Source: an uncultured Phycisphaerales bacterium | GTDB taxonomy: Bacteria; Planctomycetota; Phycisphaerae; Tepidisphaerales; Tepidisphaeraceae | Assembly (NCBI GenBank): GCA_963755915.1 | Contig: CAVWLP010000002.1 | Coordinates: forward strand, 3,360,001 to 3,424,000 | DNA: 64,000 bases | Direction: 5' to 3' | In this document: piece by piece, positions 1 through 64,000 of the stretch | Numbering within the stretch: the stretch's first letter is position 1 | How the letters are laid out: every line of letters begins with the position of its first letter | Position numbers and translations under genes: made by a program | Notes under the pieces: generated by a model | Database searches by the model: none | The model's input: only the letters and a program-made list of their open reading frames with translations | Told to the model about the DNA's origin: nothing

Positions 1-170
1 CCCCAACGCCGTCCGCCGGCGAACGCCGTTTCTGCTCGCCAGCCCCAAGCTGCCCGGCCAGCCTGTGCATCACCCAACTGGCCATGCGCCTCGAGCGGGG
101 CGTCGCCCCCAGCGTCGAGCTCGCCGGCGGTGGCTTCTTCAATCGCATGAGCCGGTGGTTCAGGAGATAA
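1..170 (+). CDS. flhG: C-terminal fragment of a MinD/FlhG(FleN)-family ATPase (partial, with a frameshift near 50)
   Basis: Manual translation gives AVRRRTPFLLASP..CPASLCITQLAMRLE...GGFFNRMSRWFRR*, a MinD/FlhG-type C-terminus with an amphipathic membrane-targeting tail. Lies upstream of fliA. Confidence 0.65.
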   Translation, partial: PTPSAGERRFCSPAPSCPASLCITQLAMRLERGVAPSVELAGGGFFNRMSRWFRR

Positions 171-214
171 AAAATGTCACACGCAATAGCTATTCTCATA
201 CCCAGGAGTTCAAC

Positions 215-455
215 ATGGCCAATCGAATCGCCGGCGTCACGGCTTCATGGTCTTTGTCCGTCTGTCTCGTCGTCGGCAGGCATCGAGGCCGACAACACTT
301 TCACCACCACCGTCGAGCGGGCATTGATGGCAATGGCGGTTACCCTCGTTATCGGACTGGTCGTCGGCACCATGGCCAGCAAAATGCTCGAGGAAAATCT
401 AAAGTCACACGAAGAAAAACTGAAAAAAGCAGGACACGACCCCAGCCCAGGGTGA
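215..455 (+). CDS. Small membrane protein between flhG and fliA (frameshifted)
   Basis: AGGAG RBS before ATG 215 (MANRIAGV...). Joins the frame ending ...ALMAMAVTLVIGLVVGTMASKMLEENLK... Two hydrophobic segments. Confidence 0.55.
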
Positions 456-570
456 CCGATAAACGAAAGTGATTACTCCGGATTCGGCTCCGCTCAAATC
501 CATTAACCCCTAACTTTCCGAAGGGCCGAAAATGCCAGCCGCGTTCAAACCTCACGGACCGGGAGGATTC

Positions 571-1360
571 ATGCCTAAGCCAGCCATCAAGGACATCAAG
601 CAGGTCTGGATCGATTACAAAAAAACCAAAACCGAGAAGCTCCGCAACATTCTGATGGAGAACTATCTCCATCTCGTCCGCTACAACGCCGAGCGCATCC
701 ACGTCAAGCTGCCCGACGAAGTCGAGCTCGACGACCTGATGTCCGCCGGCATCTTCGGCCTGATGGACGCCATCAACGCCTTCGACCTCGAACGCGGCGT
801 CAAATTCGAAACCTACTGCGCCCCGCGAATCCGCGGCGCGATCCTCGACGAGCTTCGCTCCATGGACTGGGTCCCGCGCCTGGTCCGCTCCCGCGCCCAC
901 AAGCTGGACACCGCCGCCAAGGCCCTCGAAGCCGAGCTCGGCCGCTCGCCCACCAACAACGAAATCGCCCATCGCCTCAAGGTCTCCATCCCCGAATTCG
1001 AGAAAATGGCCAAGGACGCCAGCGCCGTCGGCGTGGTCTCCCTCTCCCGCAAATGGTTCGAGACCGACAGCAACAAAGACGTCCGCGAGATCGACGTCCT
1101 GGAAGACAAGCGCGGCGCCGACCCCGTTCGCGAAATCCAGCGCAAGGACCTCAAGGAACTGATGACCAAAGGCCTCTCCCGCGCCGAGCGCCTCATCATC
1201 ATCCTCTATTATTTCGAAGAGATGACCATGAAAGAGATCGGCCTGACCCTCGACCTGAGCGAATAGCCGCGTCAGCCAGATGCACAGCTCCATCCTGGCC
1301 CGACTGAAAGCCCAGATGGCCGACCGCCGCAAGGAATTCCAGCAGGCGACTGCGGTGTGA
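571..1360 (+). CDS. fliA: RNA polymerase sigma factor FliA/WhiG (sigma-28), +1 frameshift at about 1264
   Basis: Motifs DDLMSAGIFGLMDAINAFDLERGVKFETY, RIRGAILDELRSMDWVPR and MTMKEIG..LDLSE. Removing one T restores ESRVSQMHSSILARLK...ATAV*. GGAGG RBS before ATG 571. Confidence 0.95.
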
Positions 1361-1390
1361 AGTTTGTTTAACTTTTGCGCGCTTCTTCTT

Positions 1391-1432
1391 ACCCCCTCGC
1401 CCGGTACTCCGGGAGATGGTCGGGGTGAGGGC
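1391..1432. repeat. REP-like palindromic repeat (family A, CCCCTCGCCCGGTACTCCGGGAGA..G..GGGTGAGGG)
   Basis: Near-identical to the reverse complement of 23120-23160. Intergenic between convergent genes. Confidence 0.8.
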
Positions 1433-1603
1433 CTTGGAAGAATCTTCCGACACGTGCGCCTGAACCAAAGCCAACTTCAATCCATCTACCCGAATTCTTC
1501 GCCACTCCCGCCGGTCCAGTCGGATCAGCTCCCCGCTGTTCATTCCCTCTTCAAGCAGTTTCTCAAGCCTCTTTCTGCTTTCTTTATGTTGTTGCCCTGT
1601 CAA
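1433..1603 (-). pseudogene. Possible ParD-like antitoxin C-terminal remnant
   Basis: GGAGG then TTG 1603 gives MTGQQHKESRKRLEKLLEEGMNSGELIRLDRREWRRIR. Resembles the L..LL.EG..SG motif of ParD-family C-termini. No RHH N-terminus or toxin partner. Confidence 0.4.
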
Positions 1604-1656
1604 AATACCTCCGCAGTATCCGCATTTGTTCGCTGCACGAGAAACTCCGGTTCCCG

Positions 1657-2772
1657 CTAAACCTTTATGCTCCGCCCCTCTCGCGCCGACTGATAAATCG
1701 CCTCGATAATCCCCAAATCCCTCAGCCCCTCCTCCCCCGTGGCCTTGAACGGCCCATCTCCCATGATCGCCCACGCAAACCCATCCATCTCCCCCACAAA
1801 CTGATCCGCCGGCGTTACGTCCACCGTTTCTAGACGCCCGCCGCGGCTGATTTGAAACTTCACCCCAGTATACGCCTCCCCCGGTTCAAGCACGCAATAC
1901 CCGTTTCTCCCATGCACCTCATACCGATTCAGGTTCGTGTTATAGCTCGAAAGACAACTCGCCAGCACCCCACTGGGAAATTTGAGCTGAAAATCGCAGT
2001 GCTGCTCCACTTCCCGAAAATGCGGATCGCGCGTGTCCTGATAGGTGTGGGCAAAAACTTCCGTCGGCTGCTCCCCGCTCAGATATCTCGCCGCGCTCAG
2101 CGAATAAATCCCGATATCCATCAAACACCCGCCGCCCGCCAGTTTCTTGTTCAGCCGCCACTGTTTGGGATCGCCGATCGCGAACCCCGTTGCCGTCTGA
2201 ATAATCTGTATCGGCCCAATCTCCCCCTCCCGAAGCGCCGCGATGCACGCCAATGTTGCCGCATCCCAGTGCATCCGATACCCAATTTGCAATCGTTTCC
2301 CCGCCTTCTTCCCCGCCTCGATCATCTGCCGGCACTCTCCGGCCGAATTTGCCATCGGCTTCTCACACATCACATGTTTCCCCGCCCCAAACGCCCGAAT
2401 CGTATATTCCGCGTGCATTCCGTTCGGCAGCACGACATACACAACATCCACCGCCGGATTATCCCCAATCGTGTCAAAGTTCTCGTAGTTGTAAATATTT
2501 TTCGAATCGATCCCATATTTCGTCGCCACCACCGCAGCCTTGGCCGGATGCCCGCTCACCAGCGCCACCGGCTTGCAAAACGAGCACCCCATCATCCCCG
2601 GCAGCAGATGATTCCGACAAAAATCCCCCAGCCCCACAAACGCAAACCCAAGCTTTCTATCCGCATCCGCCGCCATCAAAGGCTTCACCCCCACATTCGC
2701 GAGCGCCACTGCTCCCAATGCCATCGCCGAGCTTTTCAGCATATTCCGACGCGAAACAGTCCCATGAAACAT
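1657..2772 (-). CDS. Tat-exported Gfo/Idh/MocA family oxidoreductase (glucose-fructose oxidoreductase-like)
   Basis: SRRNMLK twin-arginine signal, GFAFVGLG Rossmann motif, KHVMCEKPMA, GGGCLMDIGIY. AGGAGG RBS. Confidence 0.9.
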   Translation of the reverse strand: MFHGTVSRRNMLKSSAMALGAVALANVGVKPLMAADADRKLGFAFVGLGDFCRNHLLPGMMGCSFCKPVALVSGHPAKAAVVATKYGIDSKNIYNYENFDTIGDNPAVDVVYVVLPNGMHAEYTIRAFGAGKHVMCEKPMANSAGECRQMIEAGKKAGKRLQIGYRMHWDAATLACIAALREGEIGPIQIIQTATGFAIGDPKQWRLNKKLAGGGCLMDIGIYSLSAARYLSGEQPTEVFAHTYQDTRDPHFREVEQHCDFQLKFPSGVLASCLSSYNTNLNRYEVHGRNGYCVLEPGEAYTGVKFQISRGGRLETVDVTPADQFVGEMDGFAWAIMGDGPFKATGEEGLRDLGIIEAIYQSAREGRSIKV

Positions 2773-2841
2773 GCGGCCTCCTCGTCCCCCGCAATTTTCT
2801 CCCCCATTCGACATTTGGCAATCGGCATTTAGCATTCCCCA

Positions 2842-2887
2842 TTGACCCCCACTCCACATTCCTTACCATTCCAATAGATTTTATCGA
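2842..2887 (+). promoter_or_regulatory. Sigma70-like promoter (TTGACC-N16-TACCAT) with adjacent imperfect palindrome CCAATAGATTTTATCGA
   Basis: Read directly upstream of the Rrf2 gene. The palindrome overlaps the expected transcription start. Confidence 0.5.
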
Positions 2888-2899
2888 CGCGGAGACGTA

Positions 2900-3343
2900 T
2901 TGCGCCTTTCCAAGCGAACCGAATATGGATTGCGGGCTGTTGTACAGTTGGCCAGGCTCTGGCCCACGGGGTTCATACAATCCCGCGATCTCGCCCAGCA
3001 TGAGGACCTGCCCAATAAATTCCTCGAGGCGATCCTCCTGGCCCTGCGCCGCGGCGGGTTCCTGGAAAGCAAGGTCGGCAGCGGAGGAGGATACCGCCTG
3101 TCTCGATCCCCACGCGAAATCGGCGTGGGCGATCTCATTCGCCGGCTCGAAGGCCGCCTTACCATCAAGGAAAAGGAAGGCGTTTCCACCGCTGACCTCT
3201 CCCCAGGAAAGGCCGCCGTGCGTCTCGTCAACGAACGCCTCACCGATGCCACCGATCAGGTCCTCGACAAGATGACCCTCGAGCAACTGATGGAGCAGGT
3301 CAGTCGATTCTCCAGCGTCGATCAGTCGATGTATTACATCTGA
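2900..3343 (+). CDS. Rrf2 family transcriptional regulator, cysteine-free (CymR-like)
   Basis: MRLSKRTEYGLRA...FLEAILLALRRGGFLESKVGSGGGYRL, C-terminal MYYI. No Fe-S-binding Cys. Confidence 0.92.
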   Translation: MRLSKRTEYGLRAVVQLARLWPTGFIQSRDLAQHEDLPNKFLEAILLALRRGGFLESKVGSGGGYRLSRSPREIGVGDLIRRLEGRLTIKEKEGVSTADLSPGKAAVRLVNERLTDATDQVLDKMTLEQLMEQVSRFSSVDQSMYYI

Positions 3344-3987
3344 TGCTTCCTCTCTCGACAATTTTTGAAGTCCATACCCTCCTCCATTGGCTCCGCCGAG
3401 GGAAATACGGCGCACTCTTCGGGCTCCTTTTTTCCTGCGGTCTCGGACTCCCCATGCCCGAAGATGTCCCGCTACTCGCCGCCGGAATCATGGTCTTTCA
3501 CGGCGAAATGCACCTCTGGCTCGCCGCCCCCATCGCCTGGCTCGGCATCATCGGCGGCGACTGCGTCCTCTACACCCTCGGATACTTCCTCGGAGAGAAA
3601 ATCACCAAAATCCCCGTCCTCGGCTCCCACGTCACACACGCACGCCTGGAGCGCGCCGAAAATCTCTTTCGAAAATACGGCGTCTGGATGGTCGCCCTCG
3701 GCAGAATGTTCATGGGAATCCGCGGCGCCATGGTCGTTGCCGCCGGCACCAGCAAGCTCAAATTTCACAAGTTCATCATCGCCGACGGCCTCGCCGCCAT
3801 CGTCAGCGGCGGTGTCTTCGTCTATCTCGGCTACTGGGGCGGTGAATACGGCCCCCAAATGGCCCGCCGCGTCAGCCATTTTAAGTACGGCCTCTGGATC
3901 GCTGCGGGTGTTCTTGCCATTGTCCTGATATTCTTCTTCTTCTGGCGTGGCGGCGGCCCACCCGAAGACTCGCCGCCAACGGAATGA
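3343..3987 (+). CDS. DedA family membrane protein
   Basis: GLGLPMPEDVPLLAAG, GDCVLYTLG and FRKYG..MVALGRMFMGIR motifs. Confidence 0.92.
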   Translation: MLPLSTIFEVHTLLHWLRRGKYGALFGLLFSCGLGLPMPEDVPLLAAGIMVFHGEMHLWLAAPIAWLGIIGGDCVLYTLGYFLGEKITKIPVLGSHVTHARLERAENLFRKYGVWMVALGRMFMGIRGAMVVAAGTSKLKFHKFIIADGLAAIVSGGVFVYLGYWGGEYGPQMARRVSHFKYGLWIAAGVLAIVLIFFFFWRGGGPPEDSPPTE

Positions 3988-4683
3988 CCATCCGCTCCCT
4001 CGCCATCGAGACCTCCTCGCGCGTGGGCTCCATCGCCCTGGCCGAAGACGGCCGCACGATTCTCGAAGACACTTTTCCCCACGGCCTCCAGAACGCGGCG
4101 CGAATCGTCCCCTCGATCGACGCCCTAACCCGCCGCCTCGGCTGGACCCGCGCGATCTGGCCGAAATCTACGTCTCCGCCGGCCCGGGCTCCTTCACCGG
4201 CCTGCGCATCGGAATTACCCTCGCCAAAACCCTAGCCTTCGTCACCGGCGTAAAGCTCGTCGCCGTTCCTTCCGTCCGCGTCATCGCCGAAAACGCCCCG
4301 ACCGACGCCAATTTCATCGTCATCGTCCTCGACGCCAAGCGCGACCAGATCTTCACCGCCTCATTCCAGCGCGGCCAGGACGGTTGGAAAGAAATTGAAC
4401 CCGCACGCCTCTCATCTCTCTCCGAAGTCCTCGCCCGCACCCCCCGGCCCGTCTCTTTGATTGGCGAAGGAATCCCGTGGCACCACAAATTTCTTGATGC
4501 CGCCGACAAACAAATTCACATCACCCAAGAATCCCTATGGCGTCCGCGGCCGCCGCCGTCGCAACTCTCGGCTGGAATATGGCCCGGCGCGGCGAGTTTG
4601 CCGACTCTCTCTCCCTCACCCCGATCTACATCCGCCGCCCCGAAGCCGAGGAAAAATTCGACGCCGACTTCCGGAAAAGATAA
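3984..4683 (+). CDS. tsaB: tRNA threonylcarbamoyladenosine biosynthesis protein TsaB (frameshifts at about 4150 and 4550)
   Basis: LAIETSSRVGSIAL, VSAGPGSFTGLRIGITLAKTL, LDAKRDQIF and C-terminal PIYIRRPEAEEK found across three frames. Confidence 0.92.
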
Positions 4684-5405
4684 TTCGGATTTTGCGCCGC
4701 AATCTCATAGGTCCCCATCCGCTTCACTTCCTCGATCACGCTGCAAACCTCTCACTTCGACCCATCCGCCGAATCGTCGAACAGCACAAACCCTCCCGGC
4801 TCCAAAAACTCGTCCGTATTCAGAAAATCCCGTAGCGCATATTCATACCCGTGATTCCCGTCGATAAAGCAAAAACTGATCGGCCCTCCGAGCTTCGTGT
4901 TCTGCCCAAACACATCCGTCACCGTGATCCCCGCCCGCCAAAATTCAAAAAATTCCTCCGACCGCTTCTCAATCGTATGCGGCAGCGCCTCCGCGCTGAA
5001 CATCTCAGCATTACGCACAAAGCTGCCCCTGACAAACTCGCGGTATTTTGAGTGCGGAATATCCGATTCGCCCACGTTCCCCTCCGCTCCCTCGAATTCC
5101 CAGTTGTCGCACGTAAACAGCCTGTTCTCGACCCCATGCTTCCGCTTGAAATAGGTCAAAATGTTCGTCGAAAGCCCGCAAAACGATCCGATCTCCAGCA
5201 TCGGATTGTTCGACGGCAGATTCCGGATCGCGAAGTCGAAGCAAAGCAGATTCCCCTGGTTGAGCATCCCCGCGTTCGCAAACGAGAGATACTCCAGGTA
5301 ATCGTCCATCAGGTTGATGAACTCCGTCCCCCCGCGCGTCCGCCCGACCGGGTACTGCTTGTAAATCTCCGGGATCGGCCGCTTGAATTCCTTCAGGGTT
5401 GTCAT
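4626..5405 (-). CDS. Class I SAM-dependent methyltransferase (Methyltransf_24-like), in-frame TGA at 4752-4754
   Basis: MLEIGSFCGLST and FIDGNHGY...FLEPGGFVLFDDS. The frame continues after TGA as EVCSVIEEVKRMGTYEIAAQNPNYLFRK to TAG 4626. Confidence 0.8.
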
Positions 5406-5412
5406 TTGTCAC

Positions 5413-6649
5413 CTACGCTGTTGTAAATTTCTGCCACATCGAATCGCTGATCGGCTTCGGATCCTCCGCCGCATTCCCCTTCGCGCGCACGCCCGGAATC
5501 GCCAGCGGATCAACCGGATTATCCGCGCGATTCTTGAATCTCGCCGTACTCTTCAGCAGCCCCAGCGCCGCGCAGGTGATGATCAACCCGCTCCCCCCGC
5601 GCTGACCAGCGGCAGCGACAACCCCTTCGTCGGCACGCTCACCGTCGCCACCGCGATATTGATCATCGCCTGAAGCGACACCATGATCCCCACCCCAAAC
5701 GCCAGCATCTTCCCAAAACTGTCCCCTTTCATTTTCACGGTCTGCCAGGCGCAATACAGAATCCCGAGGTAGAGCGCGACGGTCAGCATCGCCCCAAAAA
5801 TCCCCAGCTCTTCGCAGATCACGGAAAAAATGAAATCGGTGGTATCTTCAGGAAGATATCCCAGCTTCTGCACTCCGTTGCCCAGCCCCCGCCCCGTCCA
5901 TCCGCCTGTGGCGAAGCTCAGCAGGCTTTGGATCATGTGATACCCCTCGCGCTGCGGCGCCGCATATGGATTTTCGAACGCGGTGATCCGCCGCCAGCGG
6001 TATTCCTTGTGCATCACGAACCACAGCCCCGCCGCCACCACCGGCGGAATCACAATCGCCAGATGCCACCACCGCACCCGGCCCACCAGCAGCATCAGCA
6101 GCGCCGTCAACGCGATCAACGTCGCCGTCCCGAAATCCTCGATAATCACCAGCAGGCAAAGCGCCGCTACGGGAATCAGCGTCGGCAGAAACCCGCGAAA
6201 AATCGATTCAAGTCGATCGGCCGCTTCGAGAGCCAATACGCCAGGTAAATCACCACCGCCCACTTCGCCAGCTCGGATGGCTGCACCTGCATCGGCCCCA
6301 GCCGAAGCCACCGCCGCGCCCCATTCACCGCCACCCCCACGTGCGGCACCAGCACCACCGCATTGGCCAGCGCCGTAACCCCCAGCATCCACATCACCGG
6401 GCTTCGCCAATGGCTCGAGCGCCGCCGTCCAATCCACGCATAATTGATTGCGCCGACAATAAAAAATATCCCCACTCCCGCCGCCGCAAAGGCCGACTCT
6501 TTCAGTGCCCCCGCCGACCACTGCCAGTCGGTGCGCATCGCCGCCCCGGCCGATGCCGATTGCACCATCACCACGCCCAGCAGCAGCAGCCCCAGGACGC
6601 AGAGCGTCAGCATATCCCGCGTCCGCAGGTGATAAATCGTGACTTCCAT
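5413..6649 (-). CDS. ftsW: FtsW/RodA/SpoVE (SEDS) peptidoglycan glycosyltransferase (frameshifts at about 6215 and 5590)
   Basis: VNGARRWLRLGPMQVQPSELAK, EDFGTA, GYHMIQSL..FATGG..GRGLGNG.QKLGYLPEDTTDFIFSVICEELG, PTKGLSLPLVSAGG. Confidence 0.88.
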
Positions 6650-6768
6650 CTCTTTCTATTTATCGGACCCCACGATTCCCGAACTTGAAGTTCCTCTTCT
6701 ACCGGCGCTGCCCGACCTGACCGATTGAGTTTTGGCCGATGCTCGGTACGATTGAAACCCATTAACAA

Positions 6769-7592
6769 ATGGTTAACGAAACCATGACGGTCGAAGCTCC
6801 AACCTCCCAACCCCAACAGGCCCCTAAGCCGACGACGGGCACATTGCTCGACGGCCCCCTCCGCCGAACTCGTCTGGTCATCACCAAGGTCTCGGTCGTC
6901 ATCCCGGTCTTTAACGAGGAAGCCACCATCCAGGACCTCGTCCGCCTCGTCGTTGACGCTCCGATGCCCAAGGGCTTGGTTCGCGAGATCATCATCGTCA
7001 ACGACTGCTCCACCGATGGCACCGCCGCCAGGCTCGATCAGCTCAAAACCCTCTTCCCTGAATCAGACATCCGCGTCTTCCACAAGCCGGTAAATCAAGG
7101 CAAAGGGGCTGCCCTCCGCGACGGGTTCAAACTGGCCGCCGGAGATGTCATCCTCATTCAGGATGCTGATTTGGAATACGATCCCAAGGATTACCCCCGC
7201 CTGCTCCAGCCCATCGCGGACGACAAGGCCGACGTCGTCTACGGCAGCCGATTCATCGGCGAACCCCACCGCGTTCTCTATTTCTACCACACCCTCGGCA
7301 ACAAGTTCCTGACCTCATTCAGCAATCTCTTCACCAACCTTAACCTGACCGACATGGAGGTCTGCTACAAGGTCTTCCGCAAATCGGTCCTCGATCGCAT
7401 CAAGCTCAAATGCGATCGTTTCGGCTTCGAGCCGGAAGTCACTGCCAAGATCGCCAGGATGCGCCGCGCCTCCGTATCTATGAGGTCGGTGTCGCCTACT
7501 ATGGCCGAAGCTACGAAGAGGGGAAGAAAATTACCTGGAAAGATGGTATTAAGGCACTGCTGACCATCGTGCGCTTTCGATTCTGGGACTAA
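6769..7592 (+). CDS. Glycosyltransferase family 2 (DPM1-like), frameshift at about 7465
   Basis: [51 protein letters not shown]-terminus [23 protein letters not shown] in the next frame. Confidence 0.92.
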
Positions 7593-7618
7593 AAACCTGC
7601 TGAATTGAGTATCCTTAA

Positions 7619-8044
7619 ATGTCGATGAGGCAGATAATCGCGGTTTTGACGCTCGCGCTGCTGACAGGGTGCATGGATGCTCCGCTGGGCTCGGGCATCA
7701 ACGGCCCGACGGGCCGCGCCAGTGATACCGGAAAAATCACTGCCGTCCGCGTCCGGCCCGTCTGGATGTACGACCTGAAACAGCGGTCGCAGGATATGGT
7801 GGTCAGGAAACTGACCTACGGCCAGACGGCCCGGTTCGACGACGTGCATTTTGAAGGCTTCTACGACGCGACCCTGAACGTGACGCGCGTTTCCGTTTTT
7901 GGAAACGTGAGTTCCGCGAGCGACTATGGAACCACGTATAACAATGGTTACTACGTGACCTGGGAAGAGGACGGCCGCGTCAGCGGCGATAACCTCCCGC
8001 CGTGGCGCATCGTGGATGTCGTTGTTCTTGATCAGACGTATTGA
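7619..8044 (+). CDS. Hypothetical lipoprotein
   Basis: Signal peptide with lipobox LLTGC. Operon-like spacing. Confidence 0.7.
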   Translation: MSMRQIIAVLTLALLTGCMDAPLGSGINGPTGRASDTGKITAVRVRPVWMYDLKQRSQDMVVRKLTYGQTARFDDVHFEGFYDATLNVTRVSVFGNVSSASDYGTTYNNGYYVTWEEDGRVSGDNLPPWRIVDVVVLDQTY

Positions 8045-8067
8045 ATTGTCGCCAGTAGATTCACGCT

Positions 8068-9009
8068 ATGCGTATTCTCATTTCCGGCGCTGCGGGCTTT
8101 CTCGGATCGCATTTGAGCGATCTGCTCCTCTCCCAGGAGCATGACGTCGTCTGCATCGACAACCTCCTGACCGGCAAGCTGGAAAACATCGCCCACCTGC
8201 GCGATAACCGGCATTTCTCTTTCATCAAAGCCGACGTCACTGGTCCATTCAAAATCGAAGGCGCCCTGGACCGCATCTATCATATGGCCTCGCCGGCCAG
8301 TCCGATGGGGTACGTCAAGCACCAGGTCGCGACGCTCAAAGTGAACAGCCAGGGAACGTGGAATCTGCTCGAGCTGGCCGAGGCCAAAAGATGCCGGTTT
8401 CTGATGGCCAGCACGAGCGAGTGTTACGGCGACCCCGCCGTCAATCCGCAGACGGAAGCTTACTGGGGCAACGTCAATCCGATCGGCATGCGAAGCATGT
8501 ACGACGAGGCCAAGCGATTCAGCGAAGCCTGTACGATGGCCTACCATCGCGAACGCAAGGTCGATACGCGACTCATCCGCATCTTCAACACCTACGGGCC
8601 GCGGATGGATCCGTATGACGGGCGGGTGGTCATCAGCTTCATCCGCCAGGCGCTGCACAATGAGCCGCTGACGGTGTTTGGGGATGGGAAGCAGACGCGC
8701 AGCTTGTGTTATGTGAGCGATCTGATTCGCGGCATCAACCTGACCATGGAGAGCGATTTCCGGGAGCCGATCAACCTCGGGAATCCGGATGAGATCACGA
8801 TTCTGGATATCGCGAGAGTGGTTCTCAAGCTGATTCCGCAGAGCAAGAGCACGATCTCGTTTCACCCGATGCCGCCGGATGATCCGAAGGTGCGGTGCCC
8901 GGATATCACGCGGGCGAAGCAGGTTTTGGGGTGGACGCCGGTGGTTTCGCGGGAAGAGGGGCTGAAGAAGATGATTGAGTTTTATCGGGAAAGCCTTTCC
9001 AATCGTTAG
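8068..9009 (+). CDS. UDP-glucuronic acid decarboxylase (UXS-like extended SDR)
   Basis: GAAGFLGSHL, HMASPASP, ASTSECYGDP, YWGNVNPIG.RS.YDEAKR, RIFNTYGPRM. Confidence 0.93.
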   Translation: MRILISGAAGFLGSHLSDLLLSQEHDVVCIDNLLTGKLENIAHLRDNRHFSFIKADVTGPFKIEGALDRIYHMASPASPMGYVKHQVATLKVNSQGTWNLLELAEAKRCRFLMASTSECYGDPAVNPQTEAYWGNVNPIGMRSMYDEAKRFSEACTMAYHRERKVDTRLIRIFNTYGPRMDPYDGRVVISFIRQALHNEPLTVFGDGKQTRSLCYVSDLIRGINLTMESDFREPINLGNPDEITILDIARVVLKLIPQSKSTISFHPMPPDDPKVRCPDITRAKQVLGWTPVVSREEGLKKMIEFYRESLSNR

Positions 9010-9016
9010 GTGGGGC

Positions 9017-9044
9017 ATCTGACAGAATCTGACAAAATCTGACA
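9017..9044. repeat. Three direct repeats ATCTGACA with 10-bp period
   Basis: atctgacaga-atctgacaaa-atctgaca, immediately left of the IS target site. Confidence 0.8.
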
Positions 9045-9051
9045 CTTTTGA

Positions 9052-10573
9052 CAATATTGTCCGGAACGCAGGCTCACAAATAACACGATCTTGCGCTTGC
9101 GCGAAGCAGCGTTTTGTGGTTCACTGCCGCCACGTGCACGCGGACCTTTGCCCAGCTTCTGGATTGCCCGCCAAGCCGGGACGAAAGCCGCGGCCGGCGG
9201 TGCGGGGGGAGGATTTGTTCGGCGGCAAGTACGTCGGTATTTTGCAGGATCATCTGGCCCGCCTGCGGGCGGCGCATCCCCACCCCAATCGCACGCTTTT
9301 TTATGACGATGTGACCCTTGCCTATCTGCTGGCGTTTTTCACGCCGGCGATTCGCAGCCTGCGGACGATGGAGGATTTCAGCCAGACCGAGCAGATGCAG
9401 GAGCAGCTTTCGGTCGATCGCCTGCCGCGTTCCACGCTTTCCGATGCCAACGCCCTGTTCGATCCGACGCTGCTGGAGCCGATCATCGAGGAGTTGCGGG
9501 CGCGGCTGCCGCACCTGCGTCACGGCGATCCGAAGCTGGCGGAGTTGACCGAGCGGGTACGGGTGGTGGATGGGTCGCTGTTCACCGTTGCCGCCGACGT
9601 GGCCTGGGCGCTGCATCAAAGTCGACCCAACGGAAAGCCCATGGACACGATTCGCCTGAATCTTCAATGGGCGGCGGGCGTGGGGGTTCCCGAGGGAGTG
9701 ACGATCAGCGGCGCGGGATGCTCCGAGGCGCAGGCGCTGATGCAGTCCCTGGAGCCGGGACAGATTTACGTCATGGACCGCGGCTACGTCTGTTTCGAGC
9801 TGCTGGAGCGGATCGTACATGCCTGCAGCGATTTTGTGCTCCGGCTCAAGTCAAACAACTATTTCATTCCCATCGAAAACAATGACTTGACCCCCAAGTC
9901 CCTGCCGCTGAGCGATGAAGACCGCGCTGCCGGCATTCTCAGCGACCGGATCGGATACCTGGGCTCAGAAGGGCCACGCTTTGCTCCTCCGGCGGGAAAA
10001 TGGCTTCGGGAAGTGACGATCTTCGACCCGGACAAACCCGACAGGCCCCTGCGGCTGCTGACCAATCTTCTTAACATTCCCGCCCATGTCATCGGTCTGC
10101 TCTACCGCTGGCGATGGAAGATCGAGCTGTTTTTCCGCTGGCTGAAAGTGCACGCCCACTTCCGCCATCTCACCAGCCACAGCAAAAACGGCGTCACCAC
10201 CGGGTTCTACATCGCGGTCATCGGGGTGCTGTTGATCTATCTGCACACGCAGCGTCCGGTGAGCAAATATGCCTACGCGATGCTGAGCCTGGTCGCCGCG
10301 GGAGGGGCCACGTTGCAAGAGATTATTCCCATCCTGCAGCGCGAGAACGGGAATGCGAGCTGCAGCGTCAGCGTGTGGCACGGAAGAAGGCTGAAAAAAT
10401 CGTCAAGTAAGTCACCGGGGGTTTTTGTTGTCCGGCCGCCGGTGAACGCCGCGGCATGCGCTGCAGGAGCAGCGCTGAACCTTCCACGCCGTTGCCCATC
10501 GAGGCAACGCAGCCTTTCGAGTGAAAACCCGAAAAATCCCAGCTTTAAGACGCGGAAGTCCCGGACAATATTG
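9052..10573 (+). mobile_element. Complete IS4-family insertion sequence, 1522 bp
   Basis: 13-bp perfect terminal inverted repeats CAATATTGTCCGG (9052-9064 and 10561-10573), flanked by 9-bp direct repeats CACTTTTGA (9043-9051 and 10574-10582). Confidence 0.95.
9164..10410 (+). CDS. IS4-family DDE transposase (frameshift at about 10345)
   Basis: VVDGS, YVMDRGY and YRWRWKIELFFRWLK (YREK signature). Probable true C-terminus ...RERECELQRQRVARKKAEKIVK*. Confidence 0.92.
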
Positions 10574-10822
10574 CACTTTTGAGGTTTTTGTTTGTGGATA
10601 CTAGCTTCCTTGCGGGGCGTATCTGTTGGTGGGGGAAGGGGTTGGGAGTAATTGGGGGGCGAGGGGCTTCCGATCACCGGAAAAAGTGTTCGATTTGTCT
10701 CGATTTTGCTTTTTCCGGGTTTTAATCGCGCCGCCGGCGCGGCCGCCTTAGCTGGGAATTTCTTACATCCGCCAGAAGCACTTTCTGTTCACCAAGCCGC
10801 TTGGGCTATACTTGCGATTCGG

Positions 10823-12139
10823 ATGTTCCCCGATTCGCCGGCCCCGCTGACCCTGGGCAAATCCATACAGATTTCGATTTTCGCCGCGCTCCTGCTCTTA
10901 TTCTTCTTCGGCTCAATAGCCCAAGCCTCCCCTCCCGCGGTCGTCGACGCCTCAACGCTCACCGGCAAAATCATGTGCGGCTACCAGGGCTGGTTCGGCG
11001 CTCCCGGCGATGGCTCAAAACTCAAACGCTGGATTCACTGGGGAACCAATGCCATGTCCCCCGGCACCGCAACGGTCGACCTCTGGCCGGATATGTCCGA
11101 ACTCGATCCCGATGAACAATTTTTCACCGGCTTCCATTTCCTAGGCGGCCGTGTGGCCACGGTCTTCAGCTCCTTTAGCTCCAAAACCGTGATGCGGCAT
11201 TTTCAGTGGATGCGCGAATACGGAATCGATGGCATCTTCCTTCAGCGCTTTGCCACGGGCCTGGGCAACGATGCCGTGATGGATCACTACGATCACGTCC
11301 TCGCCAGCGTCCGCGCCGGCGCGAATGCCAACGGCCGCGTCTTTGGCTTGATGTACGACCTCTCCGGCCTGCGCGACAGCGACGTCGGCCGGGTCATCGC
11401 GGATTGGAAACATCTCACCGACGACCTGGGCATGACGCGCGACCCCCGCTACATTCATCATCACGGCAAACCCGTTGTCGCACTCTGGGGAATCGGCTTC
11501 GCCGATCGCAAAGACCCGCTCCTCGCCGGCGGTGGCCTGCGCCTGGTCCATTTCCTGTCCACCGACCAAACCTATGGCAACAACTGCGTCATGCTCGGTG
11601 TTCCGACCAACTGGCGCATCGGCGGCGGTGATTCTGCCGACAGCGCCGGGCTCCTCGCGGTGATCAACGCCGCCGATATCATCAGCCCCTGGACGGTCGG
11701 CCGATACAGCAACCTGAACCAGATCAAATCGCACGCCGCCAATCGCTGGGCGCCGGACCAGCAGTGGTGCTCTGCCCACGGCAAGGAATATATGCCCGTG
11801 GTTTTCCCCGGCTTCAGTTGGCACAACCTCCGCCACGGCAAATCACCCCTGAACCAGATTCCCCGCCTCGGCGGCCGCTTCCTCTGGGCCCAGTACGCCG
11901 CCGCAAAACAATCCGGCGCGACCATGGTCTATCAGGCCATGTTCGACGAAGTCGATGAAGGCACCGCGATTTTCAAATGTGCCAACGATGTGCCGGACGG
12001 CGAGGGCAAAAGCGAGTTTCTTACTTATGAGGGTCTGCCAAGTGATTTTTATTTGAAGCTGGTTGGCGAAGCTTCCCAGCTGATTCGAGGAGAAATCACC
12101 GCGGATGACGAAAAGCTCATTGGGGCGTCAAGCAGATAG
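10823..12139 (+). CDS. Secreted glycoside hydrolase, GH71/GH99-like
   Basis: Signal peptide, GKIMCGYQGWF, HFQWMREYGIDGIFLQRF, MYDLSG, SPWTVGRY, PVVFPGFSW, AMFDEVDEGTAIFK. Confidence 0.85.
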   Translation: MFPDSPAPLTLGKSIQISIFAALLLLFFFGSIAQASPPAVVDASTLTGKIMCGYQGWFGAPGDGSKLKRWIHWGTNAMSPGTATVDLWPDMSELDPDEQFFTGFHFLGGRVATVFSSFSSKTVMRHFQWMREYGIDGIFLQRFATGLGNDAVMDHYDHVLASVRAGANANGRVFGLMYDLSGLRDSDVGRVIADWKHLTDDLGMTRDPRYIHHHGKPVVALWGIGFADRKDPLLAGGGLRLVHFLSTDQTYGNNCVMLGVPTNWRIGGGDSADSAGLLAVINAADIISPWTVGRYSNLNQIKSHAANRWAPDQQWCSAHGKEYMPVVFPGFSWHNLRHGKSPLNQIPRLGGRFLWAQYAAAKQSGATMVYQAMFDEVDEGTAIFKCANDVPDGEGKSEFLTYEGLPSDFYLKLVGEASQLIRGEITADDEKLIGASSR

Positions 12140-12225
12140 CGTTGGGGGCAAGAATGCCATTGCCTTCGACCGCCTTCGGCTCTGAGGCTCAGGCTCGATG
12201 AGAGCACGCCGAAGACCGGCGGCAC

Positions 12226-12282
12226 TTAAAACGCGAAGGCACCGTTTTCGTCGGAGCGCTCCCAGGCGTCGGCGACGGTGCC
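12226..12282 (-). repeat. Displaced copy 1 of the DUF1326 gene 3' end
   Basis: Translates GTVADAWERSDENGAFAF*, versus GTLADAWERSDENGAFYGAFAF* in the intact gene (16294-16362). Confidence 0.9.
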
Positions 12283-12311
12283 AGGGGAGTTTTCTGTGGG
12301 TGCAAGCACCC

Positions 12312-12480
12312 ACAGCTTTGATATGGGGCGGGATTGGATGGCGGGGATCAAGCGGCCAGGCTGATCGTTTTCGGTAGGGCCCCAGCATGGGCATGCTGGC
12401 GCTTTGCGTGGGATATTGGGCGGTGGAACAGTGGGGGGCTAAAACGCAAACGCGCCGTAGAAAGCACCGTTTTCGTCTGA
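12312..12480 (-). repeat. Displaced copy 2 of the DUF1326 3' end plus about 130 bp of downstream sequence
   Basis: 12439-12480 translates SDENGAFYGAFAF*. 12312-12438 aligns by eye with 16162-16293 (CAGCTTTGATA...GGCGGG.ATC...GATCGTTT...CCCAGC.TGG...GGGATATT...GTGGAACAG). Confidence 0.9.
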
Positions 12481-12645
12481 ACCCTTGTCGCGACGTTTTG
12501 GGTTTTGAAAGCTGATAGCTAATTCCTGCTCGAAAAATTTGATAAATTTGCTATACCTGTTATCTTACGGCTTCAACTACAGGACTGGACACCGCGCTGC
12601 AAATCTTGAAGTAGTTTGGGGAGAGAGCCTGAGCTTCGGACAGGG

Positions 12646-15265
12646 GTGGAAGGCGAGAGAAAATGCGCAGCCTCGACAAGGCGTTTTTGCCGCCAGAGAG
12701 TTCTTGCGCGGGCAGCGAGACTGGCGCTCATGGCGGCTGGCGCGGGGCTCTTCGGCGCGGATCGTGTTGGGTGGGCGGCCAGCGGGACCTGGAACGGCAG
12801 CAACGGATCGGGCGATAGCTATGAAATTGGGGATAACTGGGATTTCGGCGGGACGTTTTCCAACCCGGCGGTCGGGGACAGCCTCAGCATCAACTCCGGG
12901 GTTTCGACGTTCACGAACCCCAATGGGAGTGGCGATCTGATGCTTTCAAGTGCAAGCGGCGACGGGGAAAGCCTGACGGTCAATGGCGGAGAGCTTCAGA
13001 CGATTTTGACTTCGGGGGGAAGCGAGTCGGGGATCGCGCTGGATAATCAAGGGACGCTTGCCGTGACGGGCGGGACCGTGAATACCGCTGGCGAACTCGT
13101 CATCGGACTTGATGCCGGCAACAGCGCCGGAGCATCGTTCAGCGGGACGGCGGACGTGGCGGTGGATACCGCAGTCAATCCGGGGACCGATCCTACGATT
13201 TACGTGGGGTACCAGGGGATGGGAAATGTAACCGAATCGCAGCAGGCGAATGTCGCGGGCGAGAACCTGGTTCTTGGGGCGATGAGCGGATCGTCGGGAA
13301 CGTACAATTTGGAAGGAGGAAGCTTGTTGCTGCAGGGGACGGTTGCGGTAGGTGGAAGTGTGAGCTCCGCGGGGGGAACGGGGTCTTTGGACATATCGGG
13401 CGGAAGCCTGAGCTCTTCGGGGCTAATCGTTTGGGGTAGCGCAAACAGGGATAAGCATCTCAAGCGGATCGGTGAGCACGGGCACGGTGAGCGTGAACGG
13501 AGGGGGTTATAGCCAATCGGGCGGGAGTTTGATCGCGGGGAGCGCTAACTTTTCCGATGCGGGTTCATTTTCGTTTACGGGAGGGACGATCGCGATCAGC
13601 GGTGGGACGCTGACGCCTGACCAATCCGGGTTTACGGTGAGCGATCCATCGGGGAGCTCGGAATATTTGGGTTTCCAGATCAGCGGCGTGGCGATGTCGG
13701 CGATCGGGCCGACGCTTACGCTGCAAAGCGGCGGAAAGTGCACGATTTCGAACAATATTTGCATCGGAAACAGTGGCGGCCCGGGGAGCGTGAGCATTAC
13801 GGGAACAGGTTCGTCCCTAACCAGCAGCAGCGGGGAGATATTTGTGGGAATTGGGGAAGATGACGAGGTTGCGGGAAACGGAACGCTGACATTAAGCGCC
13901 GGGGGGCAGGTCAGCGGCTCAGTCGCGCTGATCGGCTACGACTATGGAACGGGCCTGGGGACGGTGGATGGGGCTGGCTCTGAACTACGCGGGACATCCG
14001 GGCTGGCAGTGGGAGATGATTACGGAAGCGGAACGATCCATCTGACCAATGGCGGGGAAGCGAGTGCCGTTTTCTATGCGGTGATTGGCTATAACAACGG
14101 GAATGGCGCGGCCACCGCGGATGGGAATGGTTCGGAGTTTGTAACGGGGGGATTGCTGTATGACGGTTATTTCGGAGGAATAGGCTCGTTGACGGTGACC
14201 AACGGCGCAGGCGTACAGAGCGCCGGCGCGATCGTCGGAGGAGCCGGGGGAACGGGTTCGCTCACTCTCAGCGGCGCCGGATCGAACTGGACATCGAGCG
14301 CTTCGGTTTTCGTCGGGGGCGACCCTGATGGAAATCTTGGGGAAGGCGCTGTCACGGTGAACGCGGGCGCTTCCGTCGCGATTGCGAGGACGCTGAAGAT
14401 TTGGAACTCGGTTGGCACGTCGGTGAACCTGGCGGGCGGGACGATAAAAACTGCGTCGCTGGATACGAGCGGGAATGGAAATCTGCTGGATTGGACTTCC
14501 GGGACTTTGCAGATAACCGGGTCCGGGGGTCTTACCATTGGCCCCACCGGAACGCTCGAAAATACGACCCTGTCGGTGGGACAGACCCTGGACGTGACGA
14601 GCACACTGACAATTCAATCGGGGGGATTACTCGAGATGCCCGGCGGACAAATGACCGCGGGGGGCCTCGTGATCAATTCGGGCGGGACGCTGGACGTTGC
14701 CAACAGCCATTTCATCATAAATTATGGCTCCGGGTCGGATCCTGTGAAAACCATCGCGGGATATATTGCGAGCGGATTTAATAATGGGAACTGGAACGGA
14801 ACGGGAATCATTTCGTCTACCGCCCAGAATCCAACGAATGGTTTGCGATACGGGGTGGGATGGGCGGATGGAGCCGATCGGGTGGTTGCGGGACTCACTT
14901 CAGGTGAGATCGAGGTAAAGTACACGCTGCTTGGGGATGCGAATCTGGATGGAGTGGTGAATGGCTCAGACTTCAGCATCCTGGCGGCGAATTTTGGGAA
15001 GGGTGTGACGAATTGGGACCAGGGGAATTTTCTATTCACTTCGTCGGTGAATGGATCGGATTTCAGCGCGCTGGCAGCGAATTTCGGGCAGGGAGATTCG
15101 GGAGCGGATGTGGGGGTTTCACAAGCGGATATCGCTGCGTTGGATGCGTTTGCAGCGGCAAATGGGCTGGTGGCCCAGGTGCCGGAGCCTGGGTGCGCGG
15201 CACTGGCGGGGATCGCGCTGGTTTTTGCGGCGCGGCGACGGGGACAGCCAAGCCCTCGGCCTTAG
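12646..15265 (+). CDS. Large Gly/Ser/Thr-rich surface protein with beta-strand repeats, dockerin-like domain and PEP-CTERM tail (frameshift at about 13440-13470)
   Basis: Repeated L.VG..G.G.L.VT.GG units, GDANLDGVVNGSDFSILAANFG / VNGSDFSALAANFG duplication, and C-terminal VPEP + hydrophobic stretch + RRR. Confidence 0.88.
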
Positions 15266-15271
15266 AAACAA

Positions 15272-16051
15272 TCAGTTCAAACCCTGCTGGGCGAGGCGAA
15301 ATTTCTTTGCGAGTCCCGCACAGAAGAGCACCGACATCAAAACGCCGCCGCCCCAGAAGGACGCCGGAAGGGCGGCGACAGGGGTGCTTCCAAAAGTCGG
15401 ACTTCCGGGAACATAGACGCTGCTGATGTCGAGTGCGCCGCTGCTATCGTAAGAAGCAACCGGCGATGTCGTAAATCCGGTCGTTGGCACTGCGGTAATC
15501 GTGAGGGTTCCGATTAGCGTGGTGCCCGAGATTGTGCTTCCGCTGTAAGAGTAGCTGAGATTCGTGAAGCCGGCAGTGCCGTAAGTTTTAGCGTTCTGGT
15601 CGAGAAGATTTCCCATGGCGGGTGGAGTATCGCCGATGGACGAACTAAACATAAAAGGTCCGGTGGACGAGGAGACGGCGTTGTAGTAAGTGCTGGTGGT
15701 TTGGGAGAAGGATCCGTAGGAGGACAAGCCTGGTATTGAGAGGGTTGCGCCGGAGAAGCCGGCGATATTATAGATGACGAAGCCGTTGCCGTTTGTAACG
15801 AGAGCGTTTGTGTCAATGCTGACGGTGTAGTTGTAAACGCCCGAAATTGGATTGAACGCGGCGGATGTAACACTAATGGTGTCGGCGTCGACGGCGTGAC
15901 AGCGTAAATGGAAGCAAGCGAGAGCGAAAACCGATAGTATGCCGCGCACGAGCCGCCCGGCTTTATCCCACTTGCGGGCAGGACAGATTTTTACGGCTCT
16001 TTTCATTTTCTCCATCCCTACGGCAAGCCAGGGAAGCGCCTCGAAATGCAT
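15272..16051 (-). CDS. Secreted Ser/Thr-rich protein with VPLPA-CTERM-like exosortase signal
   Basis: N-terminal hydrophobic signal. C-terminal PVAALPASFWGGGVLMSVLFCAGLAKKFR. Start position uncertain. Confidence 0.75.
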   Translation of the reverse strand: MHFEALPWLAVGMEKMKRAVKICPARKWDKAGRLVRGILSVFALACFHLRCHAVDADTISVTSAAFNPISGVYNYTVSIDTNALVTNGNGFVIYNIAGFSGATLSIPGLSSYGSFSQTTSTYYNAVSSSTGPFMFSSSIGDTPPAMGNLLDQNAKTYGTAGFTNLSYSYSGSTISGTTLIGTLTITAVPTTGFTTSPVASYDSSGALDISSVYVPGSPTFGSTPVAALPASFWGGGVLMSVLFCAGLAKKFRLAQQGLN

Positions 16052-16293
16052 CCAAGAGCTCGACTTTTAGCATGGAATATCAAAATATAGCGGTCGTGTC
16101 AATCAAATTAACAATTGATTTATCCCGAGTTAAGCCTCTCCGGTTCATCGGGCGCCGGCCTCCAGCTTTGATAATAAGGTCGATATTTAGGGCGGGTATC
16201 GAGGGGCGAGGCGGATCGTTTGTTCGGGAGAGCCCAGCGTGGCCGTGCTAGGGCTTTACGGGGGGATATTTTGGGAGTGGAACAGAGGAGTCG

Positions 16294-16944
16294 CTAGAAC
16301 GCAAACGCGCCGTAGAAGGCGCCGTTTTCGTCGGAGCGCTCCCATGCGTCGGCGAGTGTGCCGGCGGAATATTGGGCATCGACCGTGTATCCGACCATGC
16401 CATTGGTTAGCTTTTGGATGGGGGTGTACCAGACGAGGTTCGGCTGTTTGCAGCAGGCCATGTCGGGCATCGACTGAACGTCCATGCTGGCGAAGCCTGG
16501 CGAGGAGACGGTGTACTCGTCGTCGATGTGCTGGAATTGGATCGGCCCGCGGCGGATGGCGGTGACGGTGCCGAGGGCGGAGCGATTGCGGGAAATAATT
16601 GCGTTGATCGCGGCGTCGGATTGGGCTCGGGTGGCGGAGCTGTCGACCAGGATTTCGCATTTGCGCGGTGCGGATTGGTCTTTCAGGTTCGCGCTGCAGG
16701 TTACGACGGCCATGACGCGGACGCCGGTGATGTCTGTGCCGTGCCATTGGCCGGAGGTGAAGTTCCAGGCCATGACGGCGTCGTCGCCGGTGGTGACCCA
16801 TTCGCCGTTATAGTGGCAGGGGCCGGCGAAGACACTGGCGGTGCGGGCTTCGACATAATTGCCCGCCGGGCGGGAGGCGACGGTTGGGTTTTTTGAAGAG
16901 GGGATCAGGGTGGAGATCAGGGCGATGGCGAATGCGATGTTCAT
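16294..16944 (-). CDS. DUF1326-like secreted protein
   Basis: Signal peptide and GNYVEARTASVFAGPCHYNGE...AVMAW motif recalled for this family. GAGG RBS. Confidence 0.75.
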   Translation of the reverse strand: MNIAFAIALISTLIPSSKNPTVASRPAGNYVEARTASVFAGPCHYNGEWVTTGDDAVMAWNFTSGQWHGTDITGVRVMAVVTCSANLKDQSAPRKCEILVDSSATRAQSDAAINAIISRNRSALGTVTAIRRGPIQFQHIDDEYTVSSPGFASMDVQSMPDMACCKQPNLVWYTPIQKLTNGMVGYTVDAQYSAGTLADAWERSDENGAFYGAFAF

Positions 16945-16957
16945 GTGGTCCTCGCAA

Positions 16958-17290
16958 TCATAATTTGCTTTTGTCCAGAGCCGAGCGATAGCAGGATCGG
17001 CCTGGGACGCAGTCTTCGGGGGCGACGATGTTGCCGTCGGGGCCGACGACCTGCTGTGTATGATAGCACCAGCAGTGGCCGCTGGGGTCTAAATAATCTT
17101 CGGGTTTAGTGGCGATCTGGTCGAGGAGGAAGAATTTTTTGGAGCGTAAATCTCCGCAGAATGGGGTGTTGGGCGCGGCGCGAGAAGGTAGAGCAGTGGA
17201 AGGGGCGGACACGGGCCGGGGACGGCCCGGCTCAGGCTCGAGGTCGGAGCGAGGTTGGGTGGGGGAGGGCGCGTGGGAGTCGTTATGCAT
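16958..17290 (-). CDS. Small Cys/His-rich hypothetical protein
   Basis: FCGDLRSKK...HCWCYHTQQVVGPDG...CVPGRSCY. Overlaps the stop of the FAD subunit gene. Confidence 0.7.
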   Translation of the reverse strand: MHNDSHAPSPTQPRSDLEPEPGRPRPVSAPSTALPSRAAPNTPFCGDLRSKKFFLLDQIATKPEDYLDPSGHCWCYHTQQVVGPDGNIVAPEDCVPGRSCYRSALDKSKL

Positions 17291-18284
17291 TTTTGATTCC
17301 GTTGAGTGCTCGGCGGACGAGGGCTTTGGCCAGCGGGACTTTATAGGCGTTATGTTGGAGCGGCGCGGCGCCCTGGAGGGCGGCTTCGGCGGCGTCGTGA
17401 ATGGTTTGGCTGGTCAGGGGTTTGCCGACGAGGGTGGCCTCGGCGTTCTGAACTCGCCAGGGGATTGGGGCGACGGCGCCGAGGACCAGACGGGCCTGAC
17501 GAACGGTGCCGTCGGGGGCGAGATCGACGGTCGCGGCGGCGGCGACCATCGCGAAATCGAGGGATTCGCGCTCCTTGAATTTGACGTAGATCGATCGCGC
17601 GGCGAATGCGGTCGCGGGGACGTGGATCTGGGTGATGATTTCGCCGTCCTGCAAGATGTTTTCGACGGAGGCGTTTTCGCTGGGGAGGGTGAAGAATTTT
17701 GTGATGGGGACGTCTTTTGCGCCGCTGGGGCCGTTGATGGTGATGGTGGCGTCGAGGGCGCTGAGCATGTTTCCGAGGTCGGACGGGTGGACGATGAAGG
17801 AGGGGCCGCCGCCGAGGATGGCGTTATATTTGTTCTGGCCATTTTCGGAGTAGCAGGTGTCGCCCCCTTTTTTGAGGCAGACAACGTGAGGGAGGCGGAA
17901 ATACCAGCAGCGCGGGCGCTGGCAGAGATTGCCGCCGATGGTGCCGAGATTGCGGAGCTGGACCGTGGCGATGGAATGGGCGGCCTGGGCGATGCCGGCG
18001 AAATGTTTGATGATCTGGGGGTTGGATTCGATGTCGCAGAGTTTTGTCAGGGCGCCGATTTTTAGTCCGGTTGTTGGAGAGTATTCGATTCCGTCGAGGC
18101 CGGAGATTGTTTTCAGATTGACGACGCGCTTGGGGGTGAGGATGCGCTCCTTCATGTTGGTGAGGAGATCCTGGCCGCCGGACATGGGGCGGGGGGATTC
18201 GGATTCGTCGTCGGCCTGGACTTCGCTGAGGAGCCGGACGGCGTCGGCGATTGTCGTGGCGTTGGACCATTCGAAGGCTTTCAT
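17283..18284 (-). CDS. Xanthine dehydrogenase family FAD-binding subunit (YagS/PaoB-like)
   Basis: GGQDLL, QLRNLGTIGGNLCQRPRCWYFR..C.KKGG..C (PaoB-type Cys insertion), VLGAVAPIPWR, NAYKVPL. Confidence 0.92.
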   Translation of the reverse strand: MKAFEWSNATTIADAVRLLSEVQADDESESPRPMSGGQDLLTNMKERILTPKRVVNLKTISGLDGIEYSPTTGLKIGALTKLCDIESNPQIIKHFAGIAQAAHSIATVQLRNLGTIGGNLCQRPRCWYFRLPHVVCLKKGGDTCYSENGQNKYNAILGGGPSFIVHPSDLGNMLSALDATITINGPSGAKDVPITKFFTLPSENASVENILQDGEIITQIHVPATAFAARSIYVKFKERESLDFAMVAAAATVDLAPDGTVRQARLVLGAVAPIPWRVQNAEATLVGKPLTSQTIHDAAEAALQGAAPLQHNAYKVPLAKALVRRALNGIKNA

Positions 18285-18291
18285 GGGGAGC

Positions 18292-20471
18292 TCAAGCTTT
18301 CTGGGTTAGGCCCATGATGATTTTGTCGGGGGTGATGGGGAGTTGGCGGACGCGGACGCCGCAGGCGTTGAAGACGGCGTTGGCGATGGCGGCGGCGGGG
18401 GGGACGGAGGGGGGTTCGCCTACGCCGACCACCGCCTGGCGCGGGTCGTCGTCATCGATCAGGGGGAGCATTTCTTCGGGCATTTCGAGGCAGCCGGCCA
18501 TTTTGTAGTCCATGAAACTGGAGTTGACCATGACGCCGAGGGTTTCGTCCATGACGCGGCCTTCGAGGAGGGCCATGCCGATTCCCTGGACCATACCGCC
18601 GTTGATCTGGCTTTCGACGGCGAGACGATTGAGGGGGAGGCCACAATCCTGGACGTCGAGAATGCGGATGACGCGGATGTGGCCGGTTTCGGTGTCGACT
18701 TCGACTTCGGCGAAGCAGGCGCCGTGAGCGCCGCCGGAGGAGAGGCCGGGCTTCCATTGGCCGAGGACGTCTACGCCTGCGGAGGGGAGGGCGAGGCAGG
18801 CTTGTTCCCAGGAGAGGGAATTTTTGCCGGCGCTGACGGTGCGGTTGGTGAAGACGAGGTCTTCGGGCTGGGCGCCGAGGATGGGGGCGACGCGCTTGGC
18901 GATTTCGGCCTTGGCGTTCATGGCGGCGTCTTTGACCGCAGGTGACAGAGAGGGGGCGGTGGAGGAGCCGCCGGAGAAGTTGGCTTCGGTGAGTCGGGTG
19001 TCGCCGATTTGTTCTTTGACGTCGGCCATTTCCAGGCCGAGTTCTTCGGCGACGATGGCGACCATGTAGGTGCGGGTTCCGGTGCCGAGGTCCTGGGTGC
19101 CGCAGGAGACATTGACGGAGCCGTCGCGCTGGACGGTGAGGTTGACGATGCACTGGGGGCGACCTGCGCCGCCCCAGATTCCGCAGGCGCAGCCGAAGCC
19201 GCGCTTGAGAACGCCGGGGGTTGCGCCGGGGGTCATGCTGCGGCGGACCCAGCCGATTTCGCGTGCGCCGCGCTGGAGCTGGCGGATGTGGTCATCATCG
19301 GCGCGGAGATTTTTGATGCGGAATTCGACGGGATCGGTGTTGAGCTTATAGGCCAGCTCGTCCATGAGGGATTCCATGGCGAAACAGGCGGGGGGATGAC
19401 CGGGGCGTGCAGGGGGCGGGAGGCGTCTTCGTTGGTGTAGATGGAGCCGGCGTTTCGGAAGATGTGATCGGCGTGATAGATGTAGGGCTGGCCTGCGAGG
19501 CTGCCGTTGGCGAGGCCACCGAGGCCGTATTGCTCGATGCTGATGGCGTTGAGGGTTCCGTCGCGGTTGGCGCCGGCGCGGAATCTTTGCAGGCTGCCCG
19601 GGCCATTGCCGGCCATTAAGAATTCGTCGCGGCGGGGGAGGGCCATTTTTACAGGGGCGTTGGCTTGTTGGGAGAGGAAGCAGGCGAGCTGGCCTTCGAT
19701 GCCGATGCCCCCCTTGGAGCCGAATCCGCCGCCCATGTAGTGGACGATTCCGACGACTTTGCTTTCGTCGAGCTTGAGGATTCGGGCGGCGTCGCCGGGG
19801 ATGGAGAAGGTGCCCTGGGTGGAGCAGTAGACGGTTGCGCTGTCTCCGCCGCGATAATCGACGGCGACGACGTGGGTTTCGAGGCAGGTGTGATGGAGGC
19901 GCGGGGTGCGGTATTCGGCTTCGACGAGTACGTCGGAGGATTTCAGGGCGTCTTCGACGGTTGCGGCGTTTCCGGATGAGTTGGTGTGGCGGATGTTGTT
20001 TTTCACGCGGCGGTCGTTGGGATAGACCGAGGGGGCGCCGGGCTTGATGGCCTGATCGGGAGTTACGGCGTGCGGAAGGACGTCGTATTCGACGTCGATC
20101 GCGTAGATCGCGTCTTCGGCGATTTCGGTGGTTACCGCGGCGACGGCGGCGATGGGGTCGCCTTCAAATCGCAAAACGCCGCCGACTTTGGCGCGGGCGT
20201 AGACGGCTTTTACGCCGGGGATTTTTTGGGCGGCGGAGAGATCTAGTTTGGTGATGCGGGCGCTAGCGTGAGGGGAGGTGAGGATGCGGCCGTAGAGCAT
20301 TCCCGGGAGTTTGACGTCGTAGGAATAGATGGCGGTGCCGGTTGTTTTATAGGGGAAATCGACGCGGGGGAGGCGCGTGTTGATGAGGCGATGTTGGTCG
20401 TTGGGGCCCCAGGAAAGTTTCTCGGGGGCCGAGGGATTTGCGGGCGCGGCTTGCATGTTGGCTTCAGCCAT
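18292..20471 (-). CDS. Xanthine dehydrogenase family molybdopterin-binding subunit (YagR/PaoC-like), frameshifted at about 19390
   Basis: KTTGTAIYSYD, HTCLETH, YMGGGFGSK, GTQDLGTGT, GGSSTA, FAEVEVDTETG, SQINGGMVQGIGMAL, GVGEP. Confidence 0.92.
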
Positions 20472-21147
20472 TGGCGCTTCCCCCTTTCGTGCCGGCGGCG
20501 GCGAGGGCGGCCTGGAAGATTCGGGGATAGGTGCCGCAGCGGCAGAAATTTCCTTTGCAGGCTTCGCGGACTTGTTGCTCGGTGGGGTGGGGATTTTTTT
20601 TGAGGAGGCCGGTGATGGAGGTGACGAAGCCGTCGGTGCAGTAGCCGCACATCATGGCGTCCTTTTCACCGAAGGCGGCTTGCACGGGGCTGAGGTTGTC
20701 GGGGGTGCCGATGCCTTCGACGGTGAGGATTTTTTTGCCGATGACGTCGACGGCGAGGTTCATGCAGCCGTAGACGGGTTTGTCGTTGAGGAGGACGGTG
20801 CAGGCGCCGCAGGTGGCCATGTCGCAGACGAGCTTGGGTCCGGTGACGGGGGGGTCCATGTTGTTGCGGAGGGCGTTGAGGAGAGTGGTGCGGGGTTCGA
20901 CGGTTACCTTGCGGTTTTGGCCGTTGACGTTGAGGGTGATTTCGATGTTGCCGGAGATGGGTTTGTTGGTGGCGTCGGCGGGGTCGAGTTTGGGTTCGTC
21001 GGCTTTGAGGAGGGAGGGGTCGCCGACGATTGCGCCGACGCCGGCGACGCCGACGCCTTGCAAAAATCGGCGGCGGGTGAATCCGGCGGCCGAGTTTGCG
21101 GGGGAATTTCCCGCCGAGTTCCCCCCCTTGCCATTCGCCTGATCCAT
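20464..21147 (-). CDS. (2Fe-2S)-binding subunit with Tat signal (YagT/PaoA-like)
   Basis: TRRRFLQG, GPKLVCDMATCGACTV, MCGYCTDG, GNFCRCGTY. GGAGG RBS. Confidence 0.93.
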   Translation of the reverse strand: MDQANGKGGNSAGNSPANSAAGFTRRRFLQGVGVAGVGAIVGDPSLLKADEPKLDPADATNKPISGNIEITLNVNGQNRKVTVEPRTTLLNALRNNMDPPVTGPKLVCDMATCGACTVLLNDKPVYGCMNLAVDVIGKKILTVEGIGTPDNLSPVQAAFGEKDAMMCGYCTDGFVTSITGLLKKNPHPTEQQVREACKGNFCRCGTYPRIFQAALAAAGTKGGSANG

Positions 21148-21232
21148 CGCGAATCCTCCAGGTTGGATCGGATTGTATCCAAGGATGCGGCAGAGTCCAC
21201 GTCGCTTTTCCACCCGCACTGCATCTACTCGT

Positions 21233-21302
21233 CCCCCTCGCCTGGTGCTCCGGCCTTCGGCTCCGAGACTCAGGCTCGAAGAGGGGAGGGTTGGGGCGGG
21301 GG
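21233..21302. repeat. Family A REP-like repeat interrupted by a 30-bp insert (21252-21281)
   Basis: CCCCCTCGCCTGGTGCTCC [insert] AGGGGAGGGTTGGGGCGGGGG. Confidence 0.65.
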
Positions 21303-21362
21303 TCTTCCAGTCAATCGGATTAAATTAGGAGGCTACGGACCCGTTCGCTTGCGAGAATCCTT

Positions 21363-21524
21363 CTATTGGGGTGGAATCCCAATATCCGTAGGAATTCCCA
21401 CATTGACCGGATGAGTGTTGGCAACCGGCTGAGTGGCCGGCGAAATCGTGGCTTTATTGCTGTTGCAGGCGCAGGCCGAAATAAATGCCAATAGTAGAAC
21501 TGCGGCGATTATTCTCTCGGGCAT
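21363..21524 (-). CDS. Small putative lipoprotein
   Basis: AGGAG RBS, then MPERIIAAVLLLAFISAC ACNSNK...SPATQP. Confidence 0.5.
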   Translation of the reverse strand: MPERIIAAVLLLAFISACACNSNKATISPATQPVANTHPVNVGIPTDIGIPPQ

Positions 21525-21686
21525 ATGGGCTCCTATCCAGGTCGGTCGGCTCTGCATTGGCCTAGTGATGGGCTGTTTCTCGTCAACTTTCAGCATTGTA
21601 ACACGAATTTTAGCGTGTCCCTTCATCCGTAAGGTGAGAACGTTGGCGCATCAATTTACTGCGGCCCGATTAAGATATTTCACCCG

Positions 21687-22424
21687 ATGTCCGAAAAACC
21701 GCCGCTCATCGATTTCGCCACCAAACCCGGTGAGCCATATTGCGGAAACTGCGGGTACAACCTTTCGGGCCTGGCCGATTCCCTCCGTTGCCCCGAATGC
21801 GGCAAGCCCATCATCGAAGTCCTCATGCGCCGCGAATTTTCGCGCGCCGTCGGCAAAAGATATCGGTCCAGCGCGAGACTTTTCGGTTTACCGGTCGTCG
21901 ATATCGCCTTGGGGCCGTCGGGCGCGGAGCGGCGGGGAAAGGCGCGCGGCATTATTGCCATCGGCGATTCGGCTGTGGGGTGGATCGCGATTGGAAGCTT
22001 TGCGCGGGGGATTGTCGCCATCGGTGCGATTGCCATCGGCGTGTTCGCCATGGGGGCGTGGGCAATCGGCCTGCTCACGGCTTTCGGAGGTGGGGCGATC
22101 GCACTTACCGTCTGTACCGGCGGGTTATCGTTGGGAGGTATTTCTTTCGGCGGGGTGGCGGTCGGATTCATCGCGCAGGGGAGGGTGTCGATCGGGCATT
22201 TTGCTCGCGGCGCTTCGGCGATCGGGCGACGATTTCCGCCGCGCTTGAGACAACTTCATTGGTTGCTTGGAAAATTTCCACCGACGCCATTGGATTCGCT
22301 GCGGCCGATGTTGCTTACGCTGGGGCCGTTGCTGGTCGCCGGGGGTTTAATTTGTCTGTTGGCGCTGGCGCGTACGAATTCTGTGAAGGGGGAGGATCAG
22401 AGTCCTACCGGTGGGCCGGATTGA
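21687..22424 (+). CDS. Membrane protein with N-terminal zinc ribbon and Gly/Ala-rich hydrophobic repeats
   Basis: CGNCGYNLSGL...CPECG, then ARGIIAIGD.AVGWIAIG..ARGIVAIG repeats. Confidence 0.75.
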   Translation: MSEKPPLIDFATKPGEPYCGNCGYNLSGLADSLRCPECGKPIIEVLMRREFSRAVGKRYRSSARLFGLPVVDIALGPSGAERRGKARGIIAIGDSAVGWIAIGSFARGIVAIGAIAIGVFAMGAWAIGLLTAFGGGAIALTVCTGGLSLGGISFGGVAVGFIAQGRVSIGHFARGASAIGRRFPPRLRQLHWLLGKFPPTPLDSLRPMLLTLGPLLVAGGLICLLALARTNSVKGEDQSPTGGPD

Positions 22425-22470
22425 TTTTTGCGAGTGTCAAGCGGCGGTGTAATCTGGAATCAAAGAAGAA

Positions 22471-23013
22471 ATGACAACTGATTCACCCATTGGTCTCGAA
22501 ATTATCCGCGAAGCGGCGGCGGTGGAGCTGCCCACCATTCGTGAACTCCACATCCAGGCGTTCGGCGGTCGATCGGCAGAGGCAACCCTTGTCGAGCTTC
22601 TGCATAAGGCCGGGAAAGCCAATCCGTCGCTCGTGGCGGTCGGCGAGGGGCGAATCGTGGCGCACCTGGTTTTTTCGCCGGTTTCGATTGATGGCGCCGA
22701 ATCCGTAAACATCAAGGTGGCCGGCCTTGGGCCGGTGGCTGTGCTGCCCACTTATCAGCGCCGAGGCATCGGCTCACGACTGGTTCAGGCCGGGCTGGAC
22801 GCCTGTCAGGCCCACCGGTTCGATGCGATTGTCGTGCTGGGCAGCCCGCGGTTCTACGGGCGCTTTGGTTTTCGCCCGGCCATGGATTTTGGGCTGAGCA
22901 ATGAATATGTGAATGATGGCCATTTTATGGTTCGGGAGTTGCATAGTGGCGTTCTGCCGGGACTCAAGGGCATGGTTCGATACGCGCCGGAGTTTCAATT
23001 GGCGGGGTGCTAA
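22471..23013 (+). CDS. GNAT N-acetyltransferase (YhbS-like)
   Basis: LGPVAVLPTYQRRGIGSRL, VVLGSPRFYGRFGF, VRYAPEF. Confidence 0.9.
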   Translation: MTTDSPIGLEIIREAAAVELPTIRELHIQAFGGRSAEATLVELLHKAGKANPSLVAVGEGRIVAHLVFSPVSIDGAESVNIKVAGLGPVAVLPTYQRRGIGSRLVQAGLDACQAHRFDAIVVLGSPRFYGRFGFRPAMDFGLSNEYVNDGHFMVRELHSGVLPGLKGMVRYAPEFQLAGC

Positions 23014-23044
23014 GTAGGGACGCAAAATGATTGCGGATGTCTTT

Positions 23045-23160
23045 CCCGTCGCCCGGTACTGCGGGAGAGGACAACCGCAGCGCGGGTGAGGGCCGTTTTC
23101 TGCGTGATGTCTCTCAAGACCCTCACCCTAACCCTCTCCCGGAGTACCGGGCGAGGGGGT
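23045..23160. repeat. Inverted pair of family A REP-like repeats (REPIN-like)
   Basis: 23045-23093 and 23120-23160 are inverted copies, located between convergent genes. Confidence 0.8.
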
Positions 23161-23238
23161 GAGGAAATTACGGCAATCATTTTGCGTTCCTACTTAGGTA
23201 AAAATACCAAGGAACGATTACTACACATAGCGGCGTTT

Positions 23239-24657
23239 TCAGGTCCGGATTGCCGCGATTTCGCGGTATAGGGCGGAGATGATTTTTTCAATATCGTCCA
23301 TACCCATTGCCAATGGGGGCATGAGGACGATGACGTCGCCGAGGGGACGGAGGATTACGCCGTGCTGGCGGACGCGGGCGCAGACGGCGGCGCCGGTGCG
23401 GGATTTGGGGTCGAAGGGTTTGTTGCGATTTTTGTCGGCGGTGAGTTCGACGCCGGCCATGAAGCCTTTTTGGCGAACATCGATCACGTGTTTGAGGGGG
23501 CGGAGCTGCTGGAGCATGTGGGCCATTTGCAGCGATTTTTCCTGGACTGATTCGAGGAGGCGGTGTTTTTCGAAGAGGTCGAGGGAGGCAATCGCGGCGG
23601 CGCAGGCGACGGGGTTGCCGGTATAGGTGTGGCCGTGGAAGAAGGTTTTGCCTTCCCAGGGGTCGCCAAGGAAGGCGTCGAAGATTTTCTGGGTGGCGAA
23701 GGTTGCGGCGAGGGGGAGATAGCCGCCGGTGATACCTTTGCCTACGCACATCAGGTCGGGGGAGACGTTTTCGTGCTCGCAGGCGAACATTTTTCCGGTG
23801 CGACCGAAACCGGTGGCGACTTCGTCGGCGATCAGCAGGACGTTGTGGCGGTCGCATAGTTCTCTTATGCCGCGCAAAAAGCCCGGGGGTTGGAGAATGA
23901 TTCCGCCGGCGCCTTGCACCATGGGCTCGATGCAGATGGCGGCGATTTTTTCGGAGCGGTCTTTCAATATTGCTTCCACCGCCGGCAGGTCCAGGGGGGC
24001 GGAATGGACGGGGAACATGAGGGGGAAATAGGGGTGGTGGAATTCGGGGATGCGGCCGACGGAGATGGCGCCGACGGTGTCGCCGTGATAGGCGCCTTTG
24101 AAGGCGACGAATTCGGAGCGCGAGGGTTGGCCGAGGTTGTGCCAATACTGGACGGCCATTTTGAAGGCGATTTCGGTGGCGGTTGCGCCGGCGTCGCTAT
24201 AGAAGATCTTGGTTAGTCCCGCGGGGACGATTTTCATCAGGCGTTCGGCGAGGAGGATCGGGGGCTCGCTGGAGAGGCCGAGCATGGTGGTGTGGGCGAC
24301 GCGGGAGAGTTGCCAGCGGACGGCGCCGTCGATTTCCATGACGCGGTGGCCGTGGACGTTGCACCAGAGGCTGGAGACGCCGTCGAGGTAGCGATTGCCG
24401 TCGCTGTCGATGAGGTACATTCCCTCGGCGTCGGTGATGACCAGGGGTTCGTCGGCGAGCCACTGCTTCATGTGGGTGAAGGGGTGCCAGACATATCGGC
24501 GGTCGAGCTCGCGCAGAGTTTTGGTGTCGCGCGGGGCGTGGGGATCTTTTGCCGGCTCCGGCGGCGGGTCGGGCTGGAGCTGCTGCTGTGGCTCCGGCTC
24601 CGGCGCCTCGGGAACCTGGCGCGATGGGAAATAGGAGAATGGGCTGTCGGGGGTCAT
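23239..24657 (-). CDS. bioA: Adenosylmethionine-8-amino-7-oxononanoate transaminase
   Basis: WHPFTHM, DGVSSLWCNVHGH, AYHGDTVG, LIADEVATGFGRTG, GKGITGGYLP, HGHTYTGNP. ATG 24657 overlaps the upstream TGA. Confidence 0.92.
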   Translation of the reverse strand: MTPDSPFSYFPSRQVPEAPEPEPQQQLQPDPPPEPAKDPHAPRDTKTLRELDRRYVWHPFTHMKQWLADEPLVITDAEGMYLIDSDGNRYLDGVSSLWCNVHGHRVMEIDGAVRWQLSRVAHTTMLGLSSEPPILLAERLMKIVPAGLTKIFYSDAGATATEIAFKMAVQYWHNLGQPSRSEFVAFKGAYHGDTVGAISVGRIPEFHHPYFPLMFPVHSAPLDLPAVEAILKDRSEKIAAICIEPMVQGAGGIILQPPGFLRGIRELCDRHNVLLIADEVATGFGRTGKMFACEHENVSPDLMCVGKGITGGYLPLAATFATQKIFDAFLGDPWEGKTFFHGHTYTGNPVACAAAIASLDLFEKHRLLESVQEKSLQMAHMLQQLRPLKHVIDVRQKGFMAGVELTADKNRNKPFDPKSRTGAAVCARVRQHGVILRPLGDVIVLMPPLAMGMDDIEKIISALYREIAAIRT

Positions 24658-25503
24658 TTCAGTTTCACCGTGTCTCCTACACGCAGGCCGAGTTGTTTGG
24701 CGGCGGAGCCGTCGCGGATGGCGATTTCGACCAACCCGGAACTGCCGAAGAGGGCCAGGGGGTGGCCGGGGGCGACGTCGAAATAAGTGCGTTTGAAACC
24801 GCCGAGGCGTTTTCGTTTTACGGAGATTTTCCGGCGGGCCAGTGCGATCGAGGGATTCGCGGGCGATATTGGTGGTGGCGTTGCCGAAATGATCGATGTG
24901 GATGATCTGACCCGATTCTGAGCCGGACTGAGCGGGGGCGATTTTGAGGAGGATGGGGTCGTCGATGGATTTGGCAAATTCACTGATGGGGCGGCCACTC
25001 GCAAGCATGGCGGCGACGGGGGCCATGATGTCGCGTCCGTGAAACGTATCGCTGAAGCCCCCTGTGGGGCGCCAGGTGATTTCGTGGGCTTTTCCGGGGC
25101 TGAGGCGGCGCCAGGTCCAGGTAAGCAGGCCGTTATCGGGGCAGACGATGAGACTTTGGGCGATTTGGGCGATCAGGATTCTGCGGCTGGTGCCGACGCC
25201 CGGGTCTACGACGGCCAGGTGGATGGCGCCGGGGCCGAAGCCGTCTACGGCACGCTCCAGAGTGATAGACCCGCAGAGGATGTCCTGGGGGGGGACGTTA
25301 TGGGTGATGTCGATCAGGACGGCGGTGGGACAGTGGCGGAGGATGGCGCCCTTCATGGCGGCAACGTAGGCATCCGACAAACCAAAGTCGCTGGTCAGCG
25401 TAACAATTGGTGGCCGGAAAGAATCGGGCCGGGGACGGCCCGGCTCAGACCCGAAATCGGGACGTGCGTGGGGGGTGAAATCGGGCTTATGTTTCGCGGC
25501 CAT
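24654..25503 (-). CDS. SAM hydroxide adenosyltransferase / chlorinase-fluorinase family (DUF62), frameshift at about 24840
   Basis: TLTSDFGLSDAYVAAMKG, DITHNVPP, HLAVVDPGVGT.RR, PDNGLL, TFHGRDIMAP, HIDHFGNATTN. GSSGLVEIAIRDGSAA in the second frame. Confidence 0.9.
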
Positions 25504-25522
25504 GATGGGATAGAATATCAGT
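25504..25522. promoter_or_regulatory. Putative bidirectional promoter with overlapping -10 elements
   Basis: TAGAAT (25511-16) lies 6 nt before the pcm ATG. TATTCT on the minus strand (25512-17) lies 8 nt before the DUF62 ATG. Confidence 0.55.
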
Positions 25523-26179
25523 ATGAATCAAGTTGGTGAAATCAGCCCCCAGGATTTAATGATCCGCCAGCAGATCATCGAGCGGGGGATTCGTGACGAG
25601 CGGGTGATCGAGGCGATGCGAGCGGTGCCACGGGAGAAATTCTTTCTGGCCGATTCGCGCGATACGGCTTACGCGGACCGGGCGGCGCCGATCGGGCATG
25701 GGCAGACGATATCGCAGCCTTATATGGTGGCGCTGATGACGGCGCGGCTGCAAGTCGGGCCGGAGCATAAGGTTTTGGAGATCGGGACGGGGAGCGGATA
25801 TCAGACGGCGATTTTGTGCAAGCTGGCGCGGGAGGTTTATTCGGTCGAGCGCGTCAAACCGCTGCTGGATGAGGCGTTTGAGCGGCTGCTTTCTCAGGAT
25901 ATCCGGAATGTGCACTTTCGGTTCGGGGATGGGACGCTGGGATGGCCGGAGGCGGCGCCGTTTGATCGGATTTTGATCGCGGCGGGGGCGCCGAAAATTC
26001 CTGAGGCGCTGATCAAGAGCCAGCTCGCGGATGGGGGGATAGCGGTGCTTCCGGTCGGGCCGGCGGATCAGCAGACGCTTGTGGAAGTTCACCGCAAAGG
26101 GGATTTGCTTGAGACTATGGATATCTGTGCTTGCCGATTTGTGAAACTGATCGGGGCTGAGGGATGGTCGGGGGACTGA
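25523..26179 (+). CDS. pcm: Protein-L-isoaspartate O-methyltransferase
   Basis: VPREKF, IGHGQTISQPYMVA, VLEIGTGSGYQTA, GDGTLGWPEAAPFDRI. Confidence 0.95.
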   Translation: MNQVGEISPQDLMIRQQIIERGIRDERVIEAMRAVPREKFFLADSRDTAYADRAAPIGHGQTISQPYMVALMTARLQVGPEHKVLEIGTGSGYQTAILCKLAREVYSVERVKPLLDEAFERLLSQDIRNVHFRFGDGTLGWPEAAPFDRILIAAGAPKIPEALIKSQLADGGIAVLPVGPADQQTLVEVHRKGDLLETMDICACRFVKLIGAEGWSGD

Positions 26180-26207
26180 GCGCTTCTTGCGCTCGAAAAT
26201 TCTAATC

Positions 26208-26390
26208 TCACCGCAGAGCACGCGGAGAGCGCTGAGGGAAAACGGAATTGTTTCTTTCTTGGCGGTCTTGGTGCCTTGGCGGTTAAACTCCTTTTAATGT
26301 CTCTGGAAAAAGAATTAACCGCCAAGACGCCAAGAGCGCAAGAAAAGAGGTTAATTCTTCCTCTGCGCTCTCTGCGAGCTCTCGGGTGAA
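26208..26390. repeat. Nested inverted repeats (family B, CGCAGAG / CGCCAAG units)
   Basis: Outer arms 26208-26236 and 26360-26390. Inner arms 26256-26286 (CTTGGCGGTTAA) and 26315-26345 (TTAACCGCCAAG). Confidence 0.8.
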
Positions 26391-26397
26391 GATTCCA

Positions 26398-28475
26398 GTG
26401 AATCGGGAAGTGGGGGGGGAGCAAAAATCATCGCTTGAGGAATTGGCGGAAGTTGGGCCGGCGCGGGCGAAGGCGCTGCGCGGGCTGGGCGTTTCAACAC
26501 TTGCGGATTTGCTCGAATATTTCCCGCGCGATTATCAGTATGAGTCTGAGGAGAAGGCGATCGACTTGCTGCGCGACGGGGAGCTTGGGCTGCGCGCGGG
26601 GAAGTGACGGCCGTCAATTACATTACGGGGGGGCATGGGAGGTCGCGGTTTGAGGCTACGCTTTCGGAGGGGACGCATCGGCTTTCGCTGGTTTTTTTTC
26701 ATGGGGCATATCTGCGGCGGCTGATACATCCGGGGCTTATGCTGCGGGTGCGGGGGAGAGTGCAGTTTTTCAAGGGGATTGCCCAGATGGTGAATCCGAA
26801 GTGGGAAGGGGTGGATGAAACGACGCAGCCGGTGGGGGAGTCGAAGTTTCGGGCGATTTATCCGGCGAGTTCGAAAATATCGAGCGAGACTATTGAGCGG
26901 ATTGTTTCGGCGAATTTGGAGCGGGCCGTGGCCGCGATTGAGGAATGGTTTCCTCGGGCTCTGTTGTCGAAACGAAAACTGATGTCGCGGGCGGATGCGT
27001 ATCGGGCAATTCATGAGCCCACGGACCGGTCGCAGGCGATCGCGGCGCGGCGGCGACTGGTTTATGACGAGCTGATGCTCATGCAGCTCGGGCTGATCGC
27101 CAGCCGGCGGATGGCTTCGAACAAAATCTCCGCGCCGGTGATGCGGATTGATAAGACCCTCGATCGGCATATCCGGGCGCGGTTTCCGTTCAGCCTCACG
27201 GCAGCGCAGGACAAGGCGATCTGGCAAATCGTGGCGGATATGAAAAGCGGGAAGCCGATGAAACGGCTGCTCCAGGGGGATGTTGGGAGCGGAAAGACGG
27301 TGGTTGCCCTCTACGCCATGCTCGTGGCCATCACCAACAAGATGCAGGCGGCGCTGCTGGCTCCGACGGAAGTACTGGCGGAACAGCATTTCCTGACGCT
27401 GCGGAATCTATTGGCGGATTCGCGGGTGCATATCGATCTGCTCACCTCCCGGACGCAAAGGCAGAGCCGGGGGGTTGTGGCGGAGCGGATTTCTGAGGGG
27501 CAGACGCATCTTGCGGTGGGGACGCAGGCGCTGATTCAGGAAGGGATCCAGTTTGCCAACCTCGGGCTGGTGATCGTAGATGAGCAGCATCGGCTGGGCG
27601 TGCGACAGCGTGCTACCCTTAGTGATAAGGCGGTCAGCCCACACTACCTGGTGATGACGGCTACGCCGATCCCGCGGACGCTGGCACTTTCGTATTTTGC
27701 GGACTTCGATTTCACGGCGATCGACGAGCTGCCGCCCGGGCGGCAGCCCATACGCACGCGGTGGTTGCGCTCAGGTCAGGCATCCGAGGCGTGGCAGTTT
27801 GTCCGCCAGCAGGTTCGCGATGGGCGGCAGGCGTATGTCGTTCTGCCGCAGATTGAAGAGGATGAAGAGGGGAAATCGGTGCTGGGGCAGATGCGGAGCT
27901 TGGCCGCCGGACCGCTCAAAGAGCTGCGGTTAGCTTGCCTGCATGGGCAGATGTCGACCGAGGACAAAGAGTTAGCGATGGCCAATTTTCGGGAGGGGAA
28001 GATCGATTGTCTTATTGCCACAACAGTTATCGAAGTTGGGATCGACGTGCCGAATGCGACGGTGATGGTTGTGGACGGGGCAGATCGGTTTGGGCTATCG
28101 CAGCTTCATCAGTTGCGCGGGCGCGTGGGGCGTGGGGAGTGGGCGTCGGATTGCATATTGATTGCCGATGCGGCGACGCCTTCGGCAGAGGCGCGCATTG
28201 GGGCGATGCTGCGGACGACGAGCGGGTTTGAGATTGCGGAGATGGATTTGCGGCTGCGCGGGCCGGGGGAATTCTTCGGAACCCGGCAGCATGGGTTGCC
28301 GGAATTTAAGCTTGCCGATGTCACCAGTGAGCTGGAGCTGCTGCGTGTGGCGAAGGACGATGCACAGGCAATAATTGCCGATGACGCCGCGCTCTCGCAG
28401 GCGGCGAATCGGGCGCTGAAAACCGCTCTCGTATCCAAATTTGGTCCCAGCCTCGACTTGGCACAAATTGGCTGA
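26398..28475 (+). CDS. recG: ATP-dependent DNA helicase RecG (frameshift at about 26600)
   Basis: DLLEYFPRDY, RLLQGDVGSGKT, APTEVLAEQH, DEQHRLG, MTATPIPRTL, QLHQLRGRVGRG, DLRLRGPGEFFGTRQHG. Confidence 0.95.
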
Positions 28476-28713
28476 AATCCATTCTCCAGGCATCCGCAAT
28501 TAAAAAAAATTTTAAGCGGGCTCATCTTTGTTTTTGTTCAACCACGGAGTCTATCAATAAGTCGTAATCAAAATATTTTTATAACACATTATGAATACTG
28601 CGCTTAAATCAATAGCAGACCTATGCTTCAGAGGTATGGAGGGCCTGCCGGAAACGAACCATCGTCGGATAATCCCGTATTGATTGGGCGAAGGCGGCAA
28701 GGCGGTGGTGGCC

Positions 28714-28742
28714 TTGACAGGTAGCTGTTAGGTTTGCAGACT
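28714..28742 (+). promoter_or_regulatory. Putative sigma70 promoter of topA (TTGACA-N17-CAGACT)
   Basis: Consensus -35 with 17-bp spacer, about 120 bp upstream of the topA ATG. Confidence 0.5.
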
Positions 28743-28861
28743 GCCCCGCCCCTGGCCTGAGCGACCGGCAATTTCGTGAAGAAATGGTAGGGATCGGTCG
28801 ATACGAGCGAACAGTTATCAGGCTTTCGGATACAGGAGGCCGTTTCCGCGAATTAAAATCC

Positions 28862-31552
28862 ATGGCACGCAAGAGCGGAAAACATCTCGTGATCGTCGAG
28901 TCGCCTGCGAAGGCGAAGACGATCAACAAATACCTCGGCGACGACTACATCGTAAAAGCCAGCATGGGGCATGTCCGCGATCTGCCTTCCAAGGGGATGG
29001 GCGTGGACCTCAAGACTTTCCAGCCGGATTATGAGGTGCTGGAAAGCCGCAGCAAGGTGATCGGGGAGCTTAAAAAGCTGGCGAAGGAAAGCGATAAGAT
29101 TTATCTGGCGACCGACTTGGACCGCGAGGGTGAGGCGATCGCCTGGCATCTGAAGGAAGCGCTGGAGATCCCGGATGACCGGGTGAACCGGGTCATCTTC
29201 AACGCGATCACCAAGAGCGAAATCCAGAAGGCGTTTAAGACGCCACACAATATAGATATAGACCGGGTGAACGCCCAGCAGGCGCGGCGAATCCTGGACC
29301 GGATCGTGGGTTATGAAATCAGCCCGCTGCTGTGGCGAAAGGTCGCACGGGGGCTGTCGGCGGGGCGGGTGCAGTCGGTGGCGGTTCGGCTGGTGGTGGA
29401 GCGGGAACGGGAGATCGAGGAATTCCTGCCGGATGAGTTCTGGAAGATCGCGGCGATCTTTACGCCGGCGTCCCGGGCGGCCCATGAACTGGCGGGGAAA
29501 TGGATCGACTTCCTGACCAACACCGGCAACGGGGAGCGGACGAAGTTAGAGCGGGATAAATGGCTGGCGGAGCACTCTGCATTCGCGGCCGAGCTTGTGG
29601 AGTTCGCGGGGAAGAAATTCGAGGCGAATAACAAGGCGGATACGCGGAAAATCGCCGAAGCGCTGGGGTTTGTTGTCAGCGAAGAGCAGAATACCAAAGA
29701 CCCGCAGGGGAAGGGGCCGGCGGCGAATCTGACCAAATTTGTCGGGCGCATCGAGAAGGCGCCGGCGTTTACCGTCCGGTCGATTGAAACAAAGCGGGCG
29801 ACGAGCAAGCCTTCGGCGCCGTTCATTACCAGCACGCTTCAGCAGGGGGCGAGCAGCCGGCTCGGATTTGGGGCGCAGCGGACGATGCGGATCGCGCAGT
29901 CGCTTTATGAGGCGGGGCATATTACTTACATGCGAACGGACAGCACGAATATTTCGGCCGATGCGCTGTCGATGGCTCGCGATTACGTCGGCAAAACATT
30001 CGGTCCGCGGTATCTGCCGGAAAAGGCGGTCGTATATGCCTCCAGCAATAAATCGGCGCAGGAAGCGCACGAAGCGATTCGCCCGACGGATCTCTCGCTG
30101 AATCCGGAAGCGGCGCATGCGAAGCTGGGGGCGGATGATTCGCGGCTTTATCAGCTTATCTGGAACCGGTTCGTGGCGTGCCAGATGTCGCCGGCAGAGT
30201 TTGATGCGACGACCGTTGTGATTGACGCGCCGACGAGCTCGGGGCAGGCGGTATTTCGGGCGGCGGGGCGGAAACTGGTGTTTGACGGGTTCATGCGGGT
30301 GACGGGAGTATCGAGCGAAGACCAGCTTTTGCCGGAGTTAACGGAGGGCAAGCCAGTGGTTCCGGTGCAGATTGATCCGAGCCAGCATTTCACGCAGCCG
30401 CCGCCGCGGTTTAGCGAGGCTTCGCTGGTGAAGGAGTTGGAGCGGCTGGGGATCGGGCGGCCGAGCACGTATGCGTCGATCATTCAGACGATTCAGGATC
30501 GGGAGTATGTCGAGCAGATCAATCGGCGGTTCTTTGCGACCATGCTCGGGTCGATTGTTACGGACAAACTCATTCAAGCCTTCCCGGAAATCATGGATGT
30601 CAGCTTTACGGCGGACATGGAAGGGAAGCTGGACGAGATCGAGGAGCATCACCTCGACTGGATCAAGCTGCTGAAGAATTTCTACGGGCCGTTCCATGAA
30701 ACCGTTGATGGGGCGCTGGATAAGCTCGAACACGCGGGTGGGACGGCGTCGCCTTATACGTGCGAAAAGTGCGGATCGCCGATGGTCTATCGCATCAGCA
30801 AGAACGGATTTTTCCTGAGCTGCACGCGATACCCGGAATGCGACGGGATCAAGGCGGTGGATAAGCAGGGTAAGCCGAAGATGATGGAGAAGAGCGAATT
30901 CAAATGCCCGAACTGCGGGCGTGAGATGCGGAAGATGAAGGGGCGATTCGGCGAGTTCCTGGGGTGCACGGGATACAACATCAAGAAAGAGGATGGGACG
31001 CGGGAGTGTGAGACGATCATCAATCTGGACAAAGAGGGGAAACCGATGCCGCCGAAGGCGAAGGTTCTCACGCCGATCAAGTGCGAGAAGTGCGGCAACG
31101 CGATGATCCTGCGGAACAGCAAGCGCGGGCCGTTCCTGGGATGCAGCAATTTCCCCAAGTGCCGGGCAACAAAGCAGGTAGCGAAGATGACGGGGGAGGA
31201 TTTGAAAACGGTCGCGGCGCTGCTTCCGAAGCTGCAGGAAGGCGGGGATAAGGCGTTGAAGCTGGTCGCCCAGCTCACCGGAGCGCCGGTGGCCGCGGCG
31301 AATGGGAATACCGGGCCGATTGCGACAGATATCGACTGCGACGAGTGTGGGAAGCCGATGGTGATCCGGACCGGGCGGCGGGGGAAATTCCTGGGGTGCA
31401 GCGGGTATCCGAAGTGTAAGAATACGGCGGAAGTGCCGGCGAAATTGCTGGAGGAGCTGGGGCTGAATGGGAATGGAAATGGGGAGGCGGCGAAGCCGCT
31501 TACGCCGCCGGTGGCTTCGCATGATCATGAAGAGGAAGCGGACGCGGCGTAG
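28862..31552 (+). CDS. topA: DNA topoisomerase I with C-terminal zinc ribbons
   Basis: VIVESPAKAKTI, LATDLDREGEAIAWH, SAGRVQS, ITYMRTDS, AQEAHEAIRPT, GIGRPSTYA, and four C4 zinc-ribbon repeats. Confidence 0.97.
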   Translation: MARKSGKHLVIVESPAKAKTINKYLGDDYIVKASMGHVRDLPSKGMGVDLKTFQPDYEVLESRSKVIGELKKLAKESDKIYLATDLDREGEAIAWHLKEALEIPDDRVNRVIFNAITKSEIQKAFKTPHNIDIDRVNAQQARRILDRIVGYEISPLLWRKVARGLSAGRVQSVAVRLVVEREREIEEFLPDEFWKIAAIFTPASRAAHELAGKWIDFLTNTGNGERTKLERDKWLAEHSAFAAELVEFAGKKFEANNKADTRKIAEALGFVVSEEQNTKDPQGKGPAANLTKFVGRIEKAPAFTVRSIETKRATSKPSAPFITSTLQQGASSRLGFGAQRTMRIAQSLYEAGHITYMRTDSTNISADALSMARDYVGKTFGPRYLPEKAVVYASSNKSAQEAHEAIRPTDLSLNPEAAHAKLGADDSRLYQLIWNRFVACQMSPAEFDATTVVIDAPTSSGQAVFRAAGRKLVFDGFMRVTGVSSEDQLLPELTEGKPVVPVQIDPSQHFTQPPPRFSEASLVKELERLGIGRPSTYASIIQTIQDREYVEQINRRFFATMLGSIVTDKLIQAFPEIMDVSFTADMEGKLDEIEEHHLDWIKLLKNFYGPFHETVDGALDKLEHAGGTASPYTCEKCGSPMVYRISKNGFFLSCTRYPECDGIKAVDKQGKPKMMEKSEFKCPNCGREMRKMKGRFGEFLGCTGYNIKKEDGTRECETIINLDKEGKPMPPKAKVLTPIKCEKCGNAMILRNSKRGPFLGCSNFPKCRATKQVAKMTGEDLKTVAALLPKLQEGGDKALKLVAQLTGAPVAAANGNTGPIATDIDCDECGKPMVIRTGRRGKFLGCSGYPKCKNTAEVPAKLLEELGLNGNGNGEAAKPLTPPVASHDHEEEADAA

Positions 31553-31935
31553 TAGGGTCCCCGGGGCAGTTCCGCTCTTATGCCCTCTCTCAGGCTCCAG
31601 GCCGACCTCCCTACATCTATTAAACTGCCCCGAAAATCAATTCCTCCCGCTTTCCCCCCTCAACTGGTACAAGCACCGCTGGTTCAATTTCCGACAAGAC
31701 AGAAGGCTCGAATTCGGACCACCAATTTCGACATCCGATATTTAATAATCTCGGGGGCCCTACAGCTCCTAAATCCGCGAACCGTTATCAGCCTCCAGAA
31801 TAATTGCTAGCGCTTGACAGTGAGGCGGGATATAATCTCGCACAGCTGAACCGGTCGGACCACATTAAACCCGTATCGGCGTTAATCTGGCGATCGCCAA
31901 TTTATCGAGTCGGATTTCGCCTTCGAGAGTGGAAC

Positions 31936-33665
31936 ATGGTATTCAGGCGAACAGAAGCATTGACAGCAATTGCCGACGGGCTAGGAGCGATCAAGTCCTC
32001 TTGCGAGCACCGGGGCCTTTTGCATCTTTTTGATAACCACACGGTTGCCCAGCACTTCTTCCGACGCTTGCTTAATGCGGCCTACCAACTTGAACTGGTT
32101 GAGCTAGATAATCTTGCGGAAAACTTCCCAGCAATTGACCTCGCGGATGCAAACAAGCGGATTGCCTACCAGGTTACTACCGAGAAAGCTAGCGAAAAGG
32201 TTACGAAGACCCTCAGCAAATTCAAACAACACAAACTCGATGCGCGGTTCGACACCGTTAAGATCCTCATTATCGGCGACCGGCAACAAACGTACGACGC
32301 CGTTAGAATTCCAGACAAACTGAAATTCAGCACGACCGACGACATAATCGACGTCGCTGGCCTACTAAAGCACATTAAGACGCTGGACACGGCTCAACTA
32401 GAGGCGATCCAGGAAGTCCTCGCCGAGGAAGTGAAGTCGCCACTTAGGTTCTCGCTCGCGGCCACGGCGCTGGGCGGACTTTCGATTGACATCGGGGTTT
32501 TGCGCGAACCACCGCTGCACACCGACCCCGGCGAGACTTTCACCGATGACAGGGTACTGCGCTACACCCTCACCAAGGAGAAAGCCGAGGAGGAAGTGTC
32601 GGTAATTTTGCCGCAGATGGGCTATTTATCCCAAATCGGGAAGTCGCCGATTGACGCGATCCCCTTCTTCCATAACCCTTTCAAATGCCATTATCCCTGC
32701 CTCGACGTCACGTTCGTGAACAACACGGGCGAGACGTTGGCGATCACCGAGGCAGTTTTCGAGGTTGCCGAGAGCGTTCCGGACATCTTGCCCGTTATCG
32801 TGTTTAAAGACGACAACGCCCGAATGCAGTTGATTATCGATAACGAGGGGTGGGGCAAGGTATGCAAGCCGGTTATGCGGTGCAATATAGTGCCCACGGG
32901 AGCGACGGACGTTCTCCCGGACCCGCCAATCGGCCACGTCCCTGTGACGGGGCCATATGCACACGAAATACATTTGCCAGATTTCGAAGAAATCACCACC
33001 CTCGATCTAGCAGACACTTTCACGAAGCTCGGGGTTGATGTGAAGACCATAAAGGAAACGCATGCGGTAGGGCAGGCACTTGCGTGGCGCACGCGGTGCA
33101 GAATGGGCTCAATGTGGCTCTGTGGCAACACTATGGCCGCTTCCCGGAACTGGAAACGGACGAGGCGTGGGCGCCGTTCCCCGACGGGTACGCCGTTGTC
33201 GCGGGTACCCTCGACTACCAAGACGAGGCGGGCGCCGCCTACGCCGTGCCATTCCGCGTTCGGGTATTTCTCTTTCAGACCAAATACAACCTCCCCATGC
33301 CGCCGAGCTACACCTACAATGCGATGCTCGAACCAGAGGGCAAAAAATATGCTGTTGTCTGCCCGGTTGTTCATTCACTCAAAAATGGCGAAGCGGATCG
33401 GATTCACATTCGGGTCGGATGTCTCCGATCGGCGACCCACAAACTCCGCATTAAATGGCGATTAAGCGCGGGAAGGGAATTGGTAAGCAAACCGATCACC
33501 CTGCAACATTTCGTTCCAAGGCGGTGGGCGCAAAAACGTAAAAATCGGAGCGAGGTGGGGCAGGAAGAGAAAGCACAGCTACCGGCTACACACCCGCAGA
33601 TGGGGTGCGTGGAAGCGACTGTCCTGACGGCGCTGAAAATCGCAGGCCGCCGCCGTGAGAAGTAA
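31936..33665 (+). CDS. SMEK-domain protein with unknown C-terminal region (frameshift at about 33075)
   Basis: N-terminus GLLHLFDNHTVAQHFFRRLLNAAYQLEL..LD...NFPAIDLAD...IAYQVT....EKV..TL.KF matches my recollection of the SMEK domain. Codon usage is visibly more AT-rich than in neighbouring genes. Confidence 0.75.
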
Positions 33666-33855
33666 GAGGGCTCAGCCGACGGGCGGCCCCCCCATAGAGG
33701 AGCGATGCGGTGCCCCTACCTACCTGACGCCGCCGGCGCTGAAGCGTTAGAGTTGAAATTCGCTTCAAATTTTCTTCTTGACTTTGGAAATGATAGTTAG
33801 GTATAAGTTAGGTTCTCGAAGTCCCGGACTTCTTATCTTGCACGGAGCCACCCAT

Positions 33856-34449
33856 ATGCCCAAACGCCCTTTTCCCCTCCCCAACTTTCCCGACGACCCC
33901 GACCCTACCGCTCGACCCTCCATCGAAGTCCCGCCGGTGTCCCCACCGGCGGAATTCAACGCCCTAAACTCGTATGGCCGATCCGACACCAGCGACCCAC
34001 CCCCCGGGGGGGATATGGGACATTCTGAGTCAGAGCGGGACTTCTCCGACATCGAACCCCTTTCCGAACGTCAACTCCAGGCCATCGAGCTCACCATGCT
34101 CGGCCACTCTGACGTCTACATCGCCGAAACACTCCGCATCAACCGCCGCACCCTCTGGCGATGGAAAAATCTCGACGACGACTACCGCCGCGTCCTCAAC
34201 AACGCCCGCATCCAGATGTACGCCTCCGCCGCCGACCGCTATCAAACGCTCCTCTCTCGCGCCACCGGCATCCTCTCCCAATCCCTCCAGGATCCCGCCG
34301 ACGAACACTCCTTCCGCGCTGCGGTCGTCGTCCTCAATATGGCCGGCTGCTTCCGACCCCTGCCACCAAAGTACTTCCCCCCCGCGGAAAAAGCCCCCGA
34401 AGAATACAAGCCCTGGCCACCCCCCGATCTGCCGGAGAAAGTGGGGTAA
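33856..34449 (+). CDS. Helix-turn-helix protein with Pro-rich termini
   Basis: LSERQLQAIEL.MLGHSD..IAETLRINRRTLWRWK. GGAG RBS. Confidence 0.8.
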   Translation: MPKRPFPLPNFPDDPDPTARPSIEVPPVSPPAEFNALNSYGRSDTSDPPPGGDMGHSESERDFSDIEPLSERQLQAIELTMLGHSDVYIAETLRINRRTLWRWKNLDDDYRRVLNNARIQMYASAADRYQTLLSRATGILSQSLQDPADEHSFRAAVVVLNMAGCFRPLPPKYFPPAEKAPEEYKPWPPPDLPEKVG

Positions 34450-34633
34450 GCCACAGTGCGGAAACCCTCTTATCCCCTCCTCTGGTGCGCCAGGCGCAGC
34501 CCCCGCGGGACTGTTAATGTCGCGGCTGAAGCGCCAATCGATGAGGATTTCTGCAGAGCATTTTCAATCGCGATAAAATGGCATCGGCGCGATTGTCCGG
34601 TCCAGCGACCGGCCGTCCATTACCGGTTTGAAA

Positions 34634-36181
34634 ATGGAAACCAGCGACGCCGAATTGCTTCGCCAGTTCGCGGCGGAAGGCTCGAGCGAAGCCTTCGCGG
34701 GTCTTGTTCGGCGGTATAGCGGGATGGTTTATTCCTCCGCGCGGCGACAGGTTGGCGATCCTCACCTGGCGGAAGATGTGACACAGGCGGTGTTCATTCT
34801 GTTGACGCGCAAAGCGAGCGGGATTCGCGGGGAGATTTTGACGCCGTGGCTTTTGAGGGCTACGTTTTTTGCCTCGCGAGACGCCAAAAAGCTCAAGGCG
34901 CGGCGGGAATTTCATGAAAAACAGGCGGCGGTTATGCGACCGGACCCGATTAGTTCCAAATCAAACGAGCCCGGCTGGGAAGACTATGCGCCCTGCGTCG
35001 ACGCCGCCCTGGCGAGACTTGGGGCGAAGGATCGGCAGGCGTTGGCGCTGCGGTTTTTCCGAGGGATGAAGCTCAGCGAAGTGGGGGAATCGATGGGGAT
35101 TGGCGAGGAAGCGGCTCGGAAGCGGGTTGATCGGGCGATTTCTCGGCTTCGGCGCACGATCGTGGCATCCGCAGCGGCGCCGGCGGAATCGGCACTTTGT
35201 GCACAGTTGCTGGCGCGAGCGACTGAGCCTGCGCCGGCGCATCTGGTTCATTCAATCGCGGCCGGAGGCGGCGGTGTGGCGAAGGGAACGATTGCCTGGG
35301 CTATCGCTAAGAAAGCGGGAGATGCCATGACATGGATCAAGGTGAAGATCGCTGCGGCGGTTGTTGCGGTGAGCGTTGCGGCGGGCGGCGGGACTGCGAC
35401 GATTGTTGTGTTGGCCCAGAGCCAGTCCCAGGCTCCTCCTCCGCCTCCAGCGGCTCATGCCTCGCCGACGCCGCAGCCGTTTGTCAGTCCCGAGGACCAG
35501 GCGGCGAATGGAGTCCTCAACCAGGTGTTACCAGGCATGAACCTGGCGAAAGCGGGGTTTGGCGATTGCATCGATTTCGCTCGTGATTTTACCAATGGGA
35601 ATTTCTACGTTGATTGGAAAGCGCTTAGTGAAATCGGCGTGACCCCGAAAACACATGTTGGGCAATCCGAGCCGAGCAAGAAAGTGTCCGCTTTCCTGAC
35701 GGATATCCTTGGGCGGGCCTCGCCGGATCTCACTTATCATATCCATGACGGGGTGATTGTGATCACGACTGCGAAGCAGCTTTCGATTGACAATGGCGCG
35801 CCCGGTCCCGACCTTCGTGAAATTCGTGACAGCAGAGATCCTCGACTCAGCCCTGCGGATCGCGCGGCGGAAATGAAGCTTGAAAAAGTCTTGGCGAGCC
35901 TCCAGCTTCCACAATCGCCCTTTGGCGACGTGATGGATTTCATGCGCGATATTACTGGTCTGAATATTTCGGTGAACTGGGATGCGCTCAAGGCGGTGGG
36001 AATAACACGGAATACCCAGGTCGCTATTACCCTGCGTAACGTCAAGACCTCCACCGCGCTGGAGTTCGATCTGAAGGACGCCGGTGAAGATAAGCTTGGT
36101 TTCCGCCTCCACAGCGGCGTGGTCGTGATCTCGACAATTTCCGATCTGGCGCCACCGGCAACGTCGCCTTCACCGCACTGA
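34634..36181 (+). CDS. ECF sigma factor with TM helix and two tandem extracytoplasmic (STN-like) domains
   Basis: [49 protein letters not shown] segment [15 protein letters not shown]. Duplicated DFxRDxT.xN..VxWxAL..xGxT...HxGVxVIxT. Confidence 0.88.
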
Positions 36182-36225
36182 TTCGAAACTTTGCCTAAAT
36201 CGCCAACCCGGCGACAATACCGTTT

Positions 36226-36858
36226 ATGGGCGAGCTTTTCTTCTTTCAGCTTGGCAAGATCATAGAGGCGTACCAGTGCGACACGTTTTTCGAAACGGGG
36301 ACGGGGTTTGGGTTTGGGGTTCAGATCGCACGAATGTTTCCGTTCAAACATATCCTCTCCGTGGAAATTCTGGTGAGCGAGGTTGAGCGGCTGAAGCCGG
36401 CGTTTGCGTCGGATCGGCGGGTGCAGCTCTTCGCGGGGAAGAGCAGCGACATCATGAGCCAGGTTTTGCCGCAGGTTCCGGGGAATATTATCTTCTGGCT
36501 GGATGCGCATTTTCCGGGGGCGCATCATCATTATGTTAATTATGATGCCGAGAAGGATATCGATACGCGGCTGCCGCTGGAGCGGGAACTTTCGCTCATT
36601 AAGGAGCTTCGTCCTGGCAAACGCGATGTGATCCTCATCGATGACCTGCGGATTTATGAGCGGGACAATTTTGAGTGGGGGAACATGAGCGATCATGGAC
36701 TGGGGGAGGTGGCGAAGCTGGATTCGCGGTTTCTCTTCACGACGTTTGAGCAGACGCATGTGGCGCAGCGATTTTTGAATCATTCGGGGTATCTGGCGCT
36801 GCTGCCGAAGCCTGTCGGGGAAAATCCGAAACCAGAAACCAGAATGCCGAATCAATGA
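36226..36858 (+). CDS. Hypothetical SAM-methyltransferase-like protein
   Basis: FFETGTGFG, SVEI, IFWLDAHF, VILIDDLR. Confidence 0.7.
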   Translation: MGELFFFQLGKIIEAYQCDTFFETGTGFGFGVQIARMFPFKHILSVEILVSEVERLKPAFASDRRVQLFAGKSSDIMSQVLPQVPGNIIFWLDAHFPGAHHHYVNYDAEKDIDTRLPLERELSLIKELRPGKRDVILIDDLRIYERDNFEWGNMSDHGLGEVAKLDSRFLFTTFEQTHVAQRFLNHSGYLALLPKPVGENPKPETRMPNQ

Positions 36859-36930
36859 TCGAATGACGAAATCAGAAATTGGATTTTTTAAGCTGGCCTC
36901 GGTCAGTCATTCTTGGCAAACTACTTCCCC

Positions 36931-37519
36931 ATGTCGCTGCCTCGTTTATATCTGATTCGTCACGGGAATACGGATTGGGCGGAAACGCACCGGTTTACGG
37001 GGCGGACGGATCTGCCGCTGAATGCGCGGGGAAGAGAACGCGCGAAGGCTTGCGGGGCGGTTGGCGGGGTTGTCGTTTGCCAAGGTCTTTTCCAGCCCGC
37101 TTCAGCGTGCAAGGAGGACGTGCGAACTGGCCGGATTCGCAGCAGCGGCGGAGATTGATCCCGATCTTTTGGAATGGGATTACGGGCAATATGAGGGGCA
37201 CTCGTCGATAGTGGTGCATCAGGAGCATCCGGAATGGAGTCTTTTTCGGGACGGTGCTCCCGGTGGAGAATCGCCGGCGGCGATTGCGGCGCGGGCGGAT
37301 CGGTTCATCGCGAAGGTGCGGCAGATTTCGGGGGATGTGGCGGCGTTTTCGAGCGGGCATATCACGCGGGTGCTGGGGGCGCGGTGGATTAATCTTGGGC
37401 CGGAGGCGGCGGGGAAACTGCTGTGCAATACGGCCAGCGTCAATATCCTGAGCTATGAGCATGATATGAATCATCCGGCGATCGATCTTTGGAATGATGA
37501 TGGAAGAATTCGGTCTTGA
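36931..37519 (+). CDS. Histidine phosphatase family protein (frameshift at about 37050)
   Basis: LYLIRHGNTDW, TGRTDLPL, SSPLQRARRT, EWDYGQYEG, PGGES. Confidence 0.9.
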
Positions 37520-37521
37520 GG

Positions 37522-38410
37522 TCACCGCGCGGCAATCAGCCCAAACCGCGTATGGACTCTTCGCTCCAGCGGGCCGAAGGCGAAGCGGTCGGCGAGCATT
37601 CCGATGAGGACCATCACGATCATCACGGCGACGACCTGGGAGATCAGGGAATTGTTTTCGCCCATGTTGAGGAGAAAACCGAGGCCCTGGTGATCGCCGA
37701 CGAGGGGGAAAATCAGTTCGGCGCCCATGAGGGATCGCCAGGCGAAGCTGAAGCCCTGACGCAGGCTGCTGGCGAGGGCGGGGAGACTGGCGGGGAAGAG
37801 GACGTAGCGATAGAGGCGCCAGCCGTGGGCGCCGATCATCAGGCCTGCGCGGCGGTAGAGGGGGGGAATGGCGCAGGCCGTCGCGCATGGAGATGGCAAT
37901 GCCGAAGGTGCTGCCCATGACCAGGACGAATAGGATACCGGTTTCACTGAAGCTGAAGACGAGGATGGCGAGGGGCACCCAGCAGACGCTGGGGAGGGTT
38001 TGAAGGCCGAGAAAGACGGGCCTTAGGAATTCATCCAATGCCGGCCAGCGCCACATGGCGGCTCCGAGCGCGGCGCCGAGAATGATGCTGATTGAAAATC
38101 CGGCGATGAGGCGGACGCCGCTGACGATGTCGGCTTTGACCAACTGGCTGTGAATGATGCGGGAGGGGAGGGATCCGTCGCTGGGCTGGGCGTCGGTGAG
38201 GGCGGGCCAGCCTTTGTGGAGATCTTCGCCGAAGCCGGTTTGGATGCCGAGCATGTCGAGCATTGAATCGAGGACCTGGCTGGGGGCGGGAAAGATGAAG
38301 GTGCGCCAGTGGATGATCCTATATGCCGCTTCCCATGTCGTCAGCAAAAGAACCCAGATCAGCGTTCTCTTCAGGCCGCCAAGTATCCTCTGCCGAGCGG
38401 GCGTTAGCAC
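37522..38410 (-). CDS. Sulfonate/nitrate ABC transporter permease (frameshift at about 37865)
   Basis: FPAPSQV, GLQTLPSVCWVPLA, FSFAWRSLMGAEL. GAGG + GTG 38410. Confidence 0.85.
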
Positions 38411-39209
38411 GATTGACCTCTTCGGTGATTTCTCTACGGACGAGCCGCGCCAGTTCGTTGATGTCCGGGCTGTCGAATTTTCTGGGATGGGGTAGCTCAA
38501 CGCAAATCTCCTTGCGAATCCTGCCCGGATGGGTGTGGAGGATGATGATTCGGTCGGCAAGGCGGACGGCTTCGCCGACCGAATGGGTTACGAACAAGAT
38601 GGTTTTTTTAGTTTCGATCCAGAGGGACTGAAGCTGGCCGTGCATGTCGGTTCGGGTCTGGGCGTCGAGGGCGGCGAAGGGTTCGTCCATGAGGAGGACA
38701 GCCGGGTTGACGACCATGGCGCGGGCGATGGCAATGCGCTGGCGCATTCCGCCGGAGAGTTCGTGAACGAGCTTTTCGGCGCTGCCGGAGAGATGGACCA
38801 TGGCCAGGGCATCGGCGACGCGTGCGGCGCGTTCGGTTTTGGAAATTCCGGACATTTTCAGGCCGAATTCGACGTTTTGGGAGGCGGTGAGCCAGGGGAA
38901 GAGACCGTGGTCCTGGAAGACCATGGCGCGTTCGGGGCCGGGGGCGGTGATGGGCTTGCCATCGAGCTGCGCGGCTCCGGCGTCGGGGGAAATCATTCCG
39001 GCGGCAATGTTGAGCAGGGTTGATTTGCCGCTGCCGCTGGGGCCGACGACGACGACGAATTCACCGGGGCGGCAATCGAGGGTGATGTCCTCGATGGCGG
39101 CCATATCGGAGGCGCCGAATCGCTTGGAAACGCGGTCGAGCTTGAGCCAACCGACGGTTGTCTGCGAATCGGGTTCGGCGACTGCTGATTTTCCGCTGAA
39201 AAACATCAT
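38319..39209 (-). CDS. Sulfonate/nitrate ABC transporter ATP-binding protein
   Basis: GPSGSGKST, VFQDHGLFPW, LSGGMRQR, LLMDEPFAALD, FVTHSV. Confidence 0.92.
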   Translation of the reverse strand: MMFFSGKSAVAEPDSQTTVGWLKLDRVSKRFGASDMAAIEDITLDCRPGEFVVVVGPSGSGKSTLLNIAAGMISPDAGAAQLDGKPITAPGPERAMVFQDHGLFPWLTASQNVEFGLKMSGISKTERAARVADALAMVHLSGSAEKLVHELSGGMRQRIAIARAMVVNPAVLLMDEPFAALDAQTRTDMHGQLQSLWIETKKTILFVTHSVGEAVRLADRIIILHTHPGRIRKEICVELPHPRKFDSPDINELARLVRREITEEVNRANARSAEDTWRPEENADLGSFADDMGSGI

Positions 39210-39224
39210 TTTTCATTCCCCGGT

Positions 39225-40265
39225 TCAGGGTTGAGTCGCCGCGGGAGCCGCATCGAGCTTTTGGAGGATGTCGGTCGCAAAAAGGCCTGTGAGGGGCGGC
39301 GCCGACTTGATGAACTTCAAATCATACGACCACTGCTCCATGGTGGCGAATGTATCGGGGAGGGGATCGTCGGTGAATTCCGTTCGTTTGAGGGCGTCCT
39401 GCATGACGGTTCCCGGCAGCTTCTTGCCGCCGAGGGATACCAGGGCATCGTTCAATTGGTCGGCGTAATTGAGTGGATTCTGCTTTAGCCGCTGGGTCCA
39501 GGTTCGATGGACTGCCAGGATTGTTTCCAAAACATCGGGGTGATTCTGGAGGAAATCGGGGGTTGTCACGACCACGGTGAGCGAGAACTCGTGATTTGGC
39601 CAGAGGTCTTTCTCTTCGCCGATGAGAACGGCGCCGGTCTGATCGATCAGGCGTGCGCCCCAGGGTTCGGGTTCCCAGGCGGCGTCGATGGCATCGCGGG
39701 CCATCAGGCCGCTTTGCTGGCTGTTGGGAATTCCCTTGACGTTGTCGGCGTCGGGCTGTCCGAGGACTGCGGTGACATAATGCCGGGCGGAAACGTCCTG
39801 GGTGTTACCGAGCTGGGGGGTGGCGATGAGCTTGTCCTTGAGCTGCGACATTGATTGGATGCCGGAATTTTTGGAGGCGACGATGACCACGCCATTGGCA
39901 GCGGAGCCGCTGATGACGCGGATTGCCTGGCCGTTGGTGTTTACGTCTTCGGAAATCACGGGGCCGGGGCCGACGTAGGCGACGTCGATCGCGCCGGCGT
40001 TGAGGGCCTGCATTAACTCTGGGCCGGCGTTGAAGACTTTGGTGGTGAGCTTGGTGGGTCTCAGGGCGTTTTGTAATTCTCCGGAGGAGACTTCGAGGAC
40101 GGCCTGGGCGTGGGTGACGTTTGCGAAGTAGCCGAGGCGGACTTCGGGGAGGGGTGGGGGGGTTGTGGAGGTGGCTGACGGCGCGATTCCCTTGTCGCAG
40201 CCGGCGAGGGCGCAAGCGAAAAACAGGCCGCAGAGAAGGGCGGATTGGTACGTCTTCACTTCCAT
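39225..40265 (-). CDS. ssuA: Aliphatic sulfonate ABC substrate-binding lipoprotein
   Basis: Lipobox LAGC, LGYFANVTHAQA, FNAGP, YVGPGP, TPQLGNTQDVSAR, WEPEPWG. Confidence 0.85.
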   Translation of the reverse strand: MEVKTYQSALLCGLFFACALAGCDKGIAPSATSTTPPPLPEVRLGYFANVTHAQAVLEVSSGELQNALRPTKLTTKVFNAGPELMQALNAGAIDVAYVGPGPVISEDVNTNGQAIRVISGSAANGVVIVASKNSGIQSMSQLKDKLIATPQLGNTQDVSARHYVTAVLGQPDADNVKGIPNSQQSGLMARDAIDAAWEPEPWGARLIDQTGAVLIGEEKDLWPNHEFSLTVVVTTPDFLQNHPDVLETILAVHRTWTQRLKQNPLNYADQLNDALVSLGGKKLPGTVMQDALKRTEFTDDPLPDTFATMEQWSYDLKFIKSAPPLTGLFATDILQKLDAAPAATQP

Positions 40266-40298
40266 CCAATATAATCGAGGTTAGGCTTAGATGCAATT

Positions 40299-40321
40299 TA
40301 ACCTAGCGAAATAGTAGGTTA
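40299..40321. promoter_or_regulatory. Palindromic operator TAACCTA-N9-TAGGTTA upstream of the sulfonate ABC operon
   Basis: Perfect 7-bp arms next to a minus-strand TTGCAT-N17-TATATT promoter. Confidence 0.6.
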
Positions 40322-40426
40322 TCTTGCAACTGGCTGAATAGTTTGAAGTTATATGTTTGTTATCTTTGGGTGGACGCACGGAACGCGCACCCCTTCGGGG
40401 TTGCGGCTAAACGGGAAGAATTCAAC

Positions 40427-41715
40427 TCAATCGCGAAACCGGCGGACGATGATCGTGTCGTTTTGCCCGCCGAAGCCGAAACTGTTGGACATCGCGACGT
40501 CGACTTTTGCGGGGCGGGCTTTGCCGGGGACGTAATCCAGATCGCATTCGGGATCGGGATGCTCGAGGTTCATCGTCGGGGGGAGAACATTGTCGCGGAT
40601 TGCCAGGACGCAGCAGATCAGCTCCACCGCGCCGGCGGCGGCGATGAGGTGGCCCATCATGCTCTTGATGCTGCTGACCGGGACAGTTTCGGGCGGAATC
40701 GCCGAAGACGGCTTTGATCGCGCCGGTTTCGTTGCCGTCGTTTTCGCGGGTGCCGGTGCCGTGGGCGTTGATGTAGTCGATGTCTTTTGGCGTGAGGTGG
40801 GCGTCGGCGAGGGCTTCCTTCATGGCGGCGATGGCGCCTTCGCCTTCGGGATGCTGATCGGTGATGCGGAAGGCGTCGGCGGTGGATCCGTATCCGACGA
40901 CTTCGGCGAGAATCGGTGCGCCGCGTTTTTTGGCGTGATCGAGCGTTTCCAGAATCACCATGCCGGCGCCTTCGCCGAGGACGAATCCGCCGCGCTGGGC
41001 GTCGAAGGGGCGGCTGGCGCGCGGGGGATTTTCGTTGGCGGTTGAGAGGGCGGTGAGGCGATTGAATCCGGTTACGCCGAAGGGATGGATCATGCTGTGA
41101 GCGCCGCCGCCGATCATGACGTCGGCATCGCCGCGGCGGAGGATTTCGGTGGCTTCGCCGATGGCTTGCGTGCTGGCGGCGCAGGCGGTGAGGCAATTCA
41201 TCGCGGGGCCGCGAGCGCCGGTGAGGAGTGCCAGATGGGACAGCGGCATGTTCGGCTCCTGCTCGAGCTCGCGGACGACGTTCATGCGTTCGAAGGCGAC
41301 CTCGGCCCATTTCACGGAGTCGATGGCGGTAGTGTCGGGTTTCCAGGCGGTGAGGGCGGCGCATGTGTATGCGTCGAAATCGAGCGAGCCTTCGCCGCTG
41401 CCGAGGTAGATTCCGACGCGGTCGAGGTCGAGAGTTGCCTGGTCCAGGCGGGCTGCCTTCCAGGCCTGCTGGCAGGCGCCGAGGGCGAACTGGGTATTGC
41501 GGCCAGCGCCGGCGTGCGGGTCCGATGTCGTCGATGAAATCGGCGAGGCGATAATCCTTCACTTCGGCGGAGATGCTGGTGGGAAAGGTTCCGGCGTCGA
41601 AAATCGTGGTGCGGGAGATGCCGGATTCGCCGGCGAGCAGGCGTTTCCAGACGGCTTCGATGGAATGTCCCATCGGGGTGACCCAGCCCATTCCGGTGAT
41701 GACGACTCGGTTCAT
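40427..41715 (-). CDS. fabF: Beta-ketoacyl-ACP synthase II-like ketosynthase, catalytically complete (frameshifts at about 41510 and 40680)
   Basis: [50 protein letters not shown]. Confidence 0.9.
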
Positions 41716-41748
41716 GAGCGATTCCTTTGCTGGAGCATCATAGGCGTG

Positions 41749-43057
41749 CTACTGCTCGATCTTCCTGAAGACCAGGGCTGCGTTCTGCCCGCCGAGGCTG
41801 AAAACGCTGCTGACGCTTACGCCGATTTCTGCATCGCGCGCTGTCGCGGAAATATTCAGTTTTGCTGAATCGATTGGCTTGGTGGTGTTGACGGCGGGGG
41901 GGATTTTTTTTGCGTGCAGAGCTAAAGCGGCGGTTGCGGCTTCTACTCCGCTGCCGGCGGCGAGGCTTCCGGTTTGGGCTTTGGTCAATCCCATCGGGAC
42001 TTCGGGGAGTCGCTCGCCAAATGCGAGCTTCAAGCCGGCGAGTTCGGCGCGATCGTGCAGGGGAATTCCCAGGCCGTTGGGGATCAGCAAGTCGACCTGG
42101 TCGGCGGATAAATTTGCGTCTTTCAACGCGCCGGTGATCGCGCGGGCGTAGCTCTTGCCGGTGGGATCGGGCTCGGTGACTTTGTAGGTGTCCTGGGAGG
42201 CGGCGAAGCCGACAAGCTCGGCGTAAATGTTGCGCCGCGAGTTTTGGCGCTGTTCGAGTTCTTCCAGAATCAGCAGGCCGCCGCCTTCGGCGAGAACTGT
42301 TCCGGCGGCGTCGGAGTCGAACGGGCGGACGGCGCGTTGGGGGAGTCGTTGTTGGATTCGTTCAGGCGATGGAGCATGCCGTGGCGGAGCAAACCCATTT
42401 CGTTGACCTTGGTTTCGGCGCCGCCGCAGATGGCGAGGTCGGCCTTGCCGCGCTGGATGGTGCGGAATGCTTCGCCGATGGCGAGGTGGCTGCTGGCGTC
42501 GGCGCAGGTGATGGTGTTGCTGGGGCCTTTGAGCTGGTGAATGATCGTTACGTGGCAGGCGAGCATGTTGGGGAGATATTTGAGGAGCCAGAGCGGGGTG
42601 AGCTGGGTCATGCCGTCGCGGCCCCAGCGCTGCATGTCGAGGTGATTGGCATCATCTGTTCGCCGGGCGGTGCTCATGGCGGCGGTGAGCTCATTGAGCT
42701 CGGCATTGATGAGGCCAGCGCCGATGTTGCAGCCGAAGCGCTTGCCATCGAAGTTGGGTTTCTCGGTGTATGCGGCGGACTGGAGGCCGGCGTCTTTGAA
42801 AGCATCGTCGGCGGCGATGATGGCGAGTTCGATGTCACGGGCCATTACCTTGGTGGCCTTGCGATAGCTTCGGGGAACGAAGTCGCCGATTTTGAAGGGG
42901 GGGCTTCGCCGCCGATCTGGCAGGCAAAGCCGGAGGGGTTTAGGGAGGCGATGCGTTTGACGCTTACTTCGCCGGCGATGAGTGCCTGCCAGTGGGCTTT
43001 GCTGCCGATGCCCAGTGGGGAAATGATGCCGACGCCGGTGACGACCACTCGTCTCAT
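41749..43057 (-). CDS. Ketosynthase-like chain-length factor, catalytic residues lost (several frameshifts)
   Basis: RRVVVTGVG, WLLKYLPNM, TCADASS (Cys position is Asp), PNGLG instead of AHGTG, GSLAAGSG instead of GH, FSLGGQN. Confidence 0.82.
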
Positions 43058-43066
43058 ATTTCACTT

Positions 43067-43561
43067 CTATAACGGAATCTGGGTCGCGGATCGATAGCCC
43101 TTGAGCAAATCCTTGAACTGGTCGGTGAAAACGAAGTTGTGTTCGGGGAAGGCAGTTCCGGCCAGGTTTTTGTCGATGTGGCTGAACATGAGGTCGATTT
43201 CGGCGACGAGTGGCGCCGCGGTATCGGGGCCGGTGCGGACGAGGCCGGTGATTGAGGCGCCGGTTTCGTTCAGTTGCTCGATGCGAGCGAAATAATAAAG
43301 GGTGTCGCCGGGCCTGACGAGGCGGTGAAAGCGGGCCTTGCCGATTTTGGCGAGGATTACTTTCTCTTCGAAGTTCCGGGCTTCGCCGACCAGGATGCCG
43401 GAAGTTTGCGCCATTCCCTCGATGATGAGGGTGTTGGGCATGATCGGGAAGGCGGGATAGAGATCGTGGAGATGCTCCTCGGCGAGCGAGACGTTTTTGA
43501 TCGCGATCGCCGATTCTTTCGGCTTGAATTCGACGAACTTGTCTATCCAGATCCAGCGCAC
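43067..43561 (-). CDS. FabZ-like hot-dog dehydratase lacking the catalytic His
   Basis: WIWIDK, KNVSLAEEHLHDLYPAFPIMPNTLIIEGMAQ, FHRLVRPGD. Confidence 0.85.
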   Translation of the reverse strand: MRWIWIDKFVEFKPKESAIAIKNVSLAEEHLHDLYPAFPIMPNTLIIEGMAQTSGILVGEARNFEEKVILAKIGKARFHRLVRPGDTLYYFARIEQLNETGASITGLVRTGPDTAAPLVAEIDLMFSHIDKNLAGTAFPEHNFVFTDQFKDLLKGYRSATQIPL

Positions 43562-43576
43562 GGGAGTTAACGGCTG

Positions 43577-43999
43577 CTACCCGACCTTGGACTGCATGTA
43601 TTTGACGATGGTATCGACGGTGAGAAGCGAATCGGCCGTCTCCATCGAAGGGTTCTTTTCGAATTCGGTGAAGTCGGAGTAGGGGAGGCGCTTCTTGAGC
43701 TCGGCGAGACCTTCGGGGGTGAGCTTGCCGTCCTTTACGTTTTTTTCGTCGTTCATGATGGTGGGGAGATCGTCGGGGAAGAGTTCGCCGCGGGGGATTT
43801 TGAAGGGCTTGGCGGGGTCGGTGGTGAAGGCTTTTTCGAGGCGGAAGACGATGTCGAGAAAATCGATGCTTTCGGCGCCGAGGTCTTCGCGCAGCTTGGC
43901 GGAGGGCTTGACCTCGTCGGCGTCGACGCCGAGGGCGTCGACGAGCACGCCCTGAACCTTGGTGTAAACCTCATCCCGAGACATTGGCATAGGATCCAT
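43577..43999 (-). CDS. Acyl carrier protein with a large internal insertion (about 140 aa)
   Basis: LREDLGAESIDFLDIVFRLEKAF phosphopantetheine motif, about 50 extra residues, then TVDTIVKYM. Confidence 0.88.
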   Translation of the reverse strand: MDPMPMSRDEVYTKVQGVLVDALGVDADEVKPSAKLREDLGAESIDFLDIVFRLEKAFTTDPAKPFKIPRGELFPDDLPTIMNDEKNVKDGKLTPEGLAELKKRLPYSDFTEFEKNPSMETADSLLTVDTIVKYMQSKVG

Positions 44000-44014
44000 C
44001 CTTCCCTTGATTGA

Positions 44015-44503
44015 TTACTTTGCGATCGCGTTGCCTGATTGACTGAGAATTGCCCATCTGGATTGATTGTGCTCCGTCAGTTGGCGATCGACGCGGCCAT
44101 CGTTTTCAGACGCAAACGACCCGACGTTAAAATATGACATTTCGAGGCGGGCGGAAACGGCGACTTGTCCGTTGACGGTGCCGGAGGCTTTGAAGGTGCC
44201 GCCCTGGTCTTCGAATTTGACGGCGTCGACCTCGACGCGAAGGGCGTTTCCCGGGGCGACGAAGGTGCCGTACTTGACGTTTTTGGCTTCCTTGAGGACA
44301 GCCATGGACTTTGCGAAATTGCTGCGACGGTGGAGGAGCCAACCGGCGCCCTGCACGAGGGCTTCGAGCATGAGGACACCGGGGAGGACCGGGAAGCTGG
44401 GGAAATGGTCGCCGAGATATTCCTCGGCAAGACTGACATACTTGACGGCCACGAGGCGATTCTCGGAGACGTCCTCAATGCGGTCGATCAGGTTAAACCT
44501 CAT
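44015..44503 (-). CDS. FabZ-like 3-hydroxyacyl-ACP dehydratase
   Basis: FNLIDRI, EEYLGDHFPSFPVLPGVLMLEALVQ (His and Glu intact), FVAPG. Confidence 0.88.
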   Translation of the reverse strand: MRFNLIDRIEDVSENRLVAVKYVSLAEEYLGDHFPSFPVLPGVLMLEALVQGAGWLLHRRSNFAKSMAVLKEAKNVKYGTFVAPGNALRVEVDAVKFEDQGGTFKASGTVNGQVAVSARLEMSYFNVGSFASENDGRVDRQLTEHNQSRWAILSQSGNAIAK

Positions 44504-44658
44504 TCGTCAATCACCGTTGCTGCAAGGTTTTAGCGGTGGCTGGCGGGCATTGCAAGCGGGTGGGGCGTCTGGAGAGTGGCAAAACGGCCGGCTTAGAAGA
44601 GAGAGGAGTTATCGTCCATTGACAGGCAAGGTGCGGCGACTGACCATTTGCTTCTGAG

Positions 44659-45117
44659 ATGGTTGATTGCGCACACCCAGGGCGGGCAGGCGGCTCGCCG
44701 TTTGTTGTCGTTGCGGGCTATGGCCTGCCCGGCCGAACGCTGGTTGAGCTGCTGATTCGGTCCAAAGTTGAATATATCGTGATCGAGCTGAATCCGCAGA
44801 CTTGCGAGCGGGCATCGGCGGGGGGTGTGCATATCATTGCGGGCAGCGCCGCGGATCCGCAGGTGCTTTCGCGGGCCGAGGTGGAGCGCGCCACCCTCGT
44901 AGCCCTGATGGTCCCAAATGACGAAGTGGTGCTGGCGGCGATTCCGCAGGTGCGACGGATCAATTCGTCGGCCTATGTTATCGCCCGTTGTTCGTTCACA
45001 TCCACGGGGATTGAAGCCATCAAGCGCGGGGCCAATCAGAGCATCGTGGCGGAGCAGGTTATCGCGAAAGAGCTTGAAACTATCACGACTGAATTGCTTC
45101 ATTCATTGCGCATTTGA
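44659..45117 (+). CDS. Stand-alone TrkA-N/RCK NAD-binding domain protein
   Basis: VVVAGYGLPGR, VIELNP, IAGSAADPQVLSRA, VIAR. Confidence 0.85.
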   Translation: MVDCAHPGRAGGSPFVVVAGYGLPGRTLVELLIRSKVEYIVIELNPQTCERASAGGVHIIAGSAADPQVLSRAEVERATLVALMVPNDEVVLAAIPQVRRINSSAYVIARCSFTSTGIEAIKRGANQSIVAEQVIAKELETITTELLHSLRI

Positions 45118-45332
45118 TGAAAATCCAATCGTGTCGGGGCGTTACATCGATTTTGCAAAGTTGGGTCGTTTTAAGCGGAAACGCTTCTCGCCACACGATT
45201 AGTAGACAATTGAATTTTTTCCTGAAACAAGTTTATTTAAAGAATCCGTGCTGCCTTCACGATACAGGTCTGGAATGGATGATCTTTTTGTCGCATTAGC
45301 AAATGCCTGAGTGAAAGGGCCGATAAATTCGA

Positions 45333-45743
45333 ATGACTACGCGATCTCGCAGCATTATCGCCGTTGATGAGAACGTCCGCCTCCTCGATCAGATTGCCAC
45401 AATGCTCGATGCTTCGCATCGGGTGCTGGCAACCTCAGACCCAAACCGAGCGATATCATGGCTGAAGACCGACCTGAGTGTTTGCGCCGTGATAGCCGCT
45501 GAGAGCCTGCGTGCCCCGACGGGAATGGAGATCCTTTCGCTCGCCCGGGAACTTCGCCCCGAGGCCCGCAGAATTTTAGTGACGAACTACAGCGACCTTT
45601 CGTCGATCGTGGGAAAGGTTCATTCAGGAATCGTTCAGAGAACGATTTCGCCACCGATCGAAGCAGAAACCTTAATAAAGGTTATTGGCACAGCGCCGGC
45701 GCATTCCGTACCCCATCAGCCGGGTGCGGAAGCGGCGGCCTGA
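45333..45743 (+). CDS. Atypical single-domain response regulator receiver
   Basis: IIAVDEN...GMEIL..ARELRPEARRILVTNY fold pattern. The phosphoacceptor position reads VIAAE and KP is replaced by PP. Confidence 0.7.
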   Translation: MTTRSRSIIAVDENVRLLDQIATMLDASHRVLATSDPNRAISWLKTDLSVCAVIAAESLRAPTGMEILSLARELRPEARRILVTNYSDLSSIVGKVHSGIVQRTISPPIEAETLIKVIGTAPAHSVPHQPGAEAAA

Positions 45744-45916
45744 ATCGCCCCATTTGCCATTTTGGACCACCGGCGCGGCGGGTTTAATCGCCCCGAAACG
45801 GGTGGGACGGATATAGGCCCAATCCCACCGTTTACTCGGACCTTTGGACGTTTGAATGCCGCTGCATATTGTGGCACAATGCCCTTGTTCATACCCTTTG
45901 AACGAGGATTGTGTGA

Positions 45917-46861
45917 ATGCTCCTTCAGACCAATAGCTACATCGTCCCCCGAGATAAGCGCGCCGAGCACGCGCGGCTTCTGCGGCGTTTCCGGCAGACT
46001 CTTCTGCGGCTTGGGTGCGACCATTTCGAGGTGTACGAGCAGGTGGGTCCGAATTGGAGCTCGGCGGATTCCTCGGGCCGATTTGTGCAGATCATGCGAT
46101 TCCGCGATCGCAAGCACCAGATGGCGGTTCAGGGCGCCGAGCGGAGTGACGCGGCCGCGCAGGCGCTGCTCAAGGAATTCTGCGACCTGATCAACCTTCC
46201 CTACCAGCAGCAACAGGGACTGTTTGCAGTGGGGTATTACACGAGCTTCCTGCGAATGCCGCAGCGGTTGGAGGGGCCGGATTCATTTGCGGCGCCGGCG
46301 GAAACGTCTGTGGAATCTGCGTCTGAAGAGACGCATGGCGAGGAAACCCCCGAGGAAACGGCCGAGGAATCGGCGGCGGAAAGCATTTCCGAATCGCCGG
46401 AAACGGCCGAATCTCCCGCGGTTGAGGAAATGCCGGAGGGCGAACAATCGCCGGAAGAAACTCCTGCTGAGGCCGAGGGGTCGGAACCGATTGCCCTGCC
46501 AGATGCGTCTGACGAGACGTCAACTGAACAAGCCGCGGCGGAGGAACCTGTCGCTGACGGCGAAGCGGAGAATATCGAGACCGAATCTCAGTCCCATTCC
46601 GATTCGGAGGCGGCGACCGCTGCCGATGATTCGGAAGATTCCCTGGACCAAGACGGACTTTTCGCGTCCGATGGCAACGGCGACCCCACGGAGGCGCCGG
46701 ACCTCGCGCATCCGGTTTCCGACCCCGAGGACGAGACGGAAAGCTCGTCTTCGGGGACGGAAGCCCAATCGGATGAAACCCAGTCGGATGAAGCCCAGTC
46801 AGATGACGATGAGAGTGAGGTTTCGCCCAAGGAAAGACCCTCCACACCGTTCAGCTCGTGA
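45917..46861 (+). CDS. Hypothetical protein: ferredoxin-like/ABM-like N-terminal domain with long acidic low-complexity tail
   Basis: GAGG RBS. About 115-aa globular N-terminus, then an E/S/A/D-rich tail with three 15-bp tandem repeats at 46760-46804. Confidence 0.75.
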   Translation: MLLQTNSYIVPRDKRAEHARLLRRFRQTLLRLGCDHFEVYEQVGPNWSSADSSGRFVQIMRFRDRKHQMAVQGAERSDAAAQALLKEFCDLINLPYQQQQGLFAVGYYTSFLRMPQRLEGPDSFAAPAETSVESASEETHGEETPEETAEESAAESISESPETAESPAVEEMPEGEQSPEETPAEAEGSEPIALPDASDETSTEQAAAEEPVADGEAENIETESQSHSDSEAATAADDSEDSLDQDGLFASDGNGDPTEAPDLAHPVSDPEDETESSSSGTEAQSDETQSDEAQSDDDESEVSPKERPSTPFSS

Positions 46862-46980
46862 AGTCGGAATAAGCGGCCCGGCTTTTTGCCTGATAACTCC
46901 CAAATCCGGAATTCGGTTGCAAAGAGGCGTATGATTTAGAGCCGATCCGTGATTCGTTGGAACTTGCCGGGAGCCAGAAA

Positions 46981-47365
46981 GTGAAATCGATTTTTCGGTT
47001 GATTTGTCTTGGCGTAATGCTGAGCGGATGGATCGTCGCGGGACTGTGCCTTTACGTGGTGCGGGTTCCCGATCCGGCCAATCCGCAGCAGTCGAGCCTC
47101 ATCGTGATTCCGAAAAACCGGCTGGCGGTGACGGACACGTATGTCGATGCGCGAAGCTGGACGATGACCGATGTGGCTTCGCATCCGCTGGTGGTGCTGC
47201 GTCTTTTGCGCGGGGAAGGCGGACGATCTGAAATTCCTGGCCGATCCGAAAAGCAAGAAGGATGTCGAAGGCCAGTTGCTGGACGTTTTATCGAATCTGC
47301 CTGCGCCGACCACGACGACGTCTTCCATTTTATCAACGCTTCGCTGGGCGGGCATCTGGCAGTAA
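46981..47365 (+). CDS. Hypothetical membrane-anchored protein (frameshift at about 47215)
   Basis: Hydrophobic N-terminus, [20 protein letters not shown], continuing [12 protein letters not shown] in the next frame. Confidence 0.6.
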
Positions 47366-47375
47366 CATCGGGGCG

Positions 47376-48863
47376 ATGAACGCCCAAGTGATTCTCCACG
47401 CCGATCGTCCCGGACCGATCATCAATCCAAATATTTATGGGCAGTTTGCCGAGCACCTTGGGCGGTGCATCTATGAGGGGATCTGGGTTGGGGAGGATTC
47501 TGCGATTCCCAACACGTACGGGCTGCGCAATGACGTTGTGGCGGCGCTGAAGAATCTGCAGGTGCCGGTGGTGAGGTGGCCGGGGGGGTGCTTTGCGGAT
47601 GAATATCATTGGCGCGATGGGATTGGGTCGCGAGATCGGCGCCCGAGGCGGATCAATACGCACTGGGGGGCAGTTGTCGAAAACAATCACTTTGGGACGC
47701 ACGAGTTTCTGGATTTCTGCGAGCTGATCGGGACACAGCCTTACGTTTGCGGGAACGTGGGGAGCGGGACGCCGCAGGAGATGATGGAATGGGTGGAGTA
47801 CATGACGTCGGATTCGGATTCGACGCTGGCCGACGAGAGGCGAAAAAACGGACGGGAGAAGCCATGGAATGTGCCCTGGTTTGGGGTCGGAAATGAAAGC
47901 TGGGGGTGCGGGGGGAACATGCGGCCGGAGTTTTACGCGGACAAATACCGGCAATATCGCACGTTCTTGAAAAACTATTCGGGTAACCGCGTGCGGGCGA
48001 TCGCCTGCGGATCGAACGGGACGGATTTCAACTGGACGGACGTGCTGATGCGCGAGGCGTCGCGGCTGATGCATGGACTTTCGATGCACTGGTATGCGCT
48101 GCCGACCAACAACTGGGCGAAGAAAGGCTCGGCGACTGAGTTCGGCGAAGATCAGTACCATTCGCTGCTGCGGCAGACGCTGGAGATGGAGACGCTGATC
48201 TCGAAGCATAGCCAGATCATGGACAAGCACGACCCGGAGAAACGGATCGGGCTGATCGTGGATGAATGGGGGACGTGGTATGACCCGGAGCCGGGGACAA
48301 ATCCGGGGTTTCTTTATCAGCAGAATACTTTGCGCAATGCGCTGGCCGCGGCGGTGAACTTTCATATTTTCCATGCGCATTGCGATCGGGTGACGATGGC
48401 CAACATCGCGCAGATGATCAATGTGCTGCAGGCGATGATTCTGACGGAGGGGGAGAGGATGGTGCTGACGCCGACGTATCACGTGTTTGAGATGTATAAG
48501 GTGCACCAAGGGGGGGCGAGCATTCCGATTGAGATCGAGTCGCCGCAATACAAATTTGCCGAGCACGCGATTTCGGCTTTGATCGCGACGGCTTCGCGTG
48601 ATCCTGCGGGGAAGATTCACCTGTCTGTTGCGAATCTGGATCTGCACAATTCGATTGCGCTGACGAGTGGGTTTTCGGGAACGTCGCCCAAATCGGCGGC
48701 GGCGCGAATTCTGACTGCGCCGGCGATCAACACCCACAACACATTCGCGAATCCCACGGCCGTGAAACCTGGCGGGTTTTCGGGAATCGCCGTAAAAAAT
48801 GGCGAAGTGCACGCGGAATTGCCCGCGAAGTCAGTGGTGGTGATGGAAATCCGAATGGAATAA
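47376..48863 (+). CDS. abfA: Alpha-L-arabinofuranosidase GH51
   Basis: [67 protein letters not shown]. Confidence 0.95.
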
Positions 48864-48870
48864 AATAGGG

Positions 48871-48940
48871 CTCACGCAGAGGCGCGAAGGCGCAGAGAAG
48901 TCAAATCCAAAACTCTGCGCCTCTGCGCCTTTGCGTTAGA
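48871..48940. repeat. Family B inverted repeat (ACGCAGAGGCGC..AGGCGCAGAG / CTCTGCGCCTCTGCGCCTTTGCGT)
   Basis: Long intergenic hairpin, related to the outer arms at 26208-26390. Confidence 0.8.
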
Positions 48941-48953
48941 TTGATTTTTCGAA

Positions 48954-51038
48954 ATGAAAATCACGCGCAGAACAATGCTGATGGGGGCGGTGCTCGCCGG
49001 TGGGGAAGTGCTGGGACTTGGGCCGCTGGCGCGAATTGCGCGAGGATCTACCGCCTCGATCGACCGTAAGTCGCTGGTGCAGCGGCATAACCCGAATATC
49101 ACAAAATTCGACCCGTTCAGCGCGCTGACGGTGGGCAATGGGTCGTTTGCGTTTACGGCGGATGTCACTGGCCTGCAGACGTTTTATGAGCAGTGCCGGA
49201 CCGATTTTCCGCTTTGCACGGGGGCACATTGGGCATGGCATGCGACGCCAGCGCCGCCGGGCGTAAATCCGAAAGATTACCGGTACAAAATGTACAATGC
49301 GCATGGGCGTGAGGTCGGCTACGCCACTGACGGCAAGGGACAGGAGCAGTTATACAACTGGCTTCGGGAGAATCCCCATCGGTTACACCTCGGGCGCATT
49401 GCGCTGAATCTGCGGAACGCCGACGGTTCAACCGCCGCTCCCTCGGACATCAGCAACGTCAATCAAACGCTCGATCTCTGGACGGGCATGCTTGACAGCC
49501 GATTCCAGTTTGCGGGGCAATCAATGCGCGTGCAAACAGCGGCGCATCCCAAACTCGATCAACTGGCGGTTCGAATTTCGGGGCCGGCGGATGTTTCGAT
49601 CTCGTTTCCCTACGCGTCGCCGGAAATGGATATGGCGGATTGGGAATCGCCGCAGAAGCATCAATCGGTTTGCACGCGATCTGGAAATCGGGCGGAGATT
49701 TCGCGCACGCTGGATGGGGATAGGTATTATGCGGAGATTGCCTGGACATCGGGCGATTTCACGCAAACGGGGCCGCACGAATTTCATCTGCGGGGCAGCG
49801 GAATTGAATTCGTTGTGCAGTTCAATCCGAGGCAGATTGGCGATGGGATGACTTCGGTCGCAGCGGTTTTCAATGATTCCGCCGACGCGTGGCAATATTT
49901 CTGGTCAAGGGGTGGGGCGATTGATCTCTCGTCATCGAGTGATCCTCGGGCCGCGGAATTGGAGCGGCGGATTGTTCTTTCGCAGTACAACACGGCGCTG
50001 CATTGCGCCGGACCGATGCCGCCGCCGGAATCGGGGTTGATGTTCAATACCTGGTATGGGAAATCGCATTTGGAAATGCACTGGTGGCATGGAGTGCATT
50101 TCGCGGCTTGGAATCGGATCGAACTGCTGGAAAGAAGTCTTGATTATTATCATCGCGTCATGCCTCTTGCGCAGGCGACGGCGCAGAGGCAGGGGTATGC
50201 CGGCGTGCGGTGGCAGAAGATGGTGGGGCTGCTTGGCGTTGATTCGCCTTCGCTGATTGCGCCGTTGCTGATCTGGCAGCAGCCGCACCCGATTTATTAT
50301 GCCGAGCTTTGTTATCGCCATTTGCCTACGCGGGGGACGCTGAGGGATTGGTCGGACATTGTTTTCCAGACCGCGGATTTCATGGCCAGCTATGCGGCGA
50401 TGGATCATGGGAGGTATGTGCTGGGGCCGCCGCTGAAACCTGTGCCGGAAAATACGGATACGACGGCGACGTGCGATCCGGCGTTTGAGCTTGGGTATTG
50501 GCGATTTGGGCTGGCGACCGCACAGAAATGGCGGGCGCGGCTGGATCTTCCTCCGGATCCGAACTGGCAGAATGTTCTCGATCATCTTGCGCCTCTGCCG
50601 CAGGACGATGGGCGGTATCTGATGATGGAAGGGATGACCTACACGTATACGAAGTGGAACTGGGAACATCCGTCGCTGTTGGGGATCTATGGCGTGCAAC
50701 CGGGCGAAGGGGTCGATCGAGAAACAATGCTGCGGACGCTTCAGAAAGTGATGGAAGTGTGGCAGTGGGACCGGTGCTGGGGGTGGGATTTTCCGATGGC
50801 GGCGCTGGCGGCGGCGAAATTAAATCAGCCGGAAATTGCGGTGAAAGCGCTGATGATTGAATCGGTTAAGAATCGGTGGCTGCCGAATGGTCATGTCTAT
50901 CAGCGTCCGAATCTTCCCGCGTATTTGCCCGCGAACGGGGGACTGCTGGCGGCGACGGCGATGATGGCGCAGCTCGACGCATTTCCGCATGATGGTAAGT
51001 GGAACGTGAAGTACGAAGGCCTGGCCCCGCTCCTTTAA
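48954..51038 (+). CDS. Tat-exported six-hairpin glycoside hydrolase (GH65/GH95-like)
   Basis: ITRRTML signal, LTVGNGSFAFTADVTGLQT, WLRENPHRLHLG, WYGKSHLEMHWWH, LIWQQPHPIY, WGWDFPM. Confidence 0.82.
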   Translation: MKITRRTMLMGAVLAGGEVLGLGPLARIARGSTASIDRKSLVQRHNPNITKFDPFSALTVGNGSFAFTADVTGLQTFYEQCRTDFPLCTGAHWAWHATPAPPGVNPKDYRYKMYNAHGREVGYATDGKGQEQLYNWLRENPHRLHLGRIALNLRNADGSTAAPSDISNVNQTLDLWTGMLDSRFQFAGQSMRVQTAAHPKLDQLAVRISGPADVSISFPYASPEMDMADWESPQKHQSVCTRSGNRAEISRTLDGDRYYAEIAWTSGDFTQTGPHEFHLRGSGIEFVVQFNPRQIGDGMTSVAAVFNDSADAWQYFWSRGGAIDLSSSSDPRAAELERRIVLSQYNTALHCAGPMPPPESGLMFNTWYGKSHLEMHWWHGVHFAAWNRIELLERSLDYYHRVMPLAQATAQRQGYAGVRWQKMVGLLGVDSPSLIAPLLIWQQPHPIYYAELCYRHLPTRGTLRDWSDIVFQTADFMASYAAMDHGRYVLGPPLKPVPENTDTTATCDPAFELGYWRFGLATAQKWRARLDLPPDPNWQNVLDHLAPLPQDDGRYLMMEGMTYTYTKWNWEHPSLLGIYGVQPGEGVDRETMLRTLQKVMEVWQWDRCWGWDFPMAALAAAKLNQPEIAVKALMIESVKNRWLPNGHVYQRPNLPAYLPANGGLLAATAMMAQLDAFPHDGKWNVKYEGLAPLL

Positions 51039-51913
51039 ATCCTGATCCAGCTATCGGGGACGATATCTTTCGTGGATATTTTGGGATCGGCGAACCAGAC
51101 TTTGGGGGCGATGACGATTTTGTCGGCGGCCGCGCCCAACCACGCTCCCCACCAACTGAACGTGCTGTTGGCGACAACAAAATGTCGGCAGGCGGACATC
51201 AGGCGGATGTCCTCCCAATCGGCGACGTTGCAGTTGTGGGAAATGAAAACGCGCGGCTCGGGGACGTCGAGATTTTCCCGCGTCCACTGTGGATCGTCGG
51301 AAAAAACAAAGAACGTGGGAGACGCAACCCGCTCGCGAACCAGTTCGATCGCGGCGCGATAGTAATCGAGCCCGCAGGTTCCGATCACTTTATTGATGTG
51401 AAGGTCGGACACATAGTCACCCCGCCTTACGTGGATGCTTACCGCTGTGGATGATGCTATTTGCTCGAGCGATTTGCGGTTTTCCTCGGAAGGGGGCTGG
51501 CGCAGTTGAAGCTCGCGGCGGATAAGGTCGCCGTTGTCGCGAAAATATAATTCGCTCTGGAACCAGCCCTCAAGAAACGTCGTGTTTCGAATCTCGAAGA
51601 CGGATGGATCAAACCCATGCTTTCTTCGGCGAACGACTTGCGGAACGATCCCCGGCACGAATTTGTGAGAGAGACCGGCGATGCGGCGCATGCGCGGGGA
51701 ATCGACAAACCGGCAGAGGGCGCTCTCCATTGCCGTTGCAAACCGCGCTTCGATTTTGAACTTATCGAGGACGACCGGGCGGCTTCGGCCGCGCTGGGTC
51801 TCCCAGGTGTCAAGGACGAGCTGTGCGCCGGATTTGATCGTCAGCGATCTGGCCAGGGCATATTGAAATAGCTGGTTGCCGAGGCCCCCCTCGCAGTGAA
51901 GAAATAGTTTCAT
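51035..51913 (-). CDS. Alpha-1,2-fucosyltransferase, GT11
   Basis: GGLGNQLFQYA, GWFQSELYF, SIHVRRGDY, FVFSDDPQW, ANSTFSWWGAWL. Confidence 0.93.
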   Translation of the reverse strand: MKLFLHCEGGLGNQLFQYALARSLTIKSGAQLVLDTWETQRGRSRPVVLDKFKIEARFATAMESALCRFVDSPRMRRIAGLSHKFVPGIVPQVVRRRKHGFDPSVFEIRNTTFLEGWFQSELYFRDNGDLIRRELQLRQPPSEENRKSLEQIASSTAVSIHVRRGDYVSDLHINKVIGTCGLDYYRAAIELVRERVASPTFFVFSDDPQWTRENLDVPEPRVFISHNCNVADWEDIRLMSACRHFVVANSTFSWWGAWLGAAADKIVIAPKVWFADPKISTKDIVPDSWIRI

Positions 51914-51937
51914 CCGTGAAACTCCTCCGCGGAACGT

Positions 51938-52936
51938 CTATGCCGGCGCCTGGGTTGGCGCGGGGGCAACAGCTTTCATCGCCGGGGGCGGGCCGTGGCC
52001 GCGTTTTCCACGGCGGCTGAGGAGGGCATCCAACAGGGCTCCGAGCAAAATCACTGCGCCCATCACCGCGAAATTCAGGGAGCTGTTGATGCCGAGCAAG
52101 TTCACCAGGTTTTGCAAAACCTGGAGCAGGGCGGTGCCGAGGACTATTCCGAGGATCGATCCCTCGCCGCCGCGCAGGCTGCAACCACCGAGGACGGCGG
52201 CGGCGATCCCGTAGACTTCGTAAAAGTTGGCGTGGGAGCTGGGGACGATGGCGTTGGCGTCGAAGGCCATGGTGATTCCGGAGATCGCGGCCAGGAGCAT
52301 TCCCAGGGCGTAGGCGCTGCCGATGACCAGGTTGGTGTTGATGCCGGAAAAACGGGCGGCTTCCTCGTTTCTTCCGACGGCGAAGAGGTATCTGCCATAG
52401 ACGGAGCGGTGCAGGACGAAATACATGATGATCGCCACGATGATGAGGATAATGAACGAAGTGGGGACGCGATGGATATAGCCAGAGGCCAGAAAGCGCA
52501 GGGAGCCGAAGTTGCTGTCGCCGAAGCCTTTTGTTTCGTCGCCGGCGATGAAGCGGGCGAGACCTCGGTAGAGAAGCAGCCCCGCCAGGGTCACAATGAA
52601 GGGCTGCAACTTTGCTTTGGTCACTAAAGTTCCATGGAATATCCCGAGCATGACGACGCCGGCGATGGCGCAAAACGTTGCCACGGGCCAGGGCCACTGT
52701 TTGTCGACGAGCATGATGGAGAGGCAAACGCCTTGGAGGGCGAAGACTGAGCCGACGGAGAGGTCGATTCCGCCGGTGATGATGATAATGCCCATTCCGA
52801 TGCTGTAGATGCCGAACATGCCGATTTGATGCTCCTGGTTGCGGAGATTGACCTTGGACAAGAATCGGGGATTTTTGAAATCCACTATGGCGCAGACGAT
52901 CAGGAGGAGCAGACCGATGCCAATTTCTTTCTTCAT
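51938..52936 (-). CDS. Sugar ABC transporter permease (RbsC-like)
   Basis: IITGGIDLSVGS, QPFIVTLA, GRYLFAVGRNEEAARFSGI, IAAAVLGGCSL.GG.G. Confidence 0.92.
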   Translation of the reverse strand: MKKEIGIGLLLLIVCAIVDFKNPRFLSKVNLRNQEHQIGMFGIYSIGMGIIIITGGIDLSVGSVFALQGVCLSIMLVDKQWPWPVATFCAIAGVVMLGIFHGTLVTKAKLQPFIVTLAGLLLYRGLARFIAGDETKGFGDSNFGSLRFLASGYIHRVPTSFIILIIVAIIMYFVLHRSVYGRYLFAVGRNEEAARFSGINTNLVIGSAYALGMLLAAISGITMAFDANAIVPSSHANFYEVYGIAAAVLGGCSLRGGEGSILGIVLGTALLQVLQNLVNLLGINSSLNFAVMGAVILLGALLDALLSRRGKRGHGPPPAMKAVAPAPTQAPA

Positions 52937-52982
52937 AAAAATAATCCAACCGACCGCGGCGTTTGCGCGGCAAGGGCTTCGA

Positions 52983-54494
52983 CTAGGCCGCGACCGTTTT
53001 ACCGAACGCCAGGTCCATTATGCGTTGCTCGCTGAAATCTTTGCGGTCGACGAAGCCGGCGATGGCGCCTTCGTGCATGACCGCGATGCGGTCGCTGATT
53101 CCGAGAACTTCCTCGGTATCGCTGGAGACAATGATGACTGCCACGCCGCGATCTGCAAGGCCGCGTAAGAATCGGTAGATTTCGGCCTTGGCGCCGACGT
53201 CGATGCCGCGGGTGGGCTCGTCGACGATCAGGACTTTTGGCTCGAGGGAGAGCCATTTGCCGAGGACGACCTTTTGCTGGGTTCCGCCGCTGAGATTCAT
53301 GACCAGGGTTTCGACTCCGGGGGCGCGGATTCGCAGGGCGTCGATCTGTTTGCGGGCTTCTTTGGCCTCGGCGCGGCGGCTGATGAGCGCTGCAGTCGTG
53401 TATTTCCATAAGCCGGGGAGGGTGATGTTTTCGCGGATGGTCATTTGCGTAATCAGGCCGGTCTTTCGGCGATCCTCGGGGACGAGGAAAATTCCGGCGC
53501 TAATCGCATCGCCTGCGTTGCGAATCCGCAGTCCTTTACCGTCCAAGACGAGCTCTCCTCCGAGCGCTTTGCGGACGCCGAAAATCGTTTCGACCAGTTC
53601 TGATCTGCCGGAGCCGACCAATCCGGCGATTCCGAGAATTTCGCCGCCGGCGGCGTCGAGGCTTACGGTCTCGTGCGGCCAAGCCTCGGTGCAGAGGTCC
53701 CTCACGCGGAATCGCGCCTCGTGGCGGGCGCCGGTTCCGGGGACGTAGAAGCTGCGCAGATCGCGGCCGATCATGAGGCGGACCATGTTGTCATGGGTAA
53801 TCTGATCGCGCGGTAACTCGCCGGCGTTGCGCCCGTCGCGCAATCCCACCACCCGGTCGGCAATCTGGGAAATCTCGCCGAGGCGGTGGGAAATATAGAT
53901 GACGGTGACGCCCTGGCCGCGGAGTTCTTTCACCGTTTGAAGAAGGCGGGTTGTCTCGGTGGCGGTGAGGGAACTGGTGGGCTCGTCGAGGACGAGGATC
54001 CGCGCGTTCTGGGAAAGCGCCTTGGCGATCTCGATGAGTTGCTGCTGGGCAATGGAAAGATTTTTTACCAGGGTTCGCGGATCGATGTCCAAACCCAGGC
54101 GTTTCAGCGGGGGCTTGCTGTCGGCGACGATTTTTTTGCGGTCGATCAGCTTCAGCGGCCCGCCCCAAAGTGGCTCGCGGCCGATGAAAATGTTGGCGGC
54201 AACCTCCAGGTTTTCGAGGTTGTTTAATTCCTGGTGGACGAAGCCGATGCCCAGCTTCACCGCATCGGCGACGGAGCGGATGACGACAGTTTGGCCGTCG
54301 ATGACGATCTTGCCCTCGTCGGGCTGGTGAATCCCCCCCAGGATTTTCATGAGGGTGCTTTTGCCGGCGCCGTTTTCGCCGATCAGGGCGACGACCTCGC
54401 CGCGCCCGACCTCGAGCGAGACATTTTCGAGCGCCACCACCCCCGGAAACCGCTTACAGATTTGCTGGAGTTGGAGAATCGGCTCGCCGGTCAT
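52983..54494 (-). CDS. Sugar ABC transporter ATP-binding protein (RbsA-like)
   Basis: [49 protein letters not shown]. Confidence 0.95.
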   Translation of the reverse strand: MTGEPILQLQQICKRFPGVVALENVSLEVGRGEVVALIGENGAGKSTLMKILGGIHQPDEGKIVIDGQTVVIRSVADAVKLGIGFVHQELNNLENLEVAANIFIGREPLWGGPLKLIDRKKIVADSKPPLKRLGLDIDPRTLVKNLSIAQQQLIEIAKALSQNARILVLDEPTSSLTATETTRLLQTVKELRGQGVTVIYISHRLGEISQIADRVVGLRDGRNAGELPRDQITHDNMVRLMIGRDLRSFYVPGTGARHEARFRVRDLCTEAWPHETVSLDAAGGEILGIAGLVGSGRSELVETIFGVRKALGGELVLDGKGLRIRNAGDAISAGIFLVPEDRRKTGLITQMTIRENITLPGLWKYTTAALISRRAEAKEARKQIDALRIRAPGVETLVMNLSGGTQQKVVLGKWLSLEPKVLIVDEPTRGIDVGAKAEIYRFLRGLADRGVAVIIVSSDTEEVLGISDRIAVMHEGAIAGFVDRKDFSEQRIMDLAFGKTVAA

Positions 54495-54509
54495 TCATTT
54501 CCCCGCAAC

Positions 54510-55472
54510 TTATTTCCCGAGCAATTTGTTCTGCTGCGCAATGAAGTCATCGACGTTGTCTTTCTTGATCGCCAGCGTCGGAATGAAAATCTGCTTGCTG
54601 GCCGGAACCACCGAGCTATCACCGTTAATTACCTTCGCGAGGTTCAGCATGGAGAGCCTGCCAAATTCGAACGGCTGCTGGACGACGGTGGCGTAGATGT
54701 CGCCGCTCTTGATTCCGGCGAGGGTTTCCGCGTCGGAATCGAAGCAGACGATTTTGACCTGCCCGGCTTTGCCGGCGTCCCTGACGGCTCCGAGGATGGC
54801 GGGGCCATTGTAGCTCCAGAGGCCGACCAGGGCGGAGATGTCGGGATATTTCACCAGGGTGTCCTGGGCGTTGGCCTTGGCGCGGACGGCGTCGGTATCG
54901 TCGGTGCGAATGTCGATGATCTGGACGTTGGAGCCGTCGAGCGCCTCGCGGATACCGGCGATGCGGTCCTTGGCGTTTTGGGCGTCGAGCTTTCCGACGA
55001 AGAGCATGATTTTCCCGCCGCTGGGAAGGGCCTCTTTGATCAGGCCACCGGCCTGTTTGCCGGCGTCTTCGTTGTTGGTGCCGATGTAGCAGGCGCGCTG
55101 GGAATTGGGGGCGTCGCTGTCGCTGCAGAAGACGGTGATCTGCTGGGCGGCGTCGTTGAGCATTGGGGTTTCGTTCGATGGGTCGACGGGGCTGATGGCC
55201 ATGCCGTCAATTCCGCGGGCCAGCAGGTCATCGACGACGCGTTTCTGGCCACCCGCGCTGGGGTCTCCCAGCATCTGAAAATCGACGTCGATGTCGGGAT
55301 TTTCCTCGGCGGCCTTCATGCAACCGGCTCGGCAGATGGTCCAGAAATCGGCGGCGTTGTTGGTGACGAACGCCAGCTTCACCTTCTTCGCCTGCGCGGT
55401 GCTAACCCACGGCGCGAGGGCGAATGCAAGGGTGGCCGCCAGCGCTATGCAAAGAAATCTTTTGGCAGACAT
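54510..55472 (-). CDS. Sugar ABC transporter substrate-binding protein
   Basis: Signal peptide, AFVTNNAADFW, DSDAP, YIGTNN, VGLWSYNGP, VVQQPFEFG. Confidence 0.92.
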   Translation of the reverse strand: MSAKRFLCIALAATLAFALAPWVSTAQAKKVKLAFVTNNAADFWTICRAGCMKAAEENPDIDVDFQMLGDPSAGGQKRVVDDLLARGIDGMAISPVDPSNETPMLNDAAQQITVFCSDSDAPNSQRACYIGTNNEDAGKQAGGLIKEALPSGGKIMLFVGKLDAQNAKDRIAGIREALDGSNVQIIDIRTDDTDAVRAKANAQDTLVKYPDISALVGLWSYNGPAILGAVRDAGKAGQVKIVCFDSDAETLAGIKSGDIYATVVQQPFEFGRLSMLNLAKVINGDSSVVPASKQIFIPTLAIKKDNVDDFIAQQNKLLGK

Positions 55473-55527
55473 GCTCGCTCCTTCCGCAAAACCGGCAAGT
55501 TGTGCGGAGAGCTATAATATCTTCCCG

Positions 55528-57414
55528 CTATTGAAGTTCCAGCCTCAGGTAGTCGTAAATAATCCCCGAATAAAGCAGGCCGGAGGGAATGGTGAGGGTC
55601 ATTACATTGTCGCCTGCGCACATCATGGCGGCGTCGAAGTTGAGGTCTTTCTCAACCCAGTATCCACCGATGCCGTCGCGGTTGAGGGTGGCATTATACA
55701 TCAGGCCCATGATCGTTCCGACCGGCTTTCCGTTGACGCCGACGGCGATGCTGCGCACTCCCACGCCGCAGATTCCCAGCCGCAAAATCGCCCGGCCGCT
55801 GAGCGCCGTGGGGAGATTGAATCGAATGGTCCAGGTTGTGGAGCGGCCGACGCTTCTGCCGTCGCCCTTGTCGTTGACGGCGTGGGGTACCTGCTCGAAA
55901 TACCAATCCTTGTGGTAATCGCTGACGCCGATCGTAAAATTCACGTCATTGGGAAAGAGCTGGGCATATTGAAGGTACATTCCCCAGTGAAAATATTGAT
56001 CGCCCTTAAAGAACTCGCGGCCGGTTCGATTCGGGGTGCCGATGTCCCAAATCTGGCGGCCATAGCGCACGGGCTTCCAGGTCATTGATCCGAGGTCCAC
56101 GGTGAATCCCGGATAGACCCGGATGTTTCCCTTCGCAAATTCGCCGAGAATTCCGTCGGCGATTGCGTGCAGCTCGTAGTTGCCTGGCCGGACCTTGGGA
56201 ATCGTGAATGTTCCATCGGCGTTGCCGTGGATCCAGAACTCATAATGCTTGGCGTCGTTCTGCCAGTTCAGGGGGGCATCGAAGCGACGAGAGCCGGAAG
56301 AGGAAGAATCGGGATATGCCAGCCCCACGAGCAGATTCTGAAACGGCGCGATCGGGCGCGGGGCAAGCGGATCGTTGACCTCGAGTTTTCCCTCGACAGT
56401 GCCGCGCTGGGCGGCCTGTGGGTAATCGGCGCCCTGCACCCATTCGTAGGGCCACTTGTGGGCCTCCTTGTCGGCCTGGGCGAGCGCGTCCTTGAACATG
56501 GCATCGGGTGTGGGGGCGGAGTTGACGTAGATGAACATCGGGCCGACGACCTTCTGCCATTGTTCGCCCGCGTTGACGAAGCACATGCTGCCGCCGTAGT
56601 GGGAGCCGCGCCAGTAATTGAGGAGGGTTGGGTCGCCGCCGGCGCCGTCGTCGAGGTGGCCGGTCAGTTCATATTTGGTGGCGCCGCCGCTGAGGTATTC
56701 GGTGCTTGGGTTGATGAAATAGAAGCCGATATGGCGGGTTGTGCTCGACCATCCGAAGGCGGGAGTGTCGATTTGATAAGCGGAGTAATCGTATTTGTGC
56801 TCGGGCCGGCCGGCATAAATTCCGGTGGTGAGGCGGCGGGCTTCTTTCATGTTCAGCGGGGTGCCGCGGTCCCAGTCGTAGCCGGTGGCCATTTTGTGAT
56901 TTCGGTCGGCATCGATCGAAAGCCAGTCGAAGACCTGTCCGCTGAGCTTCACGCCAAAGCGGCTCTCGCCAATTCCGCCGGCGGGGTCGGCGGCTGAATG
57001 GGTGAAGATCGCATAGGAATAGATTCCCTGGTCGTCGCGGCCGAGGGAGTAGCGCTCGTCGAGTTGGAAATTGCCGAACCATCCCTTGGTGGAAACTTCG
57101 GCCCGCTCGCCGCGGTTTGTTTTCGGATCGATGGTGACGGAGGGCGTGGCGGGGCGCGGCATCTGCTCCCAATATCCGGCATGGTGCCCCGAGACGTAGC
57201 CCATGGTCTCGACGCCTTTGTATTTGAGCGACCAGAGTTCCCCGGTGCGCATGCCGACCTGGGCGGTAACATAGCCGTTGCTGAGGATGTAATACTGGCC
57301 GTCGTTGGAAAGCTTGACCGAAGGTTCATCCGCCAGCGTGGGGGAACAGTTTGGGGATGATAAAAGGTTCAGGACGAGCGACCCCAGCGCGATCGACAAA
57401 AACACGCGCCCCAT
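55528..57414 (-). CDS. Rhamnogalacturonan lyase, PL4-like
   Basis: Signal peptide after GAGG RBS, EHKYDYSAY, INPSTEYLSGG, GSHYGG, WQKVVGP, KWPYEW, IWDIGTPNRTGREF, GIIYDYLRLE. Confidence 0.85.
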   Translation of the reverse strand: MGRVFLSIALGSLVLNLLSSPNCSPTLADEPSVKLSNDGQYYILSNGYVTAQVGMRTGELWSLKYKGVETMGYVSGHHAGYWEQMPRPATPSVTIDPKTNRGERAEVSTKGWFGNFQLDERYSLGRDDQGIYSYAIFTHSAADPAGGIGESRFGVKLSGQVFDWLSIDADRNHKMATGYDWDRGTPLNMKEARRLTTGIYAGRPEHKYDYSAYQIDTPAFGWSSTTRHIGFYFINPSTEYLSGGATKYELTGHLDDGAGGDPTLLNYWRGSHYGGSMCFVNAGEQWQKVVGPMFIYVNSAPTPDAMFKDALAQADKEAHKWPYEWVQGADYPQAAQRGTVEGKLEVNDPLAPRPIAPFQNLLVGLAYPDSSSSGSRRFDAPLNWQNDAKHYEFWIHGNADGTFTIPKVRPGNYELHAIADGILGEFAKGNIRVYPGFTVDLGSMTWKPVRYGRQIWDIGTPNRTGREFFKGDQYFHWGMYLQYAQLFPNDVNFTIGVSDYHKDWYFEQVPHAVNDKGDGRSVGRSTTWTIRFNLPTALSGRAILRLGICGVGVRSIAVGVNGKPVGTIMGLMYNATLNRDGIGGYWVEKDLNFDAAMMCAGDNVMTLTIPSGLLYSGIIYDYLRLELQ

Positions 57415-57440
57415 GTTTGATTCCTCCGCCAACCCAGTGA

Positions 57441-58733
57441 CTAACTTTTCACGGCCGCGACGCGTCGGGCGGCTTTGGAAGGTTGCAATATCGTCAGTTT
57501 TCCGTCGCCGGCGCTGGCGCCGGGGACACTGGCGCGGCGCAGTGGGTGAACCTTGACCGGTTTGCCGGGCGCCGACCAGGGAATATTCAGTTCGCTGGGG
57601 AGCTTCGATTGCTCGTAGCACTTGTCGAGGCAGACATCCAGATCGCGCACCCAGGTTTTGTGCTCGCCCGGTTCTCCCTCGGTTACCACGACTTCGGGGG
57701 GAAATTGGACGATGTCGGGCCTGGAAAGCTGGGCGGCGTAGATGCACGCGGTCTGGGCGCCGGCAGCTTCGGGTCCGCAAACGACCGGGCGATTGGCGCG
57801 GATCGATTCGAGCATGTCGAAGAGTTTTTGGGGTGAATCCGCCGAGGCGGGGGAGCCGTAGTCGATCTTTGTGCCATCGGGGCGCTGGGCGTAAATCCTG
57901 TCGCCGATTTTTCCACCGTAATGAATCGTACCTTTTTCGAATTCGTAGCTGAAGAATGGATCGCGTTGAAAGCGGGTTGCGTGGGAGGCGAAGAACATGA
58001 CTTCGACGCCGCGATCGGTGAAACAGCGCAGGGCGATGGTGTCGTAATTTTCGATTGGGTTGGCGCGATAGAGTTCCGCTTCGACGGTTGCGGGCCAGGC
58101 GCTGCGGTCGGGGGCGTCGCCAAGGACGTAGAACATATTGTGCAAGTGATGGGCGCAGGCGTTGTTGGCGGGGCTGTCGAGTACGAGGCGGCCTTCAGTG
58201 TCGCGCTGGCGGCCGGCCCAATAGCTTCGGCTGTAATATTTTTCGTGGCGCGGCCAATAGACGCGGGTGCGAAGCCGCTTGGCGCGGCCAAACCGGCCGG
58301 AGGCGATATCGCTTTTTAAGGATTGAATGGCTGGGGAATAGGACCACTGATACCCAATGGCGAGCCAGCGCCCGGATTTGTCGCGGGCCTCCACCATCTG
58401 GGCGACCTGATCGGGGTGCGAGCCCAGCGGTTTCTCGCACAGGACGTGCGACCCTTTGCTCAGGGCGAGGCAGGCCTGGTCGCAGTGCAATTGCAGGGGC
58501 GTTGCCAGCACGACCAGTTCGGCATGAGCGCTGGCGTAAAATTCTTCCAGGCTTTTGAAAATCGGGATGCCCAGCTGGCTCACCTCGGCGAGGCGCTGGC
58601 ACGCCTCCGGCCAGGGGTCGATGCCTGCGACGAATTGGATGCCGGATGCCGGTTCGGCGCCGAGCAATGCGTTGAGATAAATGTGCCCGTAACCTCCCAA
58701 ACCGACGAGTGCTACGGAGTTTACGCCTTCCAT
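57441..58733 (-). CDS. Gfo/Idh/MocA family oxidoreductase
   Basis: VALVGLGGYG, HVLCEKP, IGYQWS, LDSPANNACAHHLHN. Confidence 0.88.
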   Translation of the reverse strand: MEGVNSVALVGLGGYGHIYLNALLGAEPASGIQFVAGIDPWPEACQRLAEVSQLGIPIFKSLEEFYASAHAELVVLATPLQLHCDQACLALSKGSHVLCEKPLGSHPDQVAQMVEARDKSGRWLAIGYQWSYSPAIQSLKSDIASGRFGRAKRLRTRVYWPRHEKYYSRSYWAGRQRDTEGRLVLDSPANNACAHHLHNMFYVLGDAPDRSAWPATVEAELYRANPIENYDTIALRCFTDRGVEVMFFASHATRFQRDPFFSYEFEKGTIHYGGKIGDRIYAQRPDGTKIDYGSPASADSPQKLFDMLESIRANRPVVCGPEAAGAQTACIYAAQLSRPDIVQFPPEVVVTEGEPGEHKTWVRDLDVCLDKCYEQSKLPSELNIPWSAPGKPVKVHPLRRASVPGASAGDGKLTILQPSKAARRVAAVKS

Positions 58734-59138
58734 CAGAATAGGCTCCCGATCAAATCCCGACCCGCGCAATCAGTGACTCGCCCGTTAAGTGAGCGAATCA
58801 ATTACAACTTTGCACGGTAATTCCCGACAAACCCATTACGGTCGATAAGACCCGCACCACAGTATAACCAATGCGACCTTGGGTTGTCACCTTGAAATGG
58901 GAATTTCTATGTAAATTGCAAAAGCAGGCGAGGGAGCAGGCTCTACGGCAGCTTTTCGGTTTGCTTTGCTGACCAAGGCGTACCCAATTATCGCTGGAAA
59001 CGGGGATTAAGAATCGCATGAAGCTCTGGTCAGCAAAATGCCCAGATTAGCAGTCGTGTTGTCCTAACTCTCCGTGGTTGCCAGACGCGCGGGGCCGCAG
59101 TAGATTAAGCAAACGGTTTTTTCATCGATTTTCATGAA

Positions 59139-60680
59139 ATGATGGCCCAAGCCGACGCTCTTCAGGCTGACGCTGTTTCCGCCAACGCGCTTCAGCTCAC
59201 TTCGATATCCAAGAGCTTCGGCGGGGTGTGCGCGCTGGACAACGTGTCGTTCGATCTGAATCTGGGCGAGGTCCACGCGCTGGTTGGGGAAAACGGGGCG
59301 GGGAAATCGACGCTGATCAAGATCATTACCGGGGCGATTCAGCCGGATGGGGGATCGATCCGCGCCTTCGGGAAATCGATCGACACGAATGACCCGGCGA
59401 CCTCGCGGCGACTGGGAATCGCGGCGATCTATCAGCAGCCGGCGCTGTTTCCCGATCTGACGGTGGCGGAGAATATTTCGCTGCGGCTGCGATCGGCGTC
59501 GCCGCTGAAAATCGTTCGGTGGAAAAGGCATCACGAGGAAGCGGGGGAGCTTCTGAGGCGGATCGGCGCGAATATTTCCAGCGACGCGCTGGTTCGCAAC
59601 CTGACCATGCCGCAGCAACAGCTTGTGGAGATTGCCTCGGCGCTCGGGGGGTCGGCACGGGTGCTGATTCTCGACGAGCCGACCTCTTCGCTTACCGATC
59701 GGGAAGTGGACAACCTTTTCCGCGTGATCGATCAGCTTCGGCGGCAGAATGTGGGGATGATTTACATATCCCACCGCATGGAAGAGCTTCCACGGATCGC
59801 GGACCGGGTGACGATCCTGCGGGATGGAAAGACCGTCGGCACGAAACGGATGGGGGAAGTGACGCGGCCGGAGCTCATTCGGTTGATGGTGGGGCGGGAA
59901 CTGTCGGCGGTGTTTCCCAAGATCGCGGTGCAGCCGGGGGAAGTTGTGCTTCGGACGCGGAATCTTGGGTGCTCCGAATCGGGGGTTCACTCGATTAACC
60001 TGGAATTGCGCGGGGGAGATTCTGGGGCTGGCGGGGCTGGTTGGCGCGGGGAGATCGGAATTGGCGCGGATTCTGTTTGGGCTGACTCCGGCCGACGGGG
60101 GGGAGATATTGCTGGGTGAGAAGTCTGTCCGAATTCATTCTCCTGCCGATGCGCTGCGGCGGCAGATTGCGTATGTGCCGGAGGACCGGCGGCGATATGG
60201 CGTCATCCTGGAAATGTCGATCGCGGCGAATACGACGCTGGCGATCTTGCGGCGAATCTCGCGGCTGGGGCTGATCGATTTTTGCGCGAGCAGTCGATTG
60301 CTTCGGATCTGGTGACGAGGCTTTCTACAAAGACCCCATCTGTGTTCGTGCCTGCGGGGCAGCTTTCCGGGGGAAATCAGCAGAAAGTGGCGCTGGCCCG
60401 CTGGCTGGCGACGCAACCGAGGATCATTATTCTGGATGAGCCTACGCAGGGAGTCGATGTGGGGGCGAAGGCAGAAATTCACCGCTTGATCAGCGAGCTG
60501 GCGGCGCGGGGGCTGGCGGTGTTGATGATTTCGTCGGAATTGCCGGAGATTTTGGGGATGAGCGATCGGATTGCGGTGATGCATGCGGGGACGATTGTGG
60601 GAACGCTGGCGCGGGCGGAGGCTACGCAGGAGAAGATTATCGAGCTGGCGCTGGGGCACAGGGCGGAGGCGGTGGCGTGA
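59139..60680 (+). CDS. Sugar (rhamnose-type) ABC ATP-binding protein (frameshifts at about 60010 and 60285)
   Basis: [40 protein letters not shown] and [12 protein letters not shown] across three frames. Confidence 0.92.
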
Positions 60681-61614
60681 TCGCCAAATATAAACGCGAG
60701 CTTTCGGTTGCCGCTGCGTATGCGGGGCTGCTGCTGCTTCTGGGTTTGGCGGCGCCGCGATTTTTCAGCGGGAATTCTCGGATACGTGGGTGCGGGCGGC
60801 GCCGACGCTGGTTGTCGCGGTGGGGATGACGCTGGTCATCATCGCACGGGAAATCGACATCTCCGTCGGGTCGCAGTTTTCGATTTGCGCGGTCGCGGCG
60901 GGCTTGATGGCGCAGGCTGGGTTTCACCTTCCGATCGTTGTCGGCGTGACGCTGCTGACCGGGGCGGCAATGGGGGCGCTGAATGGGTGGCTGATCGCGG
61001 GGCTGCGCCTGCCATCGATCGTCGTGACGCTGGCCACCATGGTGATCTTTCGGCAGGGGCTCTCGTGGGTGCGGCAGGGGGCTTTGATCACGGGGATGCC
61101 GTCGTATTTTCAGTGGTTTGGCGAGGGGCAGATGATTGGGGAGAAGCTCGTTGTCTTTTTGGCGATTGCTGTGTTCGTGATTTTTGCATGGTCGGCGCGG
61201 TGGCTGGGGCTCGGCAGGCAGGTTTACGCGGTTGGGTCGGACTCGGAAGCGGCGCGGCTTTCGGGGATCAATCCGACGCGCGTCGTGTTTGGGGTGTTCG
61301 TGCTGATGGGGCTTCTGGTTGGGCTGGCCGCGATTCTGGACTCGGTGCGATTCGGGGAAGTCGATCCCAAGGCGGGGGTGGGGCGCGAGCTTCAGGTCAT
61401 TGCGGCTGTTGTCGTTGGGGGAACCGCCATCACGGGAGGGCGGGGGCGAATGGTTGGTAGTTTGCTCGGGGTCATTCTGCTGGGAACGATTGGCGGGGCG
61501 ATGGTTTTTCTTAGCCCTGAAGCGAATTGGGACAAGGCGATTCAGGGGGCGATTATTTTGCTGGCCGTGGCTTCTGATGGACTGGGGCGGCGACGGGGAG
61601 TGGCGCACGTATGA
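60677..61614 (+). CDS. Sugar ABC permease (frameshift at about 60770)
   Basis: [45 protein letters not shown]. Confidence 0.9.
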
Positions 61615-63689
61615 CGACCATCGCCGCCAATCTGCCGAGTCCTTCGCGCAATATCCGGCTTGGGCAGCAGGCGATGCTTGCCGGGCTGGTGCTGGTGGAG
61701 ATTCTGGTCTTCTCGATCATCGGGACGAACTTTCTTACGTGGCGGAATTTCTTTCAGATTCCGCGGATCAATGTTGAGCTGGGGCTGCTGGCGCTGGCAA
61801 TGACGCCGGTGATCGTTACGGGCGGGATTGATCTTTCTGTTGGGTCGCTGCTGGGGCTGTGTGCCGTGGTGTTTGGAAAGCTCTGGCGCGACTGCGCATT
61901 TCGATCCGGCGCTAGCAGCGGCGGCGGTGGTTGCGCTGGGGGCGGCGGCGGGGGGACTTAATGCACTGCTTATCACACGACTGCGAATTCCTCCGCTTAT
62001 CGTTACCCTGGGCTCATATTCGCTGTTTCGTGGAGTCGCTGAGGGTGTCACGCGCGGCGTAGATAATTTCACTGACTTCCCGAGCTCATTCGTCTACCTC
62101 GGGCAGGGATATTTTTTTAAATCGATTCCGGTGCAGCTTCCGATTTTTGTCGTTGGCGCCGTCTTTTTCTGGGTTCTCCTTCACCGCAGCGCGATCGGGC
62201 GCACGCTGAGCGCCATTGGCTACTCGACCGAAGGCACTCGGCACGCGGGTGTTCCGGTCGAAAGGCGTATTGCTCTCGCGTATATCCTTTCCGGGCTGTG
62301 CGCCGGGTTGGCGGCCGTCATTTACGCGGCCCGCGTTGGGCAGGCGAAGGCGGATGCGGGAATCGATTACGAGCTTGCGGCGATCACCGCGGTGGTCCTC
62401 GGGGGCACGTCGATCTTTGGCGGGCGCGGGTCGATCGTGGGGACGTCGCTGGGGCTTTTCGCGATCGCAATCCTTCAGAACGGGCTTCTGCTTTCCGATC
62501 TTCCCAGCGAATTGGGCGGAATCCTTACCGGGGTATTATTATTACTGGCCATCGGCGCAGACTGGCGGCTTCGGCCGCCGGCTGCCAGAAAACTTGCGCC
62601 ACATGGCGCGGAGGAATTCGAAATGAAGAATTCGCAGCTTGCGGTGCTGTGCATTGTGATCCTGGCGGCGGCGGTGATTGTGACCGGCGGGAATTTTCTT
62701 TTGATCAGGAATCTGCCGGCGATCGCGCCGGCGCCGGCTTCGAGTTCGACTGGGCCGCAGACTTCAAACGCGACGCCGGCCGCGAAATCACTGACCATCG
62801 CCATGATGCCGAAGGCGAAGGGGAACGCCTACTTCATCGCGTGCGAGAAAGGGGCGGAGGAAGCGGCCAAGCAGCTTGGAGCGAACTTGATCTGGGACGG
62901 GCCCAACAACACCGATCCGGCCAAGCAAAACGAAATCGTGGAGACGTGGATCACCCGCGGCGTGGATGCGATTGCGATCTCGTGCGAGAACAAGGAAGGG
63001 GTTTCGACGGTTCTGCAGAAGGGCGCAATGCGGGGATTAAAGTCGTTACGTTTGACGCGGATGCCAATACGGATGCGCGGGATTTTTTTGTGAACCAGGC
63101 TACGCCGGAGGGGATCGGCGACATTTTGATGGACGATGCGGCGCAAACGCTCGGCGGCAAGGGGGACTTTGCGATCATTACGTCGACGCTTACGGCGTCG
63201 AATCAGAATGAATGGATCAAGTGGATCAAGAAACGGCTGGCGGACAAATATCCCGGGATCACGCTCGACACGCTGCAGCCGTGCGATGACAACCCGGATG
63301 AGGCGTTCGAAAAGGCGCAGTCGATTCTCAATGCGTATCCGAACGTGAAGTGCATCATGGCGATCTGCACGCCGGCAGTGCCGAAGGCGGCGGAGGCGGT
63401 GGAGCAGTCTGGGAGGTCGGATGTGCATGTGGTGGGGCTGGGGTTGCCGAATGAGAATAAGAAGTATGTGCATGAGGGAATTACTACTTCTGTAGTTCTT
63501 TGGAATACGATGGATCTGGGATACCTCACGATCTTTGCGGCGGAGGCGGATGTGAATGGGACGCTTAAAGCGGGCGATACTTCGCTGGATGCTGGGCGGC
63601 TGGGGAAGATGCAGGTGGTTGGGGACAATGTGCTGCTGGGGATTCCGTTTACGTTTACAAAGGACAATATTGATAATTTTGATTTTTGA
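61611..63689 (+). CDS. Fused ABC permease + rhamnose-type substrate-binding protein (frameshifts at about 61890 and 63025)
   Basis: The permease (GGIDLSVGS, YELAAITAVVLGG) reads in frame into the SBP (MMPKAKGNAYF, WDGP..DPAKQ). TFDADA, FFVNQA, NQNEWI and FTKDNIDNFDF follow after the second shift. Confidence 0.85.
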
Positions 63690-63699
63690 AATTCGGGAC

Positions 63700-63718
63700 C
63701 CCACGGCGGCGCCGTGGG
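63700..63718. repeat. Short REP-like palindrome CCCACGGC-GGC-GCCGTGGG
   Basis: Perfect 8-bp arms just after the SBP stop codon. Confidence 0.55.
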
Positions 63719-63730
63719 CGTTTCGGGACT

Positions 63731-63766
63731 AAAACGCGATCGCCTTGTGCGCTCGCGTTTTTTTTT
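63731..63766 (+). terminator. Rho-independent terminator, possibly bidirectional
   Basis: AAAACGCGA...TCGCGTTTTTTTTT stem with U-tract between convergent genes. Confidence 0.75.
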
Positions 63767-63786
63767 GCTTGAGAAAAATCAACTTT

Positions 63787-64000
63787 TCACATCGATGCAC
63801 GGGTTGAGGCTTGCGCGTTATCCGCACCGCGGCTGAGGCCTGGGCCGTGGGGGCCTTCGGCGAATTCTTCGATCATCTTGCGATTGAATGCGGGGATATC
63901 GTCTGGCTTGCGGCTGGTCACGACGCCGCGGTCGGTGACGACTTCCTGGTCGACCCAGGTGGCGCCGGCGTTGCGCAAATCCGTCTGTAGTGACGGCCAA
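63787..64000 (-). CDS. PfpI/DJ-1 family (type 1 glutamine amidotransferase-like) protein, C-terminal part
   Basis: [46 protein letters not shown]. Confidence 0.88.

Follow-up and report, generated by a model that had tools for sequence, protein, structure and literature searches.

Introduction

Islands that depend on an integrase are found in the 3′ ends of protein-coding genes, for example in icd (prophage e14) and fda (ICESt1), and integrase-less remnants called CIMEs accrete in tandem. The accretion of CIMEs and ICEs at the 3′ end of fda in streptococci is such a tandem accretion of integrase-less islands. A more general concept is that of replacement hotspots (flexible genomic islets) flanked by conserved core genes, and in most of these no gene end is duplicated.

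For Rhs loci and T6SS effector-immunity loci, displacement of the 3′ (C-terminal) end through homology-facilitated illegitimate recombination was proposed (Kirchberger et al., 2017, PMC5361080, citing Jackson et al., 2009 on rhs). As set out there, and probably likewise at the locus described below, a conserved upstream part of the gene is the anchor, incoming DNA supplies a new 3′ end with downstream genes, old ends pile up downstream, no integrase takes part, and finished arrays spread between strains by homologous recombination. The displaced ends there are different toxin tips and the immunity genes are retained, so that selection explains the arrays (PMC5361080). Insertion with long target duplication is another integrase-free process, with more than 30 bp duplicated (Furuta, Abe and Kobayashi, 2010, PMC2853133, citing Nobusato et al., 2000). 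According to that study, and likewise here, more than 30 bp of unique target is directly duplicated, often over a gene 3′ end, and no mobility genes are present; the insertion is found through an empty site in a relative, as at pdxA below. The inserts there are restriction-modification systems, with repeats that are near-identical in most cases (e.g., 44/46).

Here, we analyze a stretch of 64 kb (the window) in which the end of a DUF1326 gene occurs three times, once in the live gene (copy A) and twice as a stranded remnant (B and C). These displaced gene-end scars are real and of an already known kind, and their best reading goes under the names 3′-end displacement, homology-facilitated illegitimate recombination or insertion with long target duplication in the literature. 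Unlike the toxin tips, the three ends encode the same peptide, and they belong to an uncharacterized gene beside a molybdo-enzyme operon with unrelated cargo (surface proteins or an amylase); unlike the restriction-modification cases, the repeats are alleles of 77-89% identity in three copies and the cargo is no such system. As in integrase islands and CIMEs, incoming DNA restores the gene end and the displaced ends are direct repeats bracketing cargo, but integrase, fixed core, common B/C border and element-borne copy of the site are all missing. As in flexible islets, the same conserved flanks enclose unrelated content in each relative, but unlike in most of these, scars record part of the history.

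Three ends of one gene

The features of the locus are as follows.

16294-16944, minus strand: live DUF1326 gene, 216 aa (Pfam PF07040, 5.1e-10, 40.2 bits against a cut-off of 25)
16294-16362, minus strand: copy A, the functional DUF1326 3′ end, GTLADAWERSDENGAFYGAFAF and a TAG stop
16150-16293, minus strand: unit A, the repeat after the stop, with the M1 palindrome (nhmmer 16159-16293, E 5.8e-28)
15272-16051, minus strand: cargo gene 2, coding for 259 aa, hydrophobic over an N-terminal stretch and ending in a TM-plus-basic tail
12616-15265, plus strand: cargo gene 1, a large repeat-rich surface protein (TIGR04393, 3.5e-14; PF07589, 21.3 bits)
12508-16047, unstranded: translocated segment, both cargo genes as a block, 85% over 3559 nt to G001:C1:105318-108871
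12439-12480, minus strand: remnant B, the last 13 codons and TAG of a DUF1326 allele, SDENGAFYGAFAF
12284-12438, minus strand: unit B, the full downstream repeat (M1 palindrome ~12380-12399, M2 hairpin 12294-12315)
12226-12282, minus strand: remnant C, which keeps the final ~22 codons from a different DUF1326 allele, GTVADAWERSDENGAFAF, and TAA
12165-12228, unstranded: REP-like palindromic element, from the stop codon of C onward, of a dispersed family with ~30 genome matches
10652-12139, plus strand: convergent GH99-like glycoside hydrolase gene (PF16317, 8.7e-12)
9116-10582, plus strand: IS transposase (DDE_Tnp_1), one of ~20 near-identical copies
8068-9009, plus strand: gene for an NAD-dependent epimerase/dehydratase, at which a genus-wide variable interval has its conserved far end

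DUF1326 closes the conserved gene block coxL-coxM-small ORF-DUF1326, and orthologues with conserved synteny are present in 11 of the 12 other genomes of the genus. An earlier note, made from the letters alone, had reported three same-orientation copies of its end and ~130 nt of downstream DNA common to A and B; all three copies lie on the minus strand where it had placed them, and alignments confirm the common DNA, which is partly a low-copy dispersed double-hairpin repeat. In a blastn search of the 6.6-Mb assembly, the A region matches B with its downstream DNA over 175 nt (77%, E 1.8e-25) and C over 54 nt (89%, E 5.4e-13), no further match being better than E 7.6e-5. The insert is thus bracketed by direct repeats of unique target sequence, each longer than 30 bp (A/B 175 nt, A/C 54 nt). 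No DUF1326 paralogue was found elsewhere in the assembly by tblastn, and the gene end is absent from 2.9 million viral contigs and from the GTDB species set, so that no attP-bearing element is visible in these collections.

The two remnants are built differently. DNA homology of B to A begins at ~12485 (12439-12485; nhmmer E 6.3e-8), and its peptide is unchanged at the amino-acid level; that of C extends to ~12293 (12226-12293; nhmmer E 5.7e-8) and includes a 12-nt in-frame deletion. B starts at ~S204 and C at ~P191/G192, that is, at different codons, and downstream B continues into the hairpin unit and C into the REP element. The identical block common to A, B and C is 11 nt, and no identical core of more than 20 nt was found between A and B. 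Unit A ends exactly where the M2 hairpin would start (after ATCAAAGCTG), and its orthology to the nearest relative (G001) ends at 16192; in unit B this hairpin is a perfect one of 10 bp. Between remnant C and unit B, the joint lies at a CTCC(G/C)CC-like similarity, a microhomology that is short and was noticed post hoc.

Compared with A, the codons of B show four synonymous and no non-synonymous differences, and those of C four synonymous and one non-synonymous (L>V) in addition to TAG>TAA. In B and C together, nine of the ten differences from A are silent, in agreement with the earlier description of the copies as differing mostly synonymously. Under neutral decay after in situ duplication, the probability of at most one non-synonymous change in ten is 0.0007-0.003; if two changes common to B and C are counted once, eight events are left and P is ~0.009. 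The silent excess indicates that B and C diverged in different lineages, each closing a working gene, and it supports the interpretation, also given in the earlier note, of the remnants as former functional ends of diverged alleles.

Reliability of the assembly

The repeats could have been an artefact of a long-read metagenome bin, and the assembly does have its faults: there are errors of the frameshift type, two indels in cargo gene 1 (at 12670 and 13438) that split it and are corrected by short-read contigs (1 nt fewer at 12670 and GC added after 13438), a split coxL gene, and a completeness of 81% in three contigs. However, the copies differ from one another by 11-23%, short-read contigs from one study (four runs, depth 3-6x) cover C and B into the cargo (12214-12918) and also A (16075-17020) with 0-1 differences, and a counterpart of B is present in the independent assembly of G001. 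An artefact, a possibility raised in the earlier note, is refuted for practical purposes, and we assign it only a vanishingly small probability. In the contigs of the same four runs, neither strain-level variation at the locus nor a circular form, deletion or empty joint was seen at this low depth.

A resident segment as cargo

The interval of 3.7 kb between A and B contains two genes in opposite orientations. Cargo gene 1 encodes T5SS/PEP-CTERM-associated repeats, a dockerin-like repeat and a PEP-CTERM tail; the isolated C-terminus scores 21.3 bits with PF07589 against a cut-off of 20.7, and for the C-terminal module of ~200 aa, over 120 paralogues are present in the genome, which has three exosortase genes. 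Cargo gene 2 has no family match, its C-terminus has no match to the PEP-CTERM model (PF07589), and it has one paralogue (C2:2376097-2376820). Thus, of the two exosortase targets formerly proposed, the large protein qualifies and the tail of the 259-aa protein does not match this model. No transposase or integrase domain was detected in either gene.

The counterpart of this block in G001 sits at a different locus (C1:105318-108871), again adjoining an M2-type hairpin. With a pair 85% identical at another locus of the relative, a foreign origin of the cargo is not supported; the pair is a resident piece of the chromosome that has been shuffled among loci or strains, and is neither a delivered nor a self-mobile cassette.

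The sister genome and the genus

The clade consists of two genomes only, this one (G000) and G001. In G001 the slot carries a secreted GH13 amylase, not the two surface-protein genes, which speaks against the earlier idea of a dedicated cassette-accretion site delivering variable PEP-CTERM proteins. The GH99-like gene, 87% identical in G001, is the right border of the slot in both genomes; the IS transposase, which is missing at this site in G001, lies outside the A/B/C repeat structure. An orthologous remnant, B′, begins within ~3 nt of the start of B; for C, G001 has no counterpart. While B is intact, B′ has decayed, with 28 of 43 nt identical and 6 of 13 residues changed. Unit B is orthologous to the B′ unit (80.6% over 191 nt), and the units adjoining B and B′ are 87-92% alike. 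Taken together, the four units (A, A′, B and B′) form a mosaic in which A lies closest to B′, and A′ lies closest to B in the hairpin part, with informative sites at 4 to 1 for mosaic over orthologous pairing. Identity of DUF1326 to its G001 orthologue falls only in the last ~64 nt (75%), where both genomes are rearranged.

Among ten genomes, the spacing between DUF1326 and the epimerase gene is 426, 715, 738, 2054, 3019, 4451, 4720, 6316, 7288 and 9694 nt, with unrelated content. This interval is a genus-wide variable hotspot, and the variation in relatives anticipated by the earlier note, including other cargo in G001, is therefore real. Extra copies of the DUF1326 end were found at none of nine other loci of the genus and none of seven metagenome loci; only this lineage has them, and the notion of remnants as a genus-wide feature is not supported. 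No close relative has an empty site at DUF1326, the single one, G001, being occupied; short remnant-free intervals are found only in distant members of the genus, whose DUF1326 is 52-60% identical.

The same scar at other genes

A scan of the 9482 open frames of at least 200 codons in this genome for displaced ends revealed the following.

pdxA: displaced in-frame end of 73 nt, cargo a TonB receptor
ugd: displaced in-frame end of 111 nt
transglutaminase gene: displaced in-frame end of 130 nt, cargo an RND/Cus-like efflux operon
Lhr-type helicase gene: displaced in-frame end of 64 nt
ispD: displaced in-frame end of 82 nt

No tyrosine or serine integrase was found in the inserts behind these five genes. 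At pdxA, G001 retains the empty site, and the remnant and flank in G000 are orthologous to the native end of G001. The live end in G000 is foreign, with 75-82% identity over the last ~180 nt as against 92-97% upstream; the drop extends over ~180 nt and the duplication over 73 nt, so the imported tract is longer than the duplication. Judged from these alignments, the pattern is the one that a homologous crossover combined with an illegitimate joint would leave. At the transglutaminase gene, the live end resembles G001 more closely (95%) than the remnant does (88.6%), which implies more than one route to such scars. Because the same scar lies behind at least five unrelated housekeeping genes, it has no special tie to DUF1326 or surface proteins, and the idea of a site unique to DUF1326 is not supported.

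Probable mechanism of displacement

Scars B and C were probably made by homology-anchored recombination with an illegitimate second joint. The hotspot lies directly behind DUF1326, between two conserved gene blocks, and B and C would record at least two events. Each time, DNA of a related lineage would have brought its own copy of the DUF1326 end, one side being joined by homologous recombination and the other by an illegitimate (short- or no-homology) joint, with one gene end kept in frame with DUF1326 and the second copy stranded downstream. Later, the content of the slot may have been swapped by ordinary homologous recombination between the flanks, which would explain why the sister genomes have B and B′ in common but different genes. 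We infer the joint mechanism at DUF1326 and the number and order of events. The unlike 5′ borders and downstream DNA of B and C need at least two separate events, the number of insertions already put forward in the earlier note, and differing start codons and downstream DNA are expected for illegitimate joints, not for one att site. That note had left the choice between recombination and catalysis in trans; the former fits best, and a trans-acting integrase is disfavored by the lack of a fixed core. Its analogy with prophage attB sites holds for the outcome, an end restored and the old end displaced, but does not give the mechanism indicated.

It is unlikely that exchangeable cassettes instead move in and out through RecA-dependent single crossovers (Campbell type) in the ~190-nt repeat, with the last 13 DUF1326 codons and the double-hairpin unit as a portable homology arm and with a border that the first event set and all later cassettes inherited. 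This would account for the same B/B′ border beside different cargo in two genomes, for the mosaic units, as expected from crossovers at varying points, and for the cargo at another locus of G001, again next to an M2-type hairpin; the direct repeats (175-208 nt) are long enough for RecA. However, the coding part of B, being cassette-derived, should then be old and decayed and is instead intact, its changes all being silent; C lacks a unit and differs in its border, the repeats are only 77-81% identical, no circle or deletion joint appeared in the four low-depth runs, and the imported tract at pdxA, longer than the duplicated part, is not given by a simple Campbell insertion. Regarding the preferred illegitimate joint, we note as a point against it that B and B′ have nearly the same 5′ border with different cargo, B being intact and B′ decayed, so that a single old illegitimate event needs an extra assumption, either gene conversion of B or later whole-slot exchange by homologous recombination. 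The unit mosaic fits repeated crossovers within the repeat equally well as it fits this model.

That a tyrosine or serine recombinase acts in trans to integrate DNA site-specifically at the 3′ end of DUF1326, with tandem accretion of integrase-less islands, seems quite improbable, even though such systems give the same outcome with old ends stacked downstream, the genome has 24 phage-integrase family matches elsewhere, B and B′ have a common border, and the perfect 10-bp hairpin stands at the unit end where A is truncated. None of the 58 ORFs in the 64-kb window has a recombinase domain, one IS transposase aside, as the earlier note had said of integrases, and the PF00589 match closest to the window, a fragment, lies ~47 kb outside its start. 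The borders of B and C differ, A and B have no identical core above 20 nt (11 nt in all three), the site has no other copy in the genome, viral contigs or other genomes, the cargo is a resident segment and no island with mobility genes, and five other genes with the same scar in different sequences would need many different site-specific systems. A site-specific element or CIME is disfavored on the same grounds, being without recombinase or identical core and with different borders at B and C, as is an integron cassette array, for which the window has no integrase, the cargo genes are opposed and the repeats are gene ends, not attC. Local tandem duplication of the gene end, with decay and later insertions between the copies and no foreign alleles, could explain why the copies are close together in the same orientation, with B adjacent to C, but it is very improbable in view of the nine silent differences in ten, hardly compatible with neutral decay, the unlike downstream DNA of B and C, and the real decay that B′ of G001 shows. 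On the preferred reading of homologous anchoring with an illegitimate joint, the stranded DUF1326 ends would mark repeated insertion or swapping of neighboring genes by ordinary recombination.

Three Ends of One Gene

The last 23 codons of the DUF1326 gene (A, the live end) recur twice downstream in the same orientation, as displaced remnants B and C. Read in the direction of the gene, DUF1326 with A is followed by unit A (repeat DNA downstream of A), a 259-aa gene, a surface-protein gene, about 25 nt, B, unit B and then C, which directly abuts unit B. After C follow a REP-like element, the stop of a convergent GH99-like gene, an IS and an epimerase gene.

Features of the DUF1326 locus (window positions)
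16294-16944, minus strand: DUF1326 gene (Pfam PF07040, 5.1e-10)
16294-16362, minus strand: copy A, last 23 codons of DUF1326
16150-16293, minus strand: unit A, downstream repeat ending exactly where the hairpin would begin
15272-16051, strand opposite to the surface-protein gene: gene for the 259-aa protein, no family match
12616-15265, strand opposite to the 259-aa gene: large surface-protein gene, with T5SS/PEP-CTERM-associated repeats (TIGR04393, 3.5e-14) and a PEP-CTERM tail (PF07589, 21.3 bits, isolated tail scored)
12439-12480, minus strand: remnant B, encoding SDENGAFYGAFAF and a stop; DNA homology from about 12485
12284-12438, minus strand: unit B, palindrome M1 (CCAGCATG..CATGCTGG) and hairpin M2
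12294-12315: hairpin M2 of unit B, perfect 10-bp stem
12226-12282, minus strand: remnant C, encoding GTVADAWERSDENGAFAF and a stop; homology to about 12293
12165-12228: REP-like palindromic element, beginning at the stop codon of C
10652-12139, convergent: GH99-like gene
9116-10582: IS with DDE_Tnp_1 transposase
8068-9009: epimerase gene

B differs from A by four silent changes, and C by four silent changes, one replacement (L>V), a change of TAG to TAA and a 12-nt in-frame gap. Searched against all 6.6 Mb of the assembly, the A region is matched, besides itself, by B and the DNA behind it over 175 nt (77%, E 1.8e-25) and by C over 54 nt (89%, E 5.4e-13), and nothing else scores better than E 7.6e-5; the DUF1326 protein has no paralogue elsewhere in the same assembly. 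If the remnants had decayed neutrally after local duplication, replacements would be expected to make up about 57-64% of the differences. There is one in ten (P = 0.0007-0.003, or about 0.009 when the two changes common to B and C are counted once). This deficit bears out the earlier note, which had described a triplicated gene end with these coordinates, this orientation and mostly silent differences, and had taken the copies for alleles, each once the end of a working gene. The hairpin unit was also considered as the supplier of the C-terminal 13 codons and was rejected: other copies of the unit lack those codons, and all orthologues have the C-terminus without the unit.

The three-copy structure is not an assembly artefact, an eventuality that the earlier note had raised. 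Divergence among the copies is 11-23%; Logan contigs of short reads from four runs, all of one study and possibly of the source sample (depth 3-6x), agree with the window over 12214-12918, from C through B into the cargo (the two genes between A and B), and over 16075-17020, across A; and an orthologous remnant is also present in a second assembly, that of the nearest relative (G001). These contigs reveal indel errors in the window, a surplus of 1 nt at 12670 and a missing GC after 13438, and correction of the latter would make ORFs 12616-13512 and 13472-15265 one surface-protein gene. In a coxL-like gene, an assembly indel of the same kind is the probable cause of a split into two ORFs that overlap (19233-20471 and 18292-19377). 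No excision joint, empty site, other cargo or circle was found in the contigs of the four runs, which at a depth of only 3-6x is no evidence either way on excision.

Cargo, Repeats and Machinery

The 259-aa protein has a tail that fails the PEP-CTERM model. There are three exosortase genes in the genome, and more than 120 paralogues carry the C-terminal module of the surface protein (13472-15265). This shared module of about 200 aa consists of a dockerin-like repeat and a PEP-CTERM tail, with 50-77% identity across a very large paralogous family.

The DNA downstream of A and B is partly a low-copy dispersed repeat; the coding remnants are unique, unlike the adjoining units. Near-full M1-M2 copies lie at C2:3505172-3505293 and C2:3506243-3506391 and a split copy at C2:4211962-4212086, besides about 15 partial matches in the genome. 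The double-hairpin unit is intergenic, its M1 stems vary compensatorily (CCCCAGCATG..CATGCTGGGG vs CCCCCCGA..TCGGGGGG), and it is found at several borders of rearrangement between the genome and G001. Copies of it separate the tandem small genes of C2:3505000-3508300, the proteins of which have a C-terminal CxxCGYDxRATPxRCPECG zinc-ribbon motif. One copy of the unit has a REP-like element nested in its M2 loop. An abundant REP-like family, matched at about 30 places in the genome (e.g., C3:818992-819051), accounts for the 60 nt that follow C; it has the core CTCTTCGAGCCTGAGCCTCAGAGCCGAAGG and two subfamilies and often stands directly behind stop codons.

Integrase, resolvase and Y1 transposase domains were found in 0 of the 58 non-overlapping window ORFs of at least 90 aa, in agreement with the earlier statement that no integrase is visible, and the transposase of the IS is the sole mobility gene in the window. 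This IS, which lies outside the repeats and separates the GH99 gene from the epimerase gene, has about 20 near-identical copies in the genome, many of them frameshifted near residue 409; it is absent at the G001 site, where a prepilin-type (N_methyl) protein gene stands instead. The genome has 24 phage-integrase-family and 2 Y1_Tnp matches, all outside the window, and neither the integrase nor the RAYT count has a link to the DUF1326 locus. The two Y1_Tnp (RAYT-like) genes are at C3:1125127 and C3:576500. As for an att site in an RNA gene, Rfam gave no match at E ≤ 1 in 8-18 kb and a tRNA scan found no tRNA gene in the window. An exact-pattern search for the A/B-type gene end gave no match in other GTDB species genomes or in IMG/VR contigs.

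The Sister Genome

DUF1326 of G001 is 93% identical to that of the window. Homology between the two runs through DUF1326 to 16192 and resumes at B', the G001 counterpart of B, to continue into the GH99 gene. B' is 80.6% identical to window 12286-12472 in a 191-nt alignment, and its start lies no more than about 3 nt from that of B. Between A' (the G001 counterpart of A) and B' lies a gene for a secreted GH13 alpha-amylase (PF00128, 6.3e-34), which has no orthologue in the window's genome (best match 25%); C and the REP element have no counterpart in G001. Over the remnant itself, 28 of 43 nt are identical, B being intact and B' decayed, and the adjoining units are 87-92% alike. The units are mosaic: A is nearest B', and A' is nearest B in the hairpin part. 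At its DUF1326 end (13100-13220 of the extracted locus, L017), G001 has an extra C and CAG replacing the stop, so that no stop closes the frame there (…SDENGRLLPRLRV…), owing either to an error in the assembly or to damage to the C-terminus.

The window's cargo block (12508-16047) is matched in G001 at another locus, C1:105318-108871 (85% over 3559 nt), whose right flank maps to C2:765159-766564 of the window's genome; a hairpin of the M2 type is found there too, some 75 nt away from the block. The two cargo genes are therefore resident DNA with a different position in each genome, not a foreign cassette. The interpretation in the earlier note stands in part: its observation is confirmed and the allele ends are upheld, but a cassette site that delivers variable PEP-CTERM proteins is not.

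A Hotspot throughout the Genus

DUF1326 is present in 15 of the 61 sampled genomes, the window's included, and in 11 of the 12 other members of its genus (a tally that takes in the unpublished genome G014, on which no other result depends). A conserved synteny, coxL-coxM-small ORF-DUF1326, a variable interval and epimerase-lipoprotein-GT2, surrounds it. In ten genomes the DUF1326-epimerase interval measures 426, 715, 738, 2054, 3019, 4451, 4720, 6316, 7288 (window) and 9694 nt, and in four metagenome contigs 1933-4451 nt; the epimerase is elsewhere in G003 and not found within 9.9 kb in G009. Its content is mostly unrelated from genome to genome. A two-gene module is common to the intervals of four genomes, and in two of them extra inserts precede it, placed straight after the DUF1326 stop.

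With nhmmer, a profile built on the 3′-terminal 90 nt of DUF1326 found extra copies in the window only (E 5.7e-8 and 6.3e-8), with none in nine other genus loci or seven metagenome loci; B' scores only E 1.8, being too decayed. The hotspot is therefore genus-wide, and the gene-end scars are specific to the lineage of the window's genome and G001. The seven loci from the metagenome search for nearer relatives all have at most 61% protein identity. A degenerate DENGAFYGAF pattern occurs in four genus members, in a single copy each. A displaced "downstream 250 nt" in G004 and G006 turned out to be merely the 3′ end of a convergent gene.

Displaced Ends behind Other Genes

The last 75 nt of 9482 open frames of at least 200 codons were scanned for same-strand copies up to 15 kb downstream. 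Such a copy, with at most six matches genome-wide, was found for 49 frames. Coding homology is below 160 nt in 19 rows (two of them DUF1326), which are thus not tandem paralogues. Among the 12 of these that were inspected, several were spurious frames or tandem duplications (e.g., C3:1286626), and five were in-frame displaced ends of genes recognisable by Pfam.

Displaced ends of other genes in the same genome
C2:2225000-2231000 (L035): pdxA, 73-nt end 3.2 kb downstream; cargo a TonB-dependent receptor
C2:1148500-1152500 (L036): UDP-glucose dehydrogenase gene (ugd), 111-nt end 456 nt downstream
C2:1977500-1987500 (L037): transglutaminase-like gene, 130-nt end 7.1 kb downstream; cargo a Cus-like RND efflux operon
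C2:2385500-2389000 (L038): Lhr-type helicase gene, 64-nt end plus 343 nt of downstream DNA
C2:340000-345500 (L039): ispD, 82-nt end 3.1 kb downstream; IS3 transposase inside

For pdxA an empty site is kept in G001. The remnant, with its TAA stop and flank, aligns with the native gene end of G001, and the live end (TAG) has diverged: identity to G001, 92-97% further upstream, is only 75-82% in the final 180 nt or so, a length exceeding the 73-nt duplication. The live end is a foreign allele over this stretch. The pattern is that of a homologous crossover within the gene and, 73 nt short of the recipient stop codon, an illegitimate joint. The transglutaminase gene, whose live end is 95% and remnant 88.6% identical to G001, suggests a mirror-image route, in which the anchor would lie on the far side and the donor gene end would be a passenger. 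The efflux operon there (OEP, a frameshift-split AcrB, and HlyD with a heavy-metal-binding domain) is 87% identical to C5:811218-817739 of G001, another locus, and is thus a relocated resident block, like the DUF1326 cargo. The ugd and ispD sites are rearranged in G001 also, with no clean empty site. At the G001 ispD site, a second copy of the ispD end lies about 4 kb downstream.

How the Ends Were Displaced

The simplest account is homology-anchored recombination with an illegitimate second joint at a hotspot. DNA would enter the slot through an anchor in homologous sequence, the other joint being illegitimate, and slot content would later be swapped between relatives by ordinary homologous exchange. 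B and C, with their different borders and downstream DNA, require no fewer than two events. At the B/C joint, the gene and the terminal part of unit B both have a short CTCC(G/C)CC-like stretch, which is compatible with a microhomology joint, as weak post hoc evidence.

Three observations sit somewhat awkwardly with this account: B and B' share a border yet flank different cargo, B is intact and B' decayed although the adjoining units are so alike, and units A, A', B and B' are mosaic. All three would be covered if B had undergone gene conversion from the live end or if the whole slot had been exchanged homologously. Repeated crossovers within the repeat would do so equally, and for this reason a Campbell-type "portable arm" is kept as the main rival, improbable as we hold it to be. 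Here a module of about 190 nt, comprising the last 13 DUF1326 codons and the double-hairpin unit, would serve as an integrase-free attachment arm; hairpin-flanked segments would exit and re-enter by RecA-mediated crossovers or hairpin breaks, and blocks such as surface proteins, amylase and efflux operon would move from locus to locus and from strain to strain among related soil Planctomycetota. In its favour are the border common to B and B', the mosaicism of the units and the M2-type hairpin that accompanies this cargo at the other G001 locus.

Known Systems and Meaning

The same outcome results when an integrase inserts islands into gene 3′ ends, and likewise from CIME accretion, but an integrase, a fixed core, a border common to B and C and an element-borne copy of the site were all looked for and not found. 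Kirchberger et al. (2017; PMC5361080) propose, for serial displacement in T6SS effector-immunity arrays, exactly the mechanism favoured for this locus; they mention the same idea for Rhs loci, where orphaned 3′ regions stand in strings, and note that arrays, once complete, spread via homologous recombination. "Insertion with long target duplication" (>30 bp), integrase-free and sometimes overlapping a gene 3′ end, is described for several phyla by Furuta et al. (2010; PMC2853133). The locus is a well-documented, richer-than-usual example of a known recombination scar, with no new mechanism; its richness lies in three copies, a sister with different cargo, relocated resident cargo, genome-wide recurrence and one clean empty site.

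The locus shows how, in a large soil Planctomycetota (Tepidisphaeraceae-like) genome, accessory genes are re-sorted beside conserved genes without dedicated mobile-element machinery. If the portable arm were true, the B/B' border, the mosaic units and the cargo-side hairpin would be footprints of a working exchange system. For annotation, short in-frame copies of gene ends should not be taken for att sites by default. Such events leave datable scars, the silent-site divergence of displaced ends revealing an origin in another lineage, and in population genomics these scars could serve to count and order recombination events at hotspots.
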